A stretch of DNA of 24,000 bases, taken from NCBI RefSeq assembly GCF_036271055.1, contig NZ_DATBBJ010000099.1, positions 51,216 to 75,215 of the forward strand, in the 5' to 3' direction. Origin of the DNA: Scandinavium sp. (lineage in GTDB: Bacteria > Pseudomonadota > Gammaproteobacteria > Enterobacterales > Enterobacteriaceae). The notes beneath the pieces are model-generated. The model searched no databases, had not been told where the DNA came from, and worked only from the letters and a program-made list of their open reading frames with translations. Positions 1 through 24,000 of the stretch are shown here, one piece after another. The translations under genes and the position numbers were made by a program. Numbering within the stretch: position 1 is the stretch's first letter; the number at the start of each line of letters is the position of its first letter.

Positions 1-1
1 T

Positions 2-382
2 TCAGCCATCGATCGTAACGATGTAGACGTAACAAGGCTGTTTTTACAGGGCGGCATGAACTGGCAACTGGCATGGACAGACCATGCACAATCCTTTCAT
101 CACGAAGAAGTACTGGAACTGTTGCTGGCCCATCGTCGGCAAATGGAAGAGCACAAACCCTGCCATCGTTTTATCGCCAGCCTTAGTCATGCCATGGCCC
201 GGGGTGAACCCTTGATGCCGATACAAAAATCGTATTTGCATGCGTTTTGTAGTGTGCCAGAGGAGATAGCACATCAACGCTCCAGCGTCTCCCAGGCAAA
301 AAAACGGGCCCTGGCGAAGCCGGACGCGCAGAATAAAAAATGGCTAACCATTCAGTCAGCCATTTATAGCGCCATCGATTAA
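2..382 (+). CDS. 3' part of a hypothetical protein (5' end outside window); first visible residues resemble an ankyrin repeat
   Basis: Frame 2 is open from the window edge to the stop at 380-382. The first residues, SAIDRNDVDVTRLFLQGG, fit the ankyrin helix-loop consensus. It converges on the treF stop 5 nt away. I recognise no family for the remainder. Confidence 0.4.
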   Translation, partial: SAIDRNDVDVTRLFLQGGMNWQLAWTDHAQSFHHEEVLELLLAHRRQMEEHKPCHRFIASLSHAMARGEPLMPIQKSYLHAFCSVPEEIAHQRSSVSQAKKRALAKPDAQNKKWLTIQSAIYSAID

Positions 383-387
383 CGGCG

Positions 388-2040
388 TTATGGCTCGCCA
401 TACAGGCCAATTAATCGGCGTACAACGCCATTGGTCCAGCCGAAACCATCCTGTAAGGGATATTCACCCCCGCCCCCTTCGCGGGGCGTGCCGCTGGCGA
501 TATGGTATTTCTCAATCAGCTTATAATGACGCTGATAAAAATGGTTGACCGTTTTCAGCCAGCTACGGGCGATTTCGTCGCCCAGCGTGTCGTTTCCGTA
601 CAGTTTGAAGCCCTGAATCGCCATCCACTGTAGCGGCGCCCAGCCGTTGGGGAAATCCCACTGTTCGCCGCTGTCATACTCCGTCGCCAGGATCCCGCCC
701 GGTGTCAGCAGGCGCGTACGTACCGCGGTGTCGAGTTTATCTGCTTGTTCATGGGTGGCCATACCAACATACAGCGGCACCATGCTGGCGGCTGAAAATA
801 GCCCCAGCTCTTCGCGCCGCCAGTCGTAATCGCGAAAACAGCCCTGTTCGTTATCCCACAGATAACGGGTGACGGCTGCCCGGCGTTCACTGGCCTTGTG
901 GCGGAATTCCGTCTCGGTTTCCCGATCGCCTTTTAAACCGGAAATATTGGCGATGGTGTTTTCCAGTTTGAACAGAAAAGCGTTCAAATCTATCGGGATA
1001 AATTGCGTGGTGCGGATACTTGCCAGGCGAGTTGTGTCCCGTAGCCAGCGCGAGGAGTAATCCCAGCCGGATTCCGCACCTGCGCGTAAATCGCGATAGA
1101 CCTCATTCGGTGGACGGCCTGAATGGCGTGCGGTTTCCACGTCTTCCAGCCAGGATTCATCTCGTGGCGTGTCGCGGTCATCCCAGTAGCGATTGAGCAG
1201 CGATCCGTCCGGCATGCGTACAACGTGCCGCCAGGCTTGATTCGGTAGCAGATTGCCCGAGCCATCCATCCAGAAGTTGTACTCCATTTTGAGATGGTCA
1301 AGATAGCGCTTCGCACCGCGCACGCCATCTTCCTCGAACAGTTCCACCATCAGAGCGAAAACCGGTGGCTGTGAGCGGCTGAGATAATACGTGCGGTTAC
1401 CGTTTGGAATATGGCCGTAGCGCTCGATCATCCAGGCGAAGTTATCCGCCATGCACTTGAGTAAATCTTCACGTCCGCTTTCCGCAAGACCCAACATGGT
1501 GAAGTAGGAATCCCAATAATAGGTCTCGGTGAAGCGCCCGCCGGGAACGATATAGGATTGCGGGAGTGCGAGTAGCGAAGACCAGGGAATATGGTCCTGC
1601 GGCTCGCGAGTCAGGATCGGCCACAGGGTTTCGATGTGTTCTTTTAAGGTCTTGTTAGGATCGGAAACATAGTCGTCGCCATTCCCTTCCGGCAGCCAGA
1701 AATGTTCTTCGACAAAGGCTCGCAGGTTAAAGCCCGGCAAACGTTTCTGCTGACGAAAGCGGATCAGGATATCCAGCGGATCCATTTTCGGCGCGCAGTC
1801 GGGAAAGGTTTTACTGTCGGCAAAAATCCGCGCGGCCTGGACACGCTCAAACAGTTCAAGATAACGGTCGGCGGGGGTGAGCGCATCGGATGCGGGCATC
1901 CCCTCGATCATTTCCGGTTCCGGCTCGACCTCGAACATTTCATCCAGTTTTAACTCGCACGGATCCGTGAGGTAGCAAAGCTCAGCTTCAAGTGCCTGCG
2001 CTTCGTCGGTGTCCGGGTTACGTAATTTCTGGTTGAACAT
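388..2040 (-). CDS. treF: cytoplasmic trehalase
   Basis: The 550-aa ORF is near-identical along its length to remembered E. coli TreF ([60 protein letters not shown]-terminal [10 protein letters not shown]). Confidence 0.95.
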
Positions 2041-2345
2041 AACGGTAAAAACCTCCGGATAGCGTCAAAACAAATTGCCGGGAAAAATCCGGCGCTCTAT
2101 TAAGCGTAGACATTCGCTTCGATCTTCGGAAACGAAAGCGTGCGCTTCATCACATTTCTTGGTTTATCTCTGTTTGTGCTTTTCGGTTAATCTCATGTTT
2201 TCACAGAATAATCATGGAAAACGAGGCATAGTGAACGTTCTTCACTTTCAGAGCTTTCACTTTGCAACGAATTGTGAATAACGGTAGGGTGAGCCGCTCG
2301 CTATTTCGTCATTCTCCACCTCTTTATCTCAACAGGAAGGCAATA

Positions 2346-3509
2346 TTGAAAGGGTTAATACTCCCTGTGCTGATTGCGTCTACACAGCTCTGCGGCTGTG
2401 CCGGAACGCTTTCGCAAATGAATATGCCTTCCAGTGAAGTGACTCAGGTGGCGCAAAATGGACGGGCGCTTTCCGTCGACGAACTCGTCACTGAATATAT
2501 GCAGACCAAACAGGTGTCGGGCATGGTGGTGGCCGTTATTCAGCATAATGGCCCGGCGAAATTTTACTGCTATGGCGTCACGGATGCCAAAAACCATTAC
2601 CCGATAACACCGGATACCCTGTTTGCGCTCGGTTCATTGAGTAAAGGGATTACCGCCGAGGTGATAACGCTGCTGGTGAACGAGGGGCGTTTACACTGGG
2701 ATGACACACTGGATACGCTACTGCCACCGGGAACGCTGCTGAGTGCGGATGCGAAAAAAATCACGCTCCTGCAACTGGTGACGCACACTTCCGGTTTGCC
2801 GCGTCAGCCGATGAATTTGTTGTCGTTAGAGCATCTGGTGAGCTATCTGCGTGACGGCGAAAACTTCTATCAGGATTTGGACAGTGATGGCGTCCTGAAT
2901 TATCTCAGTACTTTCAATGCGCCATTAACGCATGAGCCACGTTATTCCAATATTGGCTACGCCGTGCTCGGCTATATCCTGAAATATAAAACCGGGCAGT
3001 CGATTGAAACGTTGTCAGCGCAGAAAATTTTTCAGCCACTGGAAATGGACAATGCGAGCTTCGACCCGGAAAGTCTGCGAACCTTCCCGCAGCGCGCGTT
3101 AGGGCACGCGGGTGATCAGCCGAAATTTATTGCTCGGGGCGCGTTAACACCGGACTGGCAGTTCAGCAATAATATGGTCGGTGCGGCAAGCCTTTACAGT
3201 GATGCCAGGGATCTTATCGAATATACACGGGCGCATTTTTCTTCTACAGGCAATGCGTCGCTGGACAAAGCGTTTGCAGATGTCACTGTCGATTATTTCC
3301 CTCGAGAGAAGGAAGCGGCCAATATTGCATGGATAACCGATACCTACGGTCAGCAAAAAATCACGTATCAGGTGGGCTACATCGGTGGGTATTCCAGTTA
3401 TATCGGATTCGATAAAGAAAACCAGAATGCGGTAGTGGTATTACAAAATAGCTTTAACTGGAGTAATTATATTGGGCATGCGCTATTAAAACGCATTGCC
3501 CAAAAATAA
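2346..3509 (+). CDS. AmpH-like class-C beta-lactamase-fold serine hydrolase, probable lipoprotein
   Basis: ORF 2262-3509. SxxK motif (GSLSKGIT) and YxN motif (YSNIGY) are present, with collinear similarity to remembered AmpH (ITLLQLVTHTSGLPRQP). The third motif reads QVG rather than KTG. I prefer the TTG start at 2346, preceded by AGGAAGG (2333-2339), which gives MKGLILPVLIASTQLCGC, a signal peptide plus lipobox-like LCGC. The ATG at 2262 is the alternative start. Confidence 0.8.
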   Translation: MKGLILPVLIASTQLCGCAGTLSQMNMPSSEVTQVAQNGRALSVDELVTEYMQTKQVSGMVVAVIQHNGPAKFYCYGVTDAKNHYPITPDTLFALGSLSKGITAEVITLLVNEGRLHWDDTLDTLLPPGTLLSADAKKITLLQLVTHTSGLPRQPMNLLSLEHLVSYLRDGENFYQDLDSDGVLNYLSTFNAPLTHEPRYSNIGYAVLGYILKYKTGQSIETLSAQKIFQPLEMDNASFDPESLRTFPQRALGHAGDQPKFIARGALTPDWQFSNNMVGAASLYSDARDLIEYTRAHFSSTGNASLDKAFADVTVDYFPREKEAANIAWITDTYGQQKITYQVGYIGGYSSYIGFDKENQNAVVVLQNSFNWSNYIGHALLKRIAQK

Positions 3510-3514
3510 ATCTG

Positions 3515-3766
3515 TTACCACTTCTTATCGAAGGCGTCGCGACGACCATCGCGGCGGTTTTCGCGCTTGTCCTGACGGCAACGGGAGTTGCTTTTATCAT
3601 TGTCTTTAAAGCACTCTTGCTTCTTATCGCGACCTTCGGTGCGAGCATCCTGACGGGTGTTGCGAGCATCCTGGCGCTCGTTACTGCGATGCGTTGCATG
3701 AGCAGGGAGGGTCATGGCTGACAAGAGCGTCGCAGCCGTTAATACAGAAAGTATTGTTTTTTTCAC
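3515..3766 (-). CDS. small secreted, highly charged (Arg/Asp/Lys-rich) protein of unknown function
   Basis: GTG start. The N-terminus MKKTILSVLTAATLLSAMTLPAHA is a textbook Sec signal with an AHA cleavage site. The 59-aa mature part has RQDAR(N/T) repeats and two Cys. I recognise no family. Confidence 0.55.
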   Translation of the reverse strand: MKKTILSVLTAATLLSAMTLPAHATHRSNERQDARNTRQDARTEGRDKKQECFKDNDKSNSRCRQDKRENRRDGRRDAFDKKW

Positions 3767-4074
3767 GAAGATAAAACCTTATAAATAAATGCAAAGAATG
3801 ACAATTAATATTATTAATATCAGCTCGCATAGTATCTCTTAGCGTAAATTGCAGACGTGGTGCAATTAGTGCTGTCATGTAGAAAAAACAATTCAAAATA
3901 AAATTATAGGGTATTGATCCCTGTGGGTAGCGGCGTGGTTGCGATCTTTCTCTTGAGATTAGCAAATCGATGCAATGGGATTGGAACTTTGGAGGTAGCT
4001 TAATGACAGCATTTTTCTGTGAATGGACGGGAAATCAGGTGCAAACCGGAACAACACTACATGATAATCACTAA

Positions 4075-4825
4075 ATGAAGACAGAAGCGAGCAAAAAGCA
4101 GGAGCTGAGTCTGTTCTATGGTTCATCTCAAGACTGTGTTATCAACCTCTTGGAGGCGTGTGAAACTATATCCCACTCTGGCCCGCTGAATTCGAATCAC
4201 CCTCAAGCTATTGCGAGGCACTCTCATTATCTAATTGAATTAATTGAAAAGATATCACCTCATTTGCATTGTCATACCTATCCAATAGGGCAGCGCTTTA
4301 CTCTGAGTTCGAGCCGTGACTCAAAATGCTACTACATTCGCACGGGTGCAATCTCGCTTTATCGCCAGCCGAATGATGTATTGCTCGAACTCCTTGATGC
4401 GCCAAGTATAAGAGGTATTATTCCGATCCCTCCAGATTCTGCTTCCATCTACACGCTGAAAGTGATAATCCCTGCTGAAATCGCGGTTCTGGATATTGGT
4501 TGCCTCTATGAGTTGTTGGGCGAGTTAAATTTATGGGAAACCTTCTCTCGCTATTTACAAGTGATGTCAAGTATTTTAGGGGAGGTGATTTTCAAACTGG
4601 TAGTGCCATCTGCCTATGATAGTGTGCGAATTCAACTTTATGAGTTAATGGCTAAGCACAGAAAATGTGCGCGAGCGTATCCTGGTTGAGAACTATATTC
4701 GAGATAAAACCAATATTTCACGAAGCCGAATTATGCGAATTCACTCTAATCTGAAAGCAGGTGGATATATTCTGATGGATAGAGGCATTCTAAAGGATAT
4801 AAGTAATATTCCTTTGAAATATTAA
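4075..4825 (+). pseudogene. IprA/YaiV-like regulator (Crp-like N-domain plus C-terminal winged HTH), disrupted by a +1 frameshift
   Basis: The frame-1 ORF 4075-4689 ends ...SAYDSVRIQLYELMAKH then reads junk. Frame 2 is open from 4649 and reads ENVRERILVENYIRDKTNISRSRIMRIHSNLKAGGYILMDRGILKDISNIPLKY, with a stop at 4823-4825. This is collinear with the remembered IprA C-terminus (...RIGVMNYIHQRTRVSRSVVAEVLAALRKGNYIEMNKGKLISINRLPSEY). The shift must lie within 4649-4689, near the A-run cacagaaaatg. Confidence 0.65.
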
Positions 4826-5119
4826 AGGATCGAACCAGTCATGATGTCCCTTTCATATTGGTGTCTTAAGTGTTTGTCGTTAGCTCTTGTTTGTATATTA
4901 GTTTTATTTCTTTTATGATGGCAATTCAGGTTAAGCAAACATTATCTCACCTGCGTAGAGCATTGATCCAGCAGCTTTTATATTGTCATCTTTCGTCTTC
5001 CAGACATAATCGCTGGTTTAAGAAGTGGTTGTCTCGCTGTGGAAATATTCAGTATGCCGGGAAGTCTTTAAAAGTGAATTTAAAAGTGAATAGTGCTGAT
5101 AAGCGAGGTGCTTGTAAAA

Positions 5120-5153
5120 GGGCCAGAGTAAATTCTGGCCCTTTTATTTTTTT
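5120..5153. terminator. bidirectional rho-independent terminator downstream of gor
   Basis: Stem gggccaga (5120-5127) pairs with tctggccc (5134-5141) around a 6-nt loop. It is followed by ttttattttttt on the plus strand and preceded by aaaa, which gives a short U-tract for the minus-strand gor transcript. Confidence 0.7.
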
Positions 5154-5184
5154 ACCGTAGAAGTTTGTACCCGATGCTTATTTC

Positions 5185-6537
5185 TTAACGCATGGTAACA
5201 AATTCTTCTGCAGCCGTCGGGTGAATAGCCACTGTGTTATCGAAATCTTTCTTGGTTGCGCCCATTTTCAGGGCTACCGCGAAGCCTTGCAGGATTTCGT
5301 CCATCCCGAAGCCGATACCGTGAATCCCGACGATTTTCTCTTCCGGGCCCACACACACCAACTTCATACGGCACGGCTGACGGTGAGAGGTCACGGCGGT
5401 GTACATCGCGGTAAAGGAGGATTTATATACCTTCACTGCGTCGTCGCCATACTGCTCACGCGCCTGCGGTTCGCTCAGGCCAATGGTGCCAATTGGCGGA
5501 TGGCTGAACACCACGGTTGGAATGTTGCTGTAATCCAGATGCTCGTCCGGCTTGTTGTTGAACAGGCGCTCGGACAGACGGCGACCTGCCGCCACGGCAA
5601 CAGGCGTTAACTCTACCGCACCCGTGTTATCACCGACGGCATAAATGCCCGGCACGCTGGTGTTCTGGAACTTATCGACAACGATATAACCTTTGTCGTT
5701 GGTTTTCACACCCGTCGCCACCAGGTTGAAATTGTCGTTTGCAGGCTCGCGGCCAATCGCCCAAATCAGGCTATCGACGGTCTGACTACGGCCATCTTCC
5801 AGTTCCAGTGTCAGGCTGCCATCGGCATTTTTAATGACGGCTTTTGGCACTGCATGGGTATGCAGCGTTGGGCCTTCGGCGTTCATCACTTCAACCAGCG
5901 TTTCAACGATCATCGGGTCAAAGCTGCGCAGCGGCGCATGCTTACGCACAAACAGATGCGTTTGGGCACCGAGGCCATTGATCACGCCCGCCAGTTCAAC
6001 CGCGATGTAACCCGCGCCGACAACGGCCACGCGTTTTGGCAGCGCTGGCAACTCGAAGAAACCGTCAGAGTCGATACCGTATTCCACGCCAGGAATATCT
6101 GGGTGGCTCGGACGACCGCCGGTAGCAATCAAAATATGATCGGCAGTCAGCGTTTCACCGTTCACTTCAATGGTTCTTTCATCGACGAAACGGGCAAAGC
6201 CTTTGATCACATCGACGTTATTTTTGCCCAGCACGGTGTCGTACGAGGTGTGAATGCGATCGATATAAGCTGTACGGCTGGAGACCAGCTTGTTCCAGTC
6301 GAAGTGGTTGATAGTGGTGTCGAAGCCGTAGTCCGGGCCGTACATATGAATGGCCTCGCGGATCTGCGCGGCATGCCACATCACTTTCTTCGGTACGCAG
6401 CCGACGTTCACACAGGTGCCGCCGAGCTCTTTGGCTTCAATCAGCGCACATTTCTGGCCGTACATCGCCGCGCGGTTAATGGAGGCGATGCCGCCGCTGC
6501 CGCCGCCGATGGCGATATAGTCATAATGCTTAGTCAT
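5185..6537 (-). CDS. gor: glutathione-disulfide reductase
   Basis: [19 protein letters not shown]... (FAD GxGxxG) with the redox-active [13 protein letters not shown] motif; matches remembered E. coli Gor throughout. The start at 6537 has AAGGAAG 7 nt upstream. The longer ORF to 6621 is an upstream extension. Confidence 0.97.
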
Positions 6538-6607
6538 AGCTTCTTCCTTAATCGTTGATTGCCGCGATTGTATACCTGGAATCCATAGGTTCCACCGATG
6601 ATTGTGA

Positions 6608-7450
6608 TTACTCCGGCACAATCCAGCTAACGGTGGCGTGGCCCGTGCCCGTTGGCACCAGCTTTTTGTGCAGCCATGGCAGCACGTTATTCATCTGTTG
6701 TTCGAGTTTCCACGGCGGATTGATAACGATCATGCCGGATGCCGTCATGCCGCGCTGATCGCTATCCGGACGCACCGCCAGCTCGATTTGCAGAATGCGG
6801 CGAATACCGGTGGCTTCGAGCTCTTTGATCATGCGTTTAATTTGCGCGCGCAATACGACTGGATACCACAATGCATAAGTGCCGGTAGCAAAACGCTTGT
6901 AGCCTTCGCTGATGCCAGAAACGACAGCCTGATAGTCGGTTTTAATCTCATACGGCGGGTCAATCAGTACCAGACCACGGCGTGATGCTGGCGGCAGCTT
7001 GGATTTAAGCTGCTGATAGCCGTCGGATTTCTCCACTCGCGCACGGTCATCTTTCTGAAATTCGGAACGCAGCAGCGGGAAATCGCTCGGGTGCAGTTCG
7101 GTCAGGTTCAGGCTGTCCTGCTCACGCAGCAACTGGCGTGCAATCAGCGGAGAACCCGGGTAATAGCGCAACTGACCGCTGCGGTTGAAATGATTCACCA
7201 CGTTGATGTAAGGCTCTAATTCCGCAGGCAAATCATCCTGCTGCCAGATGCGGGCGATGCCTTCCATGTACTCACCTGTGCGCTCTGCATGCTCGCTGCT
7301 CAGCTGATAACGCCCTGCGCCCGCGTGAGTGTCGAGATAGAGAAACGGTTTTTCTTTCTCTTTCAGCGATTCAATGATCAGGCTCTGAACGGTGTGTTTG
7401 AGGACGTCGGCGTGGTTGCCGGCGTGAAAGCTGTGGCGATAACTGAGCAT
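6608..7450 (-). CDS. rlmJ: 23S rRNA (adenine2030-N6)-methyltransferase
   Basis: [19 protein letters not shown]... and ...LIDPPYE motifs; 280 aa; sits in the conserved yhiR position between gor and prlC. Confidence 0.93.
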
Positions 7451-7572
7451 GAATAAAGGTGTTCCACTGAGTAATTACAGGCCCGGTGAACGCAGTGCCA
7501 CCGGGTCACAAAAAAAAGCGATGGGGACAGTATACAGAAAAGTCTCTGTCGCCGCGAAAGCGCATCGTCTGG

Positions 7573-7602
7573 CATTGAAATCCTCTACACTTAACCCCAT
7601 TC
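7573..7602 (+). promoter_or_regulatory. sigma32-type heat-shock promoter candidate for prlC
   Basis: aTTGAAA (7573-7579), a 14-nt spacer, then CCCCATTCT (7594-7602), compared with the consensus CTTGAAA-N13-15-CCCCATNT. It lies 64 nt upstream of the prlC ATG. prlC/opdA is an established heat-shock gene. Confidence 0.5.
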
Positions 7603-7665
7603 TACAAAGATATGTGCCGCGCCGGATGTGCGCCTCATTCACTCTTTTTAAACAGGACAGCGCTT

Positions 7666-9708
7666 ATGACTAATCCATTACTGACGCCCTTCGATTTGCC
7701 ACCGTTTTCAAAAATCCAGCCAGAGCACGTCGTCCCAGCAGTGACTAAAGCGCTGGACGATTGCCGCACGGCGGTTGAAAGCGTTGTGGCGCAGGGCGCG
7801 CCGTACAGCTGGGAAAGTCTGTGTCAGCCACTGGCCGAAGTGGACGATGTGCTGGGCCGTCTGTTCTCGCCGGTCAGCCATCTGAATTCCGTGAAAAACA
7901 GCCCGGAACTGCGCGAAGCCTATGAGCAGACGCTGCCGCTGCTGTCCGAGTACAGCACCTGGGTGGGTCAGCATGAAGGTTTGTATCAGGCGTATCGTGA
8001 CCTGCGCGACGGTGACCATTACGCAAGCCTGAATACCGCACAGAAAAAAGCAGTCGATAACGCGCTGCGTGATTTTGAGCTGTCCGGGATTGGCCTGTCG
8101 AAAGAGAAACAGAAACGCTACGGCGAAATCGCGGCGCGTCTGTCTGAATTAGGTAACCAGTACAGCAACAACGTGCTCGACGCCACCATGGGCTGGAACA
8201 AGCTTGTCACAGATGAAACTGAGCTTGCCGGGATGCCGGAAAGTGCACTGGCAGCAGCGAAAGCACAGGCCGAAGCCAAAGAACAAGAAGGCTATCTGCT
8301 GACGCTCGACATCCCGAGTTATCTGCCGGTGATGACCTATTGCGACAACCAGGCGCTGCGTGAAGAGATGTATCGCGCTTACACCACTCGTGCGTCTGAC
8401 CAGGGCCCGAATGCCGGGAAATGGGACAACAGCCCGGTAATGGAAGAGATCCTCGCGCTGCGTCACGAATTGGCACAGCTGCTGGGCTTTGAAAGCTATG
8501 CGTTGAAATCGCTGGCGACCAAAATGGCAGAAAACCCGCAGCAGGTGCTCGAATTCCTGACCGATCTGGCAAAACGCGCCCGTCCGCAGGGCGAAAAAGA
8601 ACTGGCTCAGCTGCGTGCGTATGCGAAAGCGGAATTTGGTATCGATGAGTTACAGCCGTGGGATATTGCTTACTACAGCGAAAAACAGAAACAACATCTC
8701 TACAGCATCAGCGACGAACAACTGCGTCCTTACTTCCCGGAAAACAAAGCCGTCAACGGTCTGTTCGAAGTGGTTCAGCGCATTTACGGTATCACCGCCA
8801 AAGAGCGCAAAGACATTGACGTGTGGAGCCCGGAAGTGCGCTTCTTCGAGCTGTACGATGACAAAAACGAACTGCGCGGCAGTTTCTATCTCGATCTCTA
8901 CGCCCGCGAGCACAAACGCGGCGGCGCGTGGATGGATGACTGTGTGGGCCAGATGCGTAAAGCGGACGGTTCGCTGCAAAAACCGGTGGCCTATCTCACC
9001 TGTAACTTCAACCGTCCGGTTAACGGCAAGCCTGCGCTCTTTACCCACGACGAAGTGATCACCCTGTTCCATGAATTTGGTCATGGGCTGCATCACATGC
9101 TGACCCGCATCGAAACCGCAGGCGTTTCGGGCATCAGCGGTGTGCCGTGGGATGCCGTCGAGTTGCCGAGCCAGTTTATGGAAAACTGGTGTTGGGAGCC
9201 GGAAGCGCTGGCGTTTATCTCTGGTCACTTTGAAACGGGCGAACCACTGCCAAAAGAACTGCTGGATAAAATGCTGGCAGCGAAAAACTACCAGGCGGCA
9301 ATGTTCGTGCTGCGTCAGCTGGAATTCGGCCTGTTCGATTTCCGTCTGCATGCCGAATTTAATCCAGAGCAGGGCGCGAAAATCCTCGAGACGCTGGCAG
9401 AAATCAAGAAACAAGTTTCTGTGGTCCCGGGCCCATCATGGGGCCGATTCCCGCACGCTTTCAGCCACATTTTTGCTGGCGGCTATGCGGCAGGTTACTA
9501 CAGCTATTTGTGGGCCGATGTGCTGGCGGCAGACGCGTTCTCTCGTTTCGAAAAAGAAGGGATTTTCAACCGTGAAACTGGGCAGTCGTTCCTCGACAAT
9601 ATCCTGAGCCGTGGCGGTTCCGAAGAGCCAATGACGCTGTTCAAACGCTTCCGTGGCCGTGAACCGCAACTGGACGCGATGCTTGAGCATTACGGCATCA
9701 AAGGCTAA
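7666..9708 (+). CDS. prlC: oligopeptidase A (M3 zinc metallopeptidase)
   Basis: Starts [17 protein letters not shown] at the ATG at 7666. HEFGHGLHH zinc motif; 680 aa; collinear with E. coli PrlC. Confidence 0.95.
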
Positions 9709-9715
9709 CCCGTTC

Positions 9716-10468
9716 GTGAAAATATGTTTAGTTGATGAATCAGGCGCCAGTGATGGCGCCTTATCTGTTCTTGCGACTCGTTGGGGCCTGGAACAGGATG
9801 CGGATAACCTGATGGCGCTGGTGCTCACAACAGAGCATCTCGAACTGCGTAAGCGTGATGAACCCAAACTCGGCGGCATCTTCGTGGATTTTGTGGGTGG
9901 CCCGATGGCGCATCGACGAAAATTCGGCGGCGGTCGTGGGGAAGCGGTGGCGAAAGCGGTGGGCATCAAAGGCAGTTATTTGCCCGATGTCGTGGATGCT
10001 ACGGCAGGATTAGGCCGTGACGCGTTTGTGCTGGCTTCGGTAGGGTGTCGAGTGCGGATGCTGGAACGTAATCCGGTAGTGGCCGCGTTGCTCGATGACG
10101 GTTTGGCTCGCGGCTACGCTGACCCGGAAATCGGCGGCTGGTTGCAAGATCGCTTGCAGTTGATTCATGCCTCGAGTCTAACGGCATTGACCGATATCGC
10201 GCCGCGCCCGCAGGTGGTCTATCTCGACCCGATGTTCCCCCATAAGCAGAAAAGCGCGCTGGTGAAAAAAGAGATGCGAGTGTTTCAGTCGTTGGTGGGG
10301 CCGGATTTAGATGCCGACGGGCTGCTGATCCCTGCACAACAATTGGCGACAAAGCGGGTCGTGGTAAAGCGCCCGGACTACGCACCGCCGCTGGCAGACG
10401 TTGCCACTTCAAACGCAGTGGTGACGAAAGGGCATCGCTTTGATATTTACGCCGGGACGCCGGAATAA
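9716..10468 (+). CDS. rsmJ: 16S rRNA (guanine1516-N2)-methyltransferase
   Basis: The GTG at 9716 gives (M)[24 protein letters not shown]..., matching the remembered RsmJ/YhiQ N-terminus and the rest ([28 protein letters not shown]). Confidence 0.92.
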
Positions 10469-10472
10469 GAAA

Positions 10473-10554
10473 GCCGGGTGGCGATTGCGCCTGACCCGGC
10501 TTACGTTTTTCCGTGATCGTGTAGTGCCCGGTAAGGCTTAGCCGCTACCGGGCA
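10473..10554. repeat. pair of REP-like extragenic palindromes in opposite orientation (BIME-like)
   Basis: gccgggtggcgattgcgcctgacccggcttac (10473-10504; arms GCCGGGT/ACCCGGC) and gtagtgcccggtaaggcttagccgctaccgggca (10521-10554; arms TGCCCGGTA/TACCGGGCA). These resemble the E. coli REP consensus with CTAC/GTAG tails. Confidence 0.6.
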
Positions 10555-10562
10555 ACAAGCTA

Positions 10563-11000
10563 TTACTCGTCTTCTTCGTCACGCAGTGGAACAATCAGCA
10601 TATCCACATGTACGGTGTTAATCAGCTGGCGAGCCGAAGACATCAGCTTGCTCCAGAAATCCTGATGATGACCGCAAACCACCAAATCCATATCGTATTT
10701 CTTGATGGCATCAACCAGCACCTGGCCCAAATCACCGCTGCCACTCAGGGTTTCGGTGATCGGATACCCGGCGTTAGTGGAAAGCTCACTCAACGCGTGA
10801 TGAGTTTCTTCCGAGATGCGTTTCTGCATATCACCCAGATTGACATCAATCAGGCCGGTATAGAGATCGGAGTAGTTCACATCGACATGAATCAGGGAAA
10901 CTTTCGCGTTATACGGGCGCGCCATCGAGACTGCTTTATCTACCAGCATTTTGCTTTCCGGCGACAGATCGACCGCGATAAGAATGTGTTTGTAAGCCAT
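10563..11000 (-). CDS. uspA: universal stress protein A
   Basis: [17 protein letters not shown]...[36 protein letters not shown]; essentially the E. coli UspA sequence. Confidence 0.96.
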
Positions 11001-11302
11001 AGTGTTACTCCTTCCTTAAGTCTGTGGTTACTCGTTAAGTATAGTCAACTCAACCTTAAAACGACCCTTAAGTTACGTCAATGACCCTTTATCACCAATT
11101 AGTTAAACAAATCTTTGCGCTTTTGCTATTGATTACGATTAAGGATGTGGCAAAAAAATCAGCGGATCTCCTACACTATTAAAAGAGTCGGTCGGCGAAG
11201 TTAATGTGATCGGTCTCTCACTCTTTCACTGACTGTCTGATGAGTTTCGGGGTGCGGTAGTCCTGGAGGGAGTCTCCGTGGGCGGGTCGCCGGGGAGGAG
11301 GT

Positions 11303-11638
11303 ATGGTAAGCACTGTCGCGCTGTTTTGGGCTTTGTGCATCGTGTGTGTGGTGAATATGGCGCGCTACTTCTCATCATTGCGCGCCCTGCTGGTGGTGCT
11401 GCGTGGTTGCGATCCCTTACTCTATCAGTATGTGGATGGCGGAGGTTTTTTCACCTCCCACGGTCAGCCTGGCAAACAGGTGCGTCTGGTGTGGTATATC
11501 TACGCGCAGCGTTATCGCGATCATCATGATGATGAGTTTATTCGCCGCTGTGAGCGTGTTCGCCGTCAGTTTGTGTTAACCAGTGCGCTGTGTGGCCTGG
11601 TGATTATCAGCATGATTGCGTTGATGATTTGGCACTGA
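11303..11638 (+). CDS. uspB: universal stress protein B (small membrane protein)
   Basis: M(V/I)[10 protein letters not shown]...[21 protein letters not shown]...IALMIWH; 111 aa; GGAGG SD upstream; divergent from uspA as in E. coli. Confidence 0.95.
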
Positions 11639-11648
11639 GTTTCGACAT

Positions 11649-11683
11649 AAAAAAACGGGTCAGTTTCCTGACCCGTTTTTGTC
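11649..11683. terminator. bidirectional rho-independent terminator shared by uspB and pitA
   Basis: A-run, then stem acgggtcag (11655-11663), loop tttc, stem ctgacccgt (11668-11676), then a T-run. It lies between convergent genes. Confidence 0.75.
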
Positions 11684-11705
11684 GTTTTCAGACGCTGACA
11701 GAGAC

Positions 11706-13202
11706 TCAGATAAGCTTCAGGCTCAGCCAATAGAGGCCGCCAGAAAGGAGAATCGCTGCAGGCAGGGTCAGAACCCATGCCATCAGAATGTTCGTCACGG
11801 TCTTGCGTTGCAGACCGCCACCGTCAACGATCATCGTACCCGCAACGGAGGACGACAGAACGTGGGTGGTTGAGACTGGCATCCCGGTATAACTCGCGAG
11901 TCCAATCGATACCGCAGCGGTCATCTGCGCGGACATGCCCTGTGCATAGGTCATGCCTTTCTTACCGATTTTCTCACCGATGGTGGTCGCCACACGACGC
12001 CAGCCAATCATCGTACCAATGCCCAGCGCCAGCGCGACAGCCATGATAATCCAGACCGGTGCGTACTCGATGGTGCTCAACATATCGGTTTTGAGTTTTT
12101 TCAGCAGACGCTTGTCGTCATTGCTGACGTCAGGCAGCTTCGCCACTTTATCGGTGGTATCGGAAATGCACAGCATGACGCGACGCATCTGGCTGCGCTG
12201 ATCGACGCTCAGCTTGTCGTAACTCTCAATGTTATCCAGCATGCCTTTCACGCGGTTCAGTGCGTTGATGGTATTTGCCGGATGACAATGGAATTCAGCA
12301 GGCTGGGTCGCACCCGGCTCTGGCGATGGAATCAACGGTTCAGCGCTGGTTACTTTTTGCAGCAGGTCAGGATGCTGCTGGAAATAGAGCTCAACGTTGT
12401 TAACCGCATCACGAGTACGGGTGATTTCGTAGCCAGAAGCGTTCATGTTGACCACAAAGCCCGCTGGTGCCACGCCAATCAGGACCAGCATCACCAGACC
12501 AATGCCTTTCTGACCGTCATTCGCGCCGTGAGAAAACGCAACGCCAATAGCCGAAATGATCAGTGCGATACGTGTCCAGAAAGGCGGCTTTTTCTTACCG
12601 TCCATCTTTTCACGTTCCGCAGGCGTCATGTGGATACGAGCCCGTTTTTTGGTGTTGCTCCAGTAGCGACGCAGCAGGAAAATCAGGCCACCGGCAACAA
12701 CCAGACCGACAATAGGCGAGACAATCAGTGAAGCGAAAATCCCAATCACTTTCGGGATATTCAGCGCGTCAACAACAGAGGTGCCGGTCATCAGTGCATT
12801 GGTTAACCCAATCCCGATAATGGCCCCGATCAGGGTGTGAGAGCTTGATGCTGGCAGGCCGAAATACCAGGTTCCGAGGTTCCAGATAATCGCCGCTAAC
12901 AGCATAGAAAAGACCATGGCGAGACCATGAGCAGAGCCCATGTTCAGCAGCAAATCCGTTGGCAGCATATGCACAATCGCATAGGCTACGCTCAGACCGC
13001 CAAGCAGCACGCCAAAGAAGTTGAAAATTGCCGCCATCGCCACCGCGAGTTGCGAACGCATCGCGCGGGTGTAGATAACGGTCGCTACTGCGTTTGCGGT
13101 GTCGTGGAAGCCATTAATCGCTTCGTAAAACAATACAAATCCCAGAGCAAGCAGTAATAAAAGCCCAGTATGTAAATCCAGGCCAGCAAACAAATGTAGC
13201 AT
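11706..13202 (-). CDS. pitA: low-affinity inorganic phosphate transporter
   Basis: [20 protein letters not shown]...[15 protein letters not shown]...; 498 aa; collinear with E. coli PitA. Confidence 0.96.
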
Positions 13203-13432
13203 AGGACGTTACGCCATTTTGAGGACATGAACGCGGCGCATTATCCAGGACAAACGCGGCGTGGGCAAAGAGAAATATAGACTTTTATTGATATTTCTTC
13301 ACCAACGTAAAAATAGTCTTTGGATTATTCCTATATGTTTCAAACGTATGACCCGTCATGAAAAAATTCTTACTGGTCGTACCGCAAGGGAAAATTTACA
13401 ATTCCCGACATTCAAAATGAGAGGACAGGCGT

Positions 13433-14626
13433 GTGGAAAGGTTTGATGCCATTGTTGTCGGCGCGGGCGCGGCGGGAATGTTTTGTGCAGCGCAGGCGGG
13501 ACAGGCCGGGGCGCGAGTGTTGCTTCTGGATAACGGCAAAAAGCCGGGCCGCAAGATTTTAATGTCCGGCGGTGGGCGATGTAACTTCACCAATATGTAC
13601 GTAGAACCCGCGGCGTACCTCAGTCAGAACCCGCATTTTTGCAAATCGGCGCTGGCGCGTTACACCCAGTGGGACTTTATCGATCTGGTCGGAAAATATG
13701 GCATTGCGTGGCATGAGAAGACCCTTGGCCAGTTGTTCTGCGATGATTCCGCCGAGCAAATCGTCGACATGCTGGTGTCGGAATGCGAGAAGGGCGGGGT
13801 CATCACGCGTCTGCGTACCGAGATTATCAGCGTTGAGCGCGACGAAGAGGGCTACACGCTGCAACTCAACGGCGATACGGTGGCGGCGAAAAAACTGGTG
13901 ATTGCCAGCGGCGGGTTATCGATGCCGGGCCTCGGCGCATCGCCATTCGGCTATAAGATTGCCGAGCAGTTTGGCCTGAACGTTTTGCCGACCCGCGCAG
14001 GATTGGTGCCCTTTACACTGCACAAACCGCTGCTGGAACAATTGCAGGTGCTTTCCGGCGTTTCCGTGCCATCGGTGATCACCGCCAATGATGGCACCGT
14101 ATTCCGCGAAAACCTGTTGTTCACCCACCGTGGGCTTTCAGGCCCTGCCGTGCTGCAAATTTCCAGCTTCTGGCAATCTGGTGAATTCGTCAGCATCAAT
14201 CTACTGCCAGAGTGTGATCTTGAAACGTTCCTCGATGAGCAGCGTAACGCGCACCCCAACCAGAGCCTGAAAAACACGCTGGCGATGCAGTTGCCAAAAC
14301 GTCTGGTGGAATGCCTGCAACTGCTGGGGCAAATCCCGGATGTACAACTCAAACAACTTAACAGCAAAGATCAGCAGCAGCTGGTCGACACGCTGACCAA
14401 CTGGCGCATACAGCCAAATGGCACCGAGGGATACCGCACTGCCGAAGTAACGCTGGGTGGTGTCAATACCGATGAGCTTTCCTCACGCACTATGGAAGCG
14501 CGCAAAGTACCGGGGCTTTATTTCATCGGAGAAGTGATGGACGTTACCGGCTGGCTCGGCGGCTACAACTTCCAGTGGGCATGGGCATCGGCCTGGGCGT
14601 GCGCGCAGGCGTTGGTAGAGGCGTAG
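13433..14626 (+). CDS. yhiN: HI0933-like FAD-dependent oxidoreductase
   Basis: GTG start. (M)ERFDAIVVGAGAAGMFCAAQAGQAG (GxGxxG) and ...MSGGGRCNFTN; collinear with E. coli YhiN. Confidence 0.9.
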   Translation: MERFDAIVVGAGAAGMFCAAQAGQAGARVLLLDNGKKPGRKILMSGGGRCNFTNMYVEPAAYLSQNPHFCKSALARYTQWDFIDLVGKYGIAWHEKTLGQLFCDDSAEQIVDMLVSECEKGGVITRLRTEIISVERDEEGYTLQLNGDTVAAKKLVIASGGLSMPGLGASPFGYKIAEQFGLNVLPTRAGLVPFTLHKPLLEQLQVLSGVSVPSVITANDGTVFRENLLFTHRGLSGPAVLQISSFWQSGEFVSINLLPECDLETFLDEQRNAHPNQSLKNTLAMQLPKRLVECLQLLGQIPDVQLKQLNSKDQQQLVDTLTNWRIQPNGTEGYRTAEVTLGGVNTDELSSRTMEARKVPGLYFIGEVMDVTGWLGGYNFQWAWASAWACAQALVEA

Positions 14627-14669
14627 ATCGATAATAATGTTTGTAGCTTAAGCAAAAGGTTTGTAGTTG
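14626..14669. repeat. left arm of the two-module imperfect inverted repeat bounding the 5.6 kb island
   Basis: The outer module gatcgataataatgtttgtagctt (14626-14649) matches the reverse complement of 20255-20278 at 22 of 24 positions. The inner module gtttgtagttg (14659-14669) equals the reverse complement of 20221-20231 at 11 of 11. The arm starts on the last base of the yhiN stop codon. Confidence 0.65.
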
Positions 14670-14755
14670 AAAGGCTGCTGTAGAAATAAAGATTGTTGTT
14701 AATGTGCGCTCGATTCACTTCTCGGGGTTGGCTTCAGCGAGGTGTGGTTGGCTGT

Positions 14756-14789
14756 ATAAAAAACAAACGGCACTCTATTTCAGGTGCCG
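14756..14789 (-). terminator. rho-independent terminator of the island operon (after the MFS gene)
   Basis: On the minus strand: stem acggcac, a 10-nt loop, stem gtgccgt, then TTGTTTTTT. On the plus strand the stems are at 14766-14772 and 14783-14789, with an A-rich run at 14756-14765. Confidence 0.65.
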
Positions 14790-14823
14790 TAATATGGGGA
14801 ATGTCATTGCGATTATGGCGGTG

Positions 14824-16032
14824 TTAGTATGAAGGCGCCGAGCCAGTCAGCCTACTTAACTCCGCAATGCGGAGTTGACGATATGCCAGCACTGTTGAAT
14901 ACAGCGCGAGAAGACAGCAAAGGAAGGCGAAAATAAAAATTGCGGGGTAACCGAAGATGGAGACGATAACTCCGCCAACCAGACCTGAAATGAGGATCCC
15001 TATATCAAAGCAGGATTCATAGGTGCTCAGTGCAAGCCCAATGTTTTCATCAGGCATGCTCTTGATTGCCGGCAATGCCAGTAGCGGATAGACCATAGAC
15101 AGACCGAATCCTGTCATAAACGAGCCCAGCATTGCCATCCATGGGCTTGATGCTAGCCCAATCATCAGGAGCCCTACCGCCTCGATGCAGAGTGAAAACA
15201 AGGTCAGTTTTAGCCCGGAACTGTCGGCTTTCCATCCGAGTGTAAGCCTAGAAAGAACGTATCCTACTCCAAAAAGCGAAATGGCAATAGCGGCCTGCTT
15301 ATCCCAGTCATTTTGCATAAAAAACAGTACCAGAAAACCAGTGATAGAGGCATATCCAATATTCGCCAGTGAAAAACCAGAACCAGCTTTCCAGACGCGT
15401 GTAATAGCGTAAGCAAGGGTGACATGGCTTCTGGAGGGAGAGACAGATACGGGTTTAACTAGCATGACAACGATAAAGCCCAGCAGGGGCAATATTGTCA
15501 TGATTAATGCGGAGATATTCAGACCTGAATGGGCATAGAACCATGTCCCCCCGAAATTCCCGATTGCAAGTCCCAGGAACATGGCAATCCCCACCCAGGA
15601 CATGATTTTCCCTGCATGAGCCTTTCCAACCAGTCCGATTGGCCAAGTTCCACTGCAGGTGAATATCAGACTTTCCCCGATCCCCATCAGTACCCGTGAA
15701 AACAGGATCACGCCGTAAGCTGTGTGAGACGGAGCAATAAACGTAAATGTCAACCAGCACAATAAACCGGCAGAGACCGTAAGAGATAGCCCCAGCGTCA
15801 TCCCTTTTCTTGGGCCTTGGTTGTCAGAATAGCGGCCAGCGAAGGCTCTGGAGACGAGTGTAGCCACGGACTCTGTCGCGATCACAAGCCCGACAAAAAA
15901 CGCCGAATATCCGGCGATTTTATTGATATACAAAGGAAGGATGGCAAGAGATAGCCCAAGGCTGATAATGGCCAGAAAAAGTATTCCAGCCACGAGGGTA
16001 GCAGCGATTAAATTATTCTGGATTTTGTACAT
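14824..16032 (-). CDS. MFS transporter (about 12 TMS, AraJ/YdhP/NepI-like)
   Basis: Hydrophobic throughout. MFS motif A is GRYSDNQGPRKGM. I prefer the ATG at 16032, with AGGA 8 nt upstream. The ORF extends to 16056. It overlaps the upstream formyltransferase gene by 20 nt. Confidence 0.85.
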   Translation of the reverse strand: MYKIQNNLIAATLVAGILFLAIISLGLSLAILPLYINKIAGYSAFFVGLVIATESVATLVSRAFAGRYSDNQGPRKGMTLGLSLTVSAGLLCWLTFTFIAPSHTAYGVILFSRVLMGIGESLIFTCSGTWPIGLVGKAHAGKIMSWVGIAMFLGLAIGNFGGTWFYAHSGLNISALIMTILPLLGFIVVMLVKPVSVSPSRSHVTLAYAITRVWKAGSGFSLANIGYASITGFLVLFFMQNDWDKQAAIAISLFGVGYVLSRLTLGWKADSSGLKLTLFSLCIEAVGLLMIGLASSPWMAMLGSFMTGFGLSMVYPLLALPAIKSMPDENIGLALSTYESCFDIGILISGLVGGVIVSIFGYPAIFIFAFLCCLLALYSTVLAYRQLRIAELSRLTGSAPSY

Positions 16033-16642
16033 GCATATAATCCTTATATACGACACGGGATTCGGACAATGTTATCTTTCCGTTCAAGAAGGCAAGTGCC
16101 GCACGATAAATCATCTTCTGTTCCACTTCAATAATTGCCTGCCGAAGATCACTTTCCGTCATTCCATTGGTAATCCTGACTGGCTCCTGATCAATAATGG
16201 GCCCCGCATCCACTTCCTCATTAATGAAATGCAGTGTGGCTCCGGTGACACGCAACCCCATATTCAAGGCTTTTTGCTGAGCTTTGTCTCCGGGCAAAGC
16301 AGGCAGTAAGGAAGGATGCGTGTTCATGGTTTTATGGCCAAACTCCATGGAGAATTCTTTAGTGAAAATACGTCTGAATCCACCCAGAATCACCAGATCT
16401 ATCTGGTTTTTTCGTAAGATATCGGCGATATGCTCATCAAACGCATGACGTGAATCGAAATTTTTATGATCGATGACCTTAACTTTTCTTCCTGAAAAAT
16501 TGGGGTTAGAGACCGAAGTAAACTCGCGGTTGTTAGTGATAATCACGCTCAGTTCGGCAGCGGTCTGACTGTGTTGCACTGCACGGATAGCGGATTGAAT
16601 AAGGGTTCCTCGCCCTGAAAACAGAAAGGCTATTTTTTTCAT
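16013..16642 (-). CDS. PurN-like folate-dependent formyltransferase (stand-alone, about 209 aa)
   Basis: Collinear with remembered E. coli PurN: FLFSGRGTLIQ (vs LISGNGSNLQ), VILGGFRRI (vs VLAGFMRIL), MNTHPSLLP (vs LNIHPSLLP; Asn and His conserved), EEVDAGPII (vs DELDGGPVI; Asp conserved). Its start overlaps the upstream stop as ATGA (16639-16642). Confidence 0.85.
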   Translation of the reverse strand: MKKIAFLFSGRGTLIQSAIRAVQHSQTAAELSVIITNNREFTSVSNPNFSGRKVKVIDHKNFDSRHAFDEHIADILRKNQIDLVILGGFRRIFTKEFSMEFGHKTMNTHPSLLPALPGDKAQQKALNMGLRVTGATLHFINEEVDAGPIIDQEPVRITNGMTESDLRQAIIEVEQKMIYRAALAFLNGKITLSESRVVYKDYMHVQNPE

Positions 16643-17928
16643 AGTCTGACCTGTGCTCTTAACATTTCATATTCAGTATCATTCAATTCAATATCGACAT
16701 TCACAAACCGACCGTCGATAATAATATTTTCTCCGTTGATCATTACACGCGAAGGACTTTCGCTGTTTAACAATTTGAGAAGCGATACAGGGGTATTAAT
16801 GTAGTCAGTATCAATTTTCGATTTCTCAAAAAGGATCAGATCAGCTTTGTAACCACTTTCTAGTTTGCCAACATTATTCAGGCCCAGTGTTTTGGCTCCG
16901 CCTTCGGTCAGAAAATATAGCAATTTGGCCGCAGACACTTTTTTGCTAAAATCCGTATCTCCATGGTGATATAACGCAAAAAGTGCATCAGATGTCAGGT
17001 TATTGCCCGGATTGACCATTGCCGCATCAGTACCCAGACCGATATTGACATCACTCATCAGGGCTGAGACAGGAAAGGTGCCTGCCCCGACAAAGCTGTT
17101 ACTGACGGGGCAATGAATTATCTGAGCACCACTATTCTTAAGTACAGAAATGTCGTCTTCGGAAAGATGGCTACAGTGAACAAGTGCAGTATGCCGATCA
17201 AGGATCTTTAATTCCGCTAAGCGCTGGATACCACTTTTTCCATACTTAGCACTGTGCAGATCAACCTGTATTTTCCCTTCATGCGCATGCAGGAACAGTC
17301 TGGTTCGGGTGTGACGTGCTGCTTTATGCAGAGCCAAAAGTAGTGCATCGTCGGCCGATAGTTCGGAGGCCGTAGCCGGGCTCACTGATACAAGAGAGTC
17401 TTGGTAAGAAGAAAGCGCTGCATAAAAATTATCACAGGCCACATCCACGGTACTGCGCTGTGGGCTCTGACCTTTCCCTGCCCACATGTTGCTCTGGCAA
17501 AAATTGACCACACAGCGACACCCTGTGAGTCTGGCGGCCAGGACGTCATTCTCAGCACGACTGGTAAACAGTCCAAATGTCGTCACGCCCTTTTTTATTC
17601 CAGAGGACAGCGCCTTTAGGGCCGCGATATACTGTCCCTGAGGTGACTCCAGCTCATTATTTTTATGTACAGAATCCAGCACCATATCAATCGGTGAGGC
17701 ATCAAGAATGCTGCAATGAATTTCTTTACTGGGATGAAGGTGGGCATTGACTAGCCCCGGGAAAGCAATAAGCTGGCTGGCTTCGACGATTGCTGTTTCA
17801 CTGCAGACGACCAAATCTCTCCCAATCTCAACGATGGTGTCGTCTTCGATATAGATGTCACCGCTAATGAGCAACATAGGGACCACATCAAGATATTTTA
17901 TCCCTTTAAACAGGATCTTCGTTTTCAT
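16639..17928 (-). CDS. ATZ/TRZ-type metal-dependent amidohydrolase, nucleobase/nucleoside deaminase-like
   Basis: PGLVNAHLHP (HxH), LHAHEG (His plus catalytic-type Glu), VHCSHL and GTDAA (Asp) occur in the canonical order. I prefer the start MKTKILFKG at 17928. The ORF extends to 17979. Confidence 0.85.
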   Translation of the reverse strand: MKTKILFKGIKYLDVVPMLLISGDIYIEDDTIVEIGRDLVVCSETAIVEASQLIAFPGLVNAHLHPSKEIHCSILDASPIDMVLDSVHKNNELESPQGQYIAALKALSSGIKKGVTTFGLFTSRAENDVLAARLTGCRCVVNFCQSNMWAGKGQSPQRSTVDVACDNFYAALSSYQDSLVSVSPATASELSADDALLLALHKAARHTRTRLFLHAHEGKIQVDLHSAKYGKSGIQRLAELKILDRHTALVHCSHLSEDDISVLKNSGAQIIHCPVSNSFVGAGTFPVSALMSDVNIGLGTDAAMVNPGNNLTSDALFALYHHGDTDFSKKVSAAKLLYFLTEGGAKTLGLNNVGKLESGYKADLILFEKSKIDTDYINTPVSLLKLLNSESPSRVMINGENIIIDGRFVNVDIELNDTEYEMLRAQVRL

Positions 17929-18027
17929 AATGGCTCTCTGTTTGCTGGTACAGGACAGTGGCACCTGGAGTCTGTTCATACAGACCTGTATGCCAGCCTC
18001 CTTCCTGTTAAATAAAAGTGCTGATAC

Positions 18028-18591
18028 TTATAATTTCAGGGCTTTTTGTTCGGCAATCATAGATCCAAATGCGCAACGCAGCGCTGTGCTGAATTCATCT
18101 GACCGGGTATACATCCCTCCCGTCAGGACGCCGTTCGTTCCCAACCGTTCCAGTTCCTGCCGAGAGATGGATGCAAATTTTTCCAGTACCAGATCGGAAA
18201 GCTTCAGGTTGCGTGAAAGGCCAACGGCGACGTCGGCTGGGAGCATGATCTTACCGCTGCAGCCGTAATACATTCTGCCGTCAGCGATATTTTTCAGGAC
18301 TGCCCATCCATAAAGAAAGGTCCCGTAGGATGTTTTTTCAGTAAGCCCCTCCAGAGCAATGACTACGTCAACTTCTCCTCCCAGCTTGGCTTCGAGGTTT
18401 TCAATCCGGCGGTGGCAGCCTGCCAAGGCTTCTTCATCGGTGTCAGGTGTTTCACTGACCCCGGAAGAGATGGCATAACATCTCAGTGAGAAATTATGGA
18501 ACGCCTGGCTGCATATTTCTTTTGTCGCTTTTATTTTTGCACTATTTTCAGAACATAAAGCGATAAGGGGGTGATTATTCGGCATGCGCAT
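18028..18591 (-). CDS. DUF84 / YjjX-like non-canonical NTP phosphatase homologue
   Basis: Collinear with remembered E. coli YjjX: CSENSAKIKA (vs ATTNPAKIQA), SSGVSETPDTDEEALAGCHRRIENL (vs [25 protein letters not shown]), GTNGVLTGGMYTRSDEF (vs GAIGVFTAGKLTRASVY). The start is ambiguous (ATG at 18591 or 18585; the ORF extends to 18663). Either start overlaps the upstream gene's 3' end. Confidence 0.75.
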   Translation of the reverse strand: MRMPNNHPLIALCSENSAKIKATKEICSQAFHNFSLRCYAISSGVSETPDTDEEALAGCHRRIENLEAKLGGEVDVVIALEGLTEKTSYGTFLYGWAVLKNIADGRMYYGCSGKIMLPADVAVGLSRNLKLSDLVLEKFASISRQELERLGTNGVLTGGMYTRSDEFSTALRCAFGSMIAEQKALKL

Positions 18592-19621
18592 GTACCCACT
18601 TAATAACTGGAGTCTGTTGTTGGCCGTTAATGATATCGGACAACGTATCCTGTGCTGATTCAATTAGCGGCATGCGCTTATCACTATCACTGAGCAGGTG
18701 ACTTTCTATCACCTCATGGGCCTTTTGCAGAGTTTTATTGTAGATTTGTGTGAAGGTAGTTTTCATGACTGTGGTACCGAGTCCCAGACCGTTCATGCCA
18801 CTCTGACATAAATCCTTCCACAATAATTCATGAATGAACGAAAAGAAGCCCATGTCATACGGTAAGCCTGTAATAACATCAGTACTTCGGGATGTTGTTT
18901 CGCAGTACAGGGCATTATTCTTTATGTAAAATTGAATGCCGACGGTGCAGGGAAAATCTTTGGTGTCTGACTTGTGGTAATTCTGATTAATGTTAATAAT
19001 AGCTCTGCGAGAATCCCGGTTAGCCATCAGAACATGCTTTGCCCAGTTATACTGGTTGCCGTATCCTTCTACAGGTTCATAAAAGACATAATACCCATAG
19101 TTTGAATTAACGTTACCGTCATCATCGGTCAGGCTCATCCAGAATTTTGAGGCTTTCGCCAGCCCGTCTTCAGCCTTCAGGCTTCCCTTAAAGTAGGCAA
19201 CAAACTCTCTGGCAAGATACCGAATAGCTCCTTGTCTGGTGGTATGCAATCTGTTCAGAGGGTGCCTTAATAAATAGTTTACACCATAGGCCTGCTGCGC
19301 ATCACCTGCGCGAGATGAGATGGATTCCCCTTCTGCAAGAATATGGTAAACCCCATTTCTGACGAGTTCATCGACTGAATCCGCTGCAATCGTTTTGTAG
19401 TTATTACATGAAGTGATAATGCCGTTATCCATGACGCATCCTTTGCTGAGTAATAAACATATATCACAATCCATATTAAGAATATCGACGAGGAATTTAT
19501 TGTCTATGTTTTTTTGGCTTTTATAAGCTAGGTGCATTCCAGTTATGCAATTATAAAGAGAAGGGGGTTTAGCACCGCTAAAGGATGTGTCAGTGAATTG
19601 AATGGTCTGATATTTCATCAT
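18575..19621 (-). CDS. thymidylate-synthase-superfamily enzyme, closest to T4 gp42-type deoxycytidylate (or CMP) 5-hydroxymethyltransferase
   Basis: Motifs collinear with remembered T4 gp42 and ThyA: YLAREFVAYF (gp42 YIQRELEWY), GNVNSNYGYYVF (gp42 GEINSNYGWAIW), NRDSRRAIINI (NPDSRRGIMIY), DFPCTVGIQFYI (catalytic Cys; gp42 DFMCTNTVQYLI; ThyA APCHAFFQFYV), TSRSTDVITGLPYDMGFF (gp42 NMRSNDVVFGFRNDYAW; ThyA YQRSCDVFLGLPFNIAS). Confidence 0.85.
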   Translation of the reverse strand: MMKYQTIQFTDTSFSGAKPPSLYNCITGMHLAYKSQKNIDNKFLVDILNMDCDICLLLSKGCVMDNGIITSCNNYKTIAADSVDELVRNGVYHILAEGESISSRAGDAQQAYGVNYLLRHPLNRLHTTRQGAIRYLAREFVAYFKGSLKAEDGLAKASKFWMSLTDDDGNVNSNYGYYVFYEPVEGYGNQYNWAKHVLMANRDSRRAIININQNYHKSDTKDFPCTVGIQFYIKNNALYCETTSRSTDVITGLPYDMGFFSFIHELLWKDLCQSGMNGLGLGTTVMKTTFTQIYNKTLQKAHEVIESHLLSDSDKRMPLIESAQDTLSDIINGQQQTPVIKWVHAHAE

Positions 19622-20220
19622 GATACTATTGAGGCCTTGCCAGGCCGGTGTTTCTTTTGTTATTTTCTGAGTGAATATATTAAGTGTCTGTGAATTTTCG
19701 CGGTTTAATCTATGTCTTTTAATTAATTAGACCTGTGTCACGTTTTTGATATTATTACAGACGACGGCGTTTTAAAATTAAACGAGGGGGCTTCATGACC
19801 GGATTCGTCATCCAATACGACGCTATCTCCTTACAATAAAAAGCCCATACAGAGGTAGGAAGCGACCTGCGCCAGTCACTGTCCTGATGCTTAGCCTAGC
19901 CCACAAACTCCAGCATGTCCCCTGCCAGCAGCCTGAATGTATGCATACTGTCCGTGGTAGCGGTGATCGCAGTCTCTCCTGCATCGGTGGCCAGAGAGTT
20001 GCCCTTTAGTTCCCCTAGCACAACAGCCAGTGACCCTCTATCGGTTTGCATGGACCTAATGCTGTCGAGTATGCACTCAGCGGTGCAGATATGTAACATT
20101 CGGTAGGCTAGCAATCAGGTGCACACGATTGCATCTTCCTGTCTTAGCATCAGAATTGCGACTCAGGGTGGAAGATAGGTCTGACAATCCCTTGTTTGTC
20201 TTACTGGTAAGCACTGAATG

Positions 20221-20278
20221 CAACTACAAACTTTTTTACTGAAAAAATCCCTCAAAGCTACAAACTTTATTGTCGATC
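20221..20278. repeat. right arm of the two-module imperfect inverted repeat bounding the island
   Basis: caactacaaac (20221-20231) and aagctacaaactttattgtcgatc (20255-20278) are mirror images of the inner and outer modules at 14659-14669 and 14626-14649. The spacer is 23 nt here and 9 nt on the left. Confidence 0.65.
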
Positions 20279-20403
20279 CATAAGAGGTGTAAGAGCAGAA
20301 CAACAGGGAAGGCATCAATAGCACAAAATAATTCCCTGTTTTTATCGTGGGAATGTATGATGCTTCACCCTTTTGCCCGAGCCAGGATTAAGACAAAGAA
20401 CGC

Positions 20404-20583
20404 ATGAACATTTACGTGATTATGTCCGTGACCCTATCATTAAAGCTGCTGTTTACGTTTTTCGTCTATAAGAAAAACAAACAGAGCTTCAAAAGATTGA
20501 GCCTGCCCGCAAAAGGGGCCGTGATTGGCGGAGGCTGGCTTGCCAGCTATGGCCTTCTACAGATTGTCGAAGGTTTCATCTAA
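20404..20583 (+). CDS. possible 59-aa small membrane protein
   Basis: ATG at 20404. MNIYVIMSVTLSLKLLFTFFVYKKNKQSFKRLSLPAKGAVIGGGWLASYGLLQIVEGFI has two hydrophobic segments separated by a basic loop. The SD is weak and the 3' end overlaps the convergent NlpC/P60 gene by 8 nt. The ORF is below the track's length cut-off. Confidence 0.3.
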   Translation: MNIYVIMSVTLSLKLLFTFFVYKKNKQSFKRLSLPAKGAVIGGGWLASYGLLQIVEGFI

Positions 20584-21172
20584 CGACGGTCTCTGGCAAC
20601 ACTCTACGCACTGCCAGCAGGCGACGGTTCCAGTAAGGGTCATTCAGCTGTGAAATGGTGACCCCTTTCCGGCGGGATGCGTGAATAAACCGATTTTCCC
20701 CGATATAAATCCCCACATGTTTTTGCGCTCGCCCGGTTTTAAAGAACACCAGATCGCCAATCCGCCTCGTACCCTGCTTCGCTCTTTTACCTCTTGTTAA
20801 TTGCCCGGTCGTTGTTCGCGGCAAGTTCACGTCAAACGCATCCTGATACAAGCGGCGGGTCAGTGCAGAGCAATCAATCGCTTTGTGCGAGTTTGCTCCC
20901 AGTCGATAGCGGGTGCCTTTCCATTGTTTGTACTGGTTCATCAGGCGGGTACGGCGTTTGAGATTTGCCGCAGTTTTAATGGGCTTTGAGGCTGTCTGAA
21001 TTTTAATCGGTTTTGCGGTTGTTTTTTTATGCTTGTGTTTATGCTTCGTGCTTGTTTTGGTGTGTGTTTTTTTGTGATGAGGGGCGGCGTGATGATCACG
21101 AGCAGCCTGCGCGCTACAGTGGAAGGAAAACAATAAACAGAACAATAAGACAAGGCGCAGAGACATAATCAC
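20576..21172 (-). CDS. secreted NlpC/P60-family peptidoglycan endopeptidase with a His/Lys/Thr-rich linker
   Basis: Signal peptide MIMSLRLVLLFCLLFSFHCSAQA. NlpC/P60 catalytic pattern: AIDCSALTRRLY (Cys), HVGIYIGENRFIHAS (His...His). Confidence 0.85.
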   Translation of the reverse strand: MIMSLRLVLLFCLLFSFHCSAQAARDHHAAPHHKKTHTKTSTKHKHKHKKTTAKPIKIQTASKPIKTAANLKRRTRLMNQYKQWKGTRYRLGANSHKAIDCSALTRRLYQDAFDVNLPRTTTGQLTRGKRAKQGTRRIGDLVFFKTGRAQKHVGIYIGENRFIHASRRKGVTISQLNDPYWNRRLLAVRRVLPETVVR

Positions 21173-21337
21173 TATCGAGTTATTAATCGTAAATGAACAA
21201 AAATTTCTATGGCTGAATGCTACGTTTTTTAGGTGTGATGAGCAACGCTGAAAAAGTAAATTGCAAATTTAAATGAAGAATTGATCACCATCACTTTTGA
21301 TAGTGCGACACGTTTTGATAGAAACTTAAACAGAATA

Positions 21338-21373
21338 GAGAAAGAAAATAGCCAGGGAGAGTGGCTCTCCCTG
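21338..21373 (-). terminator. rho-independent terminator candidate after the LuxR-type gene
   Basis: A 9-bp stem, cagggagag (21353-21361) with ctctccctg (21365-21373), and a 3-nt loop. On the minus strand it is followed by the T-rich tract ctATTTTCTTTCTC. Confidence 0.5.
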
Positions 21374-21395
21374 CTGGCCTGAGCAAATGAAATTT

Positions 21396-22034
21396 TTAGG
21401 CTTGTTGCGAAAGCAGTCCGTGCAATTTTGACCCATTACTGCGTGAAATTGCCGTTTTGATACGCAGCATCGCCAGCGTATTTTTTGATTTCATGCGCAG
21501 TTTATGTTGAATATTCACGCGATGACCGCTGGCCGTTTTCTGCGAGATATCCAGTTCACGGGCAATTTTTACATTTTGCAGGTGGAATACTTCAAGGATA
21601 TCCAGTTCACGTTGAGTGAGGACATTCTGACGCGGCTTTGGAAAATAACGAACAATTTTCTGGATATAATGCGGAGTGCATTCCATGGAAGAGAACACCA
21701 CGTCACCAATCTTAAAGCAATGATCTTTAATGATATCCTGCATCAGAATCATGTACTTGAGATGCAACTGATTCACTTTCTTAATGAAGTAATCGCGCAG
21801 GAAAAGATTTTCAATACCAACAACTAAATAGTTGTCCTGATTATAGGATTCAAGGTACGCGTCAATATCACGCTTGTCTGAAATCTGATGAGAGTCGAAA
21901 ACTTGCGATTCGATACCTGTGCACAGATAGAAATTATCGCTAACAAAGCTAATGTTCATAATAGAGGGATATCCCTGTTCGGTATTTAAAAGGAAAACAA
22001 GGCCGTTTATATTTAATTTTAAATTATCGGCCAC
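21396..22034 (-). CDS. orphan LuxR/GerE-type HTH transcriptional regulator with an atypical (non-receiver-like) N-domain
   Basis: The C-terminal LTQRELDILEVFHLQNVKIARELDISQKTASGHRVNIQHKL is a GerE-type HTH. Architecture resembles GadE/YhiF(DctR)-type regulators. The GTG start at 22034 is uncertain; an internal ATG at 21959 is the alternative. Confidence 0.7.
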   Translation of the reverse strand: MADNLKLNINGLVFLLNTEQGYPSIMNISFVSDNFYLCTGIESQVFDSHQISDKRDIDAYLESYNQDNYLVVGIENLFLRDYFIKKVNQLHLKYMILMQDIIKDHCFKIGDVVFSSMECTPHYIQKIVRYFPKPRQNVLTQRELDILEVFHLQNVKIARELDISQKTASGHRVNIQHKLRMKSKNTLAMLRIKTAISRSNGSKLHGLLSQQA

Positions 22035-22592
22035 CTACTTATCGGCCCAAACAGTACGGTTATTACCCAGGTGATGTAAACCGCAAAAATGTTAAATGTC
22101 TTTTTTTGAATATTTAAAACAATATATAACCATTTGTTTTGTAATGTTTTATTGAGGTGGGGTTTGCGGTGAAAATAATATGAAGTTACATATCGTATGA
22201 TTTTACTGCTGTAAACAACGCTGAAATGGATTATCAGGGAGAGAATTTTCTCATTCGCCACTTCGGTAAAGCATGTTCTGACATTTTGCTGTTTCGTTTC
22301 AGACTTGCCCTGCTGACGGGAAGCATTCTTTCCTTCTTCGCGTTTTATACTCTGCTCCTTTTCCGTTCCTCGTAACAGTGCTAACACTCCTAAAATGAAT
22401 AATAAAATGTGGCCGCGATCATTAAATCAAAGTCATACCCTCCGCTTTGTTGAGCTTAGGTTGAAGTTATGTGCGTACGGCTTGATATCAGCGTTATTAC
22501 AATGAGATGAAAATTTAATGTTGGCGAAAGTGGGTTTCATTAAAACCCTTTTACAACAATGAGTTGGCCTGTATTTTTAAATGCTTTGAATT

Positions 22593-22609
22593 CTTAATAT
22601 TATCCTAAT
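22593..22609 (+). promoter_or_regulatory. PmrA(BasR)-box-like direct repeat upstream of arnB
   Basis: CTTAAT-attat-CCTAAT, compared with the established PmrA box YTTAAK-N5-YTTAAK (one mismatch in the second half-site). It lies about 140 nt upstream of the arnB ATG. arnB (pmrH/pbgP) is a classic PmrA target. Confidence 0.55.
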
Positions 22610-22748
22610 GTATATCCGCTAATTTAAATCATGTTGAGCTGGTGTTTATCAACTCGCAGTTTTCGACCCTATTTATTATTACTTCGTTTAACTCTGCGAG
22701 CGCAGGATGGTTTCGGTCTAACCTCAACGTTCAGGGTAAGGATAATCA

Positions 22749-23888
22749 ATGAGTGAATTTTTACCTTTCTCACGCCCGTCTATGGGAGATGAGGAGTTTG
22801 CCGCGCTGAAAGGCGTGTTGCAGTCGGGCTGGATCACAACAGGCCCGAAGAATGCTCAGCTCGAAGAGGCGTTTTGCGCCTTAACTGGCAACCGCAACGC
22901 GATTGCCGTGAGCTCTGCGACCGGCGGGATGCACGTGACTCTGATGGCGCTCGACATCGGGCCGGGCGACGAAGTGATTACTCCCTCGCAGACCTGGGTT
23001 TCCACGCTCAATATGATTGAACTGCTGGGTGCGACCCCAGTAATGATTGACGTTAACCACGACACGTTGATGGTCACCCCGGAGGCCGTCGCGGCGGCTA
23101 TCACGGCACGTACTAAAGCCATTATTCCCGTTCACTATGCCGGTGCGCCGTGCGATATCGACGCCATCCGCGCCATTGCCGCACAGCACGGTATTCCGGT
23201 CATTGAAGATGCCGCCCACGCTGCGGGCACTTATTACAAAGGCCGCCACGTTGGTGACAAAGGCACAGCGATTTTCTCCTTCCACGCGATCAAAAACATG
23301 ACCTGCGCCGAAGGTGGCCTGATTGTCACTGATGATGACCAGCTTGCGTTACGCATTCGCAGCCTGAAATTTCACGGTCTGGGCGTGGATGCTTATGACC
23401 GCCAGACTCACGGTCGTGCACCGCAGGCTGAAGTGATTTCTCCAGGCTTTAAATACAACCTCGCGGACATCAACGCCGCACTGGCGCTGGTTCAGCTCGG
23501 TAAACTGCGTCAGGCGAATATTCGCCGAAGCGAGATTGCGCAGCGCTATCTCACTGAACTGGCTGATACGCCTTTCCAGCCGCTGGCAATACCGGCTTGG
23601 TCGCACCAGCACGCCTGGCACCTGTTTATCATTCGCGTAGATGAAACCCGCTGCGGCATCAGCCGTGACTGTCTGATGGAACAACTGAAAGCGCAGGGTA
23701 TCGGCACCGGGCTGCATTTCCGCGCCGCGCACACGCAAAAATACTACCGCGAACGCTATCCACACCTCTCCTTGCCGAACACGGAGTGGAACAGCGCCCG
23801 CATCTGTTCTCTGCCTCTTTTCCCGGATATGACTCATGACGACACAACCCGCGTCATTTCTGCGCTCCGTCAGCTCGCAGGACATTGA
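22749..23888 (+). CDS. arnB: UDP-4-amino-4-deoxy-L-arabinose--oxoglutarate aminotransferase
   Basis: [13 protein letters not shown]...GWITTGPKN...SFHAIKN (PLP Lys)...; collinear with remembered E. coli ArnB; AAGGA SD upstream. Confidence 0.95.
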
Positions 23889-23889
23889 T

Positions 23890-24000
23890 ATGTTTGAAGC
23901 GCCGAAAGTTAAAAAAGTCTCGGTGGTGATCCCTGTTTATAACGAACAGGAAAGCCTGCCAGAGCTGATTCGCCGTACCGACGCCGCGTGCGCCACGTTG
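23890..24000 (+). CDS. arnC: undecaprenyl-phosphate 4-deoxy-4-formamido-L-arabinose transferase, 5' part (runs off the window)
   Basis: The ATG lies 1 nt after the arnB stop. [30 protein letters not shown] matches the ArnC N-terminus (GT2 family). Confidence 0.9.

Follow-up and report, generated by a model that had tools for sequence, protein, structure and literature searches.

Inverted repeats around a nucleotide-metabolism operon downstream of yhiN as probable ends of a small non-autonomous Tn7-like transposon

In the Scandinavium window (the whole 24 kb stretch of DNA analysed herein), the 3' end of yhiN is followed by an operon bracketed by two inverted arms, each composed of two modules, and the question arises what these arms represent. 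Two answers were offered in the original prediction, that is, terminal inverted repeats of a mobile unit that had lost its transposase, or a palindromic element located after yhiN, into the loop of which the operon had inserted.

Organization of the inverted arms

The outer modules (GATCGATAATAATGTTTGTAGCTT at 14626-14649 and AAGCTACAAACTTTATTGTCGATC at 20255-20278) are complementary at 22 of 24 positions, and the inner modules (GTTTGTAGTTG at 14659-14669 and CAACTACAAAC at 20221-20231) at 11 of 11, the complementarity of the inner pair extending to 16 nt at 94%. The modules are arranged in mirror order with spacers of 9 nt in the left arm and 23 nt in the right arm, and, apart from the extension of the inner pair, these features were found exactly as originally described. 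A chance origin of the arms, already considered very unlikely, is indeed unlikely because all four exact matches to GTTTGTAGYT within the 24 kb window are inside the two arms, because the 22/24 pair exceeded the best pair in 40 out of 40 shuffled sequences (shuffle maximum, 21), and because a site weight matrix, trained only on element ends from other genomes and used at a threshold of 9 bits, gave five matches in the whole window, all located in the two ends.

The arms are arrays of putative TnsB-type binding sites at transposon ends, and not a palindrome. From the outside inwards, each end consists of a terminal octamer and several predicted TnsB-type sites of ~20 bp with the core AATAAAGTTTGTAG (Table 1), to which TnsB may bind as judged from homology and architecture. 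The right end, facing yhiN, carries three predicted sites at 0, +20, and +52, in agreement with the layout of the right ends of E. coli, Ferrimonas, and L115 (a Trabulsiella-like genome, see below); the 20-nt spacing between R1 and R2 is also shared by E. coli, Grimontia, and Ferrimonas, and in the alignment with the E. coli tnsABCD element, R1 pairs with the first site. R3 represents a third module that was missing from the two-module description of the left arm, and its place in L115 is occupied by a better-preserved AGCAATAAAGCTTGTAGTTA. In the left end, two predicted sites at a distance of 34 nt are accompanied by a conserved inner sequence of ~110 bp. Over 168 bp, this end is 77% identical to its counterpart in a K. 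pneumoniae tnsABCD element, the ends L112 and L096 matching similarly. No recognisable decayed ORF, such as had been proposed just inside the right arm, was found; the segment 20113-20220, which gave no match upon search of Pfam and Rfam, is conserved transposon-end sequence. The ends are thus asymmetric and multi-site, with closely spaced sites on the right and widely spaced ones on the left, and the site spacing agrees with that of the ends of tnsABCD elements.

Table 1. Features of the yhiN-associated element in the window
Feature	Position	Strand	Description
yhiN 3' end	14567..14621	+	contains conserved block AAYTTCCARTGGGC (14567-14580); presumed attachment-site sequence
Left target-site duplication copy	14617-14621	.	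AGAGG, within yhiN codons GTA GAG G
Right-end (yhiN-proximal) terminal octamer	14622..14629	+	CGTAGATC; intact relatives, TGTGAACC or TGTGGATC
Predicted TnsB-type site R1	14630..14649	+	GATAATAATGTTTGTAGCTT; 22.3 bits
Predicted TnsB-type site R2	14650..14669	+	AAGCAAAAGGTTTGTAGTTG; 13.7 bits; 20 nt after R1
Predicted TnsB-type site R3, degenerate	14682..14701	+	AGAAATAAAGATTGTTGTTA; 16.0 bits; 32 nt after R2
Cargo operon intrinsic terminator	14752..14789	-	stem CGGCAC...GTGCCG, then UUUGUUUUUU
Cargo gene 5	14824..16032	-	MFS transporter (exporter); 402 aa
Cargo gene 4	16013..16642	-	PurN-type formyltransferase; 209 aa; TIGR00639 156 bits (cut-off 150)
Cargo gene 3	16639..17928	-	amidohydrolase, deaminase/chlorohydrolase type; 429 aa
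Cargo gene 2	18028..18591	-	NTPase, DUF84/inosine-xanthosine triphosphatase family; 187 aa
Cargo gene 1	18575..19621	-	thymidylate-synthase-like (ThyA-like) protein; longest ORF 348 aa
Left-end inner part	20113..20220	-	non-coding; conserved with left ends of complete elements
Predicted TnsB-type site L2	20221..20240	-	AGTAAAAAAGTTTGTAGTTG (read from outside inwards); 23.0 bits
Predicted TnsB-type site L1	20255..20274	-	GACAATAAAGTTTGTAGCTT (read from outside inwards); 26.6 bits, best match in the window
Left-end terminal octamer	20275..20282	-	GATCCATA on + strand, TATGGATC from outside inwards; intact relatives, TGTGGATC
Right target-site duplication copy	20283-20287	.	AGAGG, same pentamer as at 14617-14621
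Displaced original yhiN end	20288..20292	+	TG TAA; joined to 14621 gives ...GTA GAG GTG TAA (ALVEV*)

Borders, cargo, and empty sites

The bracket first reported at 14626-20278 is real, but its borders were short by 4 nt on each side, the true element being 14622-20282 (5661 bp). Its first base thus lies 2 nt ahead of the yhiN stop codon and not on it. A target-site duplication, the pentamer AGAGG, is located at an equal distance, 4 nt, outside both arms. The only cargo between the ends is a five-gene nucleotide-metabolism operon on the minus strand, of which gene 1 was called as 285 aa in L115. The terminator of this operon folds with -12.3 kcal/mol (z = -3.5), a stability reached by no shuffled sequence out of 200. 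The same operon was also found on plasmids without Tn7 ends.

Removal of the element together with one copy of the duplication restores the yhiN stop exactly at the position where it is located in real empty sites. In two such sites of Trabulsiella odontotermitis (L123 and L124), the stop codons lie at the reconstructed position (|AGTAA and |ATTAG) and both arms are missing; the empty sites of Kosakonia, Lelliottia, Raoultella, and E. coli K-12 also lack either arm. The predicted empty site was thus confirmed in form. Within the collection, the YhiN of the window host clusters with no other sequence and the predicted ancestral protein has no entry, giving no empty site of the same species.

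Insertion site at the 3' end of yhiN

The yhiN gene is a known target of Tn6230 and of other, related elements of Tn7-like type (PMC11406308, PMC10121019, PMC3401170, PMC8417528), and has been named as the attachment site of Tn6230 (PMC11406308, PMC10121019). The window element is likewise inserted at the yhiN 3' end with its right end facing the gene, 55 nt downstream from where the conserved yhiN block begins, this block being presumably the recognition sequence of a TnsD-type protein. The offset between terminus and block falls within 53-56 nt in the seven occupied sites compared, which come from different genera (55 in the window, L005, and L093; 53 in L001, from E. coli, and in L111, an E. 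coli-type contig; 54 in L057; and about 56 in L027); in the L115 copy it is 55.

Autonomous relatives

No homologue or remnant of tnsA, tnsB, tnsC, or tnsD was detected in the whole window by tblastn with TnsA-D of E. coli and K. pneumoniae (best E = 0.09), and all five genes between the ends belong to Pfam families other than tns. The window element therefore lacks both the core TnsA, TnsB, and TnsC and the TnsD/TniQ selector of an autonomous member. No autonomous partner was identified in the part of the host genome covered (the 24 kb window plus 20 kb of the 465 kb contig); compatible-looking autonomous elements do occur in other Enterobacteriaceae. Immediately downstream of yhiN in E. coli WP4-W18-ESBL-09 lie tnsA, tnsB, tnsC, and a TnsD-family gene; a homologous right end adjoins yhiN in this strain, and the aligned region includes the left arm of the window. 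The K. pneumoniae plasmid pKP19-2581_367k (CP120875) carries an element of ~22 kb with tnsABCD bracketed by homologous ends, with the termini TGTGGATC and TGTGAACC; its left end is the one that matches the right-arm region of the window. Metagenome ends related to the plasmid element include L092, a right end identical to that of the plasmid, and L093, a right end in yhiN, the contig of which also carries the left end L112. The arm-homologous ends of tnsABCD elements are 22-33 kb apart.

Second copy in a Trabulsiella-like genome

The same tns-less element, 5727 bp in length, was found in yhiN of a Trabulsiella-like genome (L115, L116). This copy carries intact TGTG...CACA termini (TGTGAACC... 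and ...GGATCCACA) and GGAAG on both sides; a 5-bp duplication is therefore found in the window (AGAGG), in L115 (GGAAG), and around the K. pneumoniae element (CCACA). The similarity between the window and L115 ends at the predicted boundary, and the downstream flanks are unrelated. The two elements are 94.3% identical and the flanking yhiN coding sequences 81.7%, which points to horizontal spread. Within the elements, the cargo is 93-98% identical and the end regions 79% and 87%.

AGAGG and GGAAG differ at two positions, the differences on the yhiN side being synonymous codons (GTA GAG and GTG GAA), and each difference is mirrored in the right-hand copy of the same genome. Such mirrored and yet differing duplications indicate separate insertion events, and thus point to independent landing of the element in two bacterial species. 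Since a unit without transposition genes is found at independent insertions, it was probably moved in trans by the enzymes of its relatives, as suggested by the two events known for two lineages of the mini-element.

The mobile-unit answer is supported by the homology to tnsABCD ends, the 5-bp duplication, and the second-species copy with a different duplication. It was right in substance, except that the repeats are multi-site ends of Tn7 type and not simple repeats of IS type. From the homology of the ends, the target-site duplication, the insertion position common to other occupied sites, the lack of tns genes, and the two independent insertions, we consider that the inverted repeats of the window are most probably the two ends of a small non-autonomous Tn7-like transposon with Tn6230-type ends, moved in trans. 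The element is a natural non-autonomous variant of an already known transposon family.

Proposed mechanism of insertion

Ends-only mini-elements such as mini-Tn7 and mini-Tn6022 transpose with Tns proteins supplied in trans (PMC11014353). At yhiN, a TnsD-type protein encoded by an autonomous relative at another location in the same cell, such as a plasmid, would recognise the conserved 3' part of the gene, and TnsABC of the same relative would excise the mini-element at its ends. The mini-element would then be pasted ~55 nt downstream of the conserved sequence, two codons before the yhiN stop, yielding the 5-bp duplication. The end octamer would give yhiN a new in-frame stop, and yhiN would therefore be kept intact. 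The action of TnsABCD in trans, as well as the source of these proteins, is in this scheme presumptive.

Altered terminal octamers of the window copy

The TGT...ACA termini are a feature of the family that was lost by the window copy, of which the termini read CGTA... at 14622 and ...CATA at 20282, both terminal trinucleotides being changed. The first base of the right end is C, versus T in intact relatives, and the transferred strand would end in ...ACG-3' and not ...ACA-3'; that of the left end, at the terminal octamer of which homology with L115 and the K. pneumoniae left end stops, would end in ...ATA-3' and not ...ACA-3'. Because both termini deviate from TGT/ACA, activity cannot be claimed for the window copy, which is probably no longer mobile.

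A tentative and rather unlikely extension of this finding is that the window copy is a domesticated, immobilised mini-transposon, with its terminal bases inactivated and its predicted TnsB-binding sites still good. As a supporting detail, the right terminal octamer is changed at four of eight positions relative to the type of L115 and the K. pneumoniae right end (TGTGAACC to CGTAGATC), and the in-frame yhiN stop was nevertheless kept (TGA to TAG), the present TAG (14624-14626) lying inside this octamer. If so, the cargo would be held permanently in the yhiN safe site, and the element would act as a plug, its target immunity keeping out newly arriving Tn6230-type elements, the frequent cargo of which includes genes for resistance to metals and colistin. 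Such an effect is exerted at comM by a mini-Tn6022 engineered to be immobile, which lowered transposition from ~100% to ~2e-5 % (PMC11014353).

Alternative origins of the bracket

The altered termini of the window copy, the lower conservation between copies of the end regions than of the cargo, and the common occurrence of truncated Tn6230-related regions on IncHI2 plasmids (PMC13049778) would also fit a fossil of a full-length Tn6230-type element that was inserted in a single event and, once an internal deletion had removed tnsABCD, was inherited vertically without ever moving as a mini-element. We judge this quite improbable. The window and L115 share a collinear tns-less structure and yet differ in their mirrored duplications, so that descent from a single insertion needs four parallel substitutions in the duplications, while two independent identical deletions are very unlikely; in addition, identity is 94% between the elements and 82% between the yhiN genes, and the downstream flanks are unrelated. 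Highly improbable is a composite bracket, in which the right and left ends derive from different Tn7-like insertions, the left one being older, and the operon was acquired separately between them. Stacked ends could in principle arise from repeated insertion into one Tn7 attachment site, the right-end spacing is of E. coli type while the left end resembles the K. pneumoniae type, and the operon travels also on plasmids without Tn7 ends; the matching 5-bp duplications, however, tie each end pair to one event in both genomes, and the whole unit including both ends is common to two species.

The palindrome proposed originally (a terminator, MITE, or REP/ERIC-like element after yhiN that received the operon in its loop) can practically be discounted, even though the arms without the cargo would form an imperfect palindrome of ~100 bp. 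The original prediction had taken the absence of either arm from relatives lacking the operon as its own criterion of refutation, and the armless empty sites of T. odontotermitis and the other relatives refute the palindrome and not the mobile unit. Moreover, the arms are homologous to ends located far apart in tnsABCD elements, the left arm reaches into the coding sequence of yhiN, the 5-bp duplication flanks the unit, and the motif is found nowhere else in the window. A contiguous palindrome of REP, ERIC, or MITE type was also considered as a class for the arms and rejected, since the empty sites are armless and the window holds no further copies.

Comparison with known systems

The ends of Tn6230 are TGT..AGACAATAAAGTTGT with a 5-bp repeat (PMC13049778). 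The mini-transposon shares with the Tn6230 subfamily of the Tn7 family (Tn6574 etc.) the yhiN 3' attachment site, the 5-bp duplication, and the orientation, in which yhiN is adjoined by the end where the sites are densely packed; the ends of Tn6230, TGTCCGAAGACAATAAAGTTGT and TGTACACAGACATTAAAGTTGT (PMC13049778), are of the same type as ..GATCGA(C/T)AATAA(A/T)GTTTGTAG in the window. It differs from this subfamily in the absence of tnsABCD, the size (5.7 kb vs 37 kb or more), the nucleotide-type operon in place of sil/cop/mcr, the site core GTTTGTAG in place of GTTGT, and the mutated termini. The pKP19-2581_367k element is alike in the left end, the site consensus, and the 5-bp duplication, and its octamers are those of the L115 copy, but it carries TnsA, B, C, and D, is located in a plasmid and not in yhiN, and bears defence-type cargo (FRG domain, UvrD helicase, and ubiquitin-like system genes).

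In its architecture, a right end of ~80 bp and a left end of ~170 bp around cargo without transposition genes, the mini-transposon resembles laboratory mini-Tn7 and mini-Tn6022, including the immobile mini-Tn6022 with engineered changes in TGT/ACA (PMC11014353), to which the window copy is a natural counterpart; those are engineered constructs, whereas the window element is natural, its movement in trans being suggested by the two insertions. Partly degraded Tn7-like elements of cyanobacteria, for which movement in trans has been proposed (PMC11837452), have intact ends and defective transposition genes, and their multiple copies or insertions likewise suggest complementation in trans; they keep tns remnants, whereas the window element has none and is reduced to its ends plus one operon. 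MITEs and IS-derived mobile insertion cassettes are also non-autonomous, with ends of a transposon family and transposase supplied in trans, but they carry simple terminal inverted repeats and occupy many sites, in contrast to the asymmetric multi-site ends and the single attachment site found here.

Identification of the island arms as ends of a Tn7-like transposon

Direct reading of the window bore out the sequences of both arms of the imperfect inverted repeat that the original prediction had drawn around the five-gene island. With a repeat finder, the segments 14626-14649 and 20255-20278 formed the best inverted pair of the region (24 nt, 92% complementary), and the mirror order of the two modules was reproduced by a second pair, 14654-14669 and 20221-20236 (16 nt, 94% complementary). 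When the 24 kb window was scanned with GTTTGTAGYT, all four exact matches were located within the arms. Chance is an unlikely source, as had been supposed, the 22/24 pair surpassing the best shuffled pair in 40 of 40 shuffles, if narrowly; since the shuffle maximum was 21, homology rather than statistics provides the strongest evidence.

When yhiN joined to the left arm served as query in a distant search, 5,423 E. coli genomes matched over yhiN, and in 37 of these the match continued beyond the yhiN end. In the one genome of the 37 that was examined, E. coli WP4-W18-ESBL-09, yhiN is directly followed by tnsA, tnsB, tnsC and a TnsD-family gene, and the junction aligns to the left arm of the window, with AATAAAGTTTGTAC present three times at 0, +20 and +52. 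Homologues of the far-side arm, the left end of the transposon, were absent among 5,426 E. coli genomes. The right arm together with 110 bp inside it matched K. pneumoniae plasmid CP120875 (77% over 168 bp), the sole plasmid record found, and the match is the left end of an element of about 22 kb with tnsD, tnsC, tnsB and tnsA, of which the opposite end reads TGTGAACCGACAATAAAGTTTGTAG... and the whole is bracketed by the 5-bp direct repeat CCACA. Scanning metagenomes with STACAAACTTTATTGTCG gave further true ends, among them, on one contig, a right end located in yhiN with a left end at a distance of about 33 kb. The literature describes yhiN as the specific site of Tn6230 and its Tn7-like relatives (PMC11406308 Table 1, PMC10121019, PMC3401170, PMC8417528). 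For Tn6230, the ends have been published as TGTCCGAAGACAATAAAGTTGT and TGTACACAGACATTAAAGTTGT, together with a repeat of 5 bp (PMC13049778). Taken together with this literature, the end homology in E. coli, the K. pneumoniae plasmid and metagenomes identifies the modules as predicted sites for a TnsB-type transposase at a Tn7-like end and not as halves of a palindrome.

Several related elements and ends were also observed. The cargo of the K. pneumoniae plasmid element (L090, 704-12481) is defence-like, with an FRG-domain protein, a UvrD-type helicase, and a set of multiubiquitin-domain protein, ThiF-family adenylyltransferase and DUF6527 protein. On metagenome contig Ga0308165_1000097 (locus L093, 1299-10322), no tns gene occurs over at least 9 kb after the right end in yhiN, the products encoded there being ketoacyl synthase, RND efflux pump, TetR regulator and outer-membrane factor, and the partner left end (L112) is located at a distance of about 33 kb. 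Either the tns genes are situated well away from the yhiN-side end, or the contig carries a further tns-less element of larger size. Another left end (L096, about 840-945) is close kin of that in the window and carries the terminal TnsB-type site only, the 34-bp segment with the second site being missing. In Yersinia proxima (L015, about 11185-11215), one TnsB-like site, AAAAATAAAGTTTGTCG, directly follows yhiN with no further sites and may be a remnant of an old right end. One viral contig matched the end pattern, lacking both the TGTG terminus and a second site, and was set aside as probably a chance match.

Organization of the mini-element

By analogy with intact ends, the boundaries were placed so that each end runs 4 nt further out than originally predicted. 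The element does not begin on the yhiN stop codon, since this TAG (14624-14626) sits inside the terminal octamer from 14622. A target-site duplication, the search for which had been proposed, was found as AGAGG on both sides, and in-silico removal of the element with one AGAGG restored ...GTA GAG GTG TAA.

Features of the mini-element in the window
Feature	Position	Strand	Basis or remark
Mini-element, 5661 bp	14622-20282		boundaries by analogy with intact ends (TGTG + 4 nt + GACAATAAAG...)
Target-site duplication AGAGG, 5 bp	14617-14621 and 20283-20287		directly outside the mini-element
Right-end TnsB-type sites (predicted)	14630, 14650, 14682	+	weight matrix
Left-end TnsB-type sites (predicted)	20221, 20255	-	weight matrix
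Strong terminator	14752-14789		end of cargo operon
ThyA-like protein, DUF84 NTPase, amidohydrolase, PurN-like formyltransferase, MFS transporter	14824-19621	-	five genes between the arms

A weight matrix for TnsB-type sites, trained exclusively on sites from other genomes, gave five matches above the threshold of 9 bits in the window, all within the two ends. The layout 0/+20/+52 beside yhiN is shared with the right, tnsA-proximal ends of E. coli, Grimontia and Ferrimonas, and the left-end pair, 34 nt apart, agrees with the K. pneumoniae left end. This natural element is reduced to one operon with about 80 bp and about 170 bp of end sequence around it. No tns homologues, tns remnants or LysR regulator remnants were detected anywhere in the window. 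The decayed ORF suggested just inside the right arm was not substantiated: small ORFs in 19823-20324 matched no Pfam family at E up to 1, and the stretch belongs to the left end, of which it forms the conserved inner portion. The region 14400-20700 gave no Rfam match to a riboswitch or known RNA at E up to 1.

Attachment site in yhiN and empty sites

The insertion point falls in the last codons of yhiN, 53-56 nt from the conserved block AAYTTCCARTGGGC, which was used as a ruler. An offset of +55 to the transposon terminus is shared by the window, Kluyvera (L005), metagenome locus L093 and a Trabulsiella-like genome (L115); E. coli has the offset +53, Ferrimonas +54 and Grimontia about +56. A terminus TGTGA at +55 puts TGA in frame, so that yhiN is short of its last one or two residues only, and the TGTGA terminus is the source of a replacement yhiN stop in several subfamilies. 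At the junctions of L115, L093 and L005, the element's own TGTGA end repairs yhiN with an in-frame TGA. In the window, TAG takes the position of this TGA, though the octamer departs from the TGTGAACC type at four of its eight bases. With the offset +53 of E. coli, the replacement stop is a TAA within the first TnsB-type site. In Kluyvera sp. 142359 (L005, 11190-13467), yhiN is occupied, likewise at +55, by a different Tn7-like subfamily with sites ACAATAAAGTTTGCCCG; its tnsA and tnsB matches each come in two pieces, and frameshifts are possible. A recent review lists the molecular details of the yhiN attachment site as unknown (PMC11406308), and the present analysis supplies detail at the level of bases.

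The second host, L115, has Trabulsiella odontotermitis as its nearest named relative, the YhiN proteins of the two being 94-96% identical, and empty sites were taken from this species. The unoccupied sites in two genomes read ...GCGCTGGTTGAGG/AGTAA and ...GCGCTGGTGGATG/ATTAG (slash, point of insertion), and neither contains an arm. In both, the stop position agrees exactly with that reconstructed for the window (/TGTAA) and for L115 (/CATAA). Arms are also missing from the yhiN sites of Kosakonia, Lelliottia, Raoultella and E. coli K-12. The proposal of an ancestral palindrome after yhiN, with the operon inserted into its loop, is ruled out by these armless sites. An exact look-up of the predicted ancestral YhiN (...ALVEV) gave no match, the YhiN of the window host forming a singleton cluster, and the window species was absent among YhiN-bearing close relatives in the matches listed.

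Independent insertion in a second genome

The window amidohydrolase has one relative at 96% identity, the contigs of which (L115 and L116, from the Trabulsiella-like genome) carry all five cargo genes between like ends adjoining yhiN. The termini of L115 are intact, TGTGAACC... and ...GGATCCACA, with the duplication GGAAG on both sides. Similarity between the window and L115 extends from yhiN through the mini-element and ends at 20280; the flanks beyond are unrelated, being aldehyde dehydrogenase, GntR regulator and nik genes in L115, and NlpC/P60 protein, GerE regulator and arn genes in the window.

Identity between the two elements is 94.3% (5337/5657), against 81.7% for the adjoining yhiN coding sequences. 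AGAGG and GGAAG differ at two positions, the differences on the yhiN side being synonymous (GTA GAG versus GTG GAA), and in both genomes the right-hand copy of the duplication carries the genome's own allele. Such mirrored alleles are expected if each insertion copied the sequence of its own host, and a single ancestral insertion would need four parallel substitutions in the duplications. The mirrored duplications and the difference in identity together argue that the tns-less unit transposed as such at least twice, reaching the yhiN site separately in two species. It was presumably moved by proteins supplied in trans, since the ends alone are enough once Tns proteins are provided, as with mini-Tn7 and mini-Tn6022 (PMC11014353).

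State of the window copy

The window termini read CGTA... and ...CATA, in place of TGTG... and ...CACA in L115 and the K. pneumoniae element, so that transferred strands would end ...ACG-3' and ...ATA-3', not ...ACA-3'. Alteration of TGT/ACA is the standard route to immobilise such elements (PMC11014353). The altered bases are identical in two independent assemblies, a 465 kb JGI contig and a Logan contig, both with 100% identity to the window over the island. In addition, the third right-end site is weaker than in L115, and conservation of the mini-element between the two genomes is lowest in the end regions (79% and 87%). It seems fairly likely that the window copy is no longer mobile.

Relation to known elements

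In its cis-acting parts and insertion signature, the mini-element is alike to Tn6230-type Tn7-like transposons, but it lacks tnsABCD, by which autonomous members are defined. The description that fits best is that of a natural non-autonomous derivative, or 'mini' element, of the Tn6230 type. Tn7-like elements are usually found and catalogued through tnsABC genes, and units of ends plus cargo are therefore invisible to such surveys. Tn6230-type machinery is common on IncHI plasmids carrying sil, pco and mcr-9, and the present case implies that it is able to bring unrelated small operons into a conserved chromosomal site. Laboratory mini-elements represent a related idea, as do degraded cyanobacterial elements suggested to be mobile in trans (PMC11837452). 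In the literature searched, of which coverage was incomplete, no description was found of a cargo-only Tn6230-type element with evidence of independent insertion.

Cargo operon

The five genes make up a nucleotide/folate-type operon that includes an exporter. Copies of the operon about 65-72% identical are carried by a ColE1-like E. coli plasmid of 5.7 kb and by plasmids of the IncK2/Z and IncFII types, and are also present in Trabulsiella and Edwardsiella (L003, L087, L088, L117, L119 and L121), and none of these copies is surrounded by Tn7-type ends; the operon itself is a travelling cassette. In Edwardsiella (L119), the operon lies between direct copies of the panE'-yajL region (6724-7023 and 13267-13566; at least 300 bp, 99% identical, 6543 bp apart), which points to a mechanism of insertion or duplication different from that in the window. 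The cargo had no PADLOC match for a role in anti-phage defence. From the mix of ThyA-like enzyme, NTPase, deaminase-type hydrolase, formyltransferase and exporter, it may be offered as a guess only that the operon makes and exports a modified nucleobase or nucleotide.

Surroundings of the island

The GC content is about 45% between the arms and about 55% in the flank. On the left, the gene order gor, rlmJ, prlC, rsmJ, uspA, uspB, pitA, yhiN is as in E. coli; dtpB, located between rsmJ and uspA in E. coli (L001) and in Trabulsiella (L123 and L124), is missing from the window (10469-10562). A candidate yhiN terminator just past the right AGAGG folded weakly (z = -1.3), and no claim is made for it. 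Between the attachment site and arnB (22749-23888), the segment 20576-22700 encodes an NlpC/P60 endopeptidase, a LuxR/GerE-type regulator and a 122-aa ORF, and part of it is only 36-45% GC. As nikR-nikABCDE occupies the same position in T. odontotermitis (L124), this segment represents a second variable segment beside the island.

Follow-up and report, generated by a model that had tools for sequence, protein, structure and literature searches.

The hm-dCTP pathway of phage T4 comprises a dCTPase, gp56, which produces dCMP from dCTP, together with the dCMP hydroxymethylase gp42 and the dNMP kinase gp1. In the biosynthesis of mildiomycin and bacimethrin, the cytosine-nucleotide hydroxymethylases MilA and BcmA, also members of the thymidylate-synthase (TS) family, open small-molecule pathways. 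A three-gene Photorhabdus/Enterobacterales operon, thmA-C, is responsible for 4'-thiothymidine, a thymidine-analogue prodrug to which the nucleoside triphosphatase ThmC confers self-resistance on the producer (PMC12691670).

The operon considered here lies in a window of 24,000 nucleotides, the whole stretch of DNA that was analysed, from Scandinavium sp. Like the T4 pathway, it pairs an NTP hydrolase with a TS-family enzyme, and this enzyme and gp42 carry the same signature residues for cytosine, deoxyribose and hydroxymethylation. However, the two are only about 20-22% identical, the cassette enzyme has an extra conserved C-terminal helical region, its partner is a DUF84 protein, which gp56 presumably is not, and a deaminase, a formyltransferase and an exporter stand in place of the kinase in a cassette that is cellular or plasmid-borne. 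Like MilA and BcmA, the cassette enzyme would open a small-molecule pathway, and base release by N-glycosidases recurs in sister clusters, although these are of LOG or RihA types. In contrast to MilA and BcmA, it has Ser/Arg for the ribo-specific Ala/Lys pair, and the cassette lacks a MilB/BcmB-type glycosidase, a methyltransferase and a ThiD-type kinase. Going by the descriptions of the mil and bcm clusters, we know of no counterpart there for the DUF84, deaminase-type amidohydrolase or PurN-like enzymes. The thmA-C genes likewise form a very small Enterobacterales operon with an NTPase, and offer a precedent for the predicted deoxynucleoside-analogue product, but their chemistry is that of a radical SAM thiosugar, without folate enzymes (PMC12691670).

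Two house-cleaning proteins of E. coli, the DUF84 ITPase/XTPase YjjX and the noncanonical pyrimidine nucleotidase YjjG, belong to the same Pfam/NCBIfam families as cluster proteins. Scores far under the respective equivalog cut-offs (63.8 vs 199 for the DUF84 protein against YjjX; 109 vs 160 for the YjjG-like HAD of six-gene sister versions) indicate dedicated paralogues rather than housekeeping genes. A sequence-only reading of the stretch knew of no characterised pathway of this composition, and none was found in the full-text literature, PADLOC, NCBIfam or Rfam (riboswitches): the cassette is not described in the literature found by full-text search.

Layout and borders of the operon

Profile searches (Pfam/NCBIfam) placed all five families named in the sequence-only reading on the minus strand, where open reading frames and junctions read from the sequence define one packed operon (14824-19432). 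The features of the region are as follows.

14626-14669, no strand: imperfect inverted repeat around the inserted segment, left arm (repeat search, alignment)
14758-14790 (approximate), minus: intrinsic-terminator-like hairpin and U-run, 3' of the MFS stop
14824-16032, minus: YhhS/PRK05122-type MFS transporter, predicted exporter, 402 aa (Pfam MFS_1, 3.6e-37)
16013-16642, minus: PurN-like 10-formyl-THF-dependent formyltransferase, 209 aa (Pfam PF00551, 2.6e-39)
16639-17928, minus: deaminase-type metal amidohydrolase, 429 aa (Pfam PF01979, 1.8e-37)
18028-18585, minus: DUF84 / NTPase_I-T nucleoside triphosphatase, 185 aa (Pfam PF01931, 1.5e-29)
18575-19432, minus: predicted (d)CMP C5-hydroxymethylase of the thymidylate-synthase superfamily (TS-like), 285 aa (Pfam PF00303, 1.5e-19)
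19433-20220, no strand: about 790 bp of AT-rich sequence separating the operon from the right repeat arm
19479-19506, minus: sigma-70-like promoter candidate, TAGACA-16-TATTCT, 9/12 matches
20221-20278, no strand: imperfect inverted repeat around the inserted segment, right arm (repeat search, alignment)

The first gene had been opened at 19621, the longest possible start (348 aa), which now appears about 63 codons too long; a further longer alternative begins at 19537. The TS-like gene most likely starts at 19432, given a homologue length of about 285 aa, a Shine-Dalgarno-like AAGGA 8 nt 5' of this ATG, and a promoter-like site inside the longer ORF, some 47 nt upstream. As promoter-like sites in the region are no commoner than in shuffles, the latter is a weak candidate. 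Homologues also support the starts of the DUF84 (18585), amidohydrolase (17928) and MFS (16032) genes. The overlaps from which translational coupling had been proposed can be read in the sequence: 11 nt at the TS-like/DUF84 junction (ATGCCGAATAA; 17 nt if an alternative ATG is used), 4 nt (ATGA) between the amidohydrolase and PurN-like genes, and 20 nt between the PurN-like and MFS genes, while a gap of 99 nt separates DUF84 from the amidohydrolase. The proposed terminator likewise held, its hairpin (-12.3 kcal/mol, z = -3.74) being matched in stability by 0 of 200 shuffles; a consensus terminator scan did not pick it up.

The cluster has a GC content of 46.5% (0.465), compared with 54% (0.541) in the left uspB-pitA-yhiN flank, and its genes a GC3 of 0.45-0.52, compared with 0.62-0.68. 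The earlier label of AT-rich is thus true only relative to the host. The horizontal origin proposed with it stands: the five-gene operon is horizontally acquired, and in many bacteria plasmids, chromosomal islands or a conjugative element carry it with its gene order unchanged. The left inverted-repeat arm begins at the final base of the yhiN stop codon, and the motif GTTTGTAG[CT]T occurs at four sites in the window, all of them within the arms. The AT-rich stretch beside the right arm gave no match in Pfam, Rfam or BLAST and contains no LysR regulator or remnant, whereas some sister clusters carry a divergent LysR gene.

Signatures of the five proteins

Among solved structures, T4 dCMP hydroxymethylase is the top sequence match of the TS-like protein (1.5e-12), while an AF2 model (pLDDT 91) is nearest to MilA (Foldseek TM 0.74-0.77) and then to the T4 enzyme. 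Close phage homologues were not found (≤32% identity). The catalytic Cys162, together with Asp193, Arg142/Ser183, Asp159-x-x-Cys and Ser110-x-Tyr112, is invariant across the protein and 16 diverse homologues. Under published criteria (PMC5175136, PMC6400193), Asp193, at the position of TS-Asn177 and T4-Asp179, is the signature for cytosine; an Asp three residues N-terminal of the Cys, plus Ser-x-Tyr, is that for hydroxymethylation; and Ser/Arg, where MilA has Ala/Lys, is that for deoxyribose, a deoxy-versus-ribo criterion that depends on two residues and was calibrated with five enzymes. The protein therefore bears all published dCMP hydroxymethylase signatures and probably has the predicted activity, so that its earlier description as gp42-like was apt.

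The DUF84 protein aligns with YjjX in the PDB (3.8e-7) through the family motifs and keeps the catalytic residues. The amidohydrolase belongs with the MTA/SAH-deaminase, 8-oxoguanine-deaminase and TRZ-ATZ group (nearest PDB entries 3LNP, 4DYK/4GBD, 7WW2 and 4F0R) and reaches no NCBIfam equivalog cut-off. Its clade is cluster-specific, with a score drop from 280 to 154 bits, and the catalytic HxH (H63, H65), H214-x-x-E217, H251 and D301 are invariant within it. The PurN-like protein shares with PurN glycinamide ribonucleotide (GAR) transformylase the fold and the catalytic Asn-His-Asp, retains Glu173, and shows about 35-40% identity with genuine GAR transformylases, yet it falls in a separate, cluster-specific clade. 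Clade-wide changes are Asn13 to Leu, Arg168 to Ala, Met89 to Arg, Ile107 to Thr, and GLHxH to GDKAQ in loop 119-123; from the E. coli and human structures, we take Asn13 and Arg168 to bind the GAR phosphate and Met89, Ile107 and the loop to line the pocket. It passes TIGR00639 narrowly (156.4, cut-off 150.1), which makes a genuine GAR transformylase, for example a resistant target copy, possible. The MFS protein scores 394 against NF003477 (cut-off 374) and is 62-85% identical to those of sister clusters. A search for inactivating substitutions, which might have undone the sequence-only reading, found none in the hydroxymethylase, DUF84, amidohydrolase or formyltransferase, whose catalytic residues are intact.

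Sister versions and mobility

At least 10 genera share this gene order. All five genes are in order in Edwardsiella, Trabulsiella, Erwinia, Dickeya, Ewingella and Burkholderia, and likewise in Pseudomonas, in a Haemophilus ICE, on Salmonella plasmid-like contigs and on an E. coli IncK2/Z plasmid from a chicken isolate; the cassette is also found in IS-flanked islands, and Bacillus is listed among its carriers. One 5.7-kb record contains these five genes and nothing else. The identities of the five proteins fall in parallel across sister clusters, which, with the shared order, places the arrangement far beyond chance. Chance juxtaposition, a concern of the sequence-only reading, is refuted by this co-conservation on plasmids, the ICE and chromosomal islands.

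The hydroxymethylase is the most conserved member, and the DUF84 gene always adjoins it, in bacteria from Proteobacteria to Patescibacteria; in Dependentiae MAGs, a NudG-like Nudix (pyrimidine dNTP diphosphatase) replaces DUF84. The minimal, universal core is a hydroxymethylase plus an NTP hydrolase (DUF84 or NudG-like Nudix). Most versions outside the Enterobacteriaceae add a YjjG-like HAD nucleotidase, situated exactly where the Scandinavium operon has its 99-nt gap. N-glycosidases, whose absence had been pointed out, are indeed missing from Scandinavium, but this is no family trait: LOG types occur in Burkholderia, Bradyrhizobium, Thermoactinomycetaceae and Acetivibrio versions, and a RihA type in Pseudomonas. 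Some sister clusters add L-amino-acid-ligase-type ATP-grasp enzymes or a GNAT, Bacillus and Baia versions have an EamA/DMT exporter in place of the MFS, and an IS-interrupted MatE gene adjoins an Acetivibrio variant. A Baia soyae half-cassette (EamA-HAD-AH-PurN, without TS/DUF84) adjoins an IS and appears to be truncated.

A putative pathway and its rivals

We give about an even chance to the proposal that the cassette makes and exports a 5-hydroxymethyl-pyrimidine nucleoside antimetabolite, and that the NTPase supplies dCMP, protects the producer, or does both. The DUF84 NTPase would hydrolyse a pyrimidine (d)NTP, converting dCTP to dCMP, as gp56 does, and/or destroying the product triphosphate, as ThmC does for 4'-thiothymidine, and so preventing its incorporation by the producer. 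The TS-like enzyme, as its signature residues predict, would convert dCMP, 5,10-methylene-THF and water to 5-hydroxymethyl-dCMP and THF. A pyrimidine 5'-nucleotidase, in the five-gene version necessarily a host enzyme, would take off the phosphate; the amidohydrolase, to judge from its family and intact catalytic residues, may hydrolyse the 4-amino group to give 5-hydroxymethyl-deoxyuridine, a thymidine analogue, or its nucleotide; the PurN-like enzyme may formylate a non-phosphorylated intermediate, with 10-formyl-THF as the donor; and the YhhS-like MFS would export the product. Of the two directions offered by the sequence-only reading, biosynthesis with export is favoured over import with processing, because two unrelated exporter families (YhhS-like MFS and EamA) fill the transporter slot, sister clusters carry natural-product tailoring enzymes, and the interrupted MatE gene adjoins one variant. 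That the amidohydrolase and PurN-like proteins form dedicated clades with intact catalytic residues also counts for biosynthesis. Several points count against the proposal. If the amidohydrolase acts, the only exocyclic amine is gone, leaving no obvious N-nucleophile for a PurN-type formyltransferase; RihA- and LOG-type glycosidases, as in sister clusters, are usually ribo-acting, which may speak against the deoxy call; the Scandinavium version has neither nucleotidase nor glycosidase; and the direction of MFS transport is not readable from sequence.

An anti-phage or anti-plasmid defence, in which dCTP is irreversibly drained (through dCMP, hm-dCMP and the nucleoside, then out) or phage hm-dCTP destroyed to starve invaders, seems unlikely. 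Defences that deplete nucleotides are known, the cassette is carried on plasmids, on an ICE and in islands flanked by IS elements, and the NTPase-hydroxymethylase logic parallels that of T4. Yet the five proteins matched none of 5027 PADLOC models, no defence gene was recognisable among neighbours with families listed, and a sensor or trigger component is lacking; production of hm-dCMP would, moreover, feed T-even phages, and the exporters, ATP-grasp ligases and GNAT of sister clusters suit biosynthesis better. We are more doubtful still of detoxification, whereby a toxic compound from outside, be it a nucleoside, a nucleobase or of antifolate type, would be dephosphorylated, deaminated, formylated and expelled. 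While resistance-type vehicles (the chicken E. coli plasmid, the Haemophilus ICE), the divergent LysR of some versions, house-cleaning affinities (YjjG-like, DUF84) and the existence of the Baia half-cassette are in keeping with it, that half-cassette is truncation-like and beside an IS, the C-C bond-forming hydroxymethylase would have no obvious role despite being the most conserved member, and the peptide-ligase tailoring enzymes of sister clusters also count against it.

It is very unlikely that the cassette takes up a 5-substituted or N-formylated pyrimidine from the environment for catabolism or salvage, with a TS-like enzyme working backwards to pass C1 to THF: a catabolic route has no place for an NTP hydrolase, the transporter families are exporter-rich (YhhS-like; EamA of YddG/YedA type) and we know of no reverse hydroxymethylase activity, even if the illegible MFS direction accommodates such import and catabolic loci typically combine a LysR gene with a divergent operon. 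The slimmest chance of all goes to hm-dCTP supply for cytosine replacement or modification in the DNA of the carrier or mobile element, as in T-even phages. CPR relatives, in which nucleotide kinases neighbour or are fused to the TS-like gene, do echo the gp1/gp42/gp56 logic, but the proteobacterial cassette has no kinase, and the deaminase, exporter and sister-cluster phosphatase all draw material out of the dNTP pool.

On the preferred reading, of hydroxymethyl-pyrimidine nucleoside synthesis and export, the cassette is most likely a self-contained, horizontally mobile unit that diverts cytosine deoxynucleotides, and its product most likely an antimetabolite against competitors.

Operon structure and boundaries

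Five consecutive open reading frames on the (-) strand occupy 14824-19621 of the window, and Pfam and NCBIfam agree, for all five proteins, with the families named in a sequence-only reading of this DNA. The operon and its surroundings are laid out as follows:

14626-14669: left inverted-repeat arm
14824-16032, (-) strand: MFS transporter
16013-16642, (-) strand: PurN-like formyltransferase
16639-17928, (-) strand: amidohydrolase
18028-18585, (-) strand: DUF84 NTPase
18575-19432, (-) strand: thymidylate synthase (TS)-like protein, predicted hydroxymethylase
19433-20220: AT-rich DNA (about 790 bp) upstream of the operon
20221-20278: right inverted-repeat arm

The same reading had opened the first frame at 19621. 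We consider 18575-19432 the most likely extent of the TS-like gene, because its homologues are about 285 aa long, an AAGGA Shine-Dalgarno-like sequence lies 8 nt upstream of the ATG at 19432, and 19479-19506, the sole promoter-like site on the (-) strand near the operon's 5' end, falls inside the longer frame. The starts at 18585 (DUF84), 17928 (amidohydrolase) and 16032 (MFS) follow gene calls on the identical public contig. The overlaps described earlier are present as reported: 11 nt between the TS-like and DUF84 genes (ATGCCGAATAA), or 17 nt if an alternative ATG is used, a shared ATGA between the amidohydrolase and PurN-like genes, and 20 nt between the PurN-like and MFS genes. A gap of 99 nt separates the DUF84 and amidohydrolase genes. 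The claim that the unit ends in its own terminator is upheld by a hairpin (-12.3 kcal/mol, z = -3.7) followed by UUUGUUUUUU, approximately 35 nt past the MFS stop, which a generic terminator scan did not pick up. Likewise, the low GC content first estimated from single lines holds for the cluster as a whole (0.465 versus 0.541 in the left flank) and extends to GC3 (0.45-0.52 versus 0.62-0.68 in yhiN, pitA and prlC).

The PurN-like and amidohydrolase proteins match proteins of a Scandinavium sp. assembly at 100% identity. The left flank, uspB-pitA-yhiN, is 76% identical to E. coli, with treF, gor, rlmJ and prlC forming the rest of the left-hand gene content; an NlpC/P60 gene, a GerE-type regulator and a DegT-family aminotransferase lie to the right. 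Imperfect inverted repeats at 14626-14669 and 20221-20278 bound the whole low-GC segment, with the left arm opening on the final base of yhiN's stop codon. Their core is a 24-nt sequence, GATCGAYAATAAWGTTTGTAGCTT, matching at 22 of 24 positions, after which a second GTTTGTAGTTG copy occurs at a different spacing. We record these repeats as a boundary feature. That the 5.65-kb segment arose as a transposon is unproven, because the motif is missing from every related locus (and has no further copy in the window) and no target-site duplication is visible. The segment contains no transposase, and a search for island-free relatives by exact match to the YhiN sequence found none. Two further low-GC patches were observed in the window: 3500-5000 (0.37-0.44), where a 204-aa ORF (4075-4689) with no Pfam family adjoins a beta-lactamase-family gene, and 21000-22500 (0.38-0.40), where the GerE/LuxR-type regulator (21396-22034) sits beside the NlpC/P60 gene (20576-21172).

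No ORF in the DNA at 19433-20220 matched a protein family, Rfam found nothing there, and no BLAST match was informative. Neither E. coli genomes nor plasmids gave an informative match to the upstream 1.17 kb, and a 72-aa ORF within it has no Pfam family. Sister clusters (related versions of the operon) in Erwinia, Ewingella and an E. coli plasmid carry a divergent LysR regulator in this position, of which no remnant is present upstream of the operon here. Rfam searches at gathering thresholds, over the window and six loci, and at permissive E-values over the leader revealed no riboswitch or leader RNA; the sole matches, all of them in other loci and unrelated, were to tRNAs, a T-box and a group II intron.

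Family assignments and signature residues

The TS fold of the first protein is evident from Thymidylat_synt (PF00303; 1.5e-19, 70.7 bits versus a cut-off of 24.3) and from an AF2 model with pLDDT 91.2, for which Foldseek ranks MilA closest (TM 0.74-0.77), then T4 dCMP hydroxymethylase (dCH), then thymidylate synthases, at roughly 20% identity. Residues were compared through HMMER alignments to T4 dCH and E. coli TS and through a 16-sequence family alignment. Invariant in all 16 homologues are Cys162 (FPCT), the catalytic nucleophile, Glu76, equivalent to Glu58/Glu60, and Asp193 (LPYD), which aligns with Asp179 of T4 dCH and Asn177 of E. coli TS. Asp instead of Asn at that position is a determinant for cytosine (PMC5175136, PMC6400193). 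Equally invariant (n=16) are Asp159-Phe-Pro-Cys162 and Ser110-Asn-Tyr112, corresponding to the Asp three residues before Cys and the Ser-x-Tyr proposed, from the T4 dCH ternary complex, to part hydroxymethylases from methylases (PMC5175136 / PMC6400193). Ser183 and Arg141/142, a dCMP-type pair, are also invariant, and the Ala176/Lys133 pair of MilA-type ribose preference is absent; the CMP-preferring MilA and BcmA carry Ala and Lys, and the double mutation A176S/K133R moves MilA to dCMP (PMC5175136 / PMC6400193). We conclude that the TS-like protein probably represents a third hydroxymethylase lineage within the TS family, with 5-hydroxymethyl-dCMP as its predicted product; the putative deoxy preference is the least secure part of this assignment. 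In the MilA and BcmA pathways a MilB/BcmB-type hmCMP N-glycosidase is encoded adjacently, whereas none of the five genes here encodes a glycosidase and relatives of the cassette carry LOG or RihA types in its place. A trimethoprim or thymidylate bypass was rejected on the cytosine-specific signature and the lack of a reductase to convert hydroxymethyl to methyl, as was a recent phage origin, the best phage homologues reaching at most 32% identity.

The DUF84 protein matches NTPase_I-T (1.5e-29, 103.4 bits versus a cut-off of 25) and aligns to YjjX across the family motifs, scoring far below the YjjX equivalog levels (NF003459, 54.9 versus 175; NF002850, 63.8 versus 199). The amidohydrolase (Amidohydro_1, 1.8e-37) has as its nearest families nucleoside deaminases of the MTA/SAH/adenosine type, 8-oxoguanine deaminases and triazine hydrolases. 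H63/H65, H214/E217, H251 and D301 (HxH, HxxE, His, Asp) are invariant in 15 clade sequences, and scores fall from 280 to 154 bits between the clade and ordinary family members. No characterised substrate class could be assigned, all families being below cut-off (best NCBIfam equivalog 148 versus 532). The transporter belongs to MFS_1, in the YhhS/PRK05122-type subfamily (NF003477, 394 versus 374).

The PurN-like protein matches Formyl_trans_N (2.6e-39) and exceeds the PurN equivalog cut-off (TIGR00639, 156.4 versus 150.1), yet falls outside the housekeeping clade, with a score gap of 169 to 143 bits. N107, H109 and D145 (PurN Asn106/His108/Asp144) are invariant and Glu173 is also kept. The pocket is altered in 10/10 cluster proteins (Asn13 to Leu, Arg168 to Ala, Met89 to Arg, Ile107 to Thr, loop 119-123 to GDKAQ), and none of the changed residues, including Leu13 and Ala168, occurs in the six housekeeping PurNs compared. 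We take Asn13 and the 168-170 region to form the GAR phosphate site, and Glu173 to contact the ribose hydroxyls, as in E. coli and human GAR transformylase structures. If these roles are right, the loss of phosphate-site residues with retention of Glu173 offers a lead, namely that the formyl acceptor may be ribose-like and non-phosphorylated. That the protein is instead a resistant target copy of GAR transformylase is disfavoured, as the pocket changes extend across the whole cluster clade and GNAT or ATP-grasp enzymes take the place of PurN in sister clusters.

Carriers and variants of the cassette

The suggestion that the five genes be sought together elsewhere was borne out: when all five proteins were compared by tblastn with the loci that the TS-like protein had retrieved, several genomes proved to carry all five in the same order. 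Gene-context look-ups and plasmid searches added the Haemophilus, Pseudomonas, Salmonella and E. coli carriers, so that the set spans plasmids, an ICE and chromosomal islands. Carriers, with identities of the five proteins where compared, included:

Edwardsiella anguillarum: 80/71/70/79/85%
Trabulsiella odontotermitis: 78/70/70/77/85%
Burkholderia sp.: 65/42/39/48/62%
Erwinia persicina, Dickeya oryzae and Ewingella americana: all five genes, same order
Haemophilus influenzae: ICE with TraI_2 relaxase, phage-type integrase and ArdC in the gene context
Pseudomonas sp. GGS8: cassette between IS fragments
Salmonella contigs: KfrA, CcdAB, Hha, ProQ and Tn3 functions alongside
E. coli, from chicken: IncK2/Z conjugative plasmid
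E. coli pSTEC2018_553-f (NZ_CP075671.1, 5698 bp; locus L032): the five cluster genes only

The identities of the five proteins drop in parallel, and the cassette has therefore been inherited and transferred as a whole. Homologue searches with the TS-like, PurN-like and amidohydrolase proteins bring up the same taxa, and these proteins form dedicated, co-evolving clades. A profile search of 1.84 billion representatives recovered some 30-40 full-length clusters, at 50% identity, of the tight TS-like family. In H. influenzae (loci L022-L024, 8001-13066) the cargo of the ICE, which is inserted beside a tRNA gene, is a six-gene version with a HAD nucleotidase. NZ_CP075671.1 is typed as a non-mobilizable plasmid, was deposited as linear and may be an unclosed contig. 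Among 5,426 complete E. coli genomes, megablast with the cluster as query gave no match; a more sensitive plasmid search found the E. coli cassette at 65-71% identity, so that negative reflected limited sensitivity. RefSeq labels for the cassette genes are generic.

A hydroxymethylase and an NTP hydrolase form the core of all versions. From Proteobacteria to Patescibacteria the gene after the TS-like one encodes DUF84; in Dependentiae/Babeliales MAGs (loci L012-L015, L018 and L021) its place is taken by a NudG-like Nudix protein that scores highest, at 124 bits, with the family 'pyrimidine (deoxy)nucleoside triphosphate diphosphatase'. TS-like proteins of MAGs of this type have a hydrophobic N-terminal extension. 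At L018 the two genes bordering the TS-like/Nudix pair presumably encode ATP/ADP (NTT-type) nucleotide translocases, judging by their N-termini. In a Patescibacteria locus (L017, 8691-11429) a Nudix gene and a guanylate-kinase-like gene come directly before the TS-like/DUF84 pair, and separate fusion proteins (P0340, P0385, P0389) join the TS-like domain to a weak P-loop kinase-like/thymidylate-kinase-like or dCMP deaminase domain. Such arrangements suggest T4-like hm-dNTP synthesis in Patescibacteria-type lineages, the core with kinases having the same logic as T4 gp56/gp42/gp1. Where the kinase would stand, the cassette has enzymes which draw material out of the nucleotide pool.

Around this core the remaining slots vary. 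In Erwinia, Dickeya, Ewingella, Haemophilus, Pseudomonas and Bacillus, a YjjG/PynA-like pyrimidine 5'-nucleotidase is encoded exactly where the gap between the DUF84 and amidohydrolase genes lies here; a RihA-like nucleosidase lies downstream of the operon in Pseudomonas, and Burkholderia, Bradyrhizobium, Thermoactinomycetaceae and Acetivibrio have phosphoribohydrolases of the LOG family. The transporter is a YhhS-like MFS protein in most versions and an EamA protein (YddG/YedA-like) in Bacillus and Baia, while the Acetivibrio variant adjoins an IS-interrupted MatE gene. PurN is missing in two lineages, where other acyl-transfer enzymes are found: Bradyrhizobium has an ATP-grasp enzyme and a GNAT, and Baia soyae (L008: TS-DUF84-AH-LAL-LAL-ATPgrasp-MFS-LOG-ATPgrasp, AH being the amidohydrolase) has three or four ATP-grasp enzymes, two of L-amino-acid-ligase type (DdaF/BacD-like). 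Firmicute versions add a conserved alpha/beta hydrolase, the 268-aa protein of Baia soyae sharing 59% identity with its counterpart next to the Bacillus cytotoxicus cluster (L006, 8951-9757). Baia soyae also carries, beside an IS, a half-cassette without TS-like and DUF84 genes (L034, 7473-11792: EamA-HAD-amidohydrolase-PurN-like-alpha/beta hydrolase). In B. cytotoxicus an ORF some 100 bp beyond the end of the PurN-like gene (L006, 14956-16581) is, from its N-terminus, presumably CTP synthase-like (pyrG); were it a second copy dedicated to the cluster, it would point to CTP/dCTP as precursor. A fixed precursor module with swappable tailoring enzymes and exporter has the look of diversifying natural-product clusters.

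A proposed pathway and its alternatives

From the observed family assignments and signature residues, and with every chemical step inferred, biosynthesis and export of a product by the cassette appears to us an evenly balanced proposition. DUF84 would hydrolyse dCTP to dCMP and/or any stray product triphosphate, and the TS-like enzyme would convert dCMP to hm-dCMP. This would then be dephosphorylated, in the five-gene version by a host nucleotidase; a chromosomal yjjG is assumed in Enterobacteriaceae. The amidohydrolase might deaminate the intermediate to the thymidine analogue 5-hydroxymethyl-deoxyuridine, the PurN-like enzyme would transfer a formyl group, and the MFS protein would export the product. 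In mammalian cells, 5hmdC is genotoxic via deamination to 5hmdU. A three-gene Enterobacterales cluster makes 4'-thiothymidine, and its nucleoside triphosphatase alone gives self-resistance (PMC12691670).

A puzzle lies in the order of tailoring, for a deaminase takes the sole exocyclic amine and leaves N-formylation of the PurN type without explanation. PurN-type enzymes are known as N-formyltransferases, and sister clusters swap in other acyl-transferring enzymes, which leaves three alternatives: formylation may come before deamination or compete with it (at N4), the formyl group may go to the oxygen of 5-CH2OH or elsewhere, or the amidohydrolase may act on something other than N4. A more specific reading, less likely than not, is that the cassette encodes a previously unknown plasmid- and ICE-borne 'nucleoside bacteriocin'. 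The secreted product would be a deoxypyrimidine nucleoside with a 5-hydroxymethyl or other C5 function, formylated on N or O and made by means of a third-lineage cellular dCMP hydroxymethylase, with DUF84 as producer immunity and a GAR-transformylase-derived formyl transfer without known precedent. On this reading the sister clusters with acetyl or aminoacyl in place of formyl would define a compound family circulating among E. coli, Salmonella, Haemophilus, plant pathogens and Bacillus.

Mobile carriage would also suit a defence system acting by dCTP drain or destruction of hm-dCTP. We regard this as unlikely, since none of the five proteins matched a PADLOC defence model and the exporters and ligases would be left without explanation. 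A resistance or detoxification module, slightly more doubtful still, would account for the Baia half-cassette and for carriage on plasmids and an ICE, but leaves the hydroxymethylase without a function. Import and catabolism in turn leave the NTPase idle, and we hold this reading improbable. Least probable in our estimation is DNA modification, which fits the CPR relatives but clashes with the deaminase, the exporter and, in relatives, the phosphatase.

Biosynthesis and export would place the cassette in a kind already known, the pyrimidine antimetabolite pathways initiated by a TS-family hydroxymethylase, as in mil and bcm. We class as new the deoxy-type enzyme lineage and the predicted tailoring set of DUF84, deaminase-type amidohydrolase and PurN-derived formyltransferase; the mobility is unusual. 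Three of the four enzymes have no equivalog-level annotation in NCBIfam, and the gene combination is not described in the open literature searched by full text. An apparent literature match on Pectobacterium prophages proved irrelevant.

If the proposal is true, a cellular relative of phage dCMP hydroxymethylase has been recruited to a compact, highly mobile operon which turns DNA precursors into an exported nucleoside analogue. Nucleoside natural products would gain a chemotype and its enzymology (a repurposed PurN, a new deaminase clade and a DUF84 protein with a defined role), and DUF84 would acquire a concrete biological context. Conjugative plasmids and ICEs of clinically relevant bacteria would carry an unrecognised competitive or toxic trait.

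Follow-up and report, generated by a model that had tools for sequence, protein, structure and literature searches.

A predicted cytosine-nucleotide hydroxymethylase of the thymidylate synthase fold leads a mobile five-gene operon in Scandinavium

Known cytosine-nucleotide hydroxymethylases come from T-even phages and from the biosynthesis of two antibiotics, mildiomycin and bacimethrin. The phage T4 enzyme, gp42, is a dCMP hydroxymethylase of known structure (PDB 1b49, 1b5d, 6a9b). MilA of Streptomyces rimofaciens (mildiomycin) and BcmA of Clostridium botulinum (bacimethrin) are bacterial ThyA-fold CMP 5-hydroxymethylases that open pathways to secreted small molecules. In this superfamily, Asp179 of gp42 sets cytosine specificity, Asp145, Ser94 and Tyr96 are proposed to position and activate water, and Trp83 and Leu143 of ThyA exclude water (PMC6400193; PMC13326640). 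Sugar preference has been set experimentally, with Ser and Arg giving deoxyribose preference and Ala176 and Lys133' of MilA giving ribose preference (PMC5175136), and D169N is a diagnostic substitution reported for all tested 5-hydroxy-dCMP synthases (PMC13326640). The MetaGPA study (PMC8670742) described phage modules in which a ThyA homologue is accompanied by a dCMP deaminase, a 5hmC carbamoyltransferase and an NTP pyrophosphatase of the MazG-like kind.

Here we analyse a stretch of 24,000 nucleotides of Scandinavium chromosomal DNA (the window), in which a gene with features of gp42 heads an operon of bacterial genes. Full-text literature searches returned no paper on this cassette and no biochemical or genetic data for any member of the protein family; one apparent match to DUF84 concerned DUF849 and was irrelevant. 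The five-gene operon is apparently unstudied.

A ThyA-fold protein with a gp42-type active-site signature

We placed the protein in its family by profile scores, Foldseek comparison and signature residues. The ORF as originally called (18575..19621, minus strand) has 348 residues and matches Pfam PF00303 (Thymidylat_synt) over residues 91-307, with E=1.5e-19 and 70.7 bits for a cut-off of 24.3. It fell short of every NCBIfam thymidylate-synthase equivalog cut-off, scoring 24-54 bits against cut-offs of 108-405 (for example, 53.5 against 327). By sequence, the closest solved structure is T4 dCMP hydroxymethylase 1b49 (E=2e-12 with the single sequence, 1.3e-21 with the family profile), and the family profile scores gp42 at 80 bits versus 46 bits for MilA. 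An AF2 model of the hydroxymethylase (pLDDT 89.3), compared with gp42 and MilA as the preliminary description had proposed, matched MilA, ThyA and gp42 with Foldseek E values of 1e-14 to 1e-17. MilA ranked first (TM 0.74-0.75 over about 300 aligned columns including the C-terminal helices), and gp42 gave TM values of 0.66 (query-normalised) and 0.77 (target-normalised). Identity is about 21-23% to gp42 in the Foldseek structural alignments and about 20% to MilA. Purifying selection on the gene is strong, with dN about 0.1 and dS saturated.

HMMER alignments put the motifs singled out in the preliminary description at the positions it had assigned to them. In the numbering of the 285-residue protein used from here on, the Cys of FPCTV (Cys162) falls on the nucleophiles gp42 Cys148 and ThyA Cys146, and the retained SRSTD segment (Arg182-Ser183, Asp185) falls on gp42 R168-S169-N170-D171 and ThyA R166-S167-C168-D169. 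The Asp of LPYDMGF (Asp193), claimed as an Asn-to-Asp switch, lies on gp42 Asp179 and ThyA Asn177, a position equivalent to MilA Asp186. The NSNYG block, which contains Ser110 and Tyr112, is aligned on gp42 N93-S94-N95-Y96-G97, and the Glu of YLAREF (Glu76) on gp42 Glu60 and ThyA Glu58. TFTQIY corresponds to ThyA GDTHLY and gp42 GSLHVY, with Gln229 for His207/His216 and the Tyr retained (Tyr231). Two hydroxymethylase markers had not been listed, namely Asp159 at the position of ThyA Leu143 and gp42 Asp145, and the loss of ThyA Trp83, which is Leu in the window protein.

Overall, identical counterparts are present for gp42 Cys148, Glu60, Ser94, Tyr96, Arg123/124 (Arg142 at the position of Arg123), Asp145, Arg168-Ser169, Asp171, Asp179 and Tyr218. 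The protein also shares with E. coli ThyA the fold and Cys146, Glu58, Arg21, Arg126/127, Arg166, Ser167, Asp169, Tyr94 and Tyr209, but differs from it at Asn177 and Leu143 (both Asp here), Trp83 (Leu), His207 (Gln) and in its C terminus. These alignments, together with the missed equivalog cut-offs, bear out the earlier view of a ThyA-fold enzyme that has a gp42 signature and is not a thymidylate synthase.

Conservation was assessed in 91 distinct family sequences. All 91 retain Cys162, Asp193, Asp159, Arg142, Arg182-Ser183 and Asp185. Glu76, at the position of the methylene-THF-activating Glu, is kept in 89 of 91, Ser110 and Tyr231 in 90 each, and the set Asp193/Asp159/Ser110/Tyr112 in 90-91. 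The position of ThyA Trp83 is occupied by Leu, Ile or Val in 89 sequences and by Met and Phe in the remaining two, and Gln229 is present in 86/91. A 55-residue C-terminal helical module with invariant M254, P255, D266 and W279 is conserved in the family; gp42 does not have it.

Specificity for ribo- or deoxyribonucleotides, which had been left open, can be narrowed: the sugar-setting residues are Ser and Arg, the deoxyribose-type pocket formed in gp42 by Ser169 and, from the partner subunit, Arg123', in every one of the 91 sequences, and the MilA-type pair Ala176/Lys133' is absent. Of the gp42 pair His216/Tyr218 that binds the sugar 3'-OH, the Tyr is kept but the His, which has this role in ThyA and MilA as well, is Gln in most members, so sugar handling may nevertheless differ from that of all three enzymes. 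The active-site signature points to a cytosine-nucleotide hydroxymethylase, with dCMP as the most likely substrate and CMP as a less likely one.

Gene start and operon structure

The N-terminal extension of about 70 residues (63 in this ORF) claimed in the preliminary description is an artefact of ORF calling from a wrong start codon. Homologues are 275-296 residues long and begin at the position of window Met64 in the family alignment. In seven related loci with 79-84% identity, a stop codon closes the upstream frame 12-44 codons 5' of the ATG, and all seven keep AAAGGA followed after 6 nt by this ATG. The upstream alignment of relatives with the window is conserved over about 95 nt, and a promoter scan located a promoter-like, conserved TAGACA-16-TATTCT at 19506-19479, inside the supposed extension. 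Because of the homologue starts, the in-frame stops and the conserved Shine-Dalgarno and promoter-like sites within it, we reject the extension and place the start at 19432; by this comparative evidence, the true gene is the 285-residue frame given in Table 1. Rfam identified no riboswitch or other RNA, either in the whole window at the gathering threshold or in the 1.2 kb upstream at E<=1, and Pfam recognises no ORF in the stretch 19622-20220, which separates the promoter from the right repeat.

Table 1. Coordinates of the operon genes and flanking features in the window
Feature	Position	Strand	Basis
Two-part inverted repeat around the island, left arm (GATCGATAATAATGTTTGTAGCTT ... AAAAGGTTTGTAGTTG)	14626..14669		Repeat search
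MFS transporter, presumed exporter, 402 aa	14824..16032	-	Pfam MFS_1, NCBIfam PRK05122
PurN-like 10-formyl-THF-dependent formyltransferase, 209 aa	16013..16642	-	Pfam PF00551; PDB alignment to human GART
Amidohydrolase-superfamily deaminase (TRZ/ATZ / 8-oxoguanine / isocytosine deaminase group), 429 aa	16639..17928	-	Pfam PF01979, NCBIfam, PDB
DUF84 / NTPase_I-T (YjjX-like) NTP phosphatase, 185 aa	18028..18585	-	Pfam PF01931, E=1.5e-29; PDB YjjX 1u5w
Predicted ThyA-fold pyrimidine C5-hydroxymethylase, 285 aa	18575..19432	-	Pfam, PDB alignments, 91-sequence conservation, AF2/Foldseek
5' leader and promoter region, non-coding	19433..19621	-	In-frame stops in relatives, conserved Shine-Dalgarno, promoter scan
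Shine-Dalgarno AAAGGA	19444-19439	-	Conserved among close relatives
Inverted repeat around the island, right arm	20221..20278		Repeat search

The hydroxymethylase gene leads a translationally coupled, horizontally mobile operon of five same-strand genes with overlaps of 4-20 nt between genes, in the order hydroxymethylase, DUF84 NTP phosphatase, aminopyrimidine-type amidohydrolase, PurN-like formyltransferase and MFS transporter. The DUF84 gene, whose start was fixed by alignment with a RefSeq-annotated homologue, shares its first 11 nt with the 3' end of the hydroxymethylase gene, and the MFS gene shares its first 20 nt with that of the PurN-like gene. The amidohydrolase belongs to a cassette-specific subfamily, with a bit-score gap from 280 to 130 between cassette orthologues and all other proteins. 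Its metal-binding and catalytic residues are complete (HxH, HxxE, His and Asp; H63/H65/H214/E217/H251/D301 invariant), and its AF2 model (pLDDT 90.3) is nearest in fold to TrzN and the isocytosine deaminase Vcz (Foldseek TM 0.89). The PurN-like protein scores 156.4 in NCBIfam TIGR00639 (cut-off 150.1) and retains the catalytic Asn/His/Asp and the ribose-binding Glu; across 23 cassette sequences, the loop for the substrate phosphate reads GRG[ST]L instead of GNGSN.

Pfam identified neither a HAD nucleotidase nor a MilB/BcmB-type N-glycosidase in the window. The cassette also contains no nuclease, sensor, glycosyltransferase or kinase, and none of its five proteins matched any family in PADLOC-DB 2.0.

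Partner genes and spread of the cassette

An NTP pyrophosphatase and a deaminase accompany both T4 gp42 and the present family. The Scandinavium partners, however, are not homologous to those of the phage, with DUF84 in place of gp56 and an amidohydrolase in place of the zinc dCMP deaminase. The pairing of NTP pyrophosphatase and hydroxymethylase resembles the logic of T4 dCTPase and gp42, assembled from unrelated parts. Unlike the T4 set, the cassette includes a transporter and lacks a kinase and a glucosyltransferase. The MetaGPA phage modules comprise the same functional set, including an acyl (carbamoyl) transferase that acts on the hydroxymethyl group, but all their partners belong to other protein families, and the present cassette forms a bacterial operon that includes an exporter and is not set in a phage genome.

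The window also differs from the mil and bcm loci in having no glycosidase, methyltransferase or ThiD-like kinase; a MilB/BcmB-like N-glycosidase accompanies the hydroxymethylase in some other lineages of the family. To our knowledge, neither the mil nor the bcm cluster contains DUF84, TRZ/ATZ-type amidohydrolase or PurN-like partners.

Most of the 130 loci with the ThyA-like gene encode an NTP pyrophosphatase after it, either DUF84 (66/130) or a NudG/MutT-like NUDIX protein (30/130), and a Ham1 protein is encoded farther downstream in 10. A YjjG-like HAD pyrimidine nucleotidase is a partner in 21 loci. N-glycosidases adjoin family members in Burkholderia and Acetivibrio (LOG-like) and in Saccharibacteria (Nuc_deoxyrib_tr-like), and an additional pyrG (CTP synthase) is present at the Bacillus locus. 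Bacillus has EamA in place of MFS, and the Acetivibrio gene has a MatE gene as its neighbour, so that export is presumably served by three transporter families. In Thermoactinomyces, ATP-grasp ligases stand in for the PurN-like gene; in one Salmonella lineage a carbamoyltransferase does so, its gene being split (92 + 406 aa) in every copy. This carbamoyltransferase shares only 24% identity over 251 residues with the characterised phage 5hmC carbamoyltransferase, so we regard the similarity as family-level and not as a specific link. Both replacements speak for an acyl-transfer step in the tailoring of the product. Dedicated deaminase, formyltransferase and exporter genes accompany the versions in Proteobacteria and Bacilli. 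In relatives with an intracellular or epibiotic lifestyle, the partners of the gene are NUDIX proteins, NMP-kinase-like proteins and nucleotide transporters; the transporters adjoin it in reduced intracellular bacteria, and some distant members are linked or fused to the NMP-kinase-like proteins.

In Scandinavium, the operon sits on a low-GC chromosomal island, with a drop in GC across 15-22 kb. The inverted repeat that flanks the island has its left arm starting at the stop codon of yhiN. None of the 130 related loci contains these repeats, which therefore do not belong to the cassette itself. Operons with an identical order of genes are present in Erwinia, Ewingella, Dickeya, Edwardsiella, Trabulsiella, Burkholderia, H. 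influenzae and B. cytotoxicus and on plasmids of E. coli and Salmonella. The H. influenzae locus adjoins genes for an integrase, TraI and ArdC (ICE-type), and the cassette is also found on conjugative plasmids; tblastn against PLSDB detected the ThyA-like protein on 4 plasmids. A megablast search of 5,426 complete E. coli genomes gave no cassette match. Only 2 of 2.9 million viral contigs carry the family, which is cellular, in contrast to the viral gp42. The preliminary description had called a gp42-type enzyme in a bacterial chromosome unusual. This calls for qualification, as the gene is no stray from a phage but leads a conserved, mobile bacterial cassette that occurs in many phyla. Among the carriers are pathogens of plants and symbionts of insects and nematodes, as well as Salmonella, E. 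coli, Haemophilus and Burkholderia.

Proposed pathway and competing explanations

In our best explanation, which we consider rather probable, a folate-dependent enzyme converting dCMP to 5-hydroxymethyl-dCMP heads a mobile pathway operon. By homology with T4 gp42 and ThyA, Cys162 would attack C6 of the base while Asp193 recognises the N3/N4 face of cytosine. Glu76 would open 5,10-methylene-THF, C5 would attack the iminium, and THF would depart. Asp159, together with Ser110 and Tyr112, would then activate a water molecule for addition to the exocyclic methylene, replacing hydride transfer, so that THF and not DHF would be released.

The operon probably makes and exports a modified pyrimidine. 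The analysis shows the fold and family membership of the enzyme, its residue signature, and the structure, conservation and mobility of the operon; for the pathway, we infer the sugar of the substrate, the order of dephosphorylation, deamination and formylation, the formyl acceptor, and the identity and role of the product. The DUF84 NTPase would convert dCTP to dCMP, like T4 gp56, and may also destroy the modified triphosphate. The hydroxymethylase would act on this dCMP, and a nucleotidase would remove the phosphate. In many cassette versions this could be the YjjG-like HAD enzyme; because the window lacks it, a host nucleotidase would be needed here. The cassette-specific amidohydrolase would deaminate the 4-amino group to yield a 5-hydroxymethyluracil species, which the PurN-like enzyme would formylate and the MFS pump export. 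MFS proteins can import as well as export. PurN-type enzymes formylate amines, and no obvious amine is left after deamination. The PurN-like protein could act before the deaminase, or it could be a target-copy immunity gene. A role as a folate-recycling helper is rejected as unnecessary, because the THF would be released unoxidised and can be recharged by housekeeping GlyA. We also rejected a trimethoprim or antifolate resistance cassette, since a cytosine-specific enzyme cannot stand in for ThyA.

A CMP 5-hydroxymethylase like MilA and BcmA, giving a ribonucleoside or free base derived from 5-hydroxymethylcytosine or -uracil, is unlikely, although several observations favour it. MilA is the top Foldseek match, with the C-terminal helices covered; the glycosidases near the Burkholderia, Acetivibrio and Saccharibacteria genes recall MilA/MilB; and Bacillus has the extra CTP synthase. 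The PurN-like protein also keeps Glu173, the residue that binds the ribose 2',3'-diol in PurN structures (GAR transformylase). The invariant Ser/Arg pair and the higher profile score of gp42 argue for dCMP instead, as does the dedicated NTP pyrophosphatase, which is expected for scarce dCMP as in T4 but should be superfluous for CMP. We know of no NTP pyrophosphatase in the mil and bcm clusters. Methylation of dCMP at C5 would be equally compatible with Asp at the Asn177 position. With the deaminase encoded in the operon, the resulting 5-methyl-dCMP would give dTMP, so that the operon would offer a second way to thymidylate or supply a 5-methyl pyrimidine product, and the reduced intracellular bacteria in which family members adjoin nucleotide transporters possibly need dTMP. 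We nonetheless judge this improbable: Asp159, Ser110 and the loss of Trp83 form the pattern of hydroxymethylases, whereas methyl-forming enzymes keep a hydrophobic, water-excluding pocket, and an exporter and a formyltransferase would make no sense in dTMP supply.

The likeness to the T4 set of dCTPase, hydroxymethylase and deaminase also raises the question of a device acting on the nucleotide pool or DNA, with no small-molecule pathway, either as anti-phage depletion or poisoning of dCTP or to place 5-hydroxymethylcytosine in the cell's own DNA. The mobile settings (the H. influenzae locus, conjugative plasmids and the inverted-repeat island) and the linkage or fusion of distant members to NMP-kinase-like proteins would suit such a device. 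Yet there is no kinase, the transporter and the frequent nucleotidase would drive the nucleotide out of the pool and not into DNA, no PADLOC model covers any of the five proteins, and nuclease, sensor and glycosyltransferase are all absent, which makes this very unlikely. It is hard to credit that the protein is an ordinary divergent thymidylate synthase, the name given to its homologues by NCBI, UniRef and JGI. The PF00303 match agrees with that name, but the scores miss all equivalog cut-offs, Asn177, Leu143, Trp83 and His207 are replaced by residues that are nearly or fully invariant in the family, the nearest solved sequence is gp42 and not ThyA, and the surrounding operon has no bearing on dTMP supply. 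The reading as an RB69/DLP3-type 5-hydroxy-dCMP synthase, an enzyme with which the family has the N177D change and an acidic residue at Leu143 in common, has next to nothing to recommend it, as the diagnostic D169N (PMC13326640) is absent and Asp185 is present in all 91 sequences.

The full reading, which we offer tentatively as a possible one, is that of a compact, widely transferred biosynthesis and export cassette for an undescribed secreted pyrimidine antimetabolite. Its product would be 5-hydroxymethyl-2'-deoxyuridine or -deoxycytidine (or the base) bearing an O- or N-linked formyl group. In one lineage the product would be carbamoylated, and in another amino acids would be attached to it. 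The NTPase would also serve in self-protection, and the logic of T4 dCTPase, dCMP hydroxymethylase and deaminase would have been rebuilt wholly from non-homologous cellular enzymes. The intracellular and epibiotic relatives may feed 5-hydroxymethylcytosine nucleotides into their own or host nucleic acids.

In conclusion, we describe a third, predicted family of cytosine-nucleotide hydroxymethylases, found essentially in bacteria, with invariant catalytic residues and mis-annotated throughout the databases as thymidylate synthase. At minimum, hundreds of annotations as 'thymidylate synthase', 'purN' and 'inosine/xanthosine triphosphatase' mislead metabolic reconstruction. If the product is a secreted nucleoside analogue, the cassette would represent a natural-product pathway of five genes that is new and easy to express, and a likely factor in competition among bacteria or with hosts.

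Family signature and predicted reaction

Within the 348-aa ORF originally delimited for the hydroxymethylase of the window, residues 91-307 matched Pfam Thymidylat_synt (PF00303, E=1.5e-19), and the NCBIfam thymidylate-synthase equivalog cut-offs were missed widely (53.5 bits versus 327). The best match among all PDB sequences was T4 dCMP hydroxymethylase gp42 (1b49, E=2e-12), with E. coli ThyA and the CMP hydroxymethylase MilA ranking below; a profile built from 16 family members ranked them likewise (80 bits for gp42, 61 for E. coli ThyA and 46 for MilA). Alignment bore out the motif assignments of the preliminary description. The proposed nucleophile, the Cys of FPCTV, corresponds to gp42 Cys148 and ThyA Cys146, and the proposed cytosine-specifying Asp of LPYDMGF to gp42 Asp179 and ThyA Asn177. 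SRSTD pairs with gp42 R168-S169-N170-D171, NSNYG with gp42 N93-G97, the Glu of YLAREF with gp42 Glu60, and TFTQIY with ThyA GDTHLY and gp42 GSLHVY. These correspondences lie far beyond chance. A confident AlphaFold model (pLDDT 89.3) superimposed best onto MilA (TM 0.74-0.75), with values of 0.66 (query-normalised) or 0.77 (gp42-normalised) for gp42 and about 0.62-0.68 for ThyA. Comparison with relatives gave a dN of ~0.1 and saturated dS.

We aligned 91 distinct full-length family members drawn from 130 loci. All 91 carry the nucleophile Cys, Asp at both ThyA-Asn177/gp42-Asp179 and ThyA-Leu143/gp42-Asp145, Arg at gp42-Arg123, Arg-Ser at gp42-Arg168-Ser169 and Tyr at gp42-Tyr96; 90/91 have Ser at gp42-Ser94, and 89/91 have Leu, Ile or Val in place of ThyA Trp83. 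In gp42, Asp179 makes the choice of cytosine, and Asp145 is the proposed activator of the water added to the exocyclic methylene, in a network held by Ser94 and Tyr96; ThyA excludes water through Trp83 and Leu143 (PMC6400193; PMC13326640). We conclude that the gene product is a predicted cytosine-nucleotide C5-hydroxymethylase. A true thymidylate synthase, the defining residues of which were not found, is very improbable, and a 5-hydroxy-dCMP synthase is the most improbable reading of all: the D169N mark of these newly described enzymes (PMC13326640) was not seen, the ThyA-Asp169 position being Asp in 91/91 members. The enzyme could instead methylate dCMP, a deaminase then giving dTMP, but the water-activating Asp and the exporter encoded in the cassette make this improbable. 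We give somewhat less credence still to a role in defence or DNA modification, for which the cassette holds no supporting component; PADLOC returned no defence match for the operon proteins.

Judged by signature residues, dCMP is a more likely substrate than CMP. Deoxyribose is specified by Ser167/169 with Arg126'/123', and the ribose-specific MilA and BcmA have Ala176 and Lys133', with an A176S/K133R double mutant flipping the preference (PMC5175136). The sugar specificity had been considered open. The Ser/Arg signature favors deoxyribose, whereas the replacement of the sugar-binding His (ThyA 207, gp42 216) by Gln in 86/91 members and the MilA-like overall fold make this assignment less secure. 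A CMP-specific MilA-like enzyme is unlikely, yet deserves consideration.

The cassette in the window

The flanks of the cassette are the enterobacterial block treF, gor, rlmJ, prlC, rsmJ, uspA, uspB, pitA and yhiN, and database records include a protein of 100% identity from Scandinavium sp. Past yhiN, GC content drops from ~53% to 42-49% over a stretch of five genes on one strand, which were assigned to families by Pfam and NCBIfam and whose starts were fixed by alignment to RefSeq-annotated homologues. Mechanical ORF calls begin too far upstream for DUF84 (26 codons, 18586-18663), the amidohydrolase (17 codons, 17929-17979) and the MFS transporter (8 codons, 16033-16056). The gene overlaps are consistent with translational coupling.

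Genes of the cassette and the repeats that bracket it
Feature	Position	Strand	Remark
Hydroxymethylase	18575-19432	-	start by homologue alignment
DUF84 / NTPase_I-T	18028-18585	-	11-nt overlap with hydroxymethylase gene
Amidohydrolase	16639-17928	-	99-nt gap from DUF84 gene
PurN-like formyltransferase	16013-16642	-	4-nt overlap with amidohydrolase gene
MFS transporter	14824-16032	-	20-nt overlap with PurN-like gene
Inverted repeat, left arm	14626-14669		begins at yhiN stop codon
Inverted repeat, right arm	20221-20278		

The N-terminal extension described previously is an artefact of the 348-codon minus-strand ORF (18575..19621), of which homologues of 275-296 aa span only ~80%. At seven loci of 79-84% identity, an in-frame stop lies 12-44 codons ahead of a common Met, and AAAGGA, six bases and ATG are retained in all seven; the window counterpart of this ATG is at 19432. 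The 95 nt 5' of it are conserved at the DNA level, and a promoter-like TAGACA-16-TATTCT (19506-19479) lies within the supposed extension. Together, homologue lengths, upstream stops, the retained AAAGGA-ATG and the conserved upstream DNA with its promoter-like site indicate a gene of 285 aa.

Of the two parts of the inverted repeat, one of 24 nt is 92% complementary and one of 16 nt is 94% complementary; both contain GTTTGTAG. No copy was found in any related locus. The repeats enclose no transposase and show no clear target-site duplication; they could represent the termini of a non-autonomous mobile element. A segment of about 170 nt surrounding the right repeat (20113-20280) matches, at 77% identity, intergenic DNA without annotation on CP120875.1 (L133), a conjugative plasmid of Klebsiella pneumoniae; nothing cassette-related was found near this DNA. 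Elsewhere in the window, a 204-aa ORF without a Pfam match (4075-4689, plus strand) sits between a beta-lactamase-family gene and gor, where local GC is 40.7%, and may represent another small insertion of foreign DNA.

Distribution and partner genes

The cassette is conserved and mobile. Its gene order recurs in Erwinia persicina, Ewingella, Dickeya, Edwardsiella, Trabulsiella and Burkholderia, the latter with an added LOG-like N-glycosidase. It adjoins TraI, integrase and ArdC genes in an ICE-like setting in Haemophilus influenzae, and it is found on E. coli and Salmonella plasmids, one 5.7-kb record consisting of these five genes alone; at megablast sensitivity, it was not found in 5,426 complete E. 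coli genomes. In Bacillus cytotoxicus, EamA replaces MFS and there is an additional CTP synthase gene, pyrG, directly 3' of the cassette on the same strand (L005 11983-13608), which could raise cytidine-nucleotide supply or provide a resistant target copy. The nearest metagenomic relatives (L053, L058, L059) have a serine recombinase (resolvase/invertase-type) gene beside the cassette, and LysR regulators lie divergently upstream in nine other loci; neither occurs in the window. The family is a small one: among 1.84 billion representatives, 40 clusters (50% identity) reach E<=1e-30. Its members come from Proteobacteria, Bacillota, Patescibacteria, Dependentiae and Chlamydiae. It was found on just 2 of the 2.9 million IMG/VR contigs, and the best GenBank phage proteins are at most about 32% identical to it.

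An NTP pyrophosphatase is the constant partner of the hydroxymethylase, occurring in most of the 130 loci; many of the others are truncated. DUF84 lies downstream in 66/130 and a NudG/MutT-like NUDIX protein in 30/130, with Ham1 farther downstream in 10/130, mostly alongside DUF84. Other partners are the amidohydrolase (39), PurN-like enzyme (31), MFS (26), HAD phosphatase (21), guanylate-kinase-like protein (11) and TLC nucleotide transporter (6). The HAD phosphatase is inserted in many cassette versions; among NCBIfam models it best matches that of the YjjG family (non-canonical pyrimidine nucleotidases).

Proposed pathway and its variants

The NTPase would first make dCMP from dCTP, as T4 gp56 does in feeding gp42. 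Free dCMP is scarce in bacteria, which would account for the enzyme being accompanied in most loci by DUF84, NUDIX or Ham1, pyrophosphatases of three unrelated families. In a second, non-exclusive role, the NTPase may destroy the modified triphosphate and so protect producer DNA. The hydroxymethylase would convert dCMP to 5-hydroxymethyl-dCMP and THF, a step supported by its signature residues. Where present, the YjjG-like HAD enzyme would dephosphorylate the product, or in some lineages an N-glycosidase would act instead; the window has neither, so this step would need a host enzyme here. The amidohydrolase would then take off the 4-amino group. It retains all catalytic residues, forms a cassette-specific subfamily (bit-score gap from 280 to 130) and has a predicted fold nearest those of TrzN and Vcz, an isocytosine deaminase (TM 0.89). 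Most tentatively, the PurN-like enzyme, which retains Asn106, His108, Asp144 and Glu173 but has an altered phosphate loop (GRG[ST]L versus GNGSN), may transfer a formyl group. Export would follow, by MFS, EamA or MatE depending on the lineage.

Elsewhere, a carbamoyltransferase or ATP-grasp ligases replace the PurN-like enzyme, which suggests that a common nucleophile gets acylated. Phage carbamoyltransferases acylate the 5-CH2OH of 5hmC (PMC8670742); the enzyme of the Salmonella plasmid lineage (L052 7339-8904; L153-L156) is a mere 24% identical to one of these. In that lineage the PurN-like gene is missing and a NodU/CmcH-type carbamoyltransferase lies upstream of the cassette. All copies seen of its gene are split into 92 + 406 aa; the gene could be frameshifted, a pseudogene or composed of two parts. 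The locus of Thermoactinomyces sp. DSM 45891 (L132 3070-13972) encodes, in this order, a radical SAM protein, the ThyA-like enzyme, DUF84, the amidohydrolase, three ATP-grasp enzymes (L-amino-acid-ligase type), an MFS transporter, a LOG-like protein and a fourth ATP-grasp enzyme, and has the look of a cluster for making a pyrimidine linked to a peptide.

A full-text literature search found no paper on the cassette. Although gp42, MilA and BcmA already represent the enzyme class, there appears to be no earlier description of this family, of a deoxy-type signature like its own in a cellular context, or of its fixed link with an NTPase, a deaminase of TRZ/ATZ type, a PurN-like protein and an exporter.

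On some uncultured-bacterial contigs (L025, labelled Pseudomonadota, L029, unclassified, L088 and L105, all from MAGs or metagenomes), TLC-type nucleotide transporters lie on either side of ThyA-like and NudG/MutT-like NUDIX genes; Dependentiae/Babeliales MAGs have the latter two without TLC. The TLC/NUDIX loci suggest that a modified nucleotide is used or exchanged, rather than a nucleoside exported. On human-gut and other metagenome contigs (L100, L101, L107, L116 and L045, the last labelled uncultured Clostridia MAG), ThyA-like, DUF84, guanylate-kinase-like and Ham1 genes are consecutive, and one family protein, P0243, has an AAA_17 kinase-like domain fused to it. With a kinase as partner, the modified nucleotide would be driven toward the triphosphate, as in T4.
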